From NCBI GenBank assembly GCA_965213675.1, contig OZ243916.1, positions 2,112,001-2,176,000 on the forward strand: 64,000 nucleotides of DNA. The letters are read 5' to 3'. A model generated the notes under the pieces. The model did not search any database, was not told the DNA's origin, and saw only the letters and a list, made by a program, of their open reading frames with translations. Every line of letters starts with the position of its first letter. Within the stretch, counting starts at the first letter, position 1. Shown here one piece after another: positions 1-64,000 of the stretch. The DNA comes from an uncultured Candidatus Binatia bacterium (GTDB lineage Bacteria > Desulfobacterota > Binatia > UBA9968 > JAJDTQ01). The position numbers and the translations under genes were made by a program.

Positions 1-120
1 ATCACTCCTGCGTGACGGGCGCCACGCGTGAAGGAGCCACGCAGCCGGCGGCGAAACCCGCATTTACGTCTACGAATTTACGGTACGCAACATCGGTTCG
101 TGGTTGCCGACCTGCCGGAG

Positions 121-642
121 CTACGACCGGTCCAGTCGGAGGTTGCGAAAAACGGCCATACGGGGATCCCCCGGCAACGTGCACCCGCACGTGGTCCGGT
201 TCAATTCAGCGCCGCAGTCGGGGCACAGGCCGCGGCAATTCTCACTGCACAGGGGCCGGAGGGGAAGGGCGAGCAGCGTCTGCTCACGGACGAAGGGCGC
301 GAGGTCGATGTCCTCCCCGGTGTAGAAGCTCAAGCCCATTTCGTCCGCCGTCAACTCCTTGCTCTTGTTAGTCGGAAGGGGGTCCGGGGTCAATACGAAG
401 TCGAACGATTTCTCGATCACGAAGCCGCACGCTTCCAGACAGCGGCTGCACTCGGCTTCCGCCTCCCCCTTGAGACTCCCGTGGAAGAAGACCTCCCGTC
501 CAGACCGATAGTAGGAGACCTCCACCTGAATCGGTGACGGGAGGCGGACCCCCGCTGGAACTCCTTCCCGAACAACGTCGAGAACTTCGGCGAAACGCGT
601 CTCCCTGGGTACGGTGTCGATACGGCTAAGGGGGATTCTCAA
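121..642 (-). CDS. yceD: YceD/DUF177 family protein (large ribosomal subunit accumulation)
   Basis: C-terminal part of ORF 121..1779: 'ECSRCL', 'IDLAPFVREQTLLALPLRPLCSENCRGLCPDCG', 'DPR'. TTG start at 642 with GGAG upstream. A GGAG at the window edge (minus strand, near 4-9) fits a following rpmF outside the window. Confidence 0.85.
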   Translation of the reverse strand: MRIPLSRIDTVPRETRFAEVLDVVREGVPAGVRLPSPIQVEVSYYRSGREVFFHGSLKGEAEAECSRCLEACGFVIEKSFDFVLTPDPLPTNKSKELTADEMGLSFYTGEDIDLAPFVREQTLLALPLRPLCSENCRGLCPDCGAELNRTTCGCTLPGDPRMAVFRNLRLDRS

Positions 643-837
643 GGCCGCTCCAGTCAAACAATCTTCATAGCTGGCAGCCGCGAAGCCTGTCAATCTCCCG
701 GGCTCTGCGGCCACCGGCGCGCCTTGTGCAGGTGAATCGTTTCTGTTAACGCATGTCTCCGTGAGTTTTCCTCCGCACGTCCGACACGCTTGGCCTCGAA
801 GCCCCGCCCGCTCGCGCCACACCGTGGGAGCGGCCGC

Positions 838-1746
838 GTGAACGCCCGCCTCGGACTGGTGCACGCCGTGCTGCTGGCCACGGCGGACCTCGGCGCCACG
901 GTGCCGCCGCAGCACCCATCCGCCCGGAACCTCGGCACCGAGCGCATGGGCTCGGGAACCGTCGTCGATCCGGCCGGCGTCATCCTGACGGTGAATTATG
1001 TCGTGAACGGCGCCGACTCCATCACTGTAACGCTCTCCGACGGGAAACAATACCCCGGACAGATCATGGCGCAGGACTTCGACAGCGGCATCGCGCTGGT
1101 GAAGATCGACGCCCGCGACCTGCCCTTTCTGCGCCCGGCGGAAACCGTGACCGTGGGTCAGCCCGCCTTCATGATCGCCAGCAGCGGCGACCACAACCGG
1201 CGCGTCAGCGACGGCTACGTGACCTCGCTGGAAGGGTACGACGGACAGTGGGAGTACATGCTGGAGAAGTCCATCCGTGTGAGCGCCTTCAATCCGGGCT
1301 TCGGCGGCGGCACCCTGGCGGACTCCCGCGGACGGCTGCTGGGGGTCGTGTCGCTGAACCTCAACGAAATCGGAAAGTTCACCATGGCCATCCCGGTGGA
1401 GTTCTACCTCCGGGACGCGGATGAGCTGCGGAATTTCGGCCGGGTACGCAGCCGCCCCGCGCGCCCCTGGCTCGGCCTGTACTCGCAGGCCATGGGCGGG
1501 CACCTGCTGGTCACCGGCGTGACGCCGTCCGGGCCCGCGGAAACGGCGGGGCTCAAGCAGGGCGACATCATTCTGGCCGTGGAGGACCAGGACGTGCAGA
1601 CCCGACCCCAGCTCTACCGGGAAATGTGGAAGAGGCAGGCGGGCGATGTCATCACCTTCCGCGTGATCCGGGGCAACGGCTCCATGGACATCGCGGTTCC
1701 CAGCATCGACCGCTGGGAGCGCAACAACCCGCCAAGCGGCGCCTGA
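838..1746 (+). CDS. HtrA/S1C-like trypsin domain plus PDZ protein with degenerate catalytic residues
   Basis: 'GSGTVVD..G.ILT', 'RPWLG', PDZ 'GPAETAGLKQGDII'. GTG start after GGGAG. Catalytic His and Ser motifs read TVNYV and NPGFGGG. Confidence 0.8.
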   Translation: MNARLGLVHAVLLATADLGATVPPQHPSARNLGTERMGSGTVVDPAGVILTVNYVVNGADSITVTLSDGKQYPGQIMAQDFDSGIALVKIDARDLPFLRPAETVTVGQPAFMIASSGDHNRRVSDGYVTSLEGYDGQWEYMLEKSIRVSAFNPGFGGGTLADSRGRLLGVVSLNLNEIGKFTMAIPVEFYLRDADELRNFGRVRSRPARPWLGLYSQAMGGHLLVTGVTPSGPAETAGLKQGDIILAVEDQDVQTRPQLYREMWKRQAGDVITFRVIRGNGSMDIAVPSIDRWERNNPPSGA

Positions 1747-1829
1747 GAACGGCGCAAGCTCCCAGGCCGTGCCGGCCACGGTCCGGGCCCGGAGCGCTGG
1801 ACACGGTCATTGACGAAGCGGTGCGCCGC

Positions 1830-2231
1830 GTGAAGAACGTCACCTCCTATCGCGTCATCTACGGCGACACGGACCAGATGGGCGTCGCCTACTACGCCAA
1901 CTATCTTCGCTGGTTCGAGATCGGCAGGACCGAGTTCATGCGCGAGGCCGGCGTTCCGTATGACCAGGCCGAACGGGAGGGCATCTTCTTCCCCGTGACC
2001 GAAGTGCAGTGCCGCTATCGCAAGCCGGCCCTCTACGACCACCTGCTGTGGATCGAGACCACCATCGAATCCGTGAGTCCGGTGGCGGTGCGGTTCCATT
2101 ACCGCATCGGTCTCGAAGGGGAGCGCACCGCGCTGGCGTCGGGCTGGACGAAGCACGCCTGCCTGGGCCGCGAGCGCCGGCTGACGCCGTTGCCCGAAAC
2201 CTATGTCCGCCGCCTGGGGCTCACGGTCTGA
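1830..2231 (+). CDS. YbgC/FadM family acyl-CoA thioesterase
   Basis: 'RVIYGDTDQMGVAYYANYLRWFEIGRTE' hot-dog thioesterase motif; start approximate. Confidence 0.85.
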   Translation: MKNVTSYRVIYGDTDQMGVAYYANYLRWFEIGRTEFMREAGVPYDQAEREGIFFPVTEVQCRYRKPALYDHLLWIETTIESVSPVAVRFHYRIGLEGERTALASGWTKHACLGRERRLTPLPETYVRRLGLTV

Positions 2232-2270
2232 CCGCGGCTCCGACCCAAGGGCGCTGTTCCAAACGATGTA

Positions 2271-3605
2271 TCAGGGAGCCGGCTCCACCGCGGCTTGCAG
2301 GCCGGCGGCGGCTTCGAGGCGAGGGGCGCCGTAGGTCTCCGCGACACACCGCAAGAGCGCAATATTGTTCGCGTGTCCCGTCATCCGCGCGCTCACCCGG
2401 CCCCGGATCGGACGGCCGATGAGCGAGAAGTCGCCAACGATGTCCAGTATCTTGTGACGTACGAACTCGTCGTCGAAGCGCAGGGCGGTGTTGATGACCC
2501 GCTCGTCGTCAATGAGGATACAGTTGCCGAGGCGGCCGCCCTTGATCAACCCCATCCGTTCGAGTTTCTCGAAATCGCGCAGGAAGCCGAAGGTCCGCGC
2601 CGGGGCGATCTCGTCCCGAAACGATCCCGCCCCCTCGTGGACGTAGGTGTATTCCTGGGTGCCCACGGGGCTCGGATAACTCAGGTGATAGCGCACCGTG
2701 AAGACGTCCGCCGGTTCGATGACGATCTCCTCCGGTCCGCTGCCGCGAACACGCAGGGTTCGATCGATGACGATCTCCGGACACACCCCCTCCTGTTCTT
2801 CCACCCCCGCTTCCTCGATCAGGCGGCAAAACTCCAGGGCCGAGCCGTCCAGGATGGGGATCTCGCCGTACATCTTGATCAGCAGATTGGTGATGCCATA
2901 GGCGTGAAGGGCCGCCATCAGGTGCTCGACGGTACCCACCACCGCGCCGCCACGGCGCAACGACGTGGCGAAGTCGGTGGAGCGCACGAAGTCCAGGTGG
3001 GCCGGAACGGTGGCGTCGCCGGAGATGCCGCCGAAGTGAATGCCGCTGTCGGCCGGCAACGGGTGCAGGATCACGCCGGTGCTGACGCCCGAGTGCAACC
3101 CCAGCCCGCATGCCACGACGCTCTTGCGGAGGGTTCTCTGGCGTGCGCCGCCGTCCGCGCCAACAGCCGTGGCCGACGGCGCGGGCATCCGGCACAACCG
3201 CGGCCGTTCCCCGGCCGCCGGACCCTCGCGCCCCGCGTTGCCGCAGGCGCGCTCGATGGTGGCCAGCAACCCGTCCAGGGAAAGCGGCTTCTCGATGAAG
3301 TCGAAGGCGCCGAGCTTGGTCGCCGTGACCGCCGTGTGGATGCTTCCATGACCTGAAATCATGATGACGCGGGCCTCGGGATGCGCGCTCTTGATCTGCT
3401 TCAACAGCACGATTCCGTCCATCTCGGGCATCCAGATGTCCAGCAGGATCACGTCGGGCGCCTCTTGCGCCACCCGTTGCAGGACCTCGGACCCCTCGGT
3501 CGCCGCGATCACCCGGTAACCCTCGTCGGCAAGGATCTCGCGTACGGTCTCGCGGATGACGTCCTCGTCATCCACCACCAGCACGGTTCGTTGCGCTGCC
3601 TGCAT
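2271..3605 (-). CDS. lpxC: Response-regulator receiver domain fused to UDP-3-O-acyl-N-acetylglucosamine deacetylase (REC-LpxC)
   Basis: N-terminus 'VLVVDDE...LLDIWMPEMDG...MISGHG...FIEKP' (REC). C-terminus 'QRTL...GLGLHSG', 'TVEHLMAAL', 'EIPILDGSA', 'EIAPARTFGF', 'RHKILDIVGD', 'GHANN' (LpxC). One uninterrupted frame; GGAGGG RBS. Confidence 0.93.
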   Translation of the reverse strand: MQAAQRTVLVVDDEDVIRETVREILADEGYRVIAATEGSEVLQRVAQEAPDVILLDIWMPEMDGIVLLKQIKSAHPEARVIMISGHGSIHTAVTATKLGAFDFIEKPLSLDGLLATIERACGNAGREGPAAGERPRLCRMPAPSATAVGADGGARQRTLRKSVVACGLGLHSGVSTGVILHPLPADSGIHFGGISGDATVPAHLDFVRSTDFATSLRRGGAVVGTVEHLMAALHAYGITNLLIKMYGEIPILDGSALEFCRLIEEAGVEEQEGVCPEIVIDRTLRVRGSGPEEIVIEPADVFTVRYHLSYPSPVGTQEYTYVHEGAGSFRDEIAPARTFGFLRDFEKLERMGLIKGGRLGNCILIDDERVINTALRFDDEFVRHKILDIVGDFSLIGRPIRGRVSARMTGHANNIALLRCVAETYGAPRLEAAAGLQAAVEPAP

Positions 3606-3670
3606 GGTCCTTGATCCCTCCACAAAAGGCGCGGGGCCGAACCCCGGCTTCCGCGCTCGCGCGTCACGCG

Positions 3671-5914
3671 TCACGACGCCTCGCTCACGCGCACCTCCAG
3701 CGGTTCCGCCTGCGCCGCCACCGGAAACTCGATGATGAAGCGTGTGCCGCGGGGCTGGTTCTGGCGCACGCGAATGTAGCCCCGATGGTCGGCCACGATG
3801 GTGCCGACTATGGAGAGCCCCAGTCCCGTGCCCTCGTCCTTGGTCGAATAGTACGGTTCGAAGATCCGACCCCGATCCTCCCGGGCGATGCCCCCGCCCT
3901 CGTCCGCCACCTCCAGCCGCACCATGCCGAAGGCCTCATCGAAACGCGTGGTGATCTCGATGCGTCCGCTGCCGCCCAGGGACGCCACCGCATTGTCCAG
4001 CAGGTTGAACAAGGCGCGCTTGATCTGCTCGCGGTCCAGCTCCACCAGCGGAATGGCGTCCCGCTCCAGGAAATCGAATTCCACTTCCCGGTGGCCTTCC
4101 TTGAAGAGGAACAGCGCCTCCCGCACCACCTCGTTCAGGTCGTCGGCGCCGAGCCTGGCCGTGGGCAGGCGCGCGAAATTCGAGAACTCGTTCACCAGTG
4201 TCTTGAGCTCGTCCACCTGGCGGATAATCGTGGAAGTGCACTTGTCGAGCACCGCGCCGTCTCCGTCCAGAACGTTCTCGTAGCGCTTGCGCAGACGCTG
4301 CGCCGATAGCTGAATCGGCGTCAGCGGGTTCTTGATCTCGTGGGCGATGCGGCGCGCCACCTCGCGCCATGCCTCCACGCGCTGCATGCTCTGGATCTCG
4401 GTGAGATCTTCCATAAACACCATGACCCCGAGCGTGTGGCCCTCGTCATCGCGCAGGTCGGCGGCCACGGTCATAAGCGTCCGGCCGCGCTCAGCGCCGC
4501 CGATACGCACGCCGCACTCCACCGTGACGCCGTCCTTCACCTGCTCGATGACCTCGAGCAGGGGCTGCAACTCCGGCGCCTCCAGCGCCTCCTCGTAGCG
4601 CCGCTGCAGGATGTCCGGGGCGCGGAGATCCAGGATCTGCTCCGCGGCCTTGTTGACGATGGTCACCTTGCCGAACCGATCCACCGAGATCACCCCGGCG
4701 GTGATGTTGGCGAGCAGCGTCTCCATGTATTGCCGCCGCTGCTCCAGTTCGGAGTGTGTGCGCTTGAGGTCCTCGGTCATCTGGTTGAATGAGGTCACCA
4801 GCGTGCCGATCTCGTCGTCGCCACCGCTCTCGATGCGGTAGTCCAGGTTGCCGTGGGCGACTTCGTGGGTGCCCTCGGCCAACTGCTGAATCGGCACGGT
4901 GATGCCCTTGGCCAGCGCAAAGCCGAACCACGACGCCGCGAAGATCATCACCAGGGTGATGAGCAGCAGCGTCAGCATGTACGCGTTCTTCACCGGCTCG
5001 TTGAGGATGGCCATGTGTTTGTACTCTTCGTACGAACGGGCGATGGCCTGCGCCTTCTTGCTGACGCTCACGGGCACGAAGTAGTCCACCACCACCGCGC
5101 CGATGATCCGCCTGCCCTCGCCGTAGACCGGCACCGCGCCGCGCAGCACGTCGCCATCACCCAGCGCCTCGCTCCGCGTCACCTCGAGGCCGCGCAACGC
5201 GCTATCGAGGAAATCCGCCCGGGGCCTGACCATCACTCCCGTGGGCACCTGGTCGTTGAACGCCTTCACCAACGCCGTGCCGTCCGGCTTGTAGACCTCC
5301 ACCGTGCCGAGGTTGTATTCCCGCTGCTTCTCCTCCACCAGGCGCTTCAACCGGTCTGCGTTCCGGGACTCGAAGAGATCCGCGTCACCGATGCGGTAGC
5401 TCAGCTCGCGGGCGAAGAAGAGCGCGTTGTCGGCCGAGTTCCGGTAGTAGGCGGAGCTGATGTCAAGGGAGCCGCTGAGCGCGTTGACCACCTGGGCGTC
5501 GAACCATTTGTCCACGGAACGGGTCACGAGGCTTCCGGCTGTCAGGAACAGCAGCACCGTGGGCACGAGCGAGAGACCGATGAACGCCAGCACCAAGCGG
5601 GCCTGGAGGCGCGAACCCAGAATGCGCCGGCGCCGGTCCAGCACCAGTTTCAGGAGGTTCCGCGCCACCAGGAACACCAGCAGCGCCAGCAGGATGATGT
5701 TGATGTTGACCAGCAGGAAGAACGCGATGTTGCTGACGAGGGTGTAGTCCGCGGAAACCTCGGGCAGGATATCCTCGAAAAACGCGAACAGCAGAATCAT
5801 CAGGGCGGCGATGAGAATCAGCCACCATTCGCGCCGGCGGCGCCTGCCTTCCGCGAATTGAAGCGCCTGCGCCTTTCCTTCGTCGGCTTTGGCTGTGCTC
5901 ATTGGAGTGGCCAT
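3671..5914 (-). CDS. ntrY: NtrY-like membrane sensor histidine kinase (TM-periplasmic-HAMP-PAS-HisKA-HATPase)
   Basis: 'AWREVARRIAHEIKNPLTPIQLSAQRL' H-box typical of NtrY; 'NLLDNA', 'DEGGG', 'FEPYYSTK..GTGLGL'; HAMP 'DDEIGTLVTSFNQM'. Confidence 0.88.
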   Translation of the reverse strand: MATPMSTAKADEGKAQALQFAEGRRRRREWWLILIAALMILLFAFFEDILPEVSADYTLVSNIAFFLLVNINIILLALLVFLVARNLLKLVLDRRRRILGSRLQARLVLAFIGLSLVPTVLLFLTAGSLVTRSVDKWFDAQVVNALSGSLDISSAYYRNSADNALFFARELSYRIGDADLFESRNADRLKRLVEEKQREYNLGTVEVYKPDGTALVKAFNDQVPTGVMVRPRADFLDSALRGLEVTRSEALGDGDVLRGAVPVYGEGRRIIGAVVVDYFVPVSVSKKAQAIARSYEEYKHMAILNEPVKNAYMLTLLLITLVMIFAASWFGFALAKGITVPIQQLAEGTHEVAHGNLDYRIESGGDDEIGTLVTSFNQMTEDLKRTHSELEQRRQYMETLLANITAGVISVDRFGKVTIVNKAAEQILDLRAPDILQRRYEEALEAPELQPLLEVIEQVKDGVTVECGVRIGGAERGRTLMTVAADLRDDEGHTLGVMVFMEDLTEIQSMQRVEAWREVARRIAHEIKNPLTPIQLSAQRLRKRYENVLDGDGAVLDKCTSTIIRQVDELKTLVNEFSNFARLPTARLGADDLNEVVREALFLFKEGHREVEFDFLERDAIPLVELDREQIKRALFNLLDNAVASLGGSGRIEITTRFDEAFGMVRLEVADEGGGIAREDRGRIFEPYYSTKDEGTGLGLSIVGTIVADHRGYIRVRQNQPRGTRFIIEFPVAAQAEPLEVRVSEAS

Positions 5915-5955
5915 GACGGCTTCCCAAGCGCGGAATACGAATGCACCGGATCACA

Positions 5956-6120
5956 CTAGTGTCGCGTTCCGCAAATACGTTGACAAATCTGCTTGTCCTT
6001 TCTGCCGTCCGCTGCGTTGCTCTTCCTCGCGTGGCACACGCCACTGCTCGCCATCGCGCCTTGCCGACAACAAAATTTCCTGCGCATCTTCGTCAACGTA
6101 CTTGCGGAACGCAACACTAG
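5956..6120. mobile_element. 165-bp MITE, terminal-repeat type A (copy 1)
   Basis: CTAG at both ends; ~29-bp terminal inverted repeats CTAGTGTCGCGTTCCGCAAATACGTTGAC / GTCAACGTACTTGCGGAACGCAACACTAG; near-identical copy at 22416-22580. Confidence 0.85.
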
Positions 6121-6281
6121 TGTGGTGTCTGGTTAATTCGCGTCATAATCTGCGGGTCATTTTCGCCGTCGGCTGCGTTGCTCTTCCTCGCGTGGTACAC
6201 GCCACTGCTCGTCATCGCGCCTTGCCGACAACAAAATTTCCTCCGCACATTATGACGCGAATTAACCAGACGCCACACTAG
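6117..6281. mobile_element. 165-bp MITE, terminal-repeat type B (copy 2), sharing its CTAG with copy 1
   Basis: Terminal inverted repeats CTAGTGTGGTGTCTGGTTAATTCGCGTCATAAT / ATTATGACGCGAATTAACCAGACGCCACACTAG; related copies at 15610-15774 and 58971-59077. Confidence 0.85.
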
Positions 6282-6360
6282 ACCTTCCACCCGCAAAGCA
6301 CAAAGGGAAAGATCGTCCAGGGAAGAGCCTGATCATGCGCGCCAGCGCTTCGCAGCGCGC

Positions 6361-7398
6361 CTACAAGAGCCGCTTCTGGCGCTTCTCCCGATCCACGCGG
6401 GACGCCGACTGCGACCGTCCCAAGTGGCGGTAGGCCACCGGCGTGGCCACCCGGCCCTGGGGACGGCGCTCGAGAAAGCCCGCCTGAATGAGGTAAGGCT
6501 CGTAGGCGTCCTCCACGGTGCCGCGCTCCTCACCGATGGCGGCGGCCAGCGTGTCCAGGCCCACGGGACCGCCATCGAATTTGTCGATGATGGTGGCGAG
6601 GATCAGCGTATCCATCTTGTCGCACCCCTGCTCATCCACCTCCAGCATCTCCAGTGCCCGGCACGCCACCGGGCGGGTGATCCGTCCCTGTCCATGGACC
6701 TCCGCGTAGTCTCGCACCCGGCGCAGCAGCCGGTTGGCGATGCGCGGCGTGCCGCGGGAACGACGCGCGATCTCCAGGAAGCCGTCATCGTCGCCGCCCA
6801 CGCGCAACAGTGCCGCCGAGCGGGACAACAACCGGGCCAGCACTTCCGGTTCGTAGAAGTCGAGGCGGAACACCGCGCCGAACCGGTTGCGCAAGGCCGG
6901 CGTCAAGAGGCCGGAGCGCGTGGTGGCGCCGACGAGGGTAAAGCGCTTGAGATCGAGCTTGATGGACTTGGCGCCCGGCCCCTGGCCGATCATCACGTCC
7001 ACCTGGAAATCCTCCATGGCCGGGTAGAGCACCTCCTCCACCACGTGGTTGAGCCGGTGGATCTCGTCGATAAACAGGATGTCGCCGGCATCGAGGTTGG
7101 TGAGCAACGCGGCGAGATCGCCGGGGCGTTCGATCACCGGACCCGAGGTGGGGCGGATATTCACGCCCATCTCGTGCGAGACGAGGTGCGCCAGGGAGGT
7201 CTTGCCAAGCCCGGGCGGGCCGTGGAAGAGCAGATGATCGAGGACGTCGCCGCGCTGTTTGGCGGCGGTGATGGCGATGGCGAGGTTGGCCTTGACCTTG
7301 TCCTGCCCGACGTATTCGTCGAAGTACTGAGGACGCAGGCTCGAATCGAAGACAACGTCCTCTTCCGTGCCCGTGGGCGCAATGGTCCTGCTTTCCAT
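6361..7398 (-). CDS. ruvB: Holliday junction branch migration helicase RuvB
   Basis: '[13 protein letters not shown]', 'GPPGLGKT', 'FIDEIHRL', '[18 protein letters not shown]'. Confidence 0.97.
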
Positions 7399-7589
7399 GA
7401 ACGGGGTTCCGCCGGCGCGCTAGTGTGGCGTTGGGAGAATCCGTGGACCCGGACGCCCTGGAACTCTTCTTGCCGGCAAGACACGATGATTCGCAGGGGC
7501 GACCGGCGGTCGCCCCCATGTGGCGGGCGCCACACAGCCGATGGCGACAAGGACCCACAGATGGTTCAACGTATTCTCCCGAAGCAACA

Positions 7590-8177
7590 CTAAAGGCCGA
7601 GCTGACGCAGGGCACCCTTGAGCACCGTCTCCAGATCGGCGGCGCCCTCGTCCAGCAACCGGCGCACGACCTTGTCCGCGTCCGTGCGCCGGTAGCCCAG
7701 GTTCACCAGCGCCGACACGGCGTCGCCCCGGATTCCCGGATCCAGCGCCGGAGCCTCCGGACCGACATCCGGCAACAACGTAATTTTATCACGCAGTTCC
7801 ACGATCATGCGATCCGCCATGCGTTTGCCGATTCCCGGGATCGAGACCAGGCGGGCGACGTCGCCATCGCGCAGAGCGGCCAGCAACTCCGCCGCGGCAA
7901 GGCCCGAAAGGATGTTGAGCGCCAGCCGTGGACCGATGCCCGACACCCCGGTGAGCAGCATGAACGCCTGCTTCTCCGCCGGCTCGAAGAAGCCGAACAA
8001 CTGGATGGCGTCTTCCCGAACGTGGGTGTGTACCCACAGGCTCACCGGCTCGCCCACATCCGGCAGCCGATAGAAGACGCTCAACGCCGTGAAGAGCTGA
8101 TAGCCGACGCCGCCGACGTCGACAATGACTTCGCCCGGCGCCTTGTGGTCCAATGTACCGCGAATCCTGGCGATCAC
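7590..8177 (-). CDS. ruvA: Holliday junction branch migration protein RuvA
   Basis: 'DVGGVGY', 'HTHVREDAIQLFGF', 'GIGPRLAL', 'IPGIGKRMADRMIVELRDK'. Confidence 0.95.
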   Translation of the reverse strand: MIARIRGTLDHKAPGEVIVDVGGVGYQLFTALSVFYRLPDVGEPVSLWVHTHVREDAIQLFGFFEPAEKQAFMLLTGVSGIGPRLALNILSGLAAAELLAALRDGDVARLVSIPGIGKRMADRMIVELRDKITLLPDVGPEAPALDPGIRGDAVSALVNLGYRRTDADKVVRRLLDEGAADLETVLKGALRQLGL

Positions 8178-8266
8178 GATCAAGACTCGGAACGGTTCGG
8201 CGCGCCGTCGCCCGGCTTGGTCACCGGCGCGCACCGGGACACGACACTACGGAAGCCATCCGGCCC

Positions 8267-8857
8267 TCACCCCTTGGCCCCGGGGACGGCCTCAACCGGC
8301 CAGCGCAGCCCACGGGAACTTCTCCCGCCGCGGAACGACAGCGCGGCGCCGGTGCGGAACGCGCCCAGGTGACCGTGGCACAGGGCCATCGCCAGCGCGT
8401 CGGCGGCGTCCTCCTGAGGTTCCGCGGGCAGTTCCAGGAGGGCGGCGACCATCTGCTGTATCTGTGCCTTGCTCGCGTGCCCGTAGCCCGTCACGGCCTT
8501 CTTCACCTGGACCGAGTTGTACTCGGCCACCGGCAGATCGCCTTCAGCCGCCGCCAGCAGCGCCACGCCGCGCACCTGACCGAGCTTCAACGCGCTCTGC
8601 ACGTTGCGCGCGAGAAAGACTTTCTCCAGACTGACGCAAGTCGGCTGGTGTTCCCGGGTGACGCGGGTCAACTCGGTGAAGACGCGGTGGAGGCGACGGT
8701 CCTGCGACAGGCGGGCGGCGGCCCGCACCGTCCCGTGGGCGACGTGCCGGAGCCGGTTTCCCTCGGCGCGGATGACGCCCCAGCCGGTCTTGATGGTTCC
8801 AGGGTCTATCCCGAGGATCGTTTCGATAGGACCTTCTCCGATCCCGCCAGCCGGCAT
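8267..8857 (-). CDS. ruvC: Holliday junction resolvase RuvC
   Basis: 'ILGIDPG..KTGWG', 'SALKLGQVRG', 'VKKAVTGYGHASK', 'DAADALA'; ATG overlaps the yebC stop. Confidence 0.95.
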   Translation of the reverse strand: MPAGGIGEGPIETILGIDPGTIKTGWGVIRAEGNRLRHVAHGTVRAAARLSQDRRLHRVFTELTRVTREHQPTCVSLEKVFLARNVQSALKLGQVRGVALLAAAEGDLPVAEYNSVQVKKAVTGYGHASKAQIQQMVAALLELPAEPQEDAADALAMALCHGHLGAFRTGAALSFRGGRSSRGLRWPVEAVPGAKG

Positions 8858-9603
8858 CAACCGGCCTTCTCGAGCATCTCGTCCGAAATGTCGAAGTTCG
8901 CGGCGACGCTCTGGACGTCGTCGTGGTCCTCAAGCTCCTCGGTGAGAGTGAGGGTGCGCTCGGCCTCCTTGTCGCCAAGGGTCGTGGTGGTCTTGGGGAT
9001 CATGGTGACTTCGGCCGACACCACGGCGACTTTGGCGTTGTCGAGGCTCTCCCGGACCGCGTTGAAATCCTCGGGCGCGGTGACAATCTCGAAGACATCG
9101 TCGCTCTCGGTGACGTCCTCGGCGCCGGCCTCGAGCGCCACGCCGATCAACTCGTCCTCGTCCACCGTGTCCCGGGACACGACGATAAGCCCCTTGCTGT
9201 CAAACATCCACGCCACGCAGCCGGTCTCGCCGAGGCTGCCGCCGTGCTTGTTGAACAGCCGGCGAATGTCCGACACCGTACGGTTGCGGTTGTCCGTCAG
9301 CACCTGCACCAGGAAGGCGGCGCCGCCCGGCCCATAACCCTCGTAGTGGATTTCCTCGTAGGACACCCCTTCGAGCTCGCCCGTACCCTTCTTGATGGCG
9401 CGCTCGATGTTGTCGTTGGGCATGCTGTTCTCACGGGCCGTCTGCACCGCGGTGCGCAGGCGCGGGTTGTTCGTCAGGTCCCCGCCGCCCATGCGCGCGG
9501 CCACCGTGATCTCCTTGATGAACTTGGTGAACAGCTTTCCGCGCTTGGCGTCCTTGGCCGCCTTCTTGTGCTTGATGGTGCTCCATTTCGAATGTCCGGA
9601 CAT
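8857..9603 (-). CDS. yebC: YebC/PmpR family protein
   Basis: '[14 protein letters not shown]', 'YEGYGPGG', 'TDNRNRT', 'DDVQSV'; canonical yebC-ruvCAB order. Confidence 0.96.
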
Positions 9604-9980
9604 GGCGCGACACGCTCCTCCAACAAAATCCGCCGACAGCGGCCGCCAAGTCGCGGTTGCGAGGTTGCCGGAGTGCTTGCCAACCGGTTCCCGCGGACAG
9701 CGGCAGACTTGTCGACAGGATAAAAGCTACCATAACTGGCGCCGGCCCGTAAACGGAGCCGGGAGAGCGGAACCGGTGGGAGGGCAACGATTCCCGGCTG
9801 GGCCCTGGATCGCCTCGGCAAGCGTGGCGAGCGTGATGCGGACCGAGCGGGATGCGGGCTTTGGGCGCGGCCGATTTCCCTTTCCGAGGTCGATCCGGGG
9901 GCGAAATGGGGATCGCCGGACGAGTCGGCGGCCCCGGCAGCGCTTCCATGAGGCTGGCATTCCGGTATAATTCAGAGTCG

Positions 9981-10736
9981 ATGGCTCCCCCACCCTCACG
10001 GCGACCATGCGCCCGCGTTTGGCCTTGGGTCATCGCATCCCTCGTGGCGCTTGCGGCGTGCGCGCCCACGAACCCGAACCCCACGAATCGGGATTCTTCA
10101 CGGCCCGACGTCTCACGGTCGGTTCCCACGATGCCGCCGGACACGCCGCGTGTCCCCACCTCTCCCAAGGTTCCGCTGGCGCAGGAGGGCGTCGCGTCCT
10201 GGTACGGCCCGGGCTTTCACGGCAGGAAGACCAGCAGCGGCGCCGTCTTCGACCAGCACGGCATGACCGCCGCGCACCAGACCCTGCCGCTGGGATCCAG
10301 CGTTCACGTCACCAATCTCACCAACGGCAAGTCCGTCACCGTTCTGATCAACGACCGCGGCCCGTTCGTCAAGAATCGGGTGATCGACCTCTCCTACGCC
10401 GCGGCCCGCGCGGTGGACATGATCCGGCCCGGCATCGTGCCGGTACGGCTGAAGGTCGTGGACACGGGCGGTCACGACCTCCAGGCCATCCCGGACCGCC
10501 TCGACTACACCTTGCAGGTGGGGGCCTTTACCGTGCTGGCCAAGGCGGAGAATCTGAAGACACGGCTCCAGAGCCGTTACAACCGCCCCGTCGTCATCGA
10601 AGCCCACGGAGACTACTACCGCGTCCGCCTCGGCATCTTCGCCGACTACTCCGCCGCCAAGGACTACGGCGCCCGATTGAATCGGGACGGCCTGCCCGCG
10701 GTAGTGGTGGAGAAATGGCCGCCAGCGGGGCCGTGA
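9981..10736 (+). CDS. rlpA: RlpA family septal ring lytic transglycosylase lipoprotein with SPOR domain
   Basis: Lipobox 'LAAC'; DPBB 'GVASWYG..FHG.KT', 'TAAHQTLP', 'INDRGPF', 'IDLSYAAA'; SPOR 'LQVGAF...YRVRLG'. Confidence 0.9.
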   Translation: MAPPPSRRPCARVWPWVIASLVALAACAPTNPNPTNRDSSRPDVSRSVPTMPPDTPRVPTSPKVPLAQEGVASWYGPGFHGRKTSSGAVFDQHGMTAAHQTLPLGSSVHVTNLTNGKSVTVLINDRGPFVKNRVIDLSYAAARAVDMIRPGIVPVRLKVVDTGGHDLQAIPDRLDYTLQVGAFTVLAKAENLKTRLQSRYNRPVVIEAHGDYYRVRLGIFADYSAAKDYGARLNRDGLPAVVVEKWPPAGP

Positions 10737-10864
10737 CGCCGGTCACCGAATCGGTGCGGACACCGCGTCGACGGCTGAATGGAACTCGTTCCAGCCCCAC
10801 GAGGCCTCGTTCCGAGGAAATGGTGCTGTCCGAACCCCCCACTGCCGTGCGAATCGGCAGCGTG

Positions 10865-10906
10865 GAATAGTCCCGTCAGCCGGCCGGATAGTCCCTTCGG
10901 CCGGCC
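10865..10906. repeat. Two-unit 21-bp tandem repeat in a convergent intergenic region
   Basis: GAATAGTCCCGTCAGCCGGCC / GGATAGTCCCTTCGGCCGGCC. Confidence 0.6.
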
Positions 10907-10960
10907 GAGCGGACGGCGAAGGCTTGCTGATCTGGCAGTATGATGCCGGATTTACAAGGA

Positions 10961-11785
10961 TCAGACAGGTGGGGGAGTTCTCAAGAGGTACCGGTTGCCT
11001 TCCACATACACCCGCTCCTCGGCGATCAATTTCAACAGGTGGGCTTCGACGGAGGAGTGGGCCACGCGCATGAGCGCTGCGGGATAGTCCACGTAAATGA
11101 GCGCCACCAAGTCGTCGATGGACTGGCGCCCTTCGCGCAGGCCCTGCAGGATCTGTTCCTCCCGCATCAGCCGATGGTCGATGTATTCCCGGATCTTGGC
11201 CATGGGCTCGGTCACGAACGGACCGTGACCGGGAAGCAGCAACTCGATGTCGAGCGAAAGGAGCTTCTCCAGGGACTCCATGTAGTGGAGCATGTTCCCT
11301 TCGCCCGCCGGCACCACCGTGGTGCCCTTGCCGAGGATGTGGTCTCCGGAGAAGAGGATCTTCTTTTCCCGCTCGTAGAAGCAGCAATGCCCGGCCTCGT
11401 GGCCCGGAGTGAACACCACCTCCAGCTCGCCGCCGTCATACGGGATGCGGTCACCCTCGTCGTAGGTGAAGTCCTCGCCGCCCAAGTGCCCCGCGCGCAC
11501 CCGTGAAATCCCGACCTCGGCGCCGCTGCGCTCCTTGAGGGCCAGCGCGCCGCCGCAGTGGTCCATGTGGATGTGGGTCAGCAGAATGCGGGAAATGCGC
11601 GTCCCGCCCAACGCCGCCATCTCGGACAACAAGCCGTCGATGTTCTCATTCGAACCAAGCGCCACGTCGATGACCGTGATCGCCTCGCGGCCCAGGAGGT
11701 ACTGGTTCGTCCCCCGGAGCGTCATGTAGCCGGGATTGGTGGCGGTGAGGCAGCGTATGTTGTCAGCGTTCTCTACCTTGGGCAT
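10961..11785 (-). CDS. MBL-fold metallo-hydrolase (LACTB2-like, with C-terminal winged helix)
   Basis: 'NPGYMTLRGTN', 'LTHIHMDHCGG', 'TPGH', 'SGDH', 'PGHG'. Confidence 0.85.
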   Translation of the reverse strand: MPKVENADNIRCLTATNPGYMTLRGTNQYLLGREAITVIDVALGSNENIDGLLSEMAALGGTRISRILLTHIHMDHCGGALALKERSGAEVGISRVRAGHLGGEDFTYDEGDRIPYDGGELEVVFTPGHEAGHCCFYEREKKILFSGDHILGKGTTVVPAGEGNMLHYMESLEKLLSLDIELLLPGHGPFVTEPMAKIREYIDHRLMREEQILQGLREGRQSIDDLVALIYVDYPAALMRVAHSSVEAHLLKLIAEERVYVEGNRYLLRTPPPV

Positions 11786-11874
11786 GGGCAGGTGTTCTCC
11801 TCAGTTTCGGGCCATCACGGACACCGGATCCACGCCTGGACACGACCCGATCTCACATGCCTGGCCCACGCCGG

Positions 11875-12747
11875 TCATGCGCCGCCCAAGGCCTCGGCCA
11901 ATTCCAGGGTACGGCGCGCCCGTTCGATGATGGGTCGGTCGATGAGCTGGCCGCCGAAGGCCACGGAGCCGTCGCCGCGGGCGGCGGCCTCTTCGTAGGC
12001 CTCGATGACCTTGCGGGCGTAGTCGATCTCTTCGGGGCCGGGGCTGAAGGCGGCGTTGATGGGCGCGATCTGCCCCGGATGGATGGACGACATGCCGGTG
12101 AAGCCCAAGCGCCGCGACTGCAGCGCGAACCGGGTGAGGCCGTCCGCGTCCTGGAGATCCACCCAGACCCCGTCCACCGCCTGGACATGGGCCGAAGCCG
12201 CCGCCACCACCAGTGCCGAGCGGGCGTAGAGCAGCTCCTGGGCCTCTCCCTCGCGGGACGCGGGCAGGCCCAGTTCCCGGCCGAAGTCCTCCGCGCCGAA
12301 CATGAGCCCCACGACGCGAGGCGAGCACCCGGCGATGGCCGGAGCGGCCAGGAGTCCCCGGGGACTCTCGATGGCCACCAGCATCTTCACCGTCGTGCCC
12401 GTGGACGCCTCGTGCGCCGCCACCAGCGACTCCACCGTGGCGATCTCTTCCGGCGATTCCACCTTGGGCAGCACCAGCCCGTCGAGCCCCGGCCGCAGCA
12501 CCGCGGCGAGGTCGTCCGCCATGCGCTGGTGGCCGATGGCGTTGATGCGCACGTAGCGCAACGGTTGCCCCGGGCTCCGCTCGCGCCCCAGGGCCTCGCC
12601 GATGAGACGCCGGGCCTCCGCCTTCTCCGCCGGCGCCACGCCGTCCTCGATGTCCAGCATGAGCGCGTCCGCGTCCAGCCCCAGGGCCTTGTCGATCATC
12701 CGCTGCCGGTGGCCCGGCACGAACATCCAGGAACGTTGCAAATCCAT
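11875..12747 (-). CDS. CitE/HpcH family CoA-ester lyase
   Basis: 'RSWMFVPG', 'LDIEDGV', 'VRIN', 'LPKVE', 'IESPRG', 'FGAEDF', 'IHPGQ', 'IDRP'. Confidence 0.88.
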   Translation of the reverse strand: MDLQRSWMFVPGHRQRMIDKALGLDADALMLDIEDGVAPAEKAEARRLIGEALGRERSPGQPLRYVRINAIGHQRMADDLAAVLRPGLDGLVLPKVESPEEIATVESLVAAHEASTGTTVKMLVAIESPRGLLAAPAIAGCSPRVVGLMFGAEDFGRELGLPASREGEAQELLYARSALVVAAASAHVQAVDGVWVDLQDADGLTRFALQSRRLGFTGMSSIHPGQIAPINAAFSPGPEEIDYARKVIEAYEEAAARGDGSVAFGGQLIDRPIIERARRTLELAEALGGA

Positions 12748-12840
12748 GGTCAGCCGTTTCCTTCGACGGTTCAGGTCACGGGAAGCCACGGGTTGCGGCC
12801 GGCTCCGGCGCGAACAACGCCGTCCTTCTCCGCGCGTCCG

Positions 12841-14004
12841 TCAATACGACCGTGGCATGCCCAGAACGTGCTGCCCGAGGTAGGCCAGCACCAGGTTGTT
12901 GCTCACCGGCGCGATGGTCAGGAGCCGGGTCTCGCGGAACTTGCGCTCCACGTCGTAGTCCACCGACAGGCCGTAGCCGCCGTGGGTGGTGATGCAGGCG
13001 TTGGCCGCCTCCCACGCGGCTTCGGAGGCCAGCAGCTTGGCCATGTTGGCCTCGGCGCCGCAGCGCTCGCCTCGGTCGAACTTCGACGCCGCGTGCCAGC
13101 GCACCAAGTCCGCCGCCTCGATGTGGGCGTAGGCCTGGGCGATGGGAAACTGAATCCCCTGGTTGGCGCCAATGGGGCGGCCGAACACTTGGCGCTCGCT
13201 GGCGTAGCGCGACGCCCGCTCCACGAACCAGCGCCCGTCCCCCACCGCCTCCGCGGCGATGAGCACCCGTTCCGCGTTCCAGCCATCGATAATGTAGCGG
13301 AAGCCCATGCCCTCCTCACCGATGAGGTTCTCCGCCGGCACCTCCAGGTCGGAGAAGAACAGCGCGTTGGTGTGATGGTTGATCATCATGTCCAGGGGCT
13401 TCACTTCCAGCGCGTCCCCGGCTTCCCTCAAGTCCACCAGAAACGCCGACAATCCGCGGGTCTTGTCCTCGAGCTCGTCGTAGGGGGTGGTGCGGGCCAG
13501 CAGCAGCATCAGGTCCGACTGCAACACCCGCGAGATGAAGATCTTCTGCCCGTTCACCACGTAGCGGTCGCCCTTGCGCACCGCCGTGGTGCGGATGCGC
13601 GTGGTCTCGGAGCCGGAGTCGGGCTCGGTGACGCCGAACGCCTGGAGGCGGATCTCGCCGCTGGCCACCCCGGGCAGGTAACGCCGCTTCTGCTCCTCGC
13701 TGCCGTGCCGCAGCACGGTGCCCATGGTGTACATCTGCGCGTGGCAGGCGGTGGCGTTGCCGCCCCAGCGGTTGATCTCCTCCAGGATGATGCTGGCCTC
13801 GGTGATGCCGAGTCCGATGCCGCCGTATTCCTCGGGAATCAGCGCCGCCAGCCAGCCCAGCTCCGTGAGCTTGGCCACGAACGCCTCGGGATACTCGTTA
13901 CGGGCATCGACGTCACGCCAATACGGATCGGAATAGTCCTGGCAGACCTTGCGGATCTCCTCCCGGAGCTGCACCTGGTCTTCGGTAGGGGTGAAATCCA
14001 TCAT
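12841..14004 (-). CDS. Acyl-CoA dehydrogenase
   Basis: 'IPEEYGG', 'FGVTEPDSGS', 'NGQKIFIS', 'RQVFGRPIG', 'THGGYG...VERKFRE'. Confidence 0.92.
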   Translation of the reverse strand: MMDFTPTEDQVQLREEIRKVCQDYSDPYWRDVDARNEYPEAFVAKLTELGWLAALIPEEYGGIGLGITEASIILEEINRWGGNATACHAQMYTMGTVLRHGSEEQKRRYLPGVASGEIRLQAFGVTEPDSGSETTRIRTTAVRKGDRYVVNGQKIFISRVLQSDLMLLLARTTPYDELEDKTRGLSAFLVDLREAGDALEVKPLDMMINHHTNALFFSDLEVPAENLIGEEGMGFRYIIDGWNAERVLIAAEAVGDGRWFVERASRYASERQVFGRPIGANQGIQFPIAQAYAHIEAADLVRWHAASKFDRGERCGAEANMAKLLASEAAWEAANACITTHGGYGLSVDYDVERKFRETRLLTIAPVSNNLVLAYLGQHVLGMPRSY

Positions 14005-14113
14005 GGGTGTGCGGTACTATACAGAGTGGAAGTCACGAATGCCAATTTCACCCGGCTACGGCTTGCAGTACGAGGTCTCGGCCCGATAACATTTGAATCG
14101 GAGGTTTCGCCAA

Positions 14114-14347
14114 ATGAATCAAGCCGTAAAACGCTCGACCATCTACTTGGACTCCGATCTTCACCAGGCTTTGAGATTCAAGGCAACAGCGACCAAACGG
14201 TCGGTTTCCGCTTTGGTAAATCAAGCAGTCCGCGAGGCCTTGCGGGAAGATCAGGAAGACGTTTCGGCCTTTGATGAGCGGGCGTCCGAACCGACGTTGT
14301 CCTTCGAAGAACTGTTAAACGACCTCAAGGCCCATGGCCGGCTTTGA
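14114..14347 (+). CDS. CopG/ribbon-helix-helix antitoxin
   Basis: 'KRSTIYLDSDLHQALR..A..T.RSVS.LVN.AVR'; acidic C-terminus; overlaps the toxin start. Confidence 0.8.
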   Translation: MNQAVKRSTIYLDSDLHQALRFKATATKRSVSALVNQAVREALREDQEDVSAFDERASEPTLSFEELLNDLKAHGRL

Positions 14348-14597
14348 GATCGTCTTCAAACAGTCCGTCGCGAAGGACCTCCGTCGTATCTCCACACGGG
14401 ACATTGCGAGAATTCTGTCACGCATACGTGGGCTCGCCTCGGAACCTCGTCCCAACGGCGTAGAGAAACTACCCGGTCAGCAACGGTACCGGATCAGGCA
14501 AGGCGCCTATCGGATCATCTATGAAGTCAAGGATAGCCAATCACTCGTGGTTGTCGTTAAAGTCGGCCATCGCCGCGACGTGTACAGGAGCCGCTGA
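14334..14597 (+). CDS. RelE/ParE family toxin
   Basis: 'SVAKDL', 'PRPNGVEKL', 'YRIRQGAYRIIY', 'VGHRRDVY'. Confidence 0.9.
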   Translation: MAGFEIVFKQSVAKDLRRISTRDIARILSRIRGLASEPRPNGVEKLPGQQRYRIRQGAYRIIYEVKDSQSLVVVVKVGHRRDVYRSR

Positions 14598-14665
14598 CCT
14601 GTGACAATCATAGGGTTGGAACGAACAGGGAAATTCAGCGTCACGGCCTGCAATCCAAGGACTCG

Positions 14666-15433
14666 ATGGGTAGCGTGACGAACCGCGCGAGTCGTCGGTT
14701 TCTCTTCGTTGCCTCCGCTGGAATGGCTTTGGTGCTAAACCTGACGGCGACCCCTGGCGCGCAGGATACAACTACGCTCGAGGTCGGCAAATTCTCCGCC
14801 GCCAAGGCCGGCGGCGCGTTACCGGACTCCTGGGAGCCGCTCACCTTCGACAAGATCGAGAAGCACACGGAATACTCGCTGGTGGACGACGGCGGCATCG
14901 TCGCGGTCAAGGCGGTCAGCCGGGCTTCGGCGTCGGGCCTGGTGCGCCAGGTGGACATCGACCCCATGCAATACCCCGTGGTGGAGTGGCGCTGGAAGGT
15001 CGAAAATGTCCTGAAGAAGGGCGACGTCACCCGCAAGGACGGCGACGACTACCCCGCCCGGGTGTACATCACGTTCAGGTATGACAGCAGCAAGGTGGGG
15101 TTCTTCGAACGTGCCAAGTACGAAGCCGTCCGCTTGGCCCATGGGGAATACCCCCCCTTGGGGGCGATCAACTACATCTGGGAGAGCAAGAGTCCGGTGG
15201 GAACCGTTGTCCCCAACCCCTACACCGGCCGCGTCCGGATGTTCGTGCTGCAGAGCGGCAACGGCAAGTCCGGCGAGTGGGTGACGGAGTCGCGCAATCT
15301 CGTCGAGGACTACCGGAGTGCCTTCGGCGGCGACCCGCCACGCATCTCCGGCGTGGCGGTGATGACCGATACCGACAACACCGGCGAATCCGCGGTGGCC
15401 TGGTTCGGGGACATCGTGTTCAAGAGGCAGTGA
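14666..15433 (+). CDS. DUF3047 family exported protein
   Basis: Signal-like N-terminus; 'W.WKV', 'DDYPARVY', 'INYIW', 'VAVMTDTDNTG..A.AWFGDI'. Confidence 0.8.
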   Translation: MGSVTNRASRRFLFVASAGMALVLNLTATPGAQDTTTLEVGKFSAAKAGGALPDSWEPLTFDKIEKHTEYSLVDDGGIVAVKAVSRASASGLVRQVDIDPMQYPVVEWRWKVENVLKKGDVTRKDGDDYPARVYITFRYDSSKVGFFERAKYEAVRLAHGEYPPLGAINYIWESKSPVGTVVPNPYTGRVRMFVLQSGNGKSGEWVTESRNLVEDYRSAFGGDPPRISGVAVMTDTDNTGESAVAWFGDIVFKRQ

Positions 15434-15525
15434 CGGCCGCCCGGGTTGTCACTGTTCGGCGTGGCCTGTGCTACCCTGTGGTGGCAGCGCACACACCCTC
15501 CTCCGGGTCATTCCCTCCCCCCACC

Positions 15526-15575
15526 TGGATTCCCGCCCCCGATCGGGGTCGAGGGCAAGCTTTCGCGGGAATGAC
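15526..15575 (-). repeat. REP/dRS3-like palindrome, long (50-bp) variant
   Basis: Reverse complement of GTCATTCCCGCGAAAG-CTTGCCCTCGACCCCGATCGGGGG-CGGGAATCCA. Confidence 0.8.
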
Positions 15576-15609
15576 GGAGGAGGAGGAGAGGGAATGATGA
15601 TGTGCGAAA

Positions 15610-15774
15610 CTAGTGTGGTGTCTGGTTAATTCGCGTCATAATCTGCGGAGGATTTTTTGTCGTCGGCAAGGCGCGATGACGAGCAGTGGCGGGTACCACG
15701 CGAGGAAGAGCAACGCAGCCGACGGCGAATAAGACCCGCAGATTATGACGCGAATTATCCAGACACCACACTAG
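15610..15774. mobile_element. 165-bp MITE type B (copy 3, opposite orientation to copy 2)
   Basis: CTAG ends, type B terminal repeats, reverse-complement core. Confidence 0.85.
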
Positions 15775-15792
15775 CACGGAAGGAGATTCCCC

Positions 15793-16299
15793 ATGGCCGT
15801 CGTACAGGGCTGGGAAGGACGTTACTTCGAGGACTTCAACGTCGGCGATGTGTACCGCTGCCGGGTGGGGCGCACGGTGACGGAAAACGACAACATCTGG
15901 TTTACGCTGCTCACCAACAACACCAACCAGATCCACTTCAACAACGAGTACGGCAAACGCACCGAGTTCGGGAAGTGCCTGATCAACAGCGCCCTCACAC
16001 TGGCCATCGTGGCGGGCATGGGTGTGGCGGACGTGAGCGAGAACGGCTTCGCCCTGGGCTGGGACCAGATCACGCTGCCCAACCCCTTGTTCGCCGGGGA
16101 CACGCTCTACTCCGAATCCGAGGTGCTGGAAAAGCGCGACTCCAGGTCGAAACCGCAGTGGGGCATCGTCAAGGTGCGCACCCGGGGCGTGCAGCAGGAA
16201 GGCAAGGTGGTCATCGACTACGCCCGCAGCGTCATGGTCTGGCGCAAGGAGTTCGCGCCCCGGCGGGACATCTTTCCGGAGATCGTCGATGGGGAATAG
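15793..16299 (+). CDS. MaoC family dehydratase
   Basis: 'GRYFEDF.VGD', 'GRTVTENDN..FT.LT.N..Q.HF', 'PLFAGDTLY'; AAGGAG RBS. Confidence 0.88.
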   Translation: MAVVQGWEGRYFEDFNVGDVYRCRVGRTVTENDNIWFTLLTNNTNQIHFNNEYGKRTEFGKCLINSALTLAIVAGMGVADVSENGFALGWDQITLPNPLFAGDTLYSESEVLEKRDSRSKPQWGIVKVRTRGVQQEGKVVIDYARSVMVWRKEFAPRRDIFPEIVDGE

Positions 16300-17479
16300 C
16301 GGCCTCGCATTGAGCGGCGTGCGCGTCATGGCCTTCGAGCAGGTGCTCGCCGGCCCCTTCGGCACCGGCCTGCTGGGAGAGATGGGGGCCGAGGTCATCA
16401 AGATCGAGCGCCCGGGCGTGGGCGACCTGATCCGCCACTGGGACACCGCCGTGAAGGGCCTGTCCTCCGGCTACGTGTGGCTCAACCGCAACAAGCGGAG
16501 CCTCACGGTGGACGTCAAGAAGCCGGAGGGCCTGGAGGTCCTGCACAAGCTCGCCGAAACTACCGACGTCTTCTTCGAGAACTACGCCCCGGGAGTGGCC
16601 GAGCGCGTGGGGCTGGGCTGGGAGACCCTCCACGAATTGAACCCGCGGCTCATCTATTGCTCGCTTTCGGGCTACGGCCAGGACGGCCCCTATCGCGACG
16701 TCAAGGCCTACGACCTGCTCATCCAAGGGGAGGCCGGCATCATCGCCACCACTGGCTATCCCGACAAGCCCGCCCGGGCCGGCGTGTCCGTTTCCGACAT
16801 CGCCTCCGGCATGTACGCGGCCTTGGCCATTGTGCTGGCTTTGTTCCAGCGGGAGAAAACCGGTGAGGGGCAAGTCATCGACATCTCCATGTTCGAGAGC
16901 ATTCTCTCCTGGCTCGGCTACTTCCCGCACCACTACTGGCACCGGGGCGAGGAGCCCGACCGGGTGGGCATGCGCCACCACTACGTCACCCCCTACGGAC
17001 CCTACATGGCCGGGGACGGCGAGTACGTGAACCTCGCCGTGGCCACGCCCAAGGACTGGGAGGCCTTCTGCCTCAAGGTGATGGAAAACAAATCGCTGAT
17101 GGAAGACCCTCGGTTCGCCACGGTGGAGGCCCGCAGGGAGAACCGCGCCGCGCTGGAGGAAACCATTGAGCAGCTCTTCCTGGAGCACGGCCACGAGACT
17201 TGGCTCCAGCGCCTGCAGACAGCCGAACTGCCCAACGGCAAGGTCCGGGGCATCGCCCAGGTGCTCGCCCATCCCCAGGCGGCCGCCCGCAAGATGGTCC
17301 GGGAAGTGGACTCCCCCGTGGGCAAGGTGCCGGTCATCGGCAGCCCGCTCAACCTGTCCGGCAGCCCGGCCCGCTACGGCCCCATCCCCGAGCTCGGCGA
17401 CGCCACCGACTCAATCCTGCAAGAGCTCGGCTACGACGCCGAGGGCATCGCGCGATTGCACCGGGACAAGGCGGTCTGA
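16289..17479 (+). CDS. CaiB/BaiF family (class III) CoA transferase
   Basis: 'LAGPF', 'GAEVIKIERPG.GD', 'NRNKRS', 'ENYAPG', 'SGYGQDGPY', 'AYDLLIQ'. Confidence 0.92.
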   Translation: MGNSGLALSGVRVMAFEQVLAGPFGTGLLGEMGAEVIKIERPGVGDLIRHWDTAVKGLSSGYVWLNRNKRSLTVDVKKPEGLEVLHKLAETTDVFFENYAPGVAERVGLGWETLHELNPRLIYCSLSGYGQDGPYRDVKAYDLLIQGEAGIIATTGYPDKPARAGVSVSDIASGMYAALAIVLALFQREKTGEGQVIDISMFESILSWLGYFPHHYWHRGEEPDRVGMRHHYVTPYGPYMAGDGEYVNLAVATPKDWEAFCLKVMENKSLMEDPRFATVEARRENRAALEETIEQLFLEHGHETWLQRLQTAELPNGKVRGIAQVLAHPQAAARKMVREVDSPVGKVPVIGSPLNLSGSPARYGPIPELGDATDSILQELGYDAEGIARLHRDKAV

Positions 17480-17510
17480 GTCTCCGCCGACATCATTGCC
17501 GCCTTCCGCC

Positions 17511-17560
17511 GTCATTCCCGCGAAAGCTTGCCCTCGACCCCGGTCGGGGGCGGCAATCCA
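17511..17560 (+). repeat. REP/dRS3-like palindrome, long variant
   Basis: GTCATTCCCGCGAAAGCTTGCCCTCGACCCCGGTCGGGGGCGGCAATCCA. Confidence 0.8.
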
Positions 17561-17725
17561 GGGGTGACGGGCGGCGTCCCGATCGAGTCCGGGAAGGCTT
17601 CGCCGCTGATTTGGCAAGCCGCACCGGTTACGGTAGAAAGAGGAGTTTCAAGGCCCCGCGGCATCCATCCGCCTGCGTCCTTCCGGGCCGCCCGAAACCG
17701 ACAAATCCATATCAAGGAGCCTGGC

Positions 17726-20419
<2,694 letters not shown>

Positions 20420-20524
20420 CCCGGTCTCCAGCGCCCCGGCCCGCGTCTCCGCGCGCGGGCCGTCGGCGCGCCTCCGGAAACACCCCGCAAACGGTATCCG
20501 AGAGAGGCCACGACTCCCCGAAGC

Positions 20525-20574
20525 GTCATTCCCGCAAAAGCTTGTCCTCGGCCCTGATCGAGGACGGGAATCCA
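20525..20574 (+). repeat. REP/dRS3-like palindrome, long variant
   Basis: GTCATTCCCGCAAAAGCTTGTCCTCGGCCCTGATCGAGGACGGGAATCCA. Confidence 0.75.
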
Positions 20575-20614
20575 GGTGGGGCGAGGCGGCGGAACCCCGC
20601 CCAGTCTAAACCTC

Positions 20615-21517
20615 ATGAAGCCGATTGTCCGTACTCTCACAGTTGTGACCGCTGGCGTGATGCTGTTTGCCGCGACCGTGGATGCGCAACGGACGGGGCG
20701 CCGGCAGGCCCGCTACCACACCGCCACCGAAAGAGCCCCGGTGACCTTGGTGCCCGCGAACGAGACCGCCGGTTCTCCGCGAGCGTCCATCGAGGTGTCC
20801 GGCGCCACTCGGACGATCCGTTCCAACGGCATCCCGGCGCACGCGGTGGGAGCCTTCCCGAACCGCGGCAACCCCCACACGATCAGCCCGCAAGACTACG
20901 GGTTCACCGTCACCACCGAACCGGCGCCGGCAGGGAAAACCACCGCGTCGCGTCGCTGGCTTTGGGGCGTGGCCGTCAACGGCGTTCCGTTCGAGGCCGG
21001 CACCGCGGAATACTGGCATGGCGAGCGCCGGGGCCCCTGGAACTACGACGCCCTCGGGGGCGCCGTCCGGCTCGGGCTGGATTCCAACCACGCCCACGTC
21101 CAACGGACCGGCGCCTACCATTATCACGCGCTGCCCACGGGCCTTCTGCGGCAACTGGGCTGGAGCGCGGATGCTCACTCGCCCCTGATCGGCTGGGCAG
21201 CGGACGGCTTTCCCATCTATGCAATCACCGGCGACCTGGGCAACGGCATACAGAGGGTCCGCGCTTCCTACCGGCTGAAATCCGCCGCGCGCCCCGGCGG
21301 GGATGAACCGGACGGCACCCATGACGGGGCCTTCGTGCAGGACTGGCAATACGTCGCCGGCAGCGGCGACCTGGATGAATGCAACGGCGCCGTGACCCGG
21401 TCCGCCGAGTTCCCGGACGGCTCCTACGCCTACTTCATCACCGAAGGCTATCCCTTCGTCGCCCGCTGTTGGAAAGGGACGCCCGACCCCAGCTTCCAGA
21501 AGCGCCGGCGAAGGTGA
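20615..21517 (+). CDS. YHYH domain secreted protein
   Basis: Signal peptide; 'GVAVNGVPF', 'GLD.NHAHVQ..GAYHYH', 'IGWAADGFPIY', 'GDLDECNG', 'YAYFIT'. Confidence 0.85.
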   Translation: MKPIVRTLTVVTAGVMLFAATVDAQRTGRRQARYHTATERAPVTLVPANETAGSPRASIEVSGATRTIRSNGIPAHAVGAFPNRGNPHTISPQDYGFTVTTEPAPAGKTTASRRWLWGVAVNGVPFEAGTAEYWHGERRGPWNYDALGGAVRLGLDSNHAHVQRTGAYHYHALPTGLLRQLGWSADAHSPLIGWAADGFPIYAITGDLGNGIQRVRASYRLKSAARPGGDEPDGTHDGAFVQDWQYVAGSGDLDECNGAVTRSAEFPDGSYAYFITEGYPFVARCWKGTPDPSFQKRRRR

Positions 21518-21527
21518 AGCCCGCGGA

Positions 21528-22403
21528 TCAGGGCGCCGTTCCACTCGTCACGATCAGCACCAGGCCCAGTGTCATGCTTGCCGCAGCCGGCAGGCGGACC
21601 CTGGCGCCTCTCTCGCCCAGCAGACGTATCCCCATGAGCGAACCGATCAGGATGCTGACCTCGCGCGCGGGCGCGATGTGGCTCACCGGGGTGATCTGCA
21701 AGGCTGTCAGCACGAGGATGTAGGCCAGGGGATTCAACAATGCCACGCCCAGGGCCTCGCGCCGATGGTCCAGCCATGCGGTGCGCAACTCGCGCCGGCG
21801 GCGCATGGCGACCCCCGCCAGCAAGATGGCGCGGCCGCAGTTGGTGCCCCAGTCGAGCAGCAACGGCGCGATGGCCATGCCGGTGACCGCGTTCTTGTCC
21901 CAAAGTGTATAGCTTGCGATCACCACTCCGGTGGCCAAGCCGTACAACACCGCCGCTCGTGACGACCCCCTGGCGCGGGACCACACGGCCCCGCCGCTCA
22001 GCAGGAAAACCCCCAGGACGATGAACATGCCGCCAACGAGAACCCCGGCCCCGGGACGCTCCCCCAGAATCAGCATCGCGCCGATGACGGCCAGAAAAGG
22101 CCCGGTGCCCCGCGCCAGCGGATAGACCACCGACAGGTCGCCGGCGCGGTAGCCGCGCTGGAGGACGCCATAGTAGAGCGTGTGCAGCAGGCTGCTGCCG
22201 GCGATCACCGCGACCACCTCGGCGCCCACGGCAACGGCGCGATACCAAGTCCACACCAGCACCGCGGGCAGGTACAGGACCACGGACAGCACGGCGAACA
22301 GCCACTGGAACACTGGCCCGCCCTCGGCTCGCTTGAGCAGGAGGTTCCAGGTGGCGTGGATGAAGGCGGCCGCCAGGAGGAGGGTCAGAGCGAAAAGGGT
22401 CAC
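21528..22403 (-). CDS. EamA/DMT family transporter
   Basis: About ten hydrophobic segments; 'HATWN', 'GDLSVVYPLARG', 'APAREVS'. Confidence 0.85.
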   Translation of the reverse strand: MTLFALTLLLAAAFIHATWNLLLKRAEGGPVFQWLFAVLSVVLYLPAVLVWTWYRAVAVGAEVVAVIAGSSLLHTLYYGVLQRGYRAGDLSVVYPLARGTGPFLAVIGAMLILGERPGAGVLVGGMFIVLGVFLLSGGAVWSRARGSSRAAVLYGLATGVVIASYTLWDKNAVTGMAIAPLLLDWGTNCGRAILLAGVAMRRRRELRTAWLDHRREALGVALLNPLAYILVLTALQITPVSHIAPAREVSILIGSLMGIRLLGERGARVRLPAAASMTLGLVLIVTSGTAP

Positions 22404-22415
22404 GGTCTCTACTGA

Positions 22416-22580
22416 CTAGGGTTGCGTTCCGCCAATACGTTGACAAATCCGCTTGTCCTTTCTGCCGTCGGCTGCGTTGCTCTTCCGCGCGTGGCACACG
22501 CCACTGCTCGTCATCGCGCCTTGCCGACAACAAAAATTCCTGCGCATCTTCGTCAACGTATTGGCGGAACGCAACCCTAG
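22416..22580. mobile_element. 165-bp MITE type A (copy 4)
   Basis: Perfect 29-bp terminal inverted repeat CTAGGGTTGCGTTCCGCCAATACGTTGAC; shared core. Confidence 0.85.
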
Positions 22581-22615
22581 ACCTGCTCCGGCCCTTCTGG
22601 CAAGAAGGTGGGGCC

Positions 22616-23782
22616 ATGGGGGAGGAACAGCTTTCGGTCCGCATCGTCCGCCGCATCAACGAGGTGCCGCGAGAGGCGTGGGACTCGCTGCTGCGGGACG
22701 GCTCGCCGTTCATGCGCTGGGACTGGCTGGACTGCCTGGAGGAAACGGGCTGCGTCTGTGACAAAACCGGCTGGGCGCCGCACCACCTCGTAGTCGAACG
22801 GGGCAAGGAGCTCCTCGGCGCCTGCCCCATGTACCTGAAGTCCCACAGCATGGGGGAGTTCGTCTTCGACCACCAGTGGGCCGGCTACGCCATGCAGGCG
22901 GGCATCGAGTACTATCCCAAGATACTCGTGGGCGTGCCCTTCACGCCGGTGGTAGGGTCGCGCTTCCTCACCGCTCCCGGGATCGACCGCCGGAGCGTCA
23001 TCGCCATCCTGGGCCGGGCGCTGGTAGAAATCTGCGGCGGCAACGAGTTGTCGTCCATCCACATCAACTTCTGCGACCAGGAAGAGATGGAGGCGCTGGA
23101 GGACCTGGACTACATCCCGAAGATCGGGCTCCAGTTCCACTGGCAGAACCGGAACTACGGCACGTTCGACGACTACCTGGGAGCGTTCCGCAGCGGTCGG
23201 CGCAACAAGATCAAGCACGAGCGGCGGGAACTGGAAAAACAGGGAATCCTCGTCCGCGCTCTGCCCTACGACGACATAACCCCGGACATCCAGCGCACCC
23301 TGTTCGAGCTGTACAAGCACCACATCGACCGCCTCTACTACGGCCACCAATACCTGAACGGCCGCTTCTTCGACGAACTGCTGAAGCGGCCCTACCCGTT
23401 CCTCTGCCCCATCGTCGCCCAACGCGACGGCCGCATCATCGCCGGCACCTTCAACATCCGCGGCCCCGACACCCTCTACGGCCGCTACTGGGGCGCCTTC
23501 GAGGACCACCGCTACCTGCACTTCAACGTCTGCTACTACGCCGCCATCGAGCACTGCATCGACGAATCGCTGGTCCGCTTCGAGGCCGGCGCCGGCGGCA
23601 GCTTCAAGAACCTCCGTGGACTTGAGCCCGCCAAGACCTACAGCGCCCACTACATCCGCGACAAACGCTTCCGGCAGGCGCTGGAGCGCTACCTGCAGGA
23701 AGAACGCTCCGAGACCCTGGCGCGGCAGGAGTATCTGCTGGATGGAAGCCCGCTGAAGAAGGGGGAGGGGTCAGGGGCATAG
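22616..23782 (+). CDS. FemAB-like GNAT protein (DUF482 family)
   Basis: 'P.YLKSHSMGEFVFDHQWA', 'YYPK..VGVPFTPV', 'LYGRYWG', 'LHFNVCYY', 'FEAGAGG'. Confidence 0.87.
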   Translation: MGEEQLSVRIVRRINEVPREAWDSLLRDGSPFMRWDWLDCLEETGCVCDKTGWAPHHLVVERGKELLGACPMYLKSHSMGEFVFDHQWAGYAMQAGIEYYPKILVGVPFTPVVGSRFLTAPGIDRRSVIAILGRALVEICGGNELSSIHINFCDQEEMEALEDLDYIPKIGLQFHWQNRNYGTFDDYLGAFRSGRRNKIKHERRELEKQGILVRALPYDDITPDIQRTLFELYKHHIDRLYYGHQYLNGRFFDELLKRPYPFLCPIVAQRDGRIIAGTFNIRGPDTLYGRYWGAFEDHRYLHFNVCYYAAIEHCIDESLVRFEAGAGGSFKNLRGLEPAKTYSAHYIRDKRFRQALERYLQEERSETLARQEYLLDGSPLKKGEGSGA

Positions 23783-23824
23783 TCCCAGCTACACTGGGAG
23801 ACAAACGACTCAGTCTCAAACTTG

Positions 23825-23872
23825 GTCAATGGGCAATGACTAAATTTAGTCAATGGGTAATGACTAAATCTC
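23825..23872. repeat. AT-rich 24-bp tandem duplication with a palindrome at the junction
   Basis: GTCAATGGGCAATGACTAAATTTA / GTCAATGGGTAATGACTAAATCTC; junction TGACTAAATTTAGTCA is a perfect 16-bp palindrome. Confidence 0.75.
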
Positions 23873-23891
23873 CCACTCACTTGGCCCGCCG

Positions 23892-26135
<2,244 letters not shown>

Positions 26136-26136
26136 G

Positions 26137-26451
26137 TCATTCCTCTTCGATGGAGCACTTGAGCGGATATTCGTACTGCCGCGCCAGGCCCTCCACGGTC
26201 TTCACCTTGGTCTCCGCCACCTCGTAGGGATAGACCCCGGCCACGCCGATGCCGTTCCGGTGCACGTGCAGCATGATCTGCACCGCCTCGGTATTGTCCT
26301 TGTTGAAGACGTACTCCAGGATCTGCACCACGAACTCCCGGGTGGTGTAGTCGTCGTTGTGCAGCAGCACCTTGAAAAGCGACGGCCGCTTCAGCTTCTT
26401 CCTGGTTTCGACGGCTACGTCGCGATCCACATCGTATTCGCGCCTGCTCAT
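26137..26451 (-). CDS. clpS: Clp protease adaptor ClpS
   Basis: 'FKVLLHNDDYTTREFVV', 'IMLHVH..G', 'YEVAETK', 'YPL'. Confidence 0.96.
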   Translation of the reverse strand: MSRREYDVDRDVAVETRKKLKRPSLFKVLLHNDDYTTREFVVQILEYVFNKDNTEAVQIMLHVHRNGIGVAGVYPYEVAETKVKTVEGLARQYEYPLKCSIEEE

Positions 26452-26827
26452 GGAGGCCCTCCTGAAGTATCAACCAGACGCCCATGTTAGTACGCGCCGG
26501 GCGAGGGTTCAATGTCCAGGTCGAAAACGCAGGCCAACTCCACGACACCAGGAGCCTGCGTCGCAGGAACTTGCGAACGCGAAAATTCGCCATCGCCGTC
26601 CCTTCGGCCGGTGGATTGAGGAGAATATCAGGTCAAATTTGATGAAATCGAGCGGCCGAAGGGCCGGATGAGCCCTTGAGCCTCACGAGCCGTTTTCAAG
26701 GTATCGATGCGTTGATCAAGTAGGCAGGTCGTCACGATCCATTAAAACAGATCATGGGCTGGAAATTCATGTCAAGACCTATCGAACCGGCGTACCCGCT
26801 TGCCGAACCGCTGTTGTGCGATTCCGC

Positions 26828-27232
26828 TCACGCCTTCTCCCAGCGCGGCACCGTGTCCCGGTACGGTATGCCGTCACCGAAGAGCGTGCGGCCGCCCAAG
26901 GGGAAGTCCTTCGGCGGGACCCCGCCCATGATGAGGAAAACCACGTCGTACGTCGAGTCATTGCCGATGGCGCGCTTGACCTCCGGGCTCACGCGGATGA
27001 TCGTCCCCTCGGGCATGGGAATGCGAACGCCGTCAAGGATGATGGTCCCCTCGCCCTGGAGGGTCATGAACACCTCCTCCTGCACCTCGTGCTGGTGCAC
27101 GTACTCCGCGCCCTGGCCCGGCTTGATACGCACGAGGCCGAAGCCGACGCCCGTGCAATCGAGCTTGCGCGCGAGAAACTCCTTGTCCTTTACGTCCTTC
27201 AAGGGCATGGACATCTGGTTGTACTTGGCCAT
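26828..27232 (-). CDS. Cupin domain protein
   Basis: 'HQHEVQEEVF..LQGEG', 'IRVSPEVKR'; AAGGAGG RBS. Confidence 0.75.
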   Translation of the reverse strand: MAKYNQMSMPLKDVKDKEFLARKLDCTGVGFGLVRIKPGQGAEYVHQHEVQEEVFMTLQGEGTIILDGVRIPMPEGTIIRVSPEVKRAIGNDSTYDVVFLIMGGVPPKDFPLGGRTLFGDGIPYRDTVPRWEKA

Positions 27233-27260
27233 GGCAACCTCCTTGAAAACAGACCCGACC

Positions 27261-27283
27261 CATCCCGCGAAAGCGGGAATCCA
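27261..27283 (+). repeat. REP/dRS3-like palindrome, short variant
   Basis: CATCCCGCGAAAGCGGGAATCCA. Confidence 0.7.
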
Positions 27284-27379
27284 GGGATGGTGACGCGGAA
27301 ATGACGATTCGCCGAGCGCCTGCCCTGGGACGCTTCGACAGACCCTGGTCCCCCGGCATCCCGGCTCTGGAGACCCCGG

Positions 27380-29053
27380 CTACCGCGTGACCGCACCCTC
27401 CGACGCCGAGGACACCAGCCGGGCGTACTTGGCCATGACCCCGCTGGCGTAGCGCGGCGCCGGCGCCTGCCATTCGCGCAGCCGCTTGGCCATCTCTTCC
27501 GCCGGAATCTCCAGGTCCAGGCGCCGGGCATCGACGTCGAAGGTGATGGTGTCGCCGTCCCGCACCGCGGCAATGGGACCGCCCCGCGCCGCCTCGGGGG
27601 CTACGTGGCCCGCCATGAGGCCGTGGGTGGCGCCGGAGAAGCGGCCGTCGGTGAGGAGCGCCACGGACTCGCCCAGGCCCGCGCCCACCAAGGCCGCGGT
27701 GACCCCCAGCATCTCGCGCATGCCGGGTCCGCCCATGGGCCCCTCGTAGCGGATCACCACCACGTCGCCCGCCTGGATCTCGCCCTGCTGCACCGCCTTG
27801 AAGGAGTCCTCCTCGCGGTTGAACACCCGCGCCGGCCCACTGTGGCGCGTGCGCCCGTGGCCCGCCACCTTGACCACGCAGCCCTCGGGGGCGAGGTTGC
27901 CCTTGAGAATCACCAGCCCGCCGGTGGGCTTCAGCGGCTCGGACACCGCCCGCACCACTTCCTGCCCGGGCGTCTCTTCGGCGGACCCCACCTCCTCGGC
28001 GAGGGTGCGGCCGGTGACGGTCAAACAGCCGCCGTGGAGCTTGCCGGCGTCCAGCAACCGGCGCGCCACCAGCGGAATGCCGCCAGCCCGGTATAGGTCG
28101 TTGGCCACGAAGCGGCCGCCGGGCTTCAGGTCCGCGATCAGCGGAGTGTTGGAGCTGATGCGGTCGAAGTCGTCGATGCGCAGGTCCACCTCCGCCTCCC
28201 GCGCCACCCCGAGCAGGTGCAGCACGCCGTTGGTGGAGCCGCCGGTGGCCGCGATGGACGCCACCGCGTTCTCCAGCGCCTCGCGGGTGATGACCTGGCG
28301 CGCGGTGAGGTTCTTGCGCACCAGTTCCATGACCATCTCACCGACCCGGTAGGCGACGTCGTCCTTGCTGTCGTCCATGGCGGGCACACTGGCGCTGCCG
28401 ATGGGCGAGATCCCCAGGATCTCGAAGGCCGTGGCCATGGTGTTGGCGGTGAACTGGCCGCCGCACGCCCCGGGCCCCGGACAGGCGTTGCTCTCCAGGT
28501 CCAGCAACTCGGCGTCGGTCATCTTGTTGGCGGCATGGGCGCCCACCCCTTCGAACACGTCCTGGATGGTGACGTCGCGTCCCTGGAAACGGCCTGGCAT
28601 GATCGACCCGCCGTAGAGCATCAGCGACGGCAGGTCCAGCCGCGCCAGCGCCATCACCGTGCCTGGGATGGTCTTGTCGCAGCCCGAAAGCGCTACCACC
28701 GCGTCGAACAGGTGCCCGCGGGTCACCAACTCGATGGAGTCGGCGATGACCTCGCGGCTGATGAGCGACGCCTTCATCCCCTCGGTGCCCATGGAGATGC
28801 CGTCGGACACCGCCACGGTATTGAACTCGATGGGCGTGCCGCCGGCCGCGCGCACCCCTTCCTTCACCTTGGCCGAGAGCCGGCGCAGGTGGAGGTTGCA
28901 CGGCATCACCTCGATCCAGGTGTTGGCGATGCCCACCAGCGGCTTGTTGAGATCGTCATCCGTCAGCCCCACCGCCTTGAGCATGGCGCGGGACGGCGCC
29001 CGGTCAGGTCCCTGGGTGATGGTCCGGCTGTGCCGGTTGAGTGGTTCGGCCAT
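27380..29053 (-). CDS. ilvD: Dihydroxy-acid dehydratase
   Basis: 'PCNLHL', 'SDGISMG', 'GCDKT.PG', '[12 protein letters not shown]', 'GGSTN', '[12 protein letters not shown]', 'TDGRFSG'. Confidence 0.95.
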
Positions 29054-29196
29054 GGTTCGTTCTGCTCCTTCCCTGCAATTCCTGGAAGCCCGCGCTACGG
29101 TGGTCCCGGCAAGGGCGACCGCACCCTTCTCCCTGCCGATCCCGGATACACACGTTACGGCCGATTCCCGCAGGGGCGGCCGCGCCCTTGCCGCGG

Positions 29197-30237
29197 CTAC
29201 GAGTCGCTGACTCGGTCGGACTCCTGGTCGTCCAGCCACATGAGCCGGGCCGGGTTGTCCTTGAGCATGATGGAGATCTGCTCCTTGGTGATGCCGAAGC
29301 CCAGCAACGCGCGGATGAACACGCGCATGCCGTCCACGGCGTTCAGGTGCAGCACCTGGCCGAAGTCGCTGCCGATGATGCAGCGTTCGGGGCCGATCTC
29401 GGCAATGGTCTTGACCGTCTCCATGGGGTCGGCCACCGGCTGGTACAGGCTCGGGATCATGGGCTGGCAGTAGGTGCCCACGTACACGCCCAGGTCCGCC
29501 AGTTCCTTCATCTCGTCCAGCAACAGCTTGTTGAGCTCCAGCAGCGGGTGGTCCAGGGTGGCGCGCACGCCCAGTTCCCTTGCCTTCTGGCACAGCGGCA
29601 GCAGCTCCTGAAAGTCGGTATGGCCGAAGCCGATGCCCACCTTTTTCTCCACCGCCATTTTCATGATCTCCACCACCTCCGGCAACACCTCGCCCTCCTC
29701 GCTCACCAGCCGTACGCCGCCCTTCTCCGGGTGGCCGGCGCTGCGCCAGAACCCGAACGAGGTGAAGGTCGGGAACCAGATCATCTTGGCGTTGGGGTAC
29801 TGGAGCGCGATGCGCACGTACTCCGGGTTCATGCCGTAGCACATGCCGCAGCCGCCGTAGACCTCCACCCGGTGCTCCAGCTCCCCCGTCTCCACAAGGT
29901 GGTCGATGTGGCGCTGCACCACGTAGCAGGCGTTGGCGCTGACGTTCCAGTGGTCCTTGAAGGCCAGCGCGCGCATGCCCGCCTTTGAGGCGTCGATGGC
30001 GATCTGGATCATGTCCTGGGAGCGGTGCACGAAGTCGGGATAGGCGTGGATGTGGCAATCGATGGCGTTCTCAAGCAACTCGTCCTCGATGCCGGGATAA
30101 ATCTTGAGCATCTCGGGGTTGTCCTTGAGCATCTGGTAGAAATAGTCCTTGGCATTGAGCTGACGGACGCGTTCCACGGTGAGGGTACGGCCCACCAGGA
30201 TGCCGGCGGCCTCGGCGTCTGCTGCGAAATCACACAT
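29197..30237 (-). CDS. DUF6282-like amidohydrolase-fold metalloprotein
   Basis: '[10 protein letters not shown]', 'KDH', 'IWFPT', 'GH', 'DHP', 'GSDFGQ', 'NPARL'. Confidence 0.7.
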
Positions 30238-30542
30238 GCTTTTCCTCGCTTTCCAGTAGTTGAATGAATTTGCCCCGGACCCTGGGAACTTGCGCCGCAA
30301 GCTCCTGGCCCCGCTCACGCACACACGCGCGTGTGTCGTCCGTGCGGCACTCCCCGACCGCCAGCCCGACCCTGGGAGCCTGTCGGGTTTATCAAGAATC
30401 TGCTGCGAGGCAGCGAAATGGGTCCAGTTCCGGTTGGATTTTCGTCCAATATTACCAATATTCTCCTCAAATCCACCCGAAACTGGCCTTTCTCTGCCGC
30501 TCGCTACGATTCGATAATCCCGACAGGCTCCTGGACACGGCC

Positions 30543-31544
30543 TCAGCCGGACGCCTTTTCCCAGGCGGCAATGAAGCGCGCCGCGTCTTCGGCGGCAGGC
30601 TCGCTTACCGGCACGTAGGGCACCACCATCCGCGTCACGCCGGCCTCGACGTAGGGCGCGAGCCGGTCCTTGATCTCTTCCACCGAGGTGGCCGGGATCA
30701 CCGGCAGCCGGTCCATGTAGTCATCGGTGAGAGCGCCCATGGCGGCCTTGAAGCCGCCGCTCCGGAACCTCTCCTGCACCGCGTCCACCTCCGCCACGAA
30801 ACCCTGCTCGCGCAGCATGGCGCTGTAGTGGTCGGCGATGTTGTAGAAGGTCAGCGCCTGACGCAACTTCGAACGCGCCACCTCGCGGTCGGGGTTGAGG
30901 GACACGCGAACCTTGCCGATGACGTCCACCGGGCCGCGCCCCACCGCGTTGGCGGCGGCCCGGGTGCGCTCGGCGATCTCGCGGATCTTGTCCGCCGTGG
31001 CCATGTTGATGAAGACGCCGTCCGAGATCCTTCCCGCCAACCGCGTCATCTGCGGCCCCAGGCCGGCCAGAAAGACCGGCACGCGGGGGTGGCGCGGCTT
31101 CCACGAAAGCTGGAAGCGCTTGCCGGTGCCGTAGATCTCCCCGTCGTACTCGACGCGCTCCCCCGCGGCGACCTTGCGCACGATTTCCATGTATTCGCGC
31201 GCGCGCCGCAACGGGCGGTCGAAGACTCCGCCATGCCACGCCGCAATAGCCTTGTTGGCCACGCCGAGCCCCAGCAGCACACGCCCGCCCGACAGGTCCT
31301 GCAAGGTCGCCGCCTGCACCCCCAGCGTCACCGGACTGCGGCCGTAAATGTGATAAATCGCGGTCCCCAGCTTGATGGTGCTCGTGCGGCTCGCCGCCGC
31401 CGAGATCAGCACCATGGGATCGGTGCTGTTGGACTCGCCCTTCCAGAACGCGCCGAAGCCCGCCTGTTCCGCCCGCTCCACCAGGTCCACCACGTCCGCC
31501 GCCGGATAGTGCGCCGCGGAATTGATTTCAATGTCGTATATCAC
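30543..31544 (-). CDS. LLM class flavin/F420-dependent oxidoreductase
   Basis: 'AEQAGF..FW.GE', 'IKLGTAI', 'LQDLSGGR..LGLG', 'AGLGPQM'. Confidence 0.85.
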   Translation of the reverse strand: MIYDIEINSAAHYPAADVVDLVERAEQAGFGAFWKGESNSTDPMVLISAAASRTSTIKLGTAIYHIYGRSPVTLGVQAATLQDLSGGRVLLGLGVANKAIAAWHGGVFDRPLRRAREYMEIVRKVAAGERVEYDGEIYGTGKRFQLSWKPRHPRVPVFLAGLGPQMTRLAGRISDGVFINMATADKIREIAERTRAAANAVGRGPVDVIGKVRVSLNPDREVARSKLRQALTFYNIADHYSAMLREQGFVAEVDAVQERFRSGGFKAAMGALTDDYMDRLPVIPATSVEEIKDRLAPYVEAGVTRMVVPYVPVSEPAAEDAARFIAAWEKASG

Positions 31545-31626
31545 GAGCCTCCCTCGCCTTGGTTGTTGCAGCGCCCTTCGAAATGGTTCACGGCAGGCGA
31601 AGCGAAGTCGAAGGACGCCATGCCTG

Positions 31627-32121
31627 TCAAGGAGTCCGGTTCCCCGTGGCTTGGCGCGCGGTCATGAAATTGATCATCTTCATGCTCATGACCACATCGC
31701 CGTCCTGGTTCAGCGTCTCCAGGAACGAGTTTACGATGCCGCGGTCGGGCTTCGAGCTCGACCGCCGCGTCTCCAGCACCGTGACCCGCACCGTCAACGC
31801 ATCCCCCGGGCGCACCGGCTTGCTCCAGCGCAGTTCATCCACGCCGGGCGAGCCCAGATTCGCCACCGCCGAAAGATAGTTGTCCGAATAGACCCGCATC
31901 ATGGCCGCGGCCGTATGCCAGCCGCTGGCAATGAGCCCCTTGTAGAGGGTATTCTTCGCCAGTTCCCGATCAATATGATACGGCTGCGGCACGAACCGCT
32001 TGCCAAAGTCGATGATCTCGTCCTCGCCCAGGCTGATGGGCCCGAACTCATGCACCGAGCCGGTCACGTAATCCTCGAAGTAACGATCTTCCCTGGGAAC
32101 ACTGAAACCGGATTCGCTCAT
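31627..32121 (-). CDS. MaoC family dehydratase
   Basis: 'RYFEDY', 'PQPYHID', 'GLIASGWHT', 'GSPGVDELRW..PVRPGD'. Confidence 0.85.
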   Translation of the reverse strand: MSESGFSVPREDRYFEDYVTGSVHEFGPISLGEDEIIDFGKRFVPQPYHIDRELAKNTLYKGLIASGWHTAAAMMRVYSDNYLSAVANLGSPGVDELRWSKPVRPGDALTVRVTVLETRRSSSKPDRGIVNSFLETLNQDGDVVMSMKMINFMTARQATGNRTP

Positions 32122-32268
32122 CGCCACACGAGTACAATGAACCGGTGTGCGCTGCAACTTCCCGCGGGAAGCCGGTCATTCCGTCATTGAACTGAAAATG
32201 ACATCCGGGCCCCGCCGTTCACGGGGCTACGAACCCGCATCTCCGGGTCGTCGCGCCCGTCCCCACGC

Positions 32269-32293
32269 CTGGATTCCCGCTTCCGCGAAATGC
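32269..32293 (-). repeat. Degenerate REP/dRS3-like copy
   Basis: CTGGATTCCCGCTTCCGCGAAATGC resembles CTGGATTCCCGCTTTCGCGGGAATGAC. Confidence 0.55.
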
Positions 32294-32381
32294 CACGATG
32301 CCGGTTTGGAGCCGACACAAGAGGGCATGAACGGCGGCGCCGCCGGGTGTTGACCATGATGGTTCGGAGCGTCGCGGTTCG

Positions 32382-33605
32382 TTACCTCACCGAGTCGCGT
32401 ACCGGCGGCCGCGTAAAGAACATCAGCGCCGTGGACGCGAACGCGGCGCCGGCGAAGACGGCGAGGGGGACCGTGTAGCTGTGGGTGAGATCGTAGAAGA
32501 AACCGGCGCTGATGGGTCCCATGACGCTGCCGGCGGTGACGAACATGCGGCTGAAGCCCTGAATGCTGGCGAAATGGCGGACACCGAAGTAGTCGGCACG
32601 AATCGGCTCCTGAAGCGAGGCGAGGCCGCCGTAGCAAAACGAGTACACCACCAGTGCCCCCATGAACCCGGCGGAGGAGTCGGTCACGGCCATGGTCAGC
32701 ACAGAGGCACCGAGGGCGCCGAGAAGGCCGATCATCAGGCGGCGCTTCTCCATGAAGTCGCCCATCCAGCCGAAGGCCAAGCGCGCGGGAACGCCGATGA
32801 CGGCGGAGACGCCGAGCAGGCCGGCGGCCACTTCCTGGGCCCATCCCCGGTCCACCAGGAGGATCACAAGATGCACCGAGATGCCCTCGGTGACCATCTG
32901 CCGCAGGCCCATGACCGCGGCGAGGAACCAAAACGAGCGGGTGCGCAGCACCTCTTTCACGGACAGCGACACCTCGGGGGGGGTCGCCTTGGCCGCGGCG
33001 CCCCCGGCCGGTCTGTCCCGTGGCGATTCCGAGAAACCCGCGGCCCTCTCGTAGGCCCCGCCGATGGCCCGCGCGAGGGGCCACCCCATGGCCACGATGA
33101 TCACCGCCGAGGCCAACGACGCAGCGCGCCACCCCCACCATACGATCATCAGACCCACCACCGGCACCAGCAGCCCCGACAGGCCCGGCCCGGTCCGGAA
33201 AATTCCGAAGGCCAGACTCCGGCGCGCGCGAAACAGCGTCGCCACCACCACGCTCACGGGGATGTAGAACCCGACGCTGGAGCCGAGCACGATGCCTCCG
33301 ACGATCGTGACATAGAGCATCGGCAGCGAATTCACGAAGCTCATGCCGATGAACCCAAGCGCGCAGATCACCGTGCCCAGGTACATGACGCGCCGCGGCC
33401 CCAGACGATCCGTCATGTACCCCTCGGCCGGTCCCAACAGCCCGGATTCCACCCGGGCCATGGAAAAGGCGCCGGCGATGGCCGTGCGACTCCAGCCGAA
33501 CTCCCGTTCGAAGGACGGGAAGTAGGCGCTCAGCCCGAAGTAGGCCAAGCCGGTGCTCACCGCATGGGCGAACGCACCGGCGAACACGACCCACCAAGTG
33601 GACAT
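32382..33605 (-). CDS. MFS transporter (MCT/OFA-like)
   Basis: About 12 TM segments; 'EFGWSR', 'G...DRLGPR', 'ADYFG..HFASI.G'. Confidence 0.85.
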   Translation of the reverse strand: MSTWWVVFAGAFAHAVSTGLAYFGLSAYFPSFEREFGWSRTAIAGAFSMARVESGLLGPAEGYMTDRLGPRRVMYLGTVICALGFIGMSFVNSLPMLYVTIVGGIVLGSSVGFYIPVSVVVATLFRARRSLAFGIFRTGPGLSGLLVPVVGLMIVWWGWRAASLASAVIIVAMGWPLARAIGGAYERAAGFSESPRDRPAGGAAAKATPPEVSLSVKEVLRTRSFWFLAAVMGLRQMVTEGISVHLVILLVDRGWAQEVAAGLLGVSAVIGVPARLAFGWMGDFMEKRRLMIGLLGALGASVLTMAVTDSSAGFMGALVVYSFCYGGLASLQEPIRADYFGVRHFASIQGFSRMFVTAGSVMGPISAGFFYDLTHSYTVPLAVFAGAAFASTALMFFTRPPVRDSVR

Positions 33606-33970
33606 GAAGCTGGCGACGAGGGCGCGCTGCGTCCGGACCGGCTTCACGCAACTGGCCCGTGTTCCCAACGAACGTGTGGATTTGACCCAAGGGGGTCCAG
33701 CGACGGCTCTTCCGGGGAGCGGCGAAGCAGGGTGGAAGAAAAGCTGGCCCGCGGCAACCGATTCCGGTGCGGCAACCGGTAGCCCGCCCCCTCCGCGCTG
33801 GACGTGGGCGCGCCCACGATGTTGCCTGTCGCCATTGCCTGCCTTTCTCTGGCTCCACCACCCTACAGGTCTTAACGTCTTCGTCCACCCCCACGCGGCC
33901 CGCCACGTCTCCCTTGAACCATGCCATATCGCCCGACATTCACCGAGTCAACGCTCCATGGACCCGCCAA

Positions 33971-33999
33971 TTGACACGACTGCCACCAAGTGGCACCTT
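33971..33999 (+). promoter_or_regulatory. Possible sigma70 promoter for the Sir2 gene
   Basis: TTGACA, 17-bp spacer, weak -10 (CACCTT), about 80 bp upstream of the ATG. Confidence 0.3.
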
Positions 34000-34080
34000 G
34001 CCATTCGAGAAGGCCCCAGGAGCTTGCGCCGCCGGAATACGCGAACCCGATTTCAGTCCGATCTTCGATCATCGACGCTC

Positions 34081-34833
34081 ATGAACCTTGACGAATTCGC
34101 CGCCAGACTGCGCCGCGCCACGGACATCGTCTTCTTCACGGGCGCCGGCATCAGCACCGAGTCCGGCATTCCGGACTTCAGAAGCCCCGGCGGCAAGTGG
34201 ACACGGATGCGGCCGGTGTACTTCGACGAGTTCATGAGCAGCGAGGAAGCGCGCGTCCGGGCGTGGCAGCGCAAGAAGGAAAGCTACCAGCTCTACAAGG
34301 ACGTGACGCCCAACATCGGCCACACCTCCATCAGCGACTTCGAGAAGCGCGGCAAGCTCCTGGGACTCATCACCCAGAACATCGACGGCCTGCACAGCCG
34401 GGGCGGCGTGTCGGACGAGAAGATCGTCGAGTTGCACGGCTCGGACCGCACCGTGGTGTGCCTCGGTTGCGGCAAGCTGTTCGAACCCGAAGCGGTCATC
34501 GCGAGCCTCAAGGAGCCCTTCACCTCGCCGCGTTGCGACGCCTGCAACGGCCTGCTCAAGACCGGCACCATTTCCTTCGGCCAGCCCATGCCCCAGGCCG
34601 CCATGCAACAGGCCCAGATCTGGAGCGAGGCCGCGGACCTCTTCATCGTGGTGGGCTCGTCGCTGGTGGTGCAACCCGCCGCGTCCTTCCCCGTCATCGC
34701 CAAACAGGCCGGCGCCATCCTCGCCATCGTCAACCGCGAAGCCACCCACATCGAATCCCTGGCGGACTACAGCTACGAGGGCGAGATCGGCGAATTCTTC
34801 CGTCAGTTGAACCCGTTGCTGGCGGACGCGTAG
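34081..34833 (+). CDS. cobB: Sir2/CobB family NAD-dependent protein deacylase
   Basis: 'TGAGISTESGIPDFRS', 'ITQNIDGLH', 'ELHG', two CxxC, 'VGSSL.VQPAA', 'IVN'. Confidence 0.9.
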   Translation: MNLDEFAARLRRATDIVFFTGAGISTESGIPDFRSPGGKWTRMRPVYFDEFMSSEEARVRAWQRKKESYQLYKDVTPNIGHTSISDFEKRGKLLGLITQNIDGLHSRGGVSDEKIVELHGSDRTVVCLGCGKLFEPEAVIASLKEPFTSPRCDACNGLLKTGTISFGQPMPQAAMQQAQIWSEAADLFIVVGSSLVVQPAASFPVIAKQAGAILAIVNREATHIESLADYSYEGEIGEFFRQLNPLLADA

Positions 34834-34873
34834 CTGCGATGCGTTGCCATCTGCCATCTGTAGGCTTTTTTGG

Positions 34874-36154
34874 ATGATACGCCGGATACAAGCTCGAAAT
34901 TTCTGCTGCCTGCGGTTCGCGGACGTGGCCCTGGATCGCTTTCACGTGCTGGTCGGACCCAACGCTAGCGGTAAGAGCACACTCCTCGACGTCATTTCGT
35001 TCCTGGGAGACATGGTGTCCGAAGGGCTCGAAGGGGCAGTCGAAAAACGCACCCAGAACTTTCAGGACCTCGTATGGCGACGGCCGAAGAAAGATTTGGG
35101 GTTTGAGCTTGCGGTAGAGTTCGACATCCCCGAAGACGAAAAAAGACAACTGCCTCAAGAGAAGGGGTTCGAACGTTTTCGTTACGAAGTCTCCATTAAG
35201 GAGGACACCGGACGCGTTCGAATCGATTCCGAGAGGGGTCTCCTGATGACCGGCGGAGATGTCCGTCCTCATCAGGAGGTGCTGAAGTTCCCCGCTCCCG
35301 CCACTGGCCCAGACACCATTCTACTTGGTGGCAGGCGGCCCGGGGCACGAACGATCCTGAGCAAGTCGAGGGAAGCGCGCGACAATTTCAACGTCGAGAT
35401 TGCGGAGAAAGCCGGCAAAGGATGGGCGATCAGTATCTCGTTCGGTCCTACCCGATCCACGTTGGGCAACCTTCCAGAGTCTCCCGAACGATTTCCTGTG
35501 TCCACCCGGATCAAGCGTCTACTCGAATCCGGCTTGCAGCCGCTGTTTCTGGACAGCGCTCGAATGCGACAACCCACTCCACCGATACGTCGACGGCAGG
35601 TCTTCGCGTCCGATGGCTCAAATCTACCCCGCATCATCCTCCAACTTCGAGAGGAAAACTACACGGCATTTGGAGATTGGTTGGCCCACGTCCGTGCTGC
35701 CCTTCCTGACATTGAAGACATCCGTGTGATTGAGCGCGAAGACGATCGCCACTCCTACCTGATGCTTCGCTATTCGACGGGGGTGGAGGTTCCTTCGTGG
35801 AAGGTGTCCGACGGCACATTGCGGCTTCTCGCGTTGACCCTGCCAGCGTATCTCTCGGACCCCAACAAGATCTACTTGATGGAAGAGCCGGAAAACGGAT
35901 TGCATCCTGGGGTGATCCAGGACGTGTACGATGCTCTGTCCTCGGTGTACGACTCACAGGTGTTGCTTGCGACACACTCGCCCATGTTTCTGAGCCACGC
36001 CGACCTTGATCAGGTCCTGTGCATTGCAAAGGATGAAGAAGGCGCAACCGATGTCATCCCAGCTCGAGCACACCCGGGCCTGAAAGACTGGCAAGGCGAT
36101 CCAAATCTGAGCGTCTTCTTCGCGGCGGGAGTCCTCGGTGGCAACCAGCCCTGA
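34874..36154 (+). CDS. ABC/AAA_21-type ATPase, MAD3-like
   Basis: Walker A 'GPNASGKST', signature 'VSDGTLR', Walker B 'LMEEPENGLHP', H-loop 'ATHSP'; visibly lower GC than the flanks. Confidence 0.8.
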   Translation: MIRRIQARNFCCLRFADVALDRFHVLVGPNASGKSTLLDVISFLGDMVSEGLEGAVEKRTQNFQDLVWRRPKKDLGFELAVEFDIPEDEKRQLPQEKGFERFRYEVSIKEDTGRVRIDSERGLLMTGGDVRPHQEVLKFPAPATGPDTILLGGRRPGARTILSKSREARDNFNVEIAEKAGKGWAISISFGPTRSTLGNLPESPERFPVSTRIKRLLESGLQPLFLDSARMRQPTPPIRRRQVFASDGSNLPRIILQLREENYTAFGDWLAHVRAALPDIEDIRVIEREDDRHSYLMLRYSTGVEVPSWKVSDGTLRLLALTLPAYLSDPNKIYLMEEPENGLHPGVIQDVYDALSSVYDSQVLLATHSPMFLSHADLDQVLCIAKDEEGATDVIPARAHPGLKDWQGDPNLSVFFAAGVLGGNQP

Positions 36155-36779
36155 CCTCCCGGACCTAGTCATTCTTGCGGCTGACAAACACATCGCCGCG
36201 TCCTTGAAGGTACTGATAGGGCAGCGCCACGCCGATCTCGGGATGGGCCCGATCACTTTCGACGTCCTGCGGCATCCCGAATCGGATCCTGGGTGTCGGA
36301 CCAAGGCGGTGGAGTTCCTTCGTCCCTTCATCAATCGATATCGTCGGGCGCTCGTTGTCTTTGACCGCAAGGGCTGCGGCAGCCGTTCCCCGCGGGAAAC
36401 GATTCAGAATGAAGTCGAAACTGCCCTCAATCGCAATGGTTGGGGGGAGCGCTCAAAGGTCATCGTCATAGCGCCGGAACTTGAGTCGTGGGTCTGGAGT
36501 CCGTCCGAGAGCGTAGCGCAGGCGCTCGGATGGGAACAAGACTTCGGCTCGCTTCGAAACTGGCTCGAAACAGAGGGCCTCTGGCCTGCACAACGGTTCA
36601 AACCCTCCGACCCGAAGAAGGCGATGGAACAAGCCCTTCGCCGAAAAAAGAAGGTGCGGTCTTCAGCGCTGTTCACGGGATTGGCAACCTCTGTGCAGTT
36701 TGCCGGCTGCCGCGATCCCGCCTTTATGGAGCTTGGAAGGATTCTTCAAAACTGGTTTCCGCTGAGACCGGGTCAATAA
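36138..36779 (+). CDS. MAD4-like / DUF4276-like (TOPRIM-related) partner protein
   Basis: 'DLVILAADK', 'HPESDPGC', 'ALVVFDRKGCG', 'PELESWVW', 'KPSDPK', 'CRDPAF'; overlaps the ATPase stop. Family recognised from memory. Confidence 0.65.
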   Translation: MATSPDLPDLVILAADKHIAASLKVLIGQRHADLGMGPITFDVLRHPESDPGCRTKAVEFLRPFINRYRRALVVFDRKGCGSRSPRETIQNEVETALNRNGWGERSKVIVIAPELESWVWSPSESVAQALGWEQDFGSLRNWLETEGLWPAQRFKPSDPKKAMEQALRRKKKVRSSALFTGLATSVQFAGCRDPAFMELGRILQNWFPLRPGQ

Positions 36780-36865
36780 ATGGCAAGGACAGAATCTCAG
36801 CCGGTAGCCGGGGTTGATGTGCGGTCCTGAGGTAATCCCAAGTACGACCTGAACCTTGCGCTAAC

Positions 36866-36893
36866 TTGACACTCTAGCGGCAAGGCTGATAGT
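36866..36893 (+). promoter_or_regulatory. Possible sigma70 promoter
   Basis: TTGACA, 16-bp spacer, GATAGT, upstream of the beta-propeller gene. Confidence 0.35.
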
Positions 36894-36960
36894 GGTCGGC
36901 TAGTTTTCCGGACCCTAAAATCCGTCCACTTATGTGCCAACCCCGCGGGAGGAGACCCCC

Positions 36961-37938
36961 ATGAGCGATACGAACGGTCACACGAAGGCGCTTCACGTCA
37001 TGACCCATTCCGGGTGGTACCGCTTCGAGAAGAACGGCGATTCGTGGAGCCAGGTGGAACGGGACCTGACGTTCTGGAACCTGAGTTGCATCACGGTCGA
37101 TCCGGAGGACCCGCGGACCGTGTACGGGGGCACCGAGCACTCGGGACTGTTCTACACCCACGACGGCGGCGAGAGCTGGACCCGGTCCACCCCCAACGTG
37201 CCGCACCTCGACATCTTCTCGCTGTGGGCGCTGCCGGGATCGCTTTTCGTCGGCACCCGCCCGGCGGCGCTGTTTCACGGCGCTCCCGGAAAGGGCTGGC
37301 AGGAGCTGCCGGGCGTGCGCGAGGGCGGCGCCTGCGGGGTGTTCCCCCCGAACCCGGCCCAGGCGCCCCGCACCCGCTATCTCACCAACGACCCTTCCTC
37401 GCCGTCGCGGCTCTACGCCGGCATCGAGGTAGGCGGACTGCTCGTGAGCGACGACAAGGGCCAGGACTGGAACACCGCCAACGAAGGCCTGTGGGACCGC
37501 GACATCCATCAACTGCACCACTGCAAGCATGAACCCGAGATGGTGGTGGCCGCCTGCGGCGAAGGGGTTTTCCGGAGCCGCGACCGGGCCGCCCACTGGG
37601 AGGAGATCACGCCGTCCGACACCCGCACCTACGGCACCACCATCAACGAGACCGATGACGGCAGCTTGTACCTCGGAGTCACGCTGGGACGTCCCAACAC
37701 CTGGGTGCGCAAGGTGCGGGCCAGCGCGGCCATTCTGCGGAGCGAGCGCGGCGGCGCCAACTGGAAGACGCTGGCCGAGGACCTCAACGGCGGGATCATG
37801 GACACCGTGCCCGACCCCGACGGCCCCGGCATCATCGCCGCCACCTCCGAAGGCGAGATCATGATCGTCGAGGAATCGGGCTGCCGCACGATAGCCAGCG
37901 GGCTGCCGTGCATCAACGAGATCGCCATCGGCGCGTAG
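36961..37938 (+). CDS. BNR/Asp-box repeat beta-propeller protein
   Basis: Repeated 'T.DGGESW', 'SDDKGQDW', 'SRDRAAHW', 'SERGGANW'; GGAGGAG RBS. Confidence 0.8.
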   Translation: MSDTNGHTKALHVMTHSGWYRFEKNGDSWSQVERDLTFWNLSCITVDPEDPRTVYGGTEHSGLFYTHDGGESWTRSTPNVPHLDIFSLWALPGSLFVGTRPAALFHGAPGKGWQELPGVREGGACGVFPPNPAQAPRTRYLTNDPSSPSRLYAGIEVGGLLVSDDKGQDWNTANEGLWDRDIHQLHHCKHEPEMVVAACGEGVFRSRDRAAHWEEITPSDTRTYGTTINETDDGSLYLGVTLGRPNTWVRKVRASAAILRSERGGANWKTLAEDLNGGIMDTVPDPDGPGIIAATSEGEIMIVEESGCRTIASGLPCINEIAIGA

Positions 37939-37958
37939 CTTGACCGTCCACACCCACC

Positions 37959-37984
37959 GTACGGCCCCGCCCGCGGGGCCGTAC
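37959..37984. terminator. GC-rich hairpin after the propeller gene
   Basis: GTACGGCCCCG-CCCG-CGGGGCCGTAC; no U-tract. Confidence 0.45.
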
Positions 37985-38011
37985 CCCATTCCATCCCGGG
38001 ACCCCTGACCT

Positions 38012-39196
38012 GTGCCGGCTACCGCGACTCCCGAGTCCGACCGGACCGACTGGGGGTCCGTACTGGTCGCGGCCCTCTCCGCGGTGGGGCCGGCCATGGT
38101 GGTGGCGGTGATGGGAATCGGGCTGCCGGAGATCCGGGCCAGCCTCGAACTCTCCGAGGTCTGGGCGGGCACCCTCTTTACCGCCATCTTCGTGGTCGCG
38201 GCGTGCGCGAGCTGGTCGGCCGGACGCCTTTCCGACAACCTGGGCCGGCGCAGGGTCCTGGTCTTGAGCGGACTTGCCCTGGGCGCCGGTTTCGGCCTGG
38301 TATCCACCGTCCGAAGCTACGGAGCCGCGGTCGCCTTGCTGGCCTTGGCCGGTCTGGGATACGGCGCCATCACCGCCTCGGTCCTGTCCCTGGTGTCGGA
38401 CCTCCTGCCGTCGCGACGGGGACTGGGAATGGGCCTGCTCTCCGCTACCTACGGGCTCGGCAGCGTCAGCGGACCCATCGTGGCTGCCGCCATCATCCAG
38501 CGTGTCGGCTGGCGCGGGGCCACCGCCACCGTGGGGTGCATCGCCGCCGGCATCGCGTTGATCCAGTGGCTGCGCATCAGGGAACCGGCCCGGGCGCAGG
38601 CCGCTCCTCGCGCGGCGAGCGCCCGAAAGCCGCGGATGATGAACCGGAACATGATCATCCTGGCCGCCGCGCAGTTCTTCGGCGGCTCGGTGTTCTGGAT
38701 CACCTCGTCCTGGACCCCGACGTTTCTCCGCGAGGCCGTAAAGCTGACCCTCGACGAGGCGGGTCTGGTCATGGCGGCCTGGGGAGCCACCCCGATTCTC
38801 GGAGCCCTGGTGCTGGGGATGCTGTCCGACCGCGTGGGACGGAAGCGCATCATTCTCATGGGCGCCTTTCCCGGCGTTCTGGTGGTGCTGGCCGTGTACG
38901 GCTGGCTTACCCACCCGTTGTCCCTGGCCGCGGGTATCTGTCTCCTGGGTCTGTCCAAGTCGCCGGTGCCCTCGCTGGTGGTGGCCCTGGCGCAGGACTC
39001 CACGGCCAAGGGCCGGGTGGGCGAGGCGAGCGGCCTCATCATGTCCATGCACTACGTGGCGGCCCAAACCACCCCGGTAGCCATGGGCCTGCTCATCACG
39101 TGGCTCGACAACATGACGCTGGCCATGCTCCTGGGCTCGTCGGTGGCGTTCGCCGTGTTCGGCATCCTCGTCACCAGCGTTCGGGAACGTACTTGA
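38012..39196 (+). CDS. MFS transporter
   Basis: About 12 TM segments; motif A twice ('GRLSDNLGRRR', 'GMLSDRVGRKR'). Confidence 0.85.
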   Translation: MPATATPESDRTDWGSVLVAALSAVGPAMVVAVMGIGLPEIRASLELSEVWAGTLFTAIFVVAACASWSAGRLSDNLGRRRVLVLSGLALGAGFGLVSTVRSYGAAVALLALAGLGYGAITASVLSLVSDLLPSRRGLGMGLLSATYGLGSVSGPIVAAAIIQRVGWRGATATVGCIAAGIALIQWLRIREPARAQAAPRAASARKPRMMNRNMIILAAAQFFGGSVFWITSSWTPTFLREAVKLTLDEAGLVMAAWGATPILGALVLGMLSDRVGRKRIILMGAFPGVLVVLAVYGWLTHPLSLAAGICLLGLSKSPVPSLVVALAQDSTAKGRVGEASGLIMSMHYVAAQTTPVAMGLLITWLDNMTLAMLLGSSVAFAVFGILVTSVRERT

Positions 39197-39419
39197 CGCG
39201 GCAGTCCCGCGCGGCTTTTTCCGCGTCCGTTTCCGACCAACCATCTCGAACATTCCCATTGCACGGGCAGACGGGCTGTCGTAATGTTGTTGGGCGCGCC
39301 GCATCCTTGCAGGCGCGTTGTGCCAACGAGTTTGGCAATACGATGGACCGCAATTTTTCGGAGGCGGCACAGCCGCTGATCGAGCGGATGACAAACAGTT
39401 CATAAACAAGGGGGATCTC

Positions 39420-40568
39420 ATGAATCGTCGTGACTTTCTTACCGGAGCAGCCGCCGGCGTCGTGGTGGGCGCCGGCGCAACCGCGGCCGTCATGTCCGGC
39501 CGGCAAGAGGCCCCGGCCCCCGTGGCCAAGGCGCCCGAAGCCCCCGCCATCGTGAAGGACCGCATCGAAGTCGCCATCGTCACCACCTGGCCGCGCGATT
39601 TCCCCGGCCTCGGCACCGGGGCGCAACGCTTTGCCAAACGCGTGCAGGACATGAGCGACGGCCGCATCCAGGTGAGTTATTTCGCCGCGGGCGAGCGCGT
39701 CGGCGCTTTCGACTCGTTCGACGAGGTGGCTTCCGGGAATGCGCAGGCCTATCACGCCGCCGACTACTACTGGAAAGGCAAGCACCCCGGCTGGGCCTAC
39801 TTCACGGCGGTGCCTTTCGGTCTCACGTATACGGAGATGAACGCCTGGATCCGTTTCGGCGGCGGGCAGGAACTCTGGGACGAACTGGCCGGGGAGTTCG
39901 GCATCAAGGGTCTCATGTGCGGCAACACCGGCGTCCAGATGGGCGGCTGGTTCCGAAAGGAGATCAACAGCGCCGACGACCTCAAGGGCCTCAAGATGCG
40001 TATCCCGGGCTTGGGAGGCGACGTCATGGCAAAGCTCGGCGCCTCGCCGGTCTCCCTTCCGGGCGGCCAGATCTACGAGAACCTGGTTTCGGGCGCCATC
40101 GACGCCACCGAATGGGTGGGGCCGTGGAACGACGAGGTCATGAAGTTCTACGAAGCGGCCAAGTACTACTACTACCCCGGAATGCACGAGCCCGGCTCGA
40201 TGCTGTCGGCTGGCTTCAACAAGAAGTTCTGGGAGGGGTTGTCGGAGTCCGATCAGGCGCTGATCGAGGCCGCGGCCTCAATGGAGAACGACGTGATGAT
40301 GGCCGAGTACAACGCCAAGAACGGCGCGGCGCTGGCCCGGCTGACCCGTGATCAGGGCGTCGAGGTGCGCAAGTTCAACGACGAGATCTACAACTCGTTC
40401 GGAAAGGCGGCCAAGGAAGTCTTCGACGGCGTGGTGACCCACAGCGATCTCGCCAAGCGCATCCACGACAGCTTCGACAAGGCGCGCCGGGAGGTCGGTG
40501 GCTGGTCGAACATCTCGGACCAGGCCTACGTGGAGCAGCGCAACCGCGTGCTGGGCGTCTCCGGCTAG
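39420..40568 (+). CDS. dctP: TRAP transporter substrate-binding protein (DctP/TakP-like), Tat-exported
   Basis: 'MNRRDFL' Tat motif; 'GNTGVQMGGWFRKEI', 'GLKMRIPGLGG', 'IDATEWVGP'. Confidence 0.92.
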   Translation: MNRRDFLTGAAAGVVVGAGATAAVMSGRQEAPAPVAKAPEAPAIVKDRIEVAIVTTWPRDFPGLGTGAQRFAKRVQDMSDGRIQVSYFAAGERVGAFDSFDEVASGNAQAYHAADYYWKGKHPGWAYFTAVPFGLTYTEMNAWIRFGGGQELWDELAGEFGIKGLMCGNTGVQMGGWFRKEINSADDLKGLKMRIPGLGGDVMAKLGASPVSLPGGQIYENLVSGAIDATEWVGPWNDEVMKFYEAAKYYYYPGMHEPGSMLSAGFNKKFWEGLSESDQALIEAAASMENDVMMAEYNAKNGAALARLTRDQGVEVRKFNDEIYNSFGKAAKEVFDGVVTHSDLAKRIHDSFDKARREVGGWSNISDQAYVEQRNRVLGVSG

Positions 40569-40577
40569 ACATCCGGG

Positions 40578-40605
40578 ACTACGGGCCGGCTCCCCGGCCC
40601 GTAGT
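40578..40605 (+). terminator. Perfect 12-bp stem-loop between dctP and dctQ (mRNA-stabilising or attenuating)
   Basis: ACTACGGGCCGG-CTCC-CCGGCCCGTAGT. Confidence 0.6.
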
Positions 40606-40631
40606 GTGACGCGACACCAGATTTTACAACA

Positions 40632-41639
40632 GTGGCACAGGCTTGGTGGGACGCGGGCGGCGGATGGCCCGAAACGAAAAATGCGCTCTACCGCGCGTTC
40701 GCGTTGTCGCTGGCCGCGACCACGTTCGTTTTCCTTCTCAACAACTATCTGATCTTCTGGCAGGACTGGCCCGGCGTCGGGGGCATCCTCGAGCGGGCCG
40801 CACTCGCCCGGACAACGGTCTTCCAGGCGTGGCTGCAACTCGCCAGCTACGTCCTGACGGTGGCCGTCATCACCGTCATTGCGTTCATGACCCGGCAGCG
40901 GCCGTTCGCGTCGGACGCGGCGCTGCTCAGTTCCGTCACCGCCTACGTCATCGCCGCAGCCTTCTGGTCGACGTTCTTCATCGGCGTCGTCGACGGCGCC
41001 ATCTCGTTCCTGCGCGTGGAAGGGCTGCTGGCCTCGATGTTTGGCGAGGCGCTGGCTCAGCGGCTGGGCATCTCGAGCTTCCGCGGCACCTACGTGCATG
41101 TGCCGCTGATCCTGGCCGCGACGGTGGTGGCGTGCTTCAAGCGCGGGCTCGACTTCATCTGGCTCTCGCTGCTGGTGGTGGTCGCCGAGTTCCAGATCGT
41201 CATCGCGCGCTTCATCTTCTCCTATGAACAGGCCTTCATGGGCGACCTGGTCCGTTTCTGGTATGCCGCCCTGTTCCTGTTCGCCAGCGCGCACACCCTT
41301 GTGGCGGAAGGCCACGTGCGCGTGGACGTGCTGTTCACCCATTTCGACGAGAGGCGCAAGGCGCTGGTCAACGCGTGGGGTTCGCTGGTGCTGGGCGTGC
41401 CGTTGTGCTGGACCATTCTTGGCGTCGGCATGTCGAGCAAGGCCTCGGTCATCAACACCCCCTTGCTTTACTTCGAGACCTCGCAGAGCGGCTTCGGTCT
41501 TTACGTCAAGTACCTGATGGCGGGATTCCTCGCCGTGTACGCGGTCTCCATGATGACGCAGTTCCTGGCCTACTTCCTGAACGCCATGGCGGTCCTCCGG
41601 GGCGAAGGCCCGAACCACCCGACACCCGAGCCGTCCTGA
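40632..41639 (+). CDS. dctQ: TRAP small permease DctQ with N-terminal membrane extension
   Basis: 'ARFIF', 'LFLFASAHTL..EGHVRVDV'; about twice the usual length. Confidence 0.8.
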   Translation: MAQAWWDAGGGWPETKNALYRAFALSLAATTFVFLLNNYLIFWQDWPGVGGILERAALARTTVFQAWLQLASYVLTVAVITVIAFMTRQRPFASDAALLSSVTAYVIAAAFWSTFFIGVVDGAISFLRVEGLLASMFGEALAQRLGISSFRGTYVHVPLILAATVVACFKRGLDFIWLSLLVVVAEFQIVIARFIFSYEQAFMGDLVRFWYAALFLFASAHTLVAEGHVRVDVLFTHFDERRKALVNAWGSLVLGVPLCWTILGVGMSSKASVINTPLLYFETSQSGFGLYVKYLMAGFLAVYAVSMMTQFLAYFLNAMAVLRGEGPNHPTPEPS

Positions 41640-41641
41640 CC

Positions 41642-44299
41642 GTGGAGCATTTCTTCCTCGCACTTCTGGTGCTGGTCATGGCCGCGGCCCTGGCCTCCGG
41701 TTTTCCGGTGGCCTTCTCGCTGCCCGGCTCGGCCATCCTGACCATCGGGCTGGCCGCGGTCGCCGGCTACATCTTCACCGGCGACACCCACTCCTTCTTC
41801 GCCCAGGACGGACCGATCCAGTGGCTCACCGCCGGCGTCACCAATTTCCGCGGTGTCTACTGGGAGGTCGAACGCGACACCATCATCGCGGTGCCGCTGT
41901 TCGTGTTCATGGGCATCATGCTCCAGCGCTCCAAGATCGCCGAGGACCTGCTGGTGACCATGGCGCGCCTGTTCGGGCCGATCCCGGGCGGCCTCGGCAT
42001 CTCGGTGGTGCTGGTGGGAGCGCTGCTCGCCGCCACCACCGGCATTCTCGGGGCTACCGTCGTGGCCATGGGGCTGATCTCGCTGCCCGCCATGCTGCGC
42101 AACGGCTACTCGCGACAACTCGCCACCGGCACCATCTCCGCGGCGGGCACCCTGGGGCAGATCATCCCGCCCTCCGTCGTGCTCATCATCCTGGCCGACC
42201 AACTCTCCAACGCCACCGACCAGGCGAGCACGCTGCGGCTGGTGGACTACAAGGCCGCCACCGGCAACTTCGTCATGCCCACGGAGTTCGACATCACCTC
42301 GGCCAGCGCGGGCGACATGTTCCTGGGCGCCATCGTCCCCGGACTGGTGCTGGTGAGCCTGTACGTCATGTACATTCTCGCGGTGGCGCTCATACGGCCG
42401 GGCATGGCTCCCGCCATCCCCTTGGAGGGGCGTTTCGACCGCGATTTCGCCGTCCGCGTGGTGCTGGCGCTGGTGCCGCCCCTGGCGCTGATCCTGGCCG
42501 TTCTCGGGTCCATCATCGCCGGCATCGCTACGGTCAACCAGGCCGGCGCCATCGGCGCGGTGGGCGCCACCATCATGGCAGGCTACCGCCTGACCGAAGG
42601 ACAGCGTGGATCCTACACGCCGGCAATCATCGCGGGCGCCTCCCTCATCGCCTTGTCCATCCTGCTGGCCACCGTGGACCTGAACGTCCGCACCATCCAC
42701 AGCGTGTCCGAGGCCGTGGGCGTGGCGGCCGCGGCCATCGCGGTGGCCGGACTGTTAGTCTCCGTGGCCTGGAGCGGCTGGCGCGCCTACCGCACGGAGA
42801 ACATGCTCGCCGGCGTCATGGTGGAGACCGCCAAGACCACCGCCATGGTCTTCATCATCCTGCTGGGCGCGGCGATGCTCACGGCGGCCTTCCGGGGCTT
42901 TGGCGGCGAGGAGCTGGTGAAGGAGTTCCTGACCACCCTGCCCGGGGGTTTCTGGACCCAGTTCATCGTGGTCATGGCGGTGATATTCATCCTCGGCTTC
43001 TTCCTCGACTTCATCGAGATCGCGGTGGTGGTGGTGCCCATCGTGGCGCCGATCCTGCTGTCGGACCCCTCCGCCAACATCACCGCGGTGTGGCTCGGCG
43101 TCATGATCGGCGTCAACATGCAGACATCCTTCCTGACGCCGCCGTTCGGCTTCGCCCTGTTCTACCTGCGCGGCGTCGCCCCGCCCTCGGTGTTGACCAC
43201 GGACATCTACCGGGGAGTGGTGGCGTTCATTGCGCTGCAACTCGTCGCCCTGGGCATCGTCGGGTTCTATCCTCCCCTGGTGAACTACCTGCCAGCGCGC
43301 ACCTCGCTCACCGGCGAGACCGCGCCGCCGCCCCGGAACCCACGCCTCCAGCGCTGCCTGGAACAGCATCTCTTCGAGATCTACGACCGCGACGGCGAAG
43401 CCATACGTGCGAGCATCCGGACCGCGCAGGGCCTCGACACGAGCTATCTGCCGGACAGGATGCGCCGAAGCCTGGCAACCGGCATGGAAAAGGCGGCTCG
43501 GACCTTCGACCTGGTTGCGGAAGTGCGCCGCACCGACGCGGAACGAAGCGCCTTCGGCGAGACCTACAAGTCCACCCATGCCGTGGTCCGGCGCATCAAC
43601 GCGGACGAACGGCGCATCGACCGCGAGGTCCGCGAGATCCGCACCACCATCCGGCGGCTGGGACGCGATGCCGACGCCGAGGTGGTGGCGGCGTTGCGCC
43701 ATGAGGTCGAGGAGTTGACGAGGCGGAGGGCCGAACTGGAGGCGGCGCGCCCCGAGGGCGAGAAGGAGCTGCGCAAGCGTTACCTGGCGCTCGAGAAGAA
43801 GGAGAGCACCGCCCGGCGCAACTACCGGCGCAATGTCGACGACGCCGCTTCCTCCGTGCTCACGGTGCGCGAGATGCTGGCCAAGGTGCCGGAGCTGGAA
43901 TCCGCGGGCGCGAGCCTCAAGGCACTGCCGGAGATAGTGAACACGCAACCCGCCCAACAGGCGGGTTCAGCGATCCGTGACGCCGAGCGCTCGCTGCGAA
44001 CGGTTCCCGGAACCCACGACTTGCGGGACACCCTCTCAAAGGCGCGTTCCGACCTGAGGCGGGACGGGTCCGGCCGCCAGCGCGCCGAGAAGCGGCTGGG
44101 CGAGGCGTTGGCCCGGTTGGAGCGCGAAATCGAATGGCGCACGCGCGCCGCCCGAAACCTCGACCCTGGGCTGGCCGATTACGAGCGCGCCCTGCGCGAC
44201 ACCATCGGAATCCGCCAGCTCGAGCGGCTGCCGACGCACGTCGCCAAGGAAGTAGCGTCCTGCCTGTCGCACCACCGCGACATCTCGTTGAGCTTCTAG
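41642..44299 (+). CDS. dctM: TRAP large permease DctM with a long soluble C-terminal extension
   Basis: 'GFPVAF', 'AVPLFVFMG', 'GTLGQIIPPS', 'LGFFLDFIEI', 'MQTSFLTPPFGFALFYLRG', then about 330 hydrophilic helical residues. Confidence 0.88.
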   Translation: MEHFFLALLVLVMAAALASGFPVAFSLPGSAILTIGLAAVAGYIFTGDTHSFFAQDGPIQWLTAGVTNFRGVYWEVERDTIIAVPLFVFMGIMLQRSKIAEDLLVTMARLFGPIPGGLGISVVLVGALLAATTGILGATVVAMGLISLPAMLRNGYSRQLATGTISAAGTLGQIIPPSVVLIILADQLSNATDQASTLRLVDYKAATGNFVMPTEFDITSASAGDMFLGAIVPGLVLVSLYVMYILAVALIRPGMAPAIPLEGRFDRDFAVRVVLALVPPLALILAVLGSIIAGIATVNQAGAIGAVGATIMAGYRLTEGQRGSYTPAIIAGASLIALSILLATVDLNVRTIHSVSEAVGVAAAAIAVAGLLVSVAWSGWRAYRTENMLAGVMVETAKTTAMVFIILLGAAMLTAAFRGFGGEELVKEFLTTLPGGFWTQFIVVMAVIFILGFFLDFIEIAVVVVPIVAPILLSDPSANITAVWLGVMIGVNMQTSFLTPPFGFALFYLRGVAPPSVLTTDIYRGVVAFIALQLVALGIVGFYPPLVNYLPARTSLTGETAPPPRNPRLQRCLEQHLFEIYDRDGEAIRASIRTAQGLDTSYLPDRMRRSLATGMEKAARTFDLVAEVRRTDAERSAFGETYKSTHAVVRRINADERRIDREVREIRTTIRRLGRDADAEVVAALRHEVEELTRRRAELEAARPEGEKELRKRYLALEKKESTARRNYRRNVDDAASSVLTVREMLAKVPELESAGASLKALPEIVNTQPAQQAGSAIRDAERSLRTVPGTHDLRDTLSKARSDLRRDGSGRQRAEKRLGEALARLEREIEWRTRAARNLDPGLADYERALRDTIGIRQLERLPTHVAKEVASCLSHHRDISLSF

Positions 44300-44352
44300 A
44301 CCAATTTCCCGGCGTGTTGGATGGACACGACAATGGCAATGAAGCCCCCAAC

Positions 44353-44707
44353 CCATCATTTCCGCCTCTCCGCCATTCCAGCACTACCTTCGGTCTTCCC
44401 CGCGGACCTATCCACCATTCCCGCACTACTTTCCGTCTTCCCCGCAGACCCTTCCGTCATTCCCGCGAAAGCGGGAATCCAGGGGTGGGGCGGAGGGGCG
44501 CTACAGCGGTCTTTCCCCACCGCACCCCTCCTGGATTCCCGCTTTCGCGGGAATGACGGAAGAAGGGGCGGGAATGACGGAAGGGTCTGCGGGAGTGACG
44601 GAAGGGTCTGCGGGGATGACGGAAGGAGGGGTGGGAATGACGGAAGGCAAGTCGGGAATGACGGAAGGAAAAGCGGAACTGACGGAAGGGGACGGAAATG
44701 ACCGAGG
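44353..44707. repeat. Mirror-image array: inverted pair of REP/dRS3-like palindromes flanked by 21-bp tandem units
   Basis: Left units such as CCGTCTTCCCCGCAGACCCTT; central GTCATTCCCGCGAAAGCGGGAATCCA and its inverse; right units GCGGGAATGACGGAAGGGTCT-like at 21-bp spacing from 44547. Confidence 0.9.
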
Positions 44708-47700
44708 AAAATCGCTTCCTCTCGGCCTGCATCGCGCTGGACCTGGAGGTCGGCAAACGCGATGAGGTCATTCGCGCCTTCGGCGCGGTTCGGCTGGACA
44801 CCGGCGAACGGTGTGTCCACTCAGGCGACGGCCTGGACGCGGCGCTGGACAGACTCGACGACTTCGCTGGCGGGGCGTCCTTCATCCTCGGACACAACCT
44901 GATCGCCTTCGACCTGCCACACCTCCGGGCCGCGAAGCCCGACCTGGGGCTCCTTCGGTTGCCCGCGCTGGATACGTTGCGCCTCAACCCCCTCGCATTC
45001 CCGCGCAACCCCTATCACCATCTCGTCAAGCACTACCAGGACGGCGGGCTGCGACGCCGGCAGTTGAACGATCCGGAACTCGACGCCCGTCTGGCCATGG
45101 AGGTGTTCGGCGACCAGCGCCGGGCGCTCCGGGAGGCGGACGCCGATCTCCTGACGGCGTGGCACTGGCTCGTCACTCCGGACGCGGAGGGCCAGGACCG
45201 GGCACTGGACGTACTGTTCGAGGACATCCGAGGCGGCGTGCCCCGTCCATCGGACGCGGAAGCACGCGAGGCCATCCGAGGGCGGCTGGAAGGCGCGGGA
45301 TGCGCGGTCCAGGCCACCGAAATCGTGGCGGCCCAGTCCATGACAGCAGTTCACGCCGCGGCGGCGGCCCAGTCCATGGTAGCGGACCATGCCGGCGCAC
45401 CCGTTCAAGACCCCAAGCCGGCAGCAACGGCCGTCTCCCGCTGGTCTCTGGCCTACGCCCTGGCGTGGCTGTCCGTCGCGGGCGGGAACTCGGTCATGCC
45501 TCCCTGGGTGCGCCATCAGTTCCCGGAGGCGGGGCGGCTGGTACGACTTCTGCGGGACACGGCCTGCGCGGACTCCGCGTGCGGCTGGTGCCGGGAGCGC
45601 CACGACCCGCGCAAGGAGCTCAAACGCTGGTTCGGCTTCGACGACTTCCGCCCCGAGCCCGTGGACGATGAGGGGTGGCCCATGCAGCGCACCATCGTCA
45701 AGGCCGCCATGGAGGGCCGGCACCTGCTCGGCATCCTGCCCACAGGCACGGGCAAGTCGCTGTGCTACCAGATCCCGGCGCTGTCTCGTTACTACAAGAC
45801 CGGCGCGCTCACGGTGGTGATTTCGCCGCTGGTGGCGCTCATGGCGGACCAGGTGGCTGGCATGGAGGCCCGCGGCATCGACTGCTGCGTAGCGGTGACC
45901 GGGCTCTTGTCCATGCCTGAGCGCGCCAACGCGCTGGACCGGGTGCGGCTGGGGGATGCGGGGATTCTGCTGATCTCGCCCGAGCAACTGCGCGCGCCGT
46001 CGCTGCGCCGCGCCCTGGCCCAGCGGGAGGTCGGCGCCTGGGTACTGGACGAGGCCCACTGTCTCTCGCGCTGGGGCCACGACTTCCGTCCCGACTATAT
46101 CTACGTGGGCCGATTCATCCGGGAGAAGTGTGCGGGCGGCCCGGTGCCGCCGGTACTGGGTCTCACCGCCACCGCCAAGCCGGACGTGGTGAACGACATC
46201 ACCCACCACTTCCGGGACCGCCTCGGTATCGAACTGGCTCTCGTCAACGGTGGCGTGCAGCGCTCGAACCTCACCTTCGAGGTCATGCCCACCGCGAGCG
46301 CCGAAAAATTCGCGGACATCCATGAGGTGCTGACGCAGCATCTGCCGCCGGACGCTCCCGGCGGGGCCATCGTCTACTGCGCCACGCGGCAACAGAGCGA
46401 AGACGTGGCGGAGTTCCTGCAACTCAAGGGCGTCAGCGGGGATCGCTTCCACGCCGGCCTCCCGCCAGAGACCCGGAAGGACGTGCAACGGCGCTTCATC
46501 GACGGCGAGTTGCGCGCCATCGTCGCCACCAACGCTTTCGGCATGGGCATCGACAAGCCCGATGTCCGGTTGGTGATCCACGCCGACATCCCGGGCTCGC
46601 TGGAGAACTACCTCCAGGAGGCGGGCCGTGCCGGCCGCGACCGGGCCGAGGCCCGTTGTGTGCTGCTGTACGCGCCCGAGGATGTGGAGCGGCAGTTCGG
46701 GATGTCCGCGCGTTCGCGCCTGACACGGCCGGAGATCCACGGCATCCTGCGAGCGCTGCACAAACTGGACCGCCGGAAACGCCTTGGCGGCGAAGTGGTG
46801 GCCACGGCGGGTGAAATCCTCGGCGAGGACGAGGAGCAACTGTTCGAGCGCGACTCCGTCACCGATGACACCCGCGTACGCATCGCGGTGGCCTGGTTGG
46901 AAGAGGCCCGGTTGCTGACGCGGGAGGAGAACCGGGTGCAGGTGTTTCCGTCTTCGCTGCGGGTGCGCTCGGCCGCGGAAATTCGCGAACGCCTCCGCGA
47001 CGCGCACATCACCAACGACTATCGCGGGCGATTGGAACGTATGGCGGCAGCGCTGATCGACGCCAGACCCGACGAGGGGATCAGCACGGACGAGATGATG
47101 GAGGTTTCGGGGCTCAGCGCCGAGGGCGTGCGCAACGCGCTCTACGACCTGGAGAGGCTGGGAATCGCCAGCAATGACACGGCCCTGACTGCGTTCGTCC
47201 ACAAGGGCGTGGAGCGCTCGTCCGACAAGCGCCTCACGGCCAGCGCCGATCTGGAGGTGGCGCTCATCCGGCACATGCGCGAATCCGCGCCCGACATGGG
47301 AAGGAGCGACACCTCGTCGCTGCACTTGCGGATGGCAGCGCAGGTGCTTCGGGACGAAGGGTTGACCGATCCCTTGCCGGAGCGCTTGTGGCGCATCATA
47401 CGCGGCATTGGACGCGACGGGCGGGGCGAGGACGGAGCAGCCGGCAGCCTGACGGCGCGCAAGCTCGACGCGGAGACCGGGCGCGTGACGCTCCATCGTA
47501 GTTGGGATGCCTTGGAAGAGACCGCGCGAATCCGCCGCGCGGCCGCCCGCCTTCTGTTGGAGCACCTTCTGGCGTGTCTGCCGCCATCGGTCCGAGGTGT
47601 CGATCTGCTGGCGGAAACGACGCTGGGCAAGCTCACTCAGGCCATGCATGCCGACCTGGAGATCAAGAGCCGGATCCGGTTTCCCGCCAAGCTGCTGGAC

Positions 47701-49935
47701 CGCGCGCTACTCTGGCTGCACGAGATGGAAGTCATCCGTCTCAACAAGGGGCTGACGGTCTTTCGTCCGGCCATGACGCTTCGCCTGCAGCAGGAGCGGC
47801 GCGGTTTCACCAACGCCGACTTCGCGCCCCTCGCCCTGCACTACAAGGGCAAGACTCTTCAGATCCACGTCATGGTGGAATTCGCCGAGCGCGGCCTGAA
47901 GGCCGTGACCGAGGCCACCCGCATGGCCATGGACTACTTCGCCCTCAAGCAGGAAGACTTTCTGGGCCGCTGGTTGCCTGACCGCAACCGCGAGATCAGC
48001 CGGCAGACCACACCCGCGTCGTGGCAGGCCATCGTCGAGAATCTCAATCATCCGATCCAGCAGCGCATCGTCGCCGACGACCGCGAGCAGACCAACGTGC
48101 TGGTGCTCGCGGGGCCGGGTTCGGGCAAGACCCGCGTGCTGGTGCACCGCATCGCCTACCTCATACGCGCGCGGCGGGAGAACGCCCGCGGCATCCTGGC
48201 GCTGGCCTACAACCGGCATGCCGCGGTGGACATTCGCCGCCGGCTCGGGGAGTTGATCGGCGACGACGCGCGCGGCGTCACCGTGCTCACCTGCCACGCC
48301 CTGGCCATGCGCCTGGCGGGCGCCAGCTTCACGCGACGGGCGGAGCGTCTCCATGACGGCGTGTTCGATGAAATCCTGCGCCGAGCCGTGGCTTTGTTGC
48401 GCGGCGAAGGGCTTCCGCCGGACGACGCCGACGAGCAGCGCGCGCGCCTGCTGGCTGGGTTTCGCTGGATCCTGGTGGACGAATACCAGGATATCGCCGC
48501 GGATCAGTATGACCTGATCTCGGCCCTGGCGGGGCGCACCCTTGACGACGACTCCGGCAAGCTCACTCTGTTCGCGGTGGGAGACGACGACCAGAACATC
48601 TACGCATTCAACGGCGCTTCGGTGGAGTTCATCCGTCGTTTCGAGGAGGACTACAAGGCGAAGCCCATCCACTTGGTGGAAAACTACCGTTCCACCGCCC
48701 ACATCATCCACTGCGCCAACGCCGTGATCCGCCCCTCCGGGCAGCGGATGAAAGCCGAGCACCCCATTCGCGTCAACGCGGCGCGCGCGCAGGACCCGCC
48801 CGGCGGGACCTGGCAGGACCTGGACCCCGTGGGGCAGGGACGCGTACAGATCCTGCCGGTCCCACCTGCTGCGGACCCGCGGGATCCCGTGGCCCAGGCG
48901 CAGGTGGTCATGGCCGAGTTGCAACGGCTCGCGGCCCTGGCGCCGGGCTGGGACTGGGCACGGTGCGCCGTGATCGCGCGCGAGTGGAGCTACCTCGCGC
49001 CGGTGCGCGCCTACTGTGAGCACCACGACATTCCCGTGCAGATGGGCAATGAAGAGATACCCACGTTCTGGCTCCTGCGCGAAACCCGCCGCTTCGTCCA
49101 ATGGCTGCGCGGACGGGAAGCAGGGCTCGTGCACGGCGACGATCTGGTTGGTTGGGTGGAAGCGCAACGGTCCACGGAACCCGACAACCGCTGGCACGAA
49201 CTGCTGCGTCAGGCCATCGACGAGCACGCGCTGGAGACCGGCGGCGGCGAGTCCACCATCGATCACCTCATCGAGTGGTTGGCTGAGTGGGGCCGGGAAA
49301 TTCGCCGCCGGCAACGCGGCCTGCTCCTCGTCACGGCCCATCGGGCCAAGGGGCTTGAGTTCGATCACGTGATCGTACTCGACGGCGGCTGGGAGCGCGT
49401 CGGACCCGACGAGGATCCCGACGCGCCGAGACGATTGTACTACGTGGCCATGACGCGGGCGCGCGCGACCCTCGCGCTGGCGCGCTTTGCGGGGGATCAC
49501 CCGTTTCAGGATGTATTGCTCCAACAAAGTTCCGTGCTGCGCCGCGAACCCACCATGCTGCCGCCCGGCCCTGGGGCGCTTCGACACCGCCACATCCAGC
49601 CCAGTCTCCGCGACGTGGACCTGGGTTTTGCCGGCCGCCGTGGCGCACAGGATCGGGTGCACCGCGCCATCGCCGCGCTGTCGCCCGGGGACGCCCTCGG
49701 AACACGCGTGGCGGACACACGCCGCTGGGAACTGTTGGACGGCAAGGGTGCGGTGGTGGGGCGCCTTGCCGCAAGCTTCAAGCCGCCTTCCGGCATGCGC
49801 TGCCGGTCCGCCGCCGTACTCGCCGTCATCGAGTGGAACCGCGAGATTACCGACCCGAAGTACCGCGACGCCGCCCGGTGCGATTCCTGGGAAGTGGTGG
49901 TGCCGGAGTTGGTTTTCGAGCCAGGTGAAGCCTGA
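44698..49935 (+). CDS. 1745-aa fusion: DEDD-like exonuclease, RecQ (SF2) helicase and UvrD (SF1) helicase
   Basis: 'LDLE', 'GHNLIAFD'; RecQ 'LPTGTGKSLCYQIPAL', 'DEAHC.SRWGHDFRP', 'QEAGRAGRD'; UvrD 'LAGPGSGKT', 'VDEYQD', 'VGDDDQNIY', 'NYRS', 'HRAKGLEFD', 'YVAMTRAR'. Confidence 0.9.
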   Translation: MTEENRFLSACIALDLEVGKRDEVIRAFGAVRLDTGERCVHSGDGLDAALDRLDDFAGGASFILGHNLIAFDLPHLRAAKPDLGLLRLPALDTLRLNPLAFPRNPYHHLVKHYQDGGLRRRQLNDPELDARLAMEVFGDQRRALREADADLLTAWHWLVTPDAEGQDRALDVLFEDIRGGVPRPSDAEAREAIRGRLEGAGCAVQATEIVAAQSMTAVHAAAAAQSMVADHAGAPVQDPKPAATAVSRWSLAYALAWLSVAGGNSVMPPWVRHQFPEAGRLVRLLRDTACADSACGWCRERHDPRKELKRWFGFDDFRPEPVDDEGWPMQRTIVKAAMEGRHLLGILPTGTGKSLCYQIPALSRYYKTGALTVVISPLVALMADQVAGMEARGIDCCVAVTGLLSMPERANALDRVRLGDAGILLISPEQLRAPSLRRALAQREVGAWVLDEAHCLSRWGHDFRPDYIYVGRFIREKCAGGPVPPVLGLTATAKPDVVNDITHHFRDRLGIELALVNGGVQRSNLTFEVMPTASAEKFADIHEVLTQHLPPDAPGGAIVYCATRQQSEDVAEFLQLKGVSGDRFHAGLPPETRKDVQRRFIDGELRAIVATNAFGMGIDKPDVRLVIHADIPGSLENYLQEAGRAGRDRAEARCVLLYAPEDVERQFGMSARSRLTRPEIHGILRALHKLDRRKRLGGEVVATAGEILGEDEEQLFERDSVTDDTRVRIAVAWLEEARLLTREENRVQVFPSSLRVRSAAEIRERLRDAHITNDYRGRLERMAAALIDARPDEGISTDEMMEVSGLSAEGVRNALYDLERLGIASNDTALTAFVHKGVERSSDKRLTASADLEVALIRHMRESAPDMGRSDTSSLHLRMAAQVLRDEGLTDPLPERLWRIIRGIGRDGRGEDGAAGSLTARKLDAETGRVTLHRSWDALEETARIRRAAARLLLEHLLACLPPSVRGVDLLAETTLGKLTQAMHADLEIKSRIRFPAKLLDRALLWLHEMEVIRLNKGLTVFRPAMTLRLQQERRGFTNADFAPLALHYKGKTLQIHVMVEFAERGLKAVTEATRMAMDYFALKQEDFLGRWLPDRNREISRQTTPASWQAIVENLNHPIQQRIVADDREQTNVLVLAGPGSGKTRVLVHRIAYLIRARRENARGILALAYNRHAAVDIRRRLGELIGDDARGVTVLTCHALAMRLAGASFTRRAERLHDGVFDEILRRAVALLRGEGLPPDDADEQRARLLAGFRWILVDEYQDIAADQYDLISALAGRTLDDDSGKLTLFAVGDDDQNIYAFNGASVEFIRRFEEDYKAKPIHLVENYRSTAHIIHCANAVIRPSGQRMKAEHPIRVNAARAQDPPGGTWQDLDPVGQGRVQILPVPPAADPRDPVAQAQVVMAELQRLAALAPGWDWARCAVIAREWSYLAPVRAYCEHHDIPVQMGNEEIPTFWLLRETRRFVQWLRGREAGLVHGDDLVGWVEAQRSTEPDNRWHELLRQAIDEHALETGGGESTIDHLIEWLAEWGREIRRRQRGLLLVTAHRAKGLEFDHVIVLDGGWERVGPDEDPDAPRRLYYVAMTRARATLALARFAGDHPFQDVLLQQSSVLRREPTMLPPGPGALRHRHIQPSLRDVDLGFAGRRGAQDRVHRAIAALSPGDALGTRVADTRRWELLDGKGAVVGRLAASFKPPSGMRCRSAAVLAVIEWNREITDPKYRDAARCDSWEVVVPELVFEPGEA

Positions 49936-49980
49936 ACGATGCCCCAGGCGATTGCGGGCCATCGCACGACCTGATATGTA

Positions 49981-50004
49981 TACCCGTATTATATCATATG
50001 GGTA
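49981..50004. promoter_or_regulatory. Imperfect palindrome, probable autoregulatory operator/promoter of the vapBC pair
   Basis: TACCCGTAT-TATATC-ATATGGGTA in an AT-rich patch upstream of the antitoxin. Confidence 0.5.
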
Positions 50005-50091
50005 GCCATATTCCAGCGGCCATATTCCAGCGGCCATATTCCGGTTGGCATATTCAGGGCGTCATTTTCAGGGCGGCCCATATTCGAGGCG
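50005..50091 (+). repeat. Six-unit ~14-bp tandem repeat in the vapB leader
   Basis: GCCATATTCCAGCG twice, then four increasingly degenerate units. Confidence 0.85.
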
Positions 50092-50097
50092 ACCATC

Positions 50098-50343
50098 ATG
50101 AAGACGACCATCGAGATTTCCGACGAGCTCGCCGACACGGCGAAGGCCTATGCGGCCCGCAATCACATGACGTTGAGGTCACTGGTGGAACGCGGTTTGC
50201 GTGAGGTCATGCGCCAGGACCAGCAACGACCCGGCTTCAAGTTGAAGGATGCGAGCGTTGGCGGCCAAGGGTTGCGGACCGAGTATCGTGACGCGGATTG
50301 GTCGCGCATACGGGAGGAAGCGTACAAGGAACGGGGAAGTTGA
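50098..50343 (+). CDS. vapB: VapB-type (DUF2191-like) antitoxin
   Basis: 'MKTTIEISDEL...AK..A......TLRSLVERGLR'; overlaps the PIN toxin. Confidence 0.8.
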   Translation: MKTTIEISDELADTAKAYAARNHMTLRSLVERGLREVMRQDQQRPGFKLKDASVGGQGLRTEYRDADWSRIREEAYKERGS

Positions 50344-50774
50344 TTGCCACTGATACGAACATTCTCGTCTACGCGCATCGGATGGATTCGGAGTGGCATG
50401 AGAGGGCCAGATCCTGCATCGAACGTCTGGCGGAAGGACGCGTCACGTGGGGCATACCCTGGCCAGCGGTTCACGAGTTCCTGGCCATTGCCACCCACCC
50501 AAGGATCTACGATCCACCATCGACAATGGCAGACGCCGTGAAACAGGTCGAGGCGTGGCTCGAAGCGCCCGTCGCCGTGTTGTTGCACGAAGGCGTCGGG
50601 TACTGGGACGAACTCCAGCGGCAACTCTTCGCCTCTCAGGCGCGCGGCCCGTTGGTCCACGACGCCAGGATCGCCGCCCTCTGTATCGACCACGGTGTCA
50701 CGGAATTGTGGACGGTCGACCGCGACTTCAGCCGCTTCCCCGCACTTCCGATCCGCAACCCGTTGATGACCTGA
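50340..50774 (+). CDS. vapC: VapC PIN-domain toxin
   Basis: 'IATDTNILVYAH', 'EF', 'HDARIAALC', 'DRDFSRFP'; TTG start overlapping the vapB stop. Confidence 0.9.
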   Translation: MIATDTNILVYAHRMDSEWHERARSCIERLAEGRVTWGIPWPAVHEFLAIATHPRIYDPPSTMADAVKQVEAWLEAPVAVLLHEGVGYWDELQRQLFASQARGPLVHDARIAALCIDHGVTELWTVDRDFSRFPALPIRNPLMT

Positions 50775-50785
50775 CCAGGCACGCC

Positions 50786-51577
50786 ATGGGCACAGCCGAC
50801 CATCTCCGCTCATTCGTCGAAAACCGCGCCACGCAGCGCTGGATCACGCTCCTGATCGTGCTGAACGCGTTGGTGCTGGCGCTGGAAACCAGCCCGGCGG
50901 CCATGGCCGCGACGGGGAACGCGCTCAAGATAGCCGACCGGGTGATCCTCGGCGTGTTCGTGGTGGAGATCCTGCTCAAGATAGCGGGGCAGCGCCGCGA
51001 CTTCGTCCGCGATCCGTGGAACCACTTCGACACCCTGATTGTCGCCATCGCGCTGATTCCCGCCACCGAGTTTCTTTCGGTGATGCGCGCCCTTCGCATC
51101 CTGCGGGTGTTCCGGTTGATTTCCGCCGTGCCCTCCATGCGCCGCGTGGTCGGCGCGCTGCTCCACGCGGTGCCGGGCATGAGCTCGGTGGTGATGCTGC
51201 TGTCGGTAATCTATTTCGTGTTCTCGGTCATGGCCACCAACCTCTTCGGCAGCCAGTTTCCCGCGTGGTTCGGCAACATCGGCAGTTCCGCCTACACCCT
51301 GTTTCAGATCATGACCCTGGAAAGCTGGTCCATGGGCATCGTGCGGCCGGTGATGCAGGTGTTTCCACACGCATGGCTGTTCTTTGTCCCGTTCATCCTG
51401 ATTACGTCGTTCGCCGTGCTGAATCTGTTCATCGGCATCATCGTGGACGCGATGCAGACCCACGGCCACGAGACGACCGAGCCGCCCATGCGTTCCACCC
51501 CGGAACCATCGCTCGCGGAGATCCGGACGGAAATCCGCCAATTGCACGACGCGGTGGCCAGCCTGAAAAGGGAATAG
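50786..51577 (+). CDS. Bacterial voltage-gated sodium channel (BacNav) family protein
   Basis: S4 'RALRILRVFRLIS'; pore 'LFQIMTLESWSMGIVRP'; S6 'LNLFIGIIVDAM'; C-terminal coiled coil. Confidence 0.9.
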   Translation: MGTADHLRSFVENRATQRWITLLIVLNALVLALETSPAAMAATGNALKIADRVILGVFVVEILLKIAGQRRDFVRDPWNHFDTLIVAIALIPATEFLSVMRALRILRVFRLISAVPSMRRVVGALLHAVPGMSSVVMLLSVIYFVFSVMATNLFGSQFPAWFGNIGSSAYTLFQIMTLESWSMGIVRPVMQVFPHAWLFFVPFILITSFAVLNLFIGIIVDAMQTHGHETTEPPMRSTPEPSLAEIRTEIRQLHDAVASLKRE

Positions 51578-51616
51578 TGGATTATGGATCGGGGCCTGTG
51601 ACCAGCGCCAGCGAGT

Positions 51617-52630
51617 CTACTGCGGGTCTGGGGCCTGTTCCGACTCGCCCGCACCTCGGAATGCGTCGCTCAACGAAATGAACGCTCCGAAGAACACACC
51701 GCGGCTGCCGTCGGGTTCCCTGAAGTATACACTGTTGAAGCCCGTCACCAGGCGCGGATCGCCAGCCGCATCGGGCGACCCGGAGAGCTGGCCGCCCCAG
51801 TACCCGTCCAACACCGTGAGGGATCGCTCGGGATGCGTCAGGGTTGCTCCCTCGCCCTCGAAGGTCCCATCCGTCTCGAACGGGGTGGCGGCGAACTGCA
51901 TCACATAATCGTCGGTTGCAAAAACAGGCGCTTCGCCCAGGAATGCATTGATGGGGCGGTTGGGTCGGATAACGATATCCCCCTTACAGCCTATGCAACC
52001 CTCCAGGGTTCCCTGAGAGAAGTCCACTTCCAGCGTCATCGTCCCTCCGTAGGCCGCGCCCGCCAAGGTTCTTCGGACATCGTCGCCCCAGTCATCGCCG
52101 TACCCATACAGGAAGGCGCCCGCGGCGGCGCCCTCGTAACTGGCCTGTCCTTCCAACGGGAATGGAGCGCTGTTGGACAGGTCGATTTCCGGGCCATCCA
52201 CAAACAGGTACAGGGAGGTTCTCGGGTCCCAGAAGTCGAGAGCCGGAGGATGCTGATCGGGAAAGTGGAGCCACCATCCTCCTGCCAGATAGTCCTGCGG
52301 ATCATCACTGTTCCAACTTGTCAGGACCGAAGCGAGGGTCGTGCTGTCATGGGCCGTGTTGAGAAGCAGCCAACTCCGCCCCGAGTGGCCCGGAATGGTG
52401 GTCCTGTAGGCCGTGCTGCTTTCGACGTCCCTGGCGGTATTGAGCACCGGAAAGCCGTCCACATCAAGGTCGACGGTCAGCACCTCCCCGTCGAAACTCG
52501 TAATCCTTTGGAAATCGATACTGCCTTCGGACTCTTCCGGTGTCATCGCGTCACCGCCGCCGTGCATACCGCAACCGGCGGTCATGACCGGCAGAAGGAT
52601 GCCCAACAGAACGATTCGGATACGCTTCAT
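51617..52630 (-). CDS. Hypothetical lipoprotein, possibly with a TbpB-like C-terminal beta-barrel
   Basis: Lipobox 'TAGC'; 'DYLAGGWWLH', 'G.ASYEG.A.G', 'LEVDFSQGTLEG', 'G.WGGQ', terminal 'FFGAF'. Confidence 0.6.
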   Translation of the reverse strand: MKRIRIVLLGILLPVMTAGCGMHGGGDAMTPEESEGSIDFQRITSFDGEVLTVDLDVDGFPVLNTARDVESSTAYRTTIPGHSGRSWLLLNTAHDSTTLASVLTSWNSDDPQDYLAGGWWLHFPDQHPPALDFWDPRTSLYLFVDGPEIDLSNSAPFPLEGQASYEGAAAGAFLYGYGDDWGDDVRRTLAGAAYGGTMTLEVDFSQGTLEGCIGCKGDIVIRPNRPINAFLGEAPVFATDDYVMQFAATPFETDGTFEGEGATLTHPERSLTVLDGYWGGQLSGSPDAAGDPRLVTGFNSVYFREPDGSRGVFFGAFISLSDAFRGAGESEQAPDPQ

Positions 52631-52659
52631 TTTCGTTCCCCTCGGACTCGCCGTCCGGT

Positions 52660-53565
52660 TCAGACCCTTGATACCCCCGAGCCGGCGGGCGGCTGCGATT
52701 TGCCCGGGATCCACTCCACCTCCTTGCGCGGGCCGTGGGCGCGGACGGTAAAGCGGGCCTTGCCGAGCTTTTCGATGTCGATCTCCAGGGTGTCGCCGTT
52801 GTTCATCGGCCCAAGGCCCACGTGATAGGTACCGGTGGCGATGACGTCGCCGGGCTGAAGCTGCACGAAGCGCGACAGCCATGACACCAGTTCGGGGATC
52901 TTGTGGGCCATGTGGCGGGTGTTGTAGTCCTGCCGGGCCTCGCCGCCGACCCAGGATCTGACCGTGAGGTCGTGGGGATCGGGGACCTCGTCCGCGGTGG
53001 TGATCCAGGGCCCGCAGGGGCTGTGGCTACCCTGTCCCTTGGGCAGGAACTGGGTGCGGCGCACCATGCCGCGGTTGGAGATGTCGAAGAACGGCACGTA
53101 GCCGAACACCGCGTCCATGGCGCCGTCCTCGGACAGATTGCGGCCGCACGATCCCATGACGAAGGCCAGCTCGGCCTCGGGCTGGGTCACCGCCACCGCG
53201 GGGATGTCGGGCAACTCCACCACGCCGTCCGGCCCCACCAACTCGGGCGCCTTGTAGAAGAACTCGATGGGCAGGCTCTCCGGCGTGCGCTCCGGCGAGT
53301 CCAGATAGTTGACGAAGGCCGCCAGGCACTTGCTCGGCCTGGGGATGGGCGCCAGCAGCTTGACCACGCTCAGCGGGAAGCCCGACCCCTCGCGCAACAG
53401 CCGCTCGAACTCCTTTCGGTAGTCGTCAAAGTTGGCGATCACCTCTTCCATCACCCGCTGCGGACCCTTTTCCACGCGGTACTGGATGATGCCGCTCACG
53501 TCCACCACGTTGCTGCCGTTCTTGAGAACGCCGACGCGATCATCGTTGAAACGGAGAATTTTCAT
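52660..53565 (-). CDS. Fumarylacetoacetate hydrolase family protein
   Basis: 'EAELAFV.G', 'DISNR', 'PCGPWITT.DE', 'LQPGDVIATGT'. Confidence 0.88.
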   Translation of the reverse strand: MKILRFNDDRVGVLKNGSNVVDVSGIIQYRVEKGPQRVMEEVIANFDDYRKEFERLLREGSGFPLSVVKLLAPIPRPSKCLAAFVNYLDSPERTPESLPIEFFYKAPELVGPDGVVELPDIPAVAVTQPEAELAFVMGSCGRNLSEDGAMDAVFGYVPFFDISNRGMVRRTQFLPKGQGSHSPCGPWITTADEVPDPHDLTVRSWVGGEARQDYNTRHMAHKIPELVSWLSRFVQLQPGDVIATGTYHVGLGPMNNGDTLEIDIEKLGKARFTVRAHGPRKEVEWIPGKSQPPAGSGVSRV

Positions 53566-53652
53566 GGGAAGCGTTCCTTGCGTTGTGCCGCTGTGGTGGA
53601 CCCCGGCAGGGGCGACCAGCCGGTCGCCCTTCCATCGCCCACCGGAAAGCGT

Positions 53653-55365
53653 TTAATCGTTCACGGGATCCAGCCAGAGGTCCACCAGCGCCAGCCGCCC
53701 GTCGCGCACTGCCTGAAGACCGCGTTCCAGCGCGCCCTTGACGTCGGCCGGGTTCTGCACGCGCTCGCCAAAGCCCTCGAAGGCCCGGGCGATGGCGGGA
53801 TAGTCGGGGGCGGGCGCAATGGAGGTGCCGACGAACTGGTTGGTGCGCACGGCCCAGCCGTCGGGGTAGTACGCAGGCATGCCTCGCTTCATGGACTTGT
53901 AGCCGTGGTTGTTCATGAGCACGATGAGAATCGGCATGCGGAACTCCTGGACGAAGCCGAAGCCCGCGATACCGGGGTTGTAGTTGAAGGAGCCGTCGCC
54001 GATGACCAGCACCACCGGCCGATCCGGGTGCGCGGCCTTGACCCCCAAAGCGGTGCCCAGGCCCGTGCCCAGGCCGCCGATGCAGCCGCTGAAGAAGTTG
54101 CCGGGCTTGACCCGATCCAGGTACTGGTGCAGCGCCATGCGATGGGTGATGGTCTCCTCCACCAGGTAGACGTCCTCGGGCAGCACCTGGTTGAGCTGGT
54201 ACATCACCCAGTCGGTGTCCATGGGCTCCTTGGACTCCAGGCTCTGCGCGCGCTCGGCCCACGCCGCCCGGCGCGCCGCTCCCTGCGCGCGCACTCTCGC
54301 GCGTCGCTCCCCGGCCGCGGCGCCGCCCTCGACCCCGTCCCTGCGGAGCCGCTCCACCAGCGCGCCCAGGGACGCGTCCAACGCGCCGGCAATGCTCAGG
54401 TCCAACTGAATACCCCAGTAGGGCAGGTTCATGTGCAGCGGCTCCTCGTCCAGCGCCGCCACCTTGGCGCCCTGGGCGATGGCCGCCGAAGCCGGATGCC
54501 ACGGCTGGGTGGCGCCGATGAGGCAGACCACGTCGGCGGCGGCCATGTACTCGCCCGGCTCGAAGCCGCCGTGCAGATCGTGGTCCCGCGGGAAGTTGAA
54601 GTACCCGCTGCTGCGGGTCTCCACCACCGGCGCGTTGAGCAACTCGGCCAACTCCACCATTCGCTCGACGATGGGCGCGCTGCTGCCGGCGTTCTCACTC
54701 ACGATCACCGGGTTCCGCGCGGTGCGCAGCAGCCCGGCCAGTTCGTCGATGGCGGCGGGATCGGGGCTCGGCATGGAGGGCATGGACACCTTGAGGGGCG
54801 CTTCCCGCGTGACCTTGTCGAACAGGTACTCCATGGGCAGCGAAACGAACACCGGTCCGCGCGGCGCGCTCATGGCCATCTGGCAGGCGCGCTGCACGGT
54901 GGACACCAGAATGTTCTTGTCGTTGACCCCGAAGCTCCACTTCACGCACCGGTCCACCAGCCGCGCCGGGCCGCCCACGTCCGAGAGGAAGCGCATCCAC
55001 TGGCCGCCTGGATCGGGGCCGTCATCCTCGCCGAAGGCAATGGACTCGCCGGTGAATACCACCATGGGAACGTGCTCGTGGAGCGCGCCGCGAAGGGCCA
55101 TGGAGCCATGCAGCGCCCCCACCGTGGTGTGGATCATCACGCCCGGCAGCTTGCCGGTGGACTTGGCGTAGCCGCTGGCCATGGCCAGCGCGATCTCTTC
55201 GTGGCGCGTGCTCATGTACATGGGCATGCTCTCGTCCGGCTTGGCCAGCGCCTCCCACACCGGCGACCACTCCGAGCCCGGCGACGCAAAGATGCGCTCC
55301 ACGCCCATGCCCGACAGAACGCGCAGAAAGGCTTCTCCACCCGTGAGTCCGTTGACATCGATCAT
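53653..55365 (-). CDS. Thiamine pyrophosphate-binding enzyme (ALS/benzoylformate decarboxylase-like)
   Basis: 'RHEEIA..MA.GYAK.TG', 'PRGPV', TPP motif 'GDGSFNY...NNHGY'. Confidence 0.88.
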   Translation of the reverse strand: MIDVNGLTGGEAFLRVLSGMGVERIFASPGSEWSPVWEALAKPDESMPMYMSTRHEEIALAMASGYAKSTGKLPGVMIHTTVGALHGSMALRGALHEHVPMVVFTGESIAFGEDDGPDPGGQWMRFLSDVGGPARLVDRCVKWSFGVNDKNILVSTVQRACQMAMSAPRGPVFVSLPMEYLFDKVTREAPLKVSMPSMPSPDPAAIDELAGLLRTARNPVIVSENAGSSAPIVERMVELAELLNAPVVETRSSGYFNFPRDHDLHGGFEPGEYMAAADVVCLIGATQPWHPASAAIAQGAKVAALDEEPLHMNLPYWGIQLDLSIAGALDASLGALVERLRRDGVEGGAAAGERRARVRAQGAARRAAWAERAQSLESKEPMDTDWVMYQLNQVLPEDVYLVEETITHRMALHQYLDRVKPGNFFSGCIGGLGTGLGTALGVKAAHPDRPVVLVIGDGSFNYNPGIAGFGFVQEFRMPILIVLMNNHGYKSMKRGMPAYYPDGWAVRTNQFVGTSIAPAPDYPAIARAFEGFGERVQNPADVKGALERGLQAVRDGRLALVDLWLDPVND

Positions 55366-55417
55366 GTGTCATTCCTCCGACTCGTGCATAGACCGCGAGG
55401 CTGGGGCGGTCAACTAT

Positions 55418-56638
55418 TCAAGAACGCTTGGCGGCGAAAGTGGGGAGCCACCCGGCGGGCGGCCTCAAGTCCAGCGAAGTCTCATCCACGGAGGTGCGCC
55501 CGGACAGGAGCACGCGCTCGCCGCGGTACGCCCACACGCGCAGATCGGCCCACACCTGTCCGTCACCGGCCAGGGAGATGCGCGGCCGCCCGACCTTGCG
55601 CTGGGCGACGTAGCCTTCGCCGCGCCGCGCCAGCCGCTGCAGGCGCGAGCGCCCCACGCGCGCGCTGGTCAGGAAGCCCCGGCTCGCGTGGCTGCGGATG
55701 GGCTTGAACACGAACCGCTCCCGGTCCGCCGCCAGGCTGTCGAGGTTGTCGGGCCGAAGCAGATGGGTCTCGGGAATATGGCGGCTCAAGACCGCGCGCT
55801 CGCCCGGCTCGATGCCAAGCTCCCGGTCCCACTGCGGCAGGGAAAGAAACTCCAACAGACGCTTGTCGCTGCGCGTCGCATAAGTGAAGGGGCTCGGCGC
55901 CACGTAGACGCCGCCGCTCACGAACGCGTCGCGCAAGGCGCGCGTCACTTCCTTCTCCAGGAAGAAGTCCGTGGAGCGGTTCACGATGAAGCACACGGGT
56001 TCACCGCGGTGACGCAGCCGGGTTCCGTCCCAGTCGATATCCGCCGTGGACGCCACGGCCGCGCGCCATCCCTCGCCGTGGAACAGATCCCGAAGCATCT
56101 CCATTTCGCGCTGGAACTTGCCCCGTTCCAGGGCTTCGGGCTCGTCGAGGATGAGGAAGAGGCCGTCGGGCGCCGTGCCGAAGAAACCCTCGGCCTCCCG
56201 CCGCACCATGCGGATGATCTGCTGACCCAGCCCGGCGACCGAGGGCGGCGCTTCGACGGCCGCCTGGCGGTCCGGTTCCAGGAGCGCATGGTAATGTTCG
56301 TTGATGAGGGCGGCGAAGAGAAGTCCGGAGCCGTTGTCGTTGAACTCGATGACCTGCCAGGGGCCTTCGGGAGGCAGGTGGAAGTCCCACGCGCTGAAGA
56401 AGCACACCTCCGGGCGGACCGACGGCACGTCCTGGCCCGAGGAAGCGAGAACGGAATTCTGCCATGCGGGACGGGTGGTGACGCGCTCGAAGACGCGGAT
56501 GAACGCGTCGATCTCCGCCAGCACCGGCGCGGGTATCGCCTGATGCGCGAACGTGACCGAAAACTCATCCGGCACGCCGGGGATGCCCGCGGCGCCAAGC
56601 CGGCTCCAAAACTCTCGGCGCCGATCAACCTTGCCCAT
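55418..56638 (-). CDS. Putative circularly permuted ATP-grasp-like ligase
   Basis: 'DFHL', 'VIEFNDNGSG', 'VNRSTDF', 'SDKR', 'FKP..SHASRG', 'YVAQ', 'DLRVWAY'; overlaps the otsB stop by 14 bp. Confidence 0.55.
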   Translation of the reverse strand: MGKVDRRREFWSRLGAAGIPGVPDEFSVTFAHQAIPAPVLAEIDAFIRVFERVTTRPAWQNSVLASSGQDVPSVRPEVCFFSAWDFHLPPEGPWQVIEFNDNGSGLLFAALINEHYHALLEPDRQAAVEAPPSVAGLGQQIIRMVRREAEGFFGTAPDGLFLILDEPEALERGKFQREMEMLRDLFHGEGWRAAVASTADIDWDGTRLRHRGEPVCFIVNRSTDFFLEKEVTRALRDAFVSGGVYVAPSPFTYATRSDKRLLEFLSLPQWDRELGIEPGERAVLSRHIPETHLLRPDNLDSLAADRERFVFKPIRSHASRGFLTSARVGRSRLQRLARRGEGYVAQRKVGRPRISLAGDGQVWADLRVWAYRGERVLLSGRTSVDETSLDLRPPAGWLPTFAAKRS

Positions 56639-57431
56639 GAAGAACCCGTATCAGACGCTGCAAGAAAAGCGCCACCTCGGCGTCGTCCTCCAGCCGATAC
56701 CGCGCCGCGGTCGACCGGGGCTCGTCCGCCACGAGAATCCCGACTCCCGTCCCATCCACGGCCACAAAGGCGTCTTCATCGGTGGTGTCGTCGCCCAGGT
56801 ACAGCGGCGCCACGCCCGCATGGTCGAGGTCGAGGGCCGCCAAAATCCATTGGACCGCCCGACCCTTGTTCCAGTCGAACTGCGGGCGGATCTCGAAGAC
56901 CTTCTTGGCGTGGGTCTTGCGCAGCGTAGGGTAGTCCGGCATCAACCCGTCCACGACGGACTCCACACGCGCCACCGCCGACTCTTGCACGAGCCGGTAG
57001 TGCACGGCCAGGGAGTAGCCTTTGGTTTCGAGCAGCAGGCCGGGGGTATTCCCAATGGCGCGGTGCAACCGCCGATGCAGTTCCTCCATGACCGGAAGAA
57101 ATTCCTGCCCCACCTCGTGGTGGATTCCGGAGCCCACAGGTCCGACGATCTCGAACCCATGTGTTCCGGCGTAGTAGACATTGTCTAGGCGGACATGCGC
57201 CTGCACGTCCTTGCGCGTGCGCCCGCTGACGATGGCGGTCACGCAACGGTCGCCCAGCCGCCGCACCACCGCGCGCATCTCGTCGGAGAGCACGGCCTGC
57301 TCCGGGGTGTCCACGATGGGCGTCAGGGTCCCGTCGTAGTCGAGGAACACCGCCGCGACCCTGCCTCCGAGCGTATTCTCGATGTCGTGGAAGTCGGCCA
57401 GCGCGGACGGGATCGTCCATTCGGAGATCAT
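56625..57431 (-). CDS. otsB: Trehalose-6-phosphate phosphatase
   Basis: HAD 'FLDYDGTLTPIV', 'IVSGR', 'AGTHG.E', 'VHYR', 'WNKG', 'GDDTTDEDAF'; start could be 57461. Confidence 0.9.
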   Translation of the reverse strand: MISEWTIPSALADFHDIENTLGGRVAAVFLDYDGTLTPIVDTPEQAVLSDEMRAVVRRLGDRCVTAIVSGRTRKDVQAHVRLDNVYYAGTHGFEIVGPVGSGIHHEVGQEFLPVMEELHRRLHRAIGNTPGLLLETKGYSLAVHYRLVQESAVARVESVVDGLMPDYPTLRKTHAKKVFEIRPQFDWNKGRAVQWILAALDLDHAGVAPLYLGDDTTDEDAFVAVDGTGVGILVADEPRSTAARYRLEDDAEVALFLQRLIRVLHGQG

Positions 57432-57834
57432 CACCGGGTCACCGGCTTTCGGCTTGCCCATGATCGGCCTGGACGCCATCGCCGCGTTCACGGGACGCGC
57501 CCGCATCGTCGCCTTCGGGCTTCAGGCAGGGCTTGGCATCGGCTGACTGGAAAAAGGTCGGGAAGAACGCCACGGCGAGAAAGGGAAGGGTTGCTTGTTC
57601 GGGCGTGATCCTGCCGACTTCGGCAAAGAGCCTTGAGTGCTGTAGACCACGTCATCGTAAACGAACCACGATACCAAGCAGTGCCTTCGTGCGCAAGGCG
57701 TGTTGTTGGCATGCATGAAAATTGGCGCCGGAGAGGCTATAATGCGTTTCGGCGTTAAGCCAACGGCGGTCCCACGGCGATTTCAGCCAGCGGCCATCCA
57801 TGAAGACTGCGGCAGGCACTTGGGGGGTGAACCA

Positions 57835-58971
57835 TTGAACATCACCTTCGGCATTGAGGAAGAGTTCTTTCTTGTCGACCCGGACACCCGGGACATGATC
57901 GCCGACCCGGATCCCGGGATCTTCGACTGGTGCGAGAAGAACCGCGGACGCCATATGTTCGTGCACGAGTTTCTCCGCGCCCAGATCGAATGCAACACGC
58001 GCGTGTGCAACTCGGTGGCCGAGCTGCGCGGTGCGCTACGGGAGACGCGCGCCATCGCGGCCGAGGGCGCGCGACGGCACGGAGCCGCGATCATGGCGGC
58101 CTCCACCCACCCGTTCGCGGCGTGGGAAGCCCAGATGAGCACACCCAAGGAGCGCTATCAACGGCTCGCCGACCAGTTCCAGGAGGATGCGCGACGGTTC
58201 CTGGTGAGCGCCATGCACATACACGCGAGCTTCGGCGACGCCGACTCGCGCATCCGCGTCATGACCGCCATGCGCCGCTACATGCCGTTGCTGCACGCCC
58301 TTTCTGGTTCCTCGCCCTTCAGCGGCGGGCGCGAAACCGGTTTCAAGTCCTACCGGTTGACGCTTCTCGGAGCCTTGCCGCGCACCGGCATGCCGAGACC
58401 CCTGTGGTCCCGTGCGGAATTCGATCAGCTCGTGGCCGATTATCAGCGCATGAACCTCATCAGCGACGGCACCGTTTTATGGTGGGACATCCGACCGTCG
58501 GCGCGCTTTCCCACCATCGAACTGCGCATCTGCGACATCTGCCCGCGCATTGAGGACGCCATGTGCATCGCCGCCCTGTACGCCTGTCTCATCCAGCGGC
58601 TGTCGCGCCTCGATCGCGATGGCGCCCTGCCGCAGGAACCGCCCACCGAGATCATCGCCGAAAACCGCTGGATCGCCCAGCGCTACGGCGTGCTCGGCTT
58701 CCACGGCGACCCCGAGCACGGCGGCCGCAAGGATGTCGCCGACTTCGCCGAGGAATTGGTGGAAGAACTTGCCGAAGACGCCCGCGCCCTGGGCTGCGAG
58801 CCCGAGGTACGCCACACCCTCGACATCATTCGCAATGGCGCCGCCGCCGACCGGCAAGTGGACCACTACCGGCTGCGCCGCCTGGAGGGCGACAGCGACG
58901 CCCAGGCCATGCGCGCGGTGGTGGATCTGGTGATGGAGGAGACGATGGAGGGAGTGGGAGCGGCGAGTTGA
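57835..58971 (+). CDS. ybdK: YbdK/GCS2 family carboxylate-amine ligase
   Basis: 'TFGIEEEFFLVD', 'QIE', 'STHPF', 'MHIH', 'SSPF', 'WWDIRPS..FPTIELRICD', 'ENRW.A.RYG'. Confidence 0.9.
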   Translation: MNITFGIEEEFFLVDPDTRDMIADPDPGIFDWCEKNRGRHMFVHEFLRAQIECNTRVCNSVAELRGALRETRAIAAEGARRHGAAIMAASTHPFAAWEAQMSTPKERYQRLADQFQEDARRFLVSAMHIHASFGDADSRIRVMTAMRRYMPLLHALSGSSPFSGGRETGFKSYRLTLLGALPRTGMPRPLWSRAEFDQLVADYQRMNLISDGTVLWWDIRPSARFPTIELRICDICPRIEDAMCIAALYACLIQRLSRLDRDGALPQEPPTEIIAENRWIAQRYGVLGFHGDPEHGGRKDVADFAEELVEELAEDARALGCEPEVRHTLDIIRNGAAADRQVDHYRLRRLEGDSDAQAMRAVVDLVMEETMEGVGAAS

Positions 58972-59077
58972 GGCGCGATGACGAGCAGTGGCGGGTACCA
59001 CGCGAGGAAGAGCAACGCAGCCGACGACAAAATATCCTCCGCAGATTATGACGCGCATTAACCAGACACCACACTAG
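58971..59077. mobile_element. Truncated MITE type B (copy 5): one terminal repeat plus most of the core
   Basis: AGGCGCGATGACGAGCAGTGG...ATTATGACGCGCATTAACCAGACACCACACTAG; the left arm is missing. Confidence 0.8.
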
Positions 59078-59429
59078 CTGCACCGCTGAGAACTGTCTTT
59101 TGAAGTGGAGGAACTAACGCCAGCGCCGTCTCGATATCCGCGCCGGCCCAGTCATTGATCTTGTAGGTCACCACCCCGCGATCCGGGGAGTTCCACCGGG
59201 CCACGGCTCCGTCTTCACACGTCATCCGCTGGATTTGCACCATGCGCGCGCCGTCGCCATGGCCCGGCGCTTCATGGTCCCGAAGGAATCGGGCGCCGTC
59301 TTCCTCGCCGCAGGCGGCTCCGGTCTCCGCGCCTTCGGCGTTCGTGCACGCCTCGCCGTTGGAATGGCACAGCGTCAACGTGAATGCCAGGACAAGAAGA
59401 TGCGAGATTGCTTGATTGGGCGTGAACAT
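59058..59429 (-). CDS. Small hypothetical exported Cys-containing protein whose stop codon lies inside the MITE
   Basis: Hydrophobic N-terminus 'ISHLLVLAFTLTLC'; the last codons (ASVVSG*) come from the MITE terminal repeat. Confidence 0.4.
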   Translation of the reverse strand: MFTPNQAISHLLVLAFTLTLCHSNGEACTNAEGAETGAACGEEDGARFLRDHEAPGHGDGARMVQIQRMTCEDGAVARWNSPDRGVVTYKINDWAGADIETALALVPPLQKTVLSGAASVVSG

Positions 59430-59598
59430 GCTGACGTCGGCATTCTCGTCGTATGGCGGAAGGCCTTGGGCGCAGTCACCGCAAACCGCGCCCTTATACA
59501 CCGTCAGGTGTCCGGTCTGCATCCCGCAGGGAACCACGAAGAAGAACGGGAGGGCGCCGAAGCGCCCTCCCGGGGGAAGAGGGGAAGGATGCAACGGC

Positions 59599-61494
59599 TC
59601 AGCCGATGAGGCCGCCGTCGTCGCGGGTGACACCGATCACCGCGGAGCGGGGGACGGTGTCGCCGCCGTCGGGGAAGTGGCTGTCGCCCTTCTCGCCCGG
59701 GTGCTGAATGCCCACGAACAGGGTCCTGCCGTCGGCGCTCCAGGCGATGCCGGTGACCTCGCACTGCTTGGGACCCACCAGGAAGCGGCGGATCTCGCCC
59801 GTCGCGGGGTCGCCCACCAGCATCTGGTTGTTGCCCTGACCGGCGAAGCCCTTGGCGTTGGAGTAGTTGCCGTCCGTCTGGATCCACAGCATGCCGTTAC
59901 GGTCGAAGGCGATGCCGTCGGGGGAGTTGAACATGTTGTCCGGATTGACGTTCCTGGAGCCTGCGTTGGCGTCCTTGTGGACCGAGGGGTTTCCCGCCAC
60001 CACGTAGAGATCCCAGGCAAAACCGTTGGCCAGGTGGTTGCCGCCGTCCGGCCGCCAGCGGACGATCTGGCCGTAGAGATTGCCGGCGCGGGGATGGGGT
60101 CCTCCCACGGGGGTTGGGTCGCCGCCGGCGTTGGCCTTCTTGCCGCGGTTCTTGTTGTTGGTGAGGGCGCAGTAGACTTCTGCCTTCCTGGGGTTGGCGG
60201 CTACCCATTCCGGGCGATCCATGGTGGTAGCCTTCACCGCCGAGGCGGCAATGCGCGTATGGATGCAGACCTCGGCCATCGAGGCCATCCCGGTGGACTC
60301 GGGGGTCAACTCCAGCCACTCGCCCCGGCCGCCGTCGGCGAACTTCGCCACGTAGAGCCGGCCTTTCTCCAGCAGATCGGCATTATTGCCGCCTTCCACG
60401 TAGCGTCCCACACTCACGAATTTGTAAAGGAACTCGCCACGCTCGTCGTCGCCCAGGTAGACCACCACCTGGCCGTTGGCGGCCAGCACCACCTCGGCGT
60501 TCTCGTGCTTGAAGCGCCCGAGGGCGGTGCGTTTCTTCGGGGTGGACTCGGGGTCCAGCGGGTCGATCTCGACGATGTAGCCGGCGCGGTTGGGTTCGTT
60601 GGGGTGCTTCGCGATGTCGAACCGCTCGTCCGTCATGACCCATCCGTACTTGTCCTTGGCGTCGACTCCATAGCGCTTGAACTCGGGGCTGACCTTCACG
60701 TTGGCGTCGACCGAGGAGAAATAGTCGTCGAAGTTCTCCTCGCAGGTGAGGTAAGTGCCCCAGGGGGTGCGGCCGTTGCCGCAGTTGTTCCAGGTGCCGA
60801 GGCTGCGCGTGCCCGCCGGATCGGCCGCCGTCTTCAACAGATCGTGGCCGCGCGCCGGCCCGGTGATCTCCATGGGCGTGTCCGCGGTGATCTTGCGGTT
60901 GTAGGACGAGTCCTTGACGATGGACCACTTGCCGTCCTTGCGCCGCAGCTCCATCACCGACACGCCGTGAGCGGCCTTGCTCTTGCGCACGTCATCCGCG
61001 TTCCGGGGCTTGTTGCCTTCGCTGCCGAAGATGATTCCGCGGTTCACGTACTCGTTGTTGACCGCCAGGACGACTCGGCCGAGGTGGTTGAACAGCGCCA
61101 TGCCGTCGTTATTGTCGCCGAAGGCCAGCTCCTGGCTGGCGCCGGTGCCGCGGGTCTTCTGATCAAACTCCGTGCCGCGGGACCACATGGGATCGCCCCA
61201 TCTGGCTACCACATGCCACCCGTATCCCTTGGGAACCGTGACGGTGTCGAGGCCGTTGGCCGCCACCGACTCGAAGCCGAAGCGGCTGGCGCCGGCCAGC
61301 GCTACGAGGGGCCTCAGCACGCCGGTGCTCATGACGAACGCGGATGCGGCGAACGCCGCGCCGCCGCTCAGGAATCCCCTCCGGGAGATGGCCATGGCGG
61401 CCAGCTTGCCGAAGTCGGTCTCCATGAGGGGTGCATCGTGGGGTTCATCGATCTCCTGCTCGCCAATCTCCTGCCTTGTGTCCATGTCCAACAT
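59599..61494 (-). CDS. phoX: PhoX family alkaline phosphatase (Tat-exported)
   Basis: 'SRRGFL', 'GDNNDGM', 'NNEY', 'NNCGNG.TPWGTYLTCEEN', 'GRFKHE', 'MDRPEW', 'SPDG', 'QTDG', 'IQHPG'. Confidence 0.93.
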   Translation of the reverse strand: MLDMDTRQEIGEQEIDEPHDAPLMETDFGKLAAMAISRRGFLSGGAAFAASAFVMSTGVLRPLVALAGASRFGFESVAANGLDTVTVPKGYGWHVVARWGDPMWSRGTEFDQKTRGTGASQELAFGDNNDGMALFNHLGRVVLAVNNEYVNRGIIFGSEGNKPRNADDVRKSKAAHGVSVMELRRKDGKWSIVKDSSYNRKITADTPMEITGPARGHDLLKTAADPAGTRSLGTWNNCGNGRTPWGTYLTCEENFDDYFSSVDANVKVSPEFKRYGVDAKDKYGWVMTDERFDIAKHPNEPNRAGYIVEIDPLDPESTPKKRTALGRFKHENAEVVLAANGQVVVYLGDDERGEFLYKFVSVGRYVEGGNNADLLEKGRLYVAKFADGGRGEWLELTPESTGMASMAEVCIHTRIAASAVKATTMDRPEWVAANPRKAEVYCALTNNKNRGKKANAGGDPTPVGGPHPRAGNLYGQIVRWRPDGGNHLANGFAWDLYVVAGNPSVHKDANAGSRNVNPDNMFNSPDGIAFDRNGMLWIQTDGNYSNAKGFAGQGNNQMLVGDPATGEIRRFLVGPKQCEVTGIAWSADGRTLFVGIQHPGEKGDSHFPDGGDTVPRSAVIGVTRDDGGLIG

Positions 61495-61731
61495 TTTCGC
61501 CTCCGTGGTCGTTGCGATTCCAGCCGAGCCCATCGATCCGAACCGCCGGGCCTGGGTCCGGGGCATCGGAACTTGATGACTGGAGGCTTAACCGGGGCAT
61601 GTTACGTTCCCGTGACCATACGATAAAGAAACGCGAAAATCAGACCAGTGCAGGCGTCTCGTTCGTTGGCCGAACCCGTTCGGGCGCCGCCTCATGCGTG
61701 TTGTCGACGCGGGCCCGCGTGGGTCCGCCCT

Positions 61732-61859
61732 CCATGTACATCGCCGCCCTCTACGCATGCCTCATCCGGCGGCTGTCGCGCCTCGACCGTGAAGGCGATC
61801 AGGCGCTGCGCGCGGTGGTGGATCTGGTGATCGCGGAGACGCTGGAGGGGATCGGGTAG
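61732..61859 (+). pseudogene. Internally deleted relic of a ybdK-like gene 3' end
   Basis: 'MYIAALYACLIRRLSRLDREGD-QALRAVVDLVIAETLEGIG*' matches two separate segments of the gene at 57835-58971. Confidence 0.8.
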
Positions 61860-61898
61860 GGGCCGCAGGTTTCGGGTATTCCTTTTTCGCCGCGACGC

Positions 61899-63185
61899 TT
61901 ACTGCACTGGCAGGTCGTCCTGTCGTAGTACATAGCTTCGTGCCGGTCTGCTGCGTTTCTCCAGGACACCTTCCGCGACGAGCCGCTTCAGCCATTCCTC
62001 AGCTTGACGCTTGGTGACCTCCAGTTCTCCAGCAACTTCCGCGGCCCTCTTGGGTTCTACAAGCAGTTGCGTAACCACTGAGCGTATCGTCTGATACAGT
62101 TCTTCGGCGGGATCAAGACTCGGATTGTCTGCTGTTCGTGATACCGGCGTTGCCCATGGTTGTCGTTTCGGTTTCACAGATTCCCGCCAAGCATCGAACG
62201 GCAGAGCCCTTTGGGTCAGACGGTCTGGCGTTTTGCGGATATCGGACTGAAAAACGGCATCGAGTTCGTCCGGGTCTACGGGATTCGGCCACGGTAGTGC
62301 TCCCATGTTTCTCAAGGCATCGAGGCCCTCTGATCCTTCACCCGTCGAACGCACATACACAGGTACCAGATGCAGCTTGTCCAGTTGTTCTTTCGCACCG
62401 GCCCAAGTCCCGCCCTTGTTCATATCCGCGTTAACCACCAGAGCCGCGTCCGCCAAGGCGTAGATTACTCTATTGCGCCGCATGGCGTTACCCGTGTTGA
62501 AACCCGCATTCGGGTCGTAAGGTGATATCAGGGCAAGCCGCCCATCCAACAACAGATTCCTGTGCTCGCGATTCGTGACGGTTTTTTCGAGGCTGTCGGC
62601 CAGCACACCGGTGACTTTGCCACCCGACTCCAGTGCGGCTCGCATGGCCGCCTGGTCAACGCCTCTGGCTGCCCCGGATACCACGGTCCGTCGCGCGCTC
62701 GCCGCAAGACACCCAATTCCGGAAGTGTACTCGACCAATAAATCGTTCACGTTACGCGATCCTACGACCGCCAATCCCCCGCTATTAAGAATTTCCCGGT
62801 CCCCGCAGCCATAAAGCAAGCTGGGCGAGTCGTTCTTCAACCGCGCCTTGAGCTTCTGCGGATAAGCATCATCAGCGCGGCTCAGCACCCAAATCGCCCT
62901 TGTCTGCCAGCGCTCGAACGCTTGACTCAACAGAAAACCCCGGCCCAAGAGACGCTTGAGCCGATCCTGATCGACTATGGGATGGCAATCACCAAGAAGT
63001 TGAGCGGTGTCCGAGCCCACCAGATCGGCGGGCTGCCTTCCCGCCTCTCGGAGATACGCTGCGAGTCTCGTGTATTCCCTCGGCGTAAGGAGGTTGGTTG
63101 GTTCATTTCCCTTGCCGCGTCCAACGATCAAAGGCGCGGTCAACAACAGAATCGCTTTGGTGTTCGGGGAGAGCGTCTCACTCAT
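61899..63185 (-). CDS. DprA/Smf family protein with C-terminal winged helix
   Basis: 'SRAD..YP..LK.RL', 'LAVVGSR', 'VSGAARGVD', 'AMRRN..IYALAD', 'GGTWAGA'. Confidence 0.85.
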
Positions 63186-63187
63186 TA

Positions 63188-64000
63188 TCAGCCCCTCACT
63201 TGAGCAAGTGCCAACGGCCACACCTCACCGCTCCCACTTGAACGAAGCAGCCAAGCTGCGACAGTGAAGGTCCAACGCGAGTCTACCATGTCATCCACAA
63301 GCAGCAATGGCCCGTCAGGCAACGCCTCTTCGGTCAAGGTCAACGAGCCGTCAACATTGCGTGCCTGCTGAGGGCCGTTCTCCATCGTCTTCTGTTCTGG
63401 GCGGTCTTCCGTCTTGACTACTACTTGCCGGAAAGGAAGCCCAAGAGAGTCGGCTAGGCGTCTGGCGAAATCAGGGACAAGTTCCGGATGCCGCCGTGAC
63501 GGGATACAAGTTACCCATTCAGGCGCCGGTTCCGGGCTCCAATCTTCGATCAACTCCCGGCACGCCCCAACCAACTCGTCCGAGAAATGACCGTCACCGT
63601 ACTTCCCCTGGCGCACCAAACCGCCCCAACCAGCGTCGCCCCAAACGCATAGTGCCTTGCCGGGTTGAGCCTGCAGCCCGGGATATATTCGCCCAGACAG
63701 CGTATAATGTTGTAGGCCTCCAGAAGGCCATCGCATTCGCGGTTCGAACGGCAGGCTCTTGCGTCGAAGAAAAGTGACCGCCGTCCGAACCAGAGCCGGG
63801 TCCGGCTCCGTCGCCAAAGGCGGCAAGCTTGGCGGAGACATGCCCTCCGGGTCTCCATCCAACGCTCGCACAAGAAACTCCATGTGACCGGAGTCGAGAC
63901 CCACGTATTCCTGCATCTGTTCCTGTTCCCTCTTCCGTAGTTCGGTGAGTCGCTCCGCCCGTTCCCAGAAGCCAGGACTCAGGACCGCGGCAGTCAGTTG
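63188..64000 (-). CDS. C-terminal part (5' end outside the window) of a PRTase-domain protein, probably a RecQ-PRTase fusion
   Basis: Open to the window edge; 'WGDAGWG', 'WVTCIPS..HPELV.DFA.RLA..LGLP', 'QK.MEN..QQ', PRPP loop '[12 protein letters not shown]'; stop 2 bp before the DprA-like start. Confidence 0.7.

Follow-up and report, generated by a model that had tools for sequence, protein, structure and literature searches.

An NtrX-type receiver domain fused to LpxC beside an NtrY-type kinase gene: a candidate phosphorylation switch on lipid A synthesis in Candidatus Binatia

Here we describe a gene of an uncultured Candidatus Binatia bacterium in which a receiver domain (REC) is joined, through a linker predicted to be disordered, to a complete LpxC domain. 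The gene lies downstream of, and on the same strand as, a gene encoding an NtrY-type sensor histidine kinase (Table 1). Both are contained in the window, that is, the whole stretch of 64,000 nucleotides that was analyzed (contig OZ243916.1 of assembly GCA_965213675.1, positions 2,112,001 to 2,176,000). In the absence of biochemical or expression data, we consider it probable that the product is a response regulator with LpxC as its output domain, with the NtrY-type kinase as its partner and with its activity under the control of phosphorylation.

The open reading frame of the fusion spans 2271..3674 on the minus strand and comprises 467 amino acids when counted from an upstream GTG, a start which would overlap the kinase stop by 4 nt. 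The likely start, judging from the sequence context, is the ATG at 3605: GGAGGG lies ahead of it, a GGAGGA-type site is kept before the ATG in 10 of 10 loci of the genus, and homologues align from residue 1 of the resulting 444-amino acid form. With this start, the distance of 65 bp between the two genes given in a first-pass annotation of the sequence is borne out, and the spacer measures 47-90 nt across the same 10 loci. A GC hairpin followed by a T-run at 3632-3646 within the spacer occurs only in the window and is not conserved among the 10 genus loci. Below, Pfam positions refer to the 467-amino acid frame, and individual residues are numbered according to the 444-amino acid form.

Table 1. 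Coordinates of the kinase gene, the fusion gene and their parts within the window
Feature	Position	Strand	Basis or remark
NtrY-type sensor histidine kinase, 747 aa	3671..5914	(-)	ORF and Pfam domains
HAMP of kinase	4763-4915	(-)	Pfam 2.7e-15
PAS of kinase	4406-4729	(-)	Pfam 6.7e-09
HisKA of kinase	4166-4369	(-)	Pfam 2.1e-11
HATPase_c of kinase	3716-4036	(-)	Pfam 7.3e-24
Intergenic spacer, 65 nt, kinase stop to REC-LpxC start	3606..3670	(-)	Carries ribosome-binding site GGAGGG
REC-LpxC fusion gene, 444 aa + stop	2271..3605	(-)	Genome's only lpxC
Receiver domain, residues 7-122	3240..3587	(-)	Pfam Response_reg E 1.6e-32
D56 phospho-acceptor codon	3438-3440	(-)	Within receiver
Disordered linker, residues 123-152, Ala/Gly/Pro/Arg-rich	3150..3239	(-)	Low pLDDT
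LpxC deacetylase domain, residues 153-425	2331..3149	(-)	PF03331 and TIGR00325

The N-terminal domain matches PF00072 (Response_reg) at positions 31-140 with 112 bits (cut-off 30.2; E 1.6e-32). The receiver motifs recognized at first pass (DD pair, LLDIWMP, SGHG, FIEKP) are all present, and the quintet formed by D12, D13, D56 (LLDIWMP), S84 (SGHG) and K106 (EKP) is invariant in 49 of 49 aligned fusions, a set that goes down to 39% identity. The receiver sequence is of the NtrX type. NtrX is the best-scoring receiver-type NCBIfam family, at 127 bits for the REC part alone; the model NF051870 is matched over profile positions 3-120 only, and its cut-off of 600 is not reached. Among solved structures, the best matches to REC are 4d6x (E 3.5e-28) and 5m7n (E 3.2e-27), the latter being NtrX of Brucella abortus. 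Neither a central AAA+ domain nor a C-terminal Fis-type helix-turn-helix (HTH) was found in the window protein by Pfam. Identity of REC to receivers from free sigma54 regulators that adjoin NtrY-like kinases is 51-58%, as against 36-43% for the two sigma54-type regulators from its own genome included in the comparison.

The C-terminal domain matches PF03331 (LpxC) at positions 179-444 with 274 bits (cut-off 27; E 1.6e-81), covering profile positions 1-266 of 268, and TIGR00325 (lpxC) with 245 bits against a cut-off of 187. Residues E227-H228 (EHL), H384-K385-D388 (HKILD), D392 and H411 (GH) are invariant in the 49 fusions, in line with the full LpxC proposed initially, and equally in 55 of 55 LpxC domains when fused and plain proteins are taken together. 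They align one-to-one with the EHL, HKILD and GHA motifs of Pseudomonas aeruginosa LpxC. Based on the E. coli and A. aeolicus literature, we take H228, H384 and D388 to be the Zn ligands, and E227 and H411 to be catalytic. An AF2 model (pLDDT 83.1) matches the fold of solved LpxC chains with a target-normalised TM of 0.86-0.95 and an rmsd of 1.4-2.0 Å over 273-283 columns. For the bifunctional LpxC-FabZ model NF009667, the score of 207 bits stays below the cut-off of 465, with the LpxC part matching model positions 4-224 and no FabZ part. No second lpxC was found in the genome, which leaves the fusion as its sole LpxC; lpxA (two copies) and lpxB are present. Deacetylase activity is inferred without an enzyme assay, with indirect support from the presence of this single LpxC together with lpxA and lpxB.

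Between the two domains, residues 124-151 of the AF2 model have pLDDT values below 50 and are predicted to be disordered. The Ala/Gly/Pro linker of about 35 amino acids placed at about 3140-3240 at first pass corresponds to these 30 residues, 123-152 (3150-3239). Across the 49 fusions the linker varies in length from 21 to 60 amino acids, and its mean pairwise identity is 0.164, compared to 0.669 for REC and 0.681 for LpxC. By this comparison, constraint on REC equals that on LpxC, and the fusion is under selection. The length of the linker, its lack of conservation and its variable size speak against a rigid allosteric link. Fourteen positions of the fused LpxC domains are clade-specific, which may reflect shared descent rather than a surface for REC docking.

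The fusion is widespread. Of 41 genomes from the order, 40 encode a full-length form, and in the 41st it is split over two contigs; all five other genomes of the class contain it as well. Among 200 other genomes sampled across the phylum, a fused-type LpxC was identified in 47, comprising 26 full-length matches and 21 in which only the LpxC part was matched at E <= 3e-83. Ten of these 21 were examined, and all 10 are fusions. Among the database matches listed, at least 120 clusters from several sources all contain both Response_reg and LpxC, and the best 150 library representatives at 50% identity include about 22 REC-LpxC and 15 REC-AAA+-LpxC proteins. The fused form is not always the only enzyme, since two of the sampled genomes encode a plain LpxC in addition. 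The genome bin under study is rated 8% contaminated, and the gene is located on its 3.97-Mb contig. From this comparative evidence we conclude that the fusion is real and old.

All five domains expected of an NtrY-type kinase were found by Pfam in the order NtrY_N, HAMP, PAS, HisKA, HATPase_c. The NtrY_N match is weak (29.4 bits; cut-off 23.2), and it is the single such match in the whole genome. The N-terminus forms a membrane region with an extracytoplasmic Cache/PDC-like stretch, and the sequence of its H-box is HEIKN (H+4 = N). In relatives, full-length orthologues sharing 39-47% identity adjoin fused or plain lpxC genes. Among 35 non-redundant fused loci, an NtrY-like kinase gene immediately precedes the fusion in 17, which comprise all 10 loci of the genus and three of three other class-level loci among others, and it is not adjacent in the other 18. 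A separate NtrX, the usual partner of NtrY, was not found in the genome (best match 360 bits; cut-off 600). Each computational check suggested at first pass gave a result in favor of that proposal: the architecture is widespread, neither a second lpxC nor a separate NtrX was found, and the genome has one NtrY_N-type kinase. In each of five tested genomes with an unlinked REC-LpxC, one full-length NtrY orthologue is encoded at another site, where no neighboring regulator-like gene was found. On genomic evidence alone, we infer that the kinase encoded 65 nt upstream is the partner of REC-LpxC, and its phosphorylation of REC is likewise an inference.

Longer relatives of 705-795 amino acids suggest how this architecture arose. 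All six examined consist of REC, Sigma54_activat, AAA_lid and LpxC, and at least 120 database matches, all of those listed, share the long architecture, 119 of them with REC. The stretch ahead of LpxC can still be aligned with the Fis-type HTH of free regulators, and the linker of the short form takes the position of AAA+, lid and HTH. The GAFTGA motif is absent from the AAA+ domain of these long REC-AAA+-HTH-LpxC forms, and the Walker B DE is replaced by DS, DA, KA or IG. Judged by these alignments, the AAA+ and HTH part decayed after fusion. In an LpxC tree, 35 of 35 fused domains fall on one side of a branch and 20 plain domains on the other (SH-aLRT 100). Descent of the short from the long form was resolved neither in this nor in a second tree, for which the careful search remained incomplete; the order from long to short rests on the collinear homology of the AAA+/HTH part with free regulators, not on tree topology.

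Loci of plain lpxC genes point to the preceding state. A gene for a DUF4390 protein, a kinase or both lie just downstream of lpxC in 10 of 20 such loci. In four extended loci, lpxC is followed by DUF4390 (detected in two of the four), an NtrY-like kinase and a canonical sigma54 regulator. DUF4390 was found upstream of the kinase in six loci of relatives; a search of the genome studied here gave no match, and neither did control genomes. A -24/-12 sigma54 motif is positioned 10-272 nt upstream of plain lpxC in 11 of 20 loci, against about 0.08 expected, and upstream of the fused gene in one of 30 fused loci. The ancestor appears to have been a canonical sigma54 activator with GAFTGA, whose partner was an NtrY-like kinase. 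As the comparison shows, the sequence of events began with this kinase and a REC-AAA+-HTH regulator driving lpxC from a sigma54 promoter. The regulator then fused to LpxC, both the loop contacting sigma54 and the glutamate of Walker B disappeared from its AAA+ module, and in this lineage the AAA+/HTH part was deleted to leave REC, a flexible linker and LpxC. We interpret this as a change from transcriptional to direct phosphorylation-dependent control of the enzyme, in which phosphotransfer, its effect and the sign of the effect are all inferred. The first-pass annotation had proposed that the enzyme replaced the transcriptional output of NtrX. The intermediates and the free sigma54 regulators located by NtrY-like kinases and plain lpxC directly support such a replacement, but the ancestral regulator does not match the curated NtrX model.

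Two-component control of lpxC at the transcriptional level is known already (Rajeev 2011; Lemmer 2020). According to the accessible part of Rajeev et al. 2011 (PMC3333781), the single mapped target of the Desulfovibrio vulgaris sigma54-dependent regulator DVU2934, with its kinase DVU2931, is lpxC, so that a sulfate-reducing deltaproteobacterium possesses a two-component system dedicated to this gene. The same portion of that source places lpxC of S. fumaroxidans directly upstream of the orthologous operon, which matches both the clusters of lpxC, DUF4390, kinase and sigma54 regulator and the sigma54 motifs upstream of plain lpxC described above. In D. vulgaris, control is transcriptional and regulator and enzyme are separate proteins, whereas the fusion protein of the window unites receiver and enzyme in one chain and has lost the AAA+ and DNA-binding parts; orthology between the two systems is not established.

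The kinase has the domain architecture of NtrY of alphaproteobacteria and of PlrS of Bordetella, and the receiver carries the DIWMP, SGHG and EKP signature of NtrX. The link of NtrYX to the alphaproteobacterial envelope noted at first pass extends to lpxC expression: deletion of ntrYX raised lpxC mRNA 8.8-fold in Rhodobacter sphaeroides (PMC7240162), and NtrYX inhibits lpxC transcription in R. sphaeroides and C. crescentus (review PMC12444477), as far as the available parts of both sources go. Unlike the fusion, whose output is an enzyme, NtrX is a REC-AAA+-HTH protein that acts on numerous genes and affects lpxC of R. sphaeroides indirectly. The DUF4390 genes upstream of the kinase in relatives recall PlrP, a DUF4390 protein that forms the periplasmic third component of PlrS-PlrR-PlrP in Bordetella according to the part of PMC13001219 at hand. 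We note that REC-LpxC itself also resembles the natural fusion LpxC-FabZ, in which the second domain is, however, a C-terminal metabolic partner and not a signaling domain. An adjacent DUF4390 (PlrP-like) partner is a feature of a beta/gamma-proteobacterial subset of NtrY.

In CheB, the receiver obstructs the active site as long as it is unphosphorylated, and phosphorylation lifts this obstruction. Like CheB, REC-LpxC begins with a receiver, which a flexible linker connects to a C-terminal catalytic domain, and we borrow its gating as a working model, although enzyme, substrate and pathway differ and contact between REC and LpxC is not established. The kinase would phosphorylate D56, and the phosphorylation state of REC would set the activity of the tethered LpxC, most simply by docking and undocking of REC on the catalytic domain as in CheB, or by REC-driven dimerization. 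As to the sign, it is a guess that phosphorylated REC more likely corresponds to active LpxC, because lpxC transcription had an obligate activator in the ancestral regulator. Against this stands the rise of lpxC transcripts upon loss of alphaproteobacterial NtrYX, which has the opposite sign.

E. coli LpxC is controlled through proteolysis by FtsH/LapB/YejM, and RssB and CpdR are receiver-type adaptors in protease recruitment. It is conceivable, if rather unlikely, that REC sets the amount of LpxC and not its catalysis, with phosphorylation exposing or hiding a degron or recruiting a protease in place of the FtsH/LapB route of E. coli. LpxC is subject to proteolysis in the best-studied organisms, Lon controls LpxC in some alphaproteobacteria, and Lon and LapB homologues are mentioned, in the part of PMC12444477 available. 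All these systems act on the same committed step to balance LPS synthesis, but they employ proteases and adaptors on a free-standing LpxC, whereas here a signaling domain is part of the enzyme. LapB was not found in this genome (best match 33 bits, cut-off 363; a Zn-ribbon match corresponds to RadA), a disordered and variable linker would suit a site of degradation initiation, and conservation of REC fits equally well with either mode of control. By contrast, the locus has no linked gene for a protease or an adaptor, the HtrA/DegS-like protease nearby being on the opposite strand, and likeness of the window protein to RssB is limited to a generic REC match. Nothing distinguishes control of amount from direct control of activity.

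It is still less likely that the receiver is a relic or a phosphorylation-independent module for solubility, dimerization or localization, or that it serves only as a phosphate sink for the kinase while LpxC activity is constitutive. Fusions of neighboring genes can be neutral, decay did affect the AAA+/HTH part according to the alignments, and the kinase is unlinked in about half of the fused loci. However, REC is about as conserved as LpxC while the linker drifts freely, the five residues of phosphorylation chemistry are invariant among even the most divergent aligned fusions, REC was retained when the AAA+/HTH part was deleted, and genomes with an unlinked REC-LpxC keep an NtrY orthologue without a regulator found beside it. 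An origin of the fusion through chimeric assembly, or through a recent deletion confined to this genome, would have refuted the first-pass proposal and is rejected with near certainty given its recurrence across the order, other classes and the listed clusters, and no evidence in favor was found.

We found no report of a receiver-LpxC fusion, or of LpxC as the output domain of a response regulator, in the literature searched, and the words 'fusion' and 'receiver' do not occur in the portion of review PMC12444477 available. The earlier statement that no characterized example is known therefore stands for the fusion, but not for the link between this two-component family and lpxC, which is in print at the transcriptional level. 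New here is the evolutionary series, reconstructed from sequence comparison, from plain lpxC with a sigma54 regulator through REC-AAA+-HTH-LpxC to REC-LpxC. We lean slightly toward the view that in Binatia-like bacteria and several related Desulfobacterota lineages the committed enzyme of lipid A synthesis is a response regulator, and that an NtrY-type envelope sensor phosphorylates the receiver of the sole LpxC and thereby switches LPS flux directly, in place of a sigma54/enhancer-binding-protein circuit, of which decaying REC-AAA+-HTH-LpxC intermediates survive. The joining of the only enzyme committing to lipid A with a receiver, alongside a membrane sensor kinase, suggests a direct signal-to-enzyme switch on outer-membrane synthesis of a kind not described before.

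On the minus strand, a 747-aa open reading frame is followed by a second one with its end at 2271. Based on its Pfam domain set (NtrY_N, weak at 29.4 bits against a cut-off of 23.2, plus HAMP, PAS, HisKA and HATPase_c), the first frame is predicted to encode an NtrY-type membrane sensor kinase; weak Cache-type matches lie between its N-terminal hydrophobic segments and HAMP, and its translated H-box reads HEIKN. The second combines a complete Response_reg domain (E 1.6e-32) with a complete LpxC domain (E 1.6e-81), and its LpxC part scores 245 bits against a TIGR00325 cut-off of 187. Translation probably begins at the ATG at 3605, giving a protein of 444 aa. GGAGGG is found upstream of this ATG, all ten loci of the genus retain a GGAGGA-type site ahead of it, and homologues align from residue 1. 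With this start we reproduced the 65-nt gap between kinase and fusion gene. The first-pass annotation, which had described an NtrY-like kinase gene followed by one ORF joining a receiver (REC) to a full LpxC, was borne out in every detail by ORF calls, Pfam, NCBIfam and motifs. In an alignment of 49 fusions, receiver residues D12, D13, D56, S84 and K106 are invariant, as are LpxC residues E227, H228, H384, K385, D388, D392 and H411, which match the EHL, HKILD and GHA motifs of P. aeruginosa LpxC.

Comparison across genomes indicates that the fusion is not an artefact. Both Pfam domains are present in all of the 120 best database relatives (63-100% identical), which come from several sources, some being labelled Candidatus Binatia or Deltaproteobacteria bacterium. 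Of 41 genomes from the same order, representing 3 families and 10 genera, 40 gave a full-length match, and in the remaining one the fusion is split into two pieces between two contigs. Among 200 other genomes sampled across the phylum, 26 have a full-length match, and a further 21 have a fused-clade LpxC for which only the LpxC part was reported; ten of the latter were examined and comprise four REC-LpxC proteins with longer linkers and six with a longer fusion. This distribution, through the order and into the wider phylum, rules out an assembly chimera or a recent private deletion, alternatives that the first-pass annotation had left standing. It had also left room for a second lpxC or a separate ntrX, neither of which was detected in the window's genome: the single LpxC match is the fusion gene, and nothing attains the NtrX model cut-off. 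The same genome contains lpxB, two copies of lpxA that pass the TIGR01852 cut-off with 326 and 284 bits, and one NtrY_N kinase only, that of the window.

The comparative signal says that the receiver is functional. Mean pairwise identity among the 49 fusions is 0.669 for REC, 0.681 for LpxC and 0.164 for the linker, which is 21-60 aa long. A vestigial domain would not be expected to match the conservation of an essential enzyme, and all five residues of phosphorylation chemistry are kept down to 39% overall identity. An AlphaFold2 model of the fusion (pLDDT 83.1) has two folded domains separated by a disordered stretch at 124-151, and its LpxC half superimposes on solved LpxC structures with TM 0.86-0.95. 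The best solved relatives of the window receiver are 5m7n and 4d6x, the former being B. abortus NtrX according to the available part of PMC10535256; no solved chain spanning both halves was found. The full-length model has a pTM of 0.84 in spite of the disordered linker, which might reflect a defined domain arrangement; without PAE or coordinates we do not rely on this. The predicted complex of the LpxC domain (150-444) with REC (1-125) scored 0.00 against a mark of 0.32, which gives no verdict, and nothing was drawn from it. Fourteen LpxC positions (162, 164, 176, 177, 234, 244, 260, 308, 310, 315, 317, 364, 398 and 409 of the 444-aa protein) carry a residue that is shared by 90% or more of 35 fused domains and is rare, at 15% or less, in 20 plain, that is, free-standing, LpxC proteins. 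These positions could form a surface that contacts the receiver or may be merely clade markers, and no interface was assigned.

In 17 of the 35 non-redundant fused loci, the gene immediately upstream encodes an NtrY-like kinase; this holds for all ten loci of the genus, all three that come from the remaining families of the class, one that belongs to a different class, and three of six long forms. In five of five searched genomes with a kinase-less REC-LpxC locus, one full-length NtrY orthologue is encoded elsewhere, and no regulator-like gene was found in the flanks of these five unlinked orthologues. The gene that follows is smpB in three and a carbamoyltransferase in one (four of the five loci), and in two of the Pfam-scanned loci the kinase gene comes after one for DUF4390, a PlrP-like periplasmic protein. 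A lone kinase and an unlinked receiver-enzyme, as seen here, are expected if REC-LpxC took the regulator's place. One locus (L077, G074:C33:13000-23000) has lpxC, an NtrY-like kinase and lpxK in that order, a lipid A gene standing on either side of the kinase; its genome also has a divergent REC-LpxC paralogue elsewhere (L037). Separately, a small HTH_17 protein follows the kinase-less REC-LpxC gene in one family (f19), and an Hsp20 gene precedes it in another (f21).

Coordinates of the fusion locus, its neighbours and related features (window positions unless a locus or genome is named)
Feature	Location	Strand	Remark
REC-LpxC fusion	2271-3605	-	444 aa with probable ATG start
NtrY-type sensor kinase	3671-5914	-	747 aa
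YceD (DUF177)	121-666	-	housekeeping neighbour
HtrA/DegS-like serine protease with PDZ	790-1746	+	just past REC-lpxC 3' end
YbgC/FadM-family thioesterase	1626-2231	+	convergent with REC-lpxC
yebC-ruvC-ruvA-ruvB	6361-9603	-	upstream of kinase, housekeeping
RlpA-like DPBB plus SPOR lipoprotein	9852-10736	+	neighbour
lpxA copy, window's genome	G000:C1:918878-919639		TIGR01852
lpxA copy, window's genome	G000:C1:2898463-2899221		TIGR01852
Long form	L026:5765-7984	-	other family of phylum
Long form	L027:3151-5331	+	other family of phylum
Long form	L028:4710-6896	+	other family of phylum
Long form	L029:4668-7055	+	other family of phylum
Long form	L038:5793-7910	-	other family of phylum
Long form	L042:5777-7978	-	other family of phylum
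TMP-TENI, REC, LpxC frame	L035:5992-7962	-	genome G237
HTH_17 protein	L023:7832-8227	+	family f19
HTH_17 protein	L030:7071-7475	+	family f19
Hsp20 gene	L024:7460-8023	-	family f21
Hsp20 gene	L033:7419-7868	-	family f21
Example sigma54 motif	L059:995-1010		upstream of plain lpxC
Example sigma54 motif	L062:984-999		upstream of plain lpxC

Beyond the 3' end of REC-lpxC are genes for an HtrA/DegS-like protease and a YbgC/FadM-family thioesterase, and both kinds of protein have envelope-related relatives. A 446-nt gap of lower GC (5915-6360) separates the kinase from the ruv cluster. The 65-nt spacer contains a GC-rich hairpin followed by CGCCTTTTGT at 3632-3646(-). A conserved terminator or attenuator at this position was rejected, the hairpin with its T-run not being conserved in the other nine loci of the genus; one terminator-like site was found versus 2.7 expected from shuffles. 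LapB was not found in the window's genome, NF008757 giving only weak matches (at most 33 bits) at central positions, and a PF18073 match was rejected as the zinc ribbon of RadA. The absence of LapB is consistent with another mode of control and proves nothing.

Our main addition to the initial finding is that three related states exist in the phylum, namely separate genes, a long fusion and the REC-linker-LpxC form of the window. Separate genes are seen in four extended loci with the order lpxC, DUF4390 (detected in two), NtrY-like kinase and regulator. The kinases (733-752 aa) are 38-44% identical to that of the window over nearly their full length. The regulators are of 453-470 aa, and the only one scanned with Pfam (L078) has strong Sigma54_activat, AAA_lid and HTH_8 matches. 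All four aligned free regulators have GAFTGA (GSFTGA in L078) and the Walker B DE, and their receivers, with DIWMP, SGHG and EKP like that of the window, are 51-58% identical to it; the comparison with two sigma54-type regulators encoded in the window's genome (L043 and L044) gives 36-43%. Among 20 plain-lpxC loci (L051-L070, about 1 kb of flank each), DUF4390 and/or a kinase N terminus lies just downstream on the same strand in ten, and in 11 the coding strand carries a -24/-12 sigma54 motif (TGGYAY-N5-TTGCW) at a distance of 10-272 nt upstream of lpxC, versus about 0.08 motifs expected from the information content. This suggests that lpxC is commonly sigma54-dependent in the plain-lpxC genomes of the phylum. 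Fused loci are nearly without such motifs (3 matches in 270,669 bases, only that of L042 preceding a fused gene). No sigma54 motif was found in positions 1-10000 of the window by motif scan, and no sigma70-type promoter in 2000-6500 by promoter scan.

In the long fusion, REC, Sigma54_activat, AAA_lid and LpxC are present in six of six examined proteins of 705-795 aa. A database search with one of them listed 120 clusters of this architecture among its matches, REC being detected in 119; among these the JGI name is often NtrX, and the NCBI name is LpxC of Desulfobacterota or Thermodesulfobacteriota bacteria. The stretch before LpxC can still be aligned collinearly to the free regulators' Fis-type HTH. 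These proteins lack the GAFTGA loop, their Walker B glutamate motif has become DS, DA, KA or IG, and their AAA+ core is partly deleted; the transcription-factor motor has therefore decayed, and the receiver has not. In the window type, the linker occupies the former AAA+ and HTH position of the alignment. In a tree of LpxC domains, all 35 fused domains fall on one side of a branch versus the 20 plain ones (SH-aLRT 100), which is compatible with a single origin of the fusion. A second tree, of concatenated REC and LpxC rooted on a free regulator plus plain LpxC, is reported as a quick tree, its careful search being unfinished. The order of long and short forms is resolved in neither tree, the REC-only and REC-AAA+ forms making a polytomy with 1 to 3 changes; we infer that the long forms came first, because they are homologous to free regulators and collinear with them. 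One locus (L035) has a continuous 656-aa frame of thiamine-phosphate synthase (TMP-TENI), REC and LpxC, which could represent a fusion of three genes or else an ORF called too long in GC-rich DNA.

Earlier work, as far as the available portions of the sources go, describes transcriptional links. For the D. vulgaris sigma54-dependent regulator DVU2934, the single target mapped was lpxC, and the orthologous operon of S. fumaroxidans is immediately preceded by lpxC (Rajeev et al. 2011, PMC3333781); this arrangement corresponds to the separate-gene state. An R. sphaeroides ntrYX mutant had 8.8-fold more lpxC mRNA and more LPS, with no NtrX site at lpxC (Lemmer et al. 2020, PMC7240162). Genetics from 2026 identified the DUF4390 protein PlrP as a third, periplasmic member of an NtrYX-family system (PMC13001219). 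NtrYX and ChvGI appear as transcriptional inputs in a review of lipid A control from 2025, whose accessible text contains neither the word fusion nor the word receiver (PMC12444477). We found no description of a receiver-LpxC protein in literature on the fusion or on Binatota lipopolysaccharide, a search that did not cover subscription journals and supplementary files.

At the level of sequence, the comparisons establish how the fusion is built and that it is conserved, that it derives from the regulator of the kinase, and that the parts serving transcription were lost. We infer that the kinase would phosphorylate D56 of REC and that this would set the activity of the tethered LpxC. The main rival is that phosphorylation sets the stability of LpxC instead. 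If activity is what is controlled, coupling would more likely be by docking and undocking or by dimerization, in the manner of CheB, than by a rigid relay, since the linker is flexible and unconserved. Phosphorylation may turn LpxC on; this is the simplest continuity with an ancestral regulator that needed phosphorylation to activate the sigma54 promoter at lpxC, but we hold the sign loosely because alphaproteobacterial data show the opposite one.

In conclusion, comparative genomics supports the fusion well, as real and widespread, and biochemical evidence is missing. Because the protein is small, predicted to fold well and amenable to standard assays, the hypothesis is directly testable. REC-LpxC is not categorically new, since receiver-enzyme regulators and two-component control of lpxC already exist; what it offers is an output class new among response regulators, a proposed mode of controlling LpxC that is also new, and evolutionary intermediates that survive. 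LpxC is a target for antibiotics, and how cells set the flux through it is a central question of outer-membrane biology. The control modes in the literature that we found are proteolysis and transcription, and a receiver within LpxC would be a third, a phospho-switch in the enzyme that a membrane sensor operates directly. The locus family forms an unusually complete series, from a regulator acting on a gene through a regulator-product fusion whose motor is decaying, to a receiver-enzyme reduced to the minimum, and thus makes the evolution of regulatory short-circuits testable. The physiological output of the NtrY-type kinase family has been hard to pin down. The fusion may serve as a pointer that in this phylum the family is wired to lipid A synthesis, a view with which scattered transcriptional results in Desulfovibrio, Rhodobacter and Caulobacter agree.
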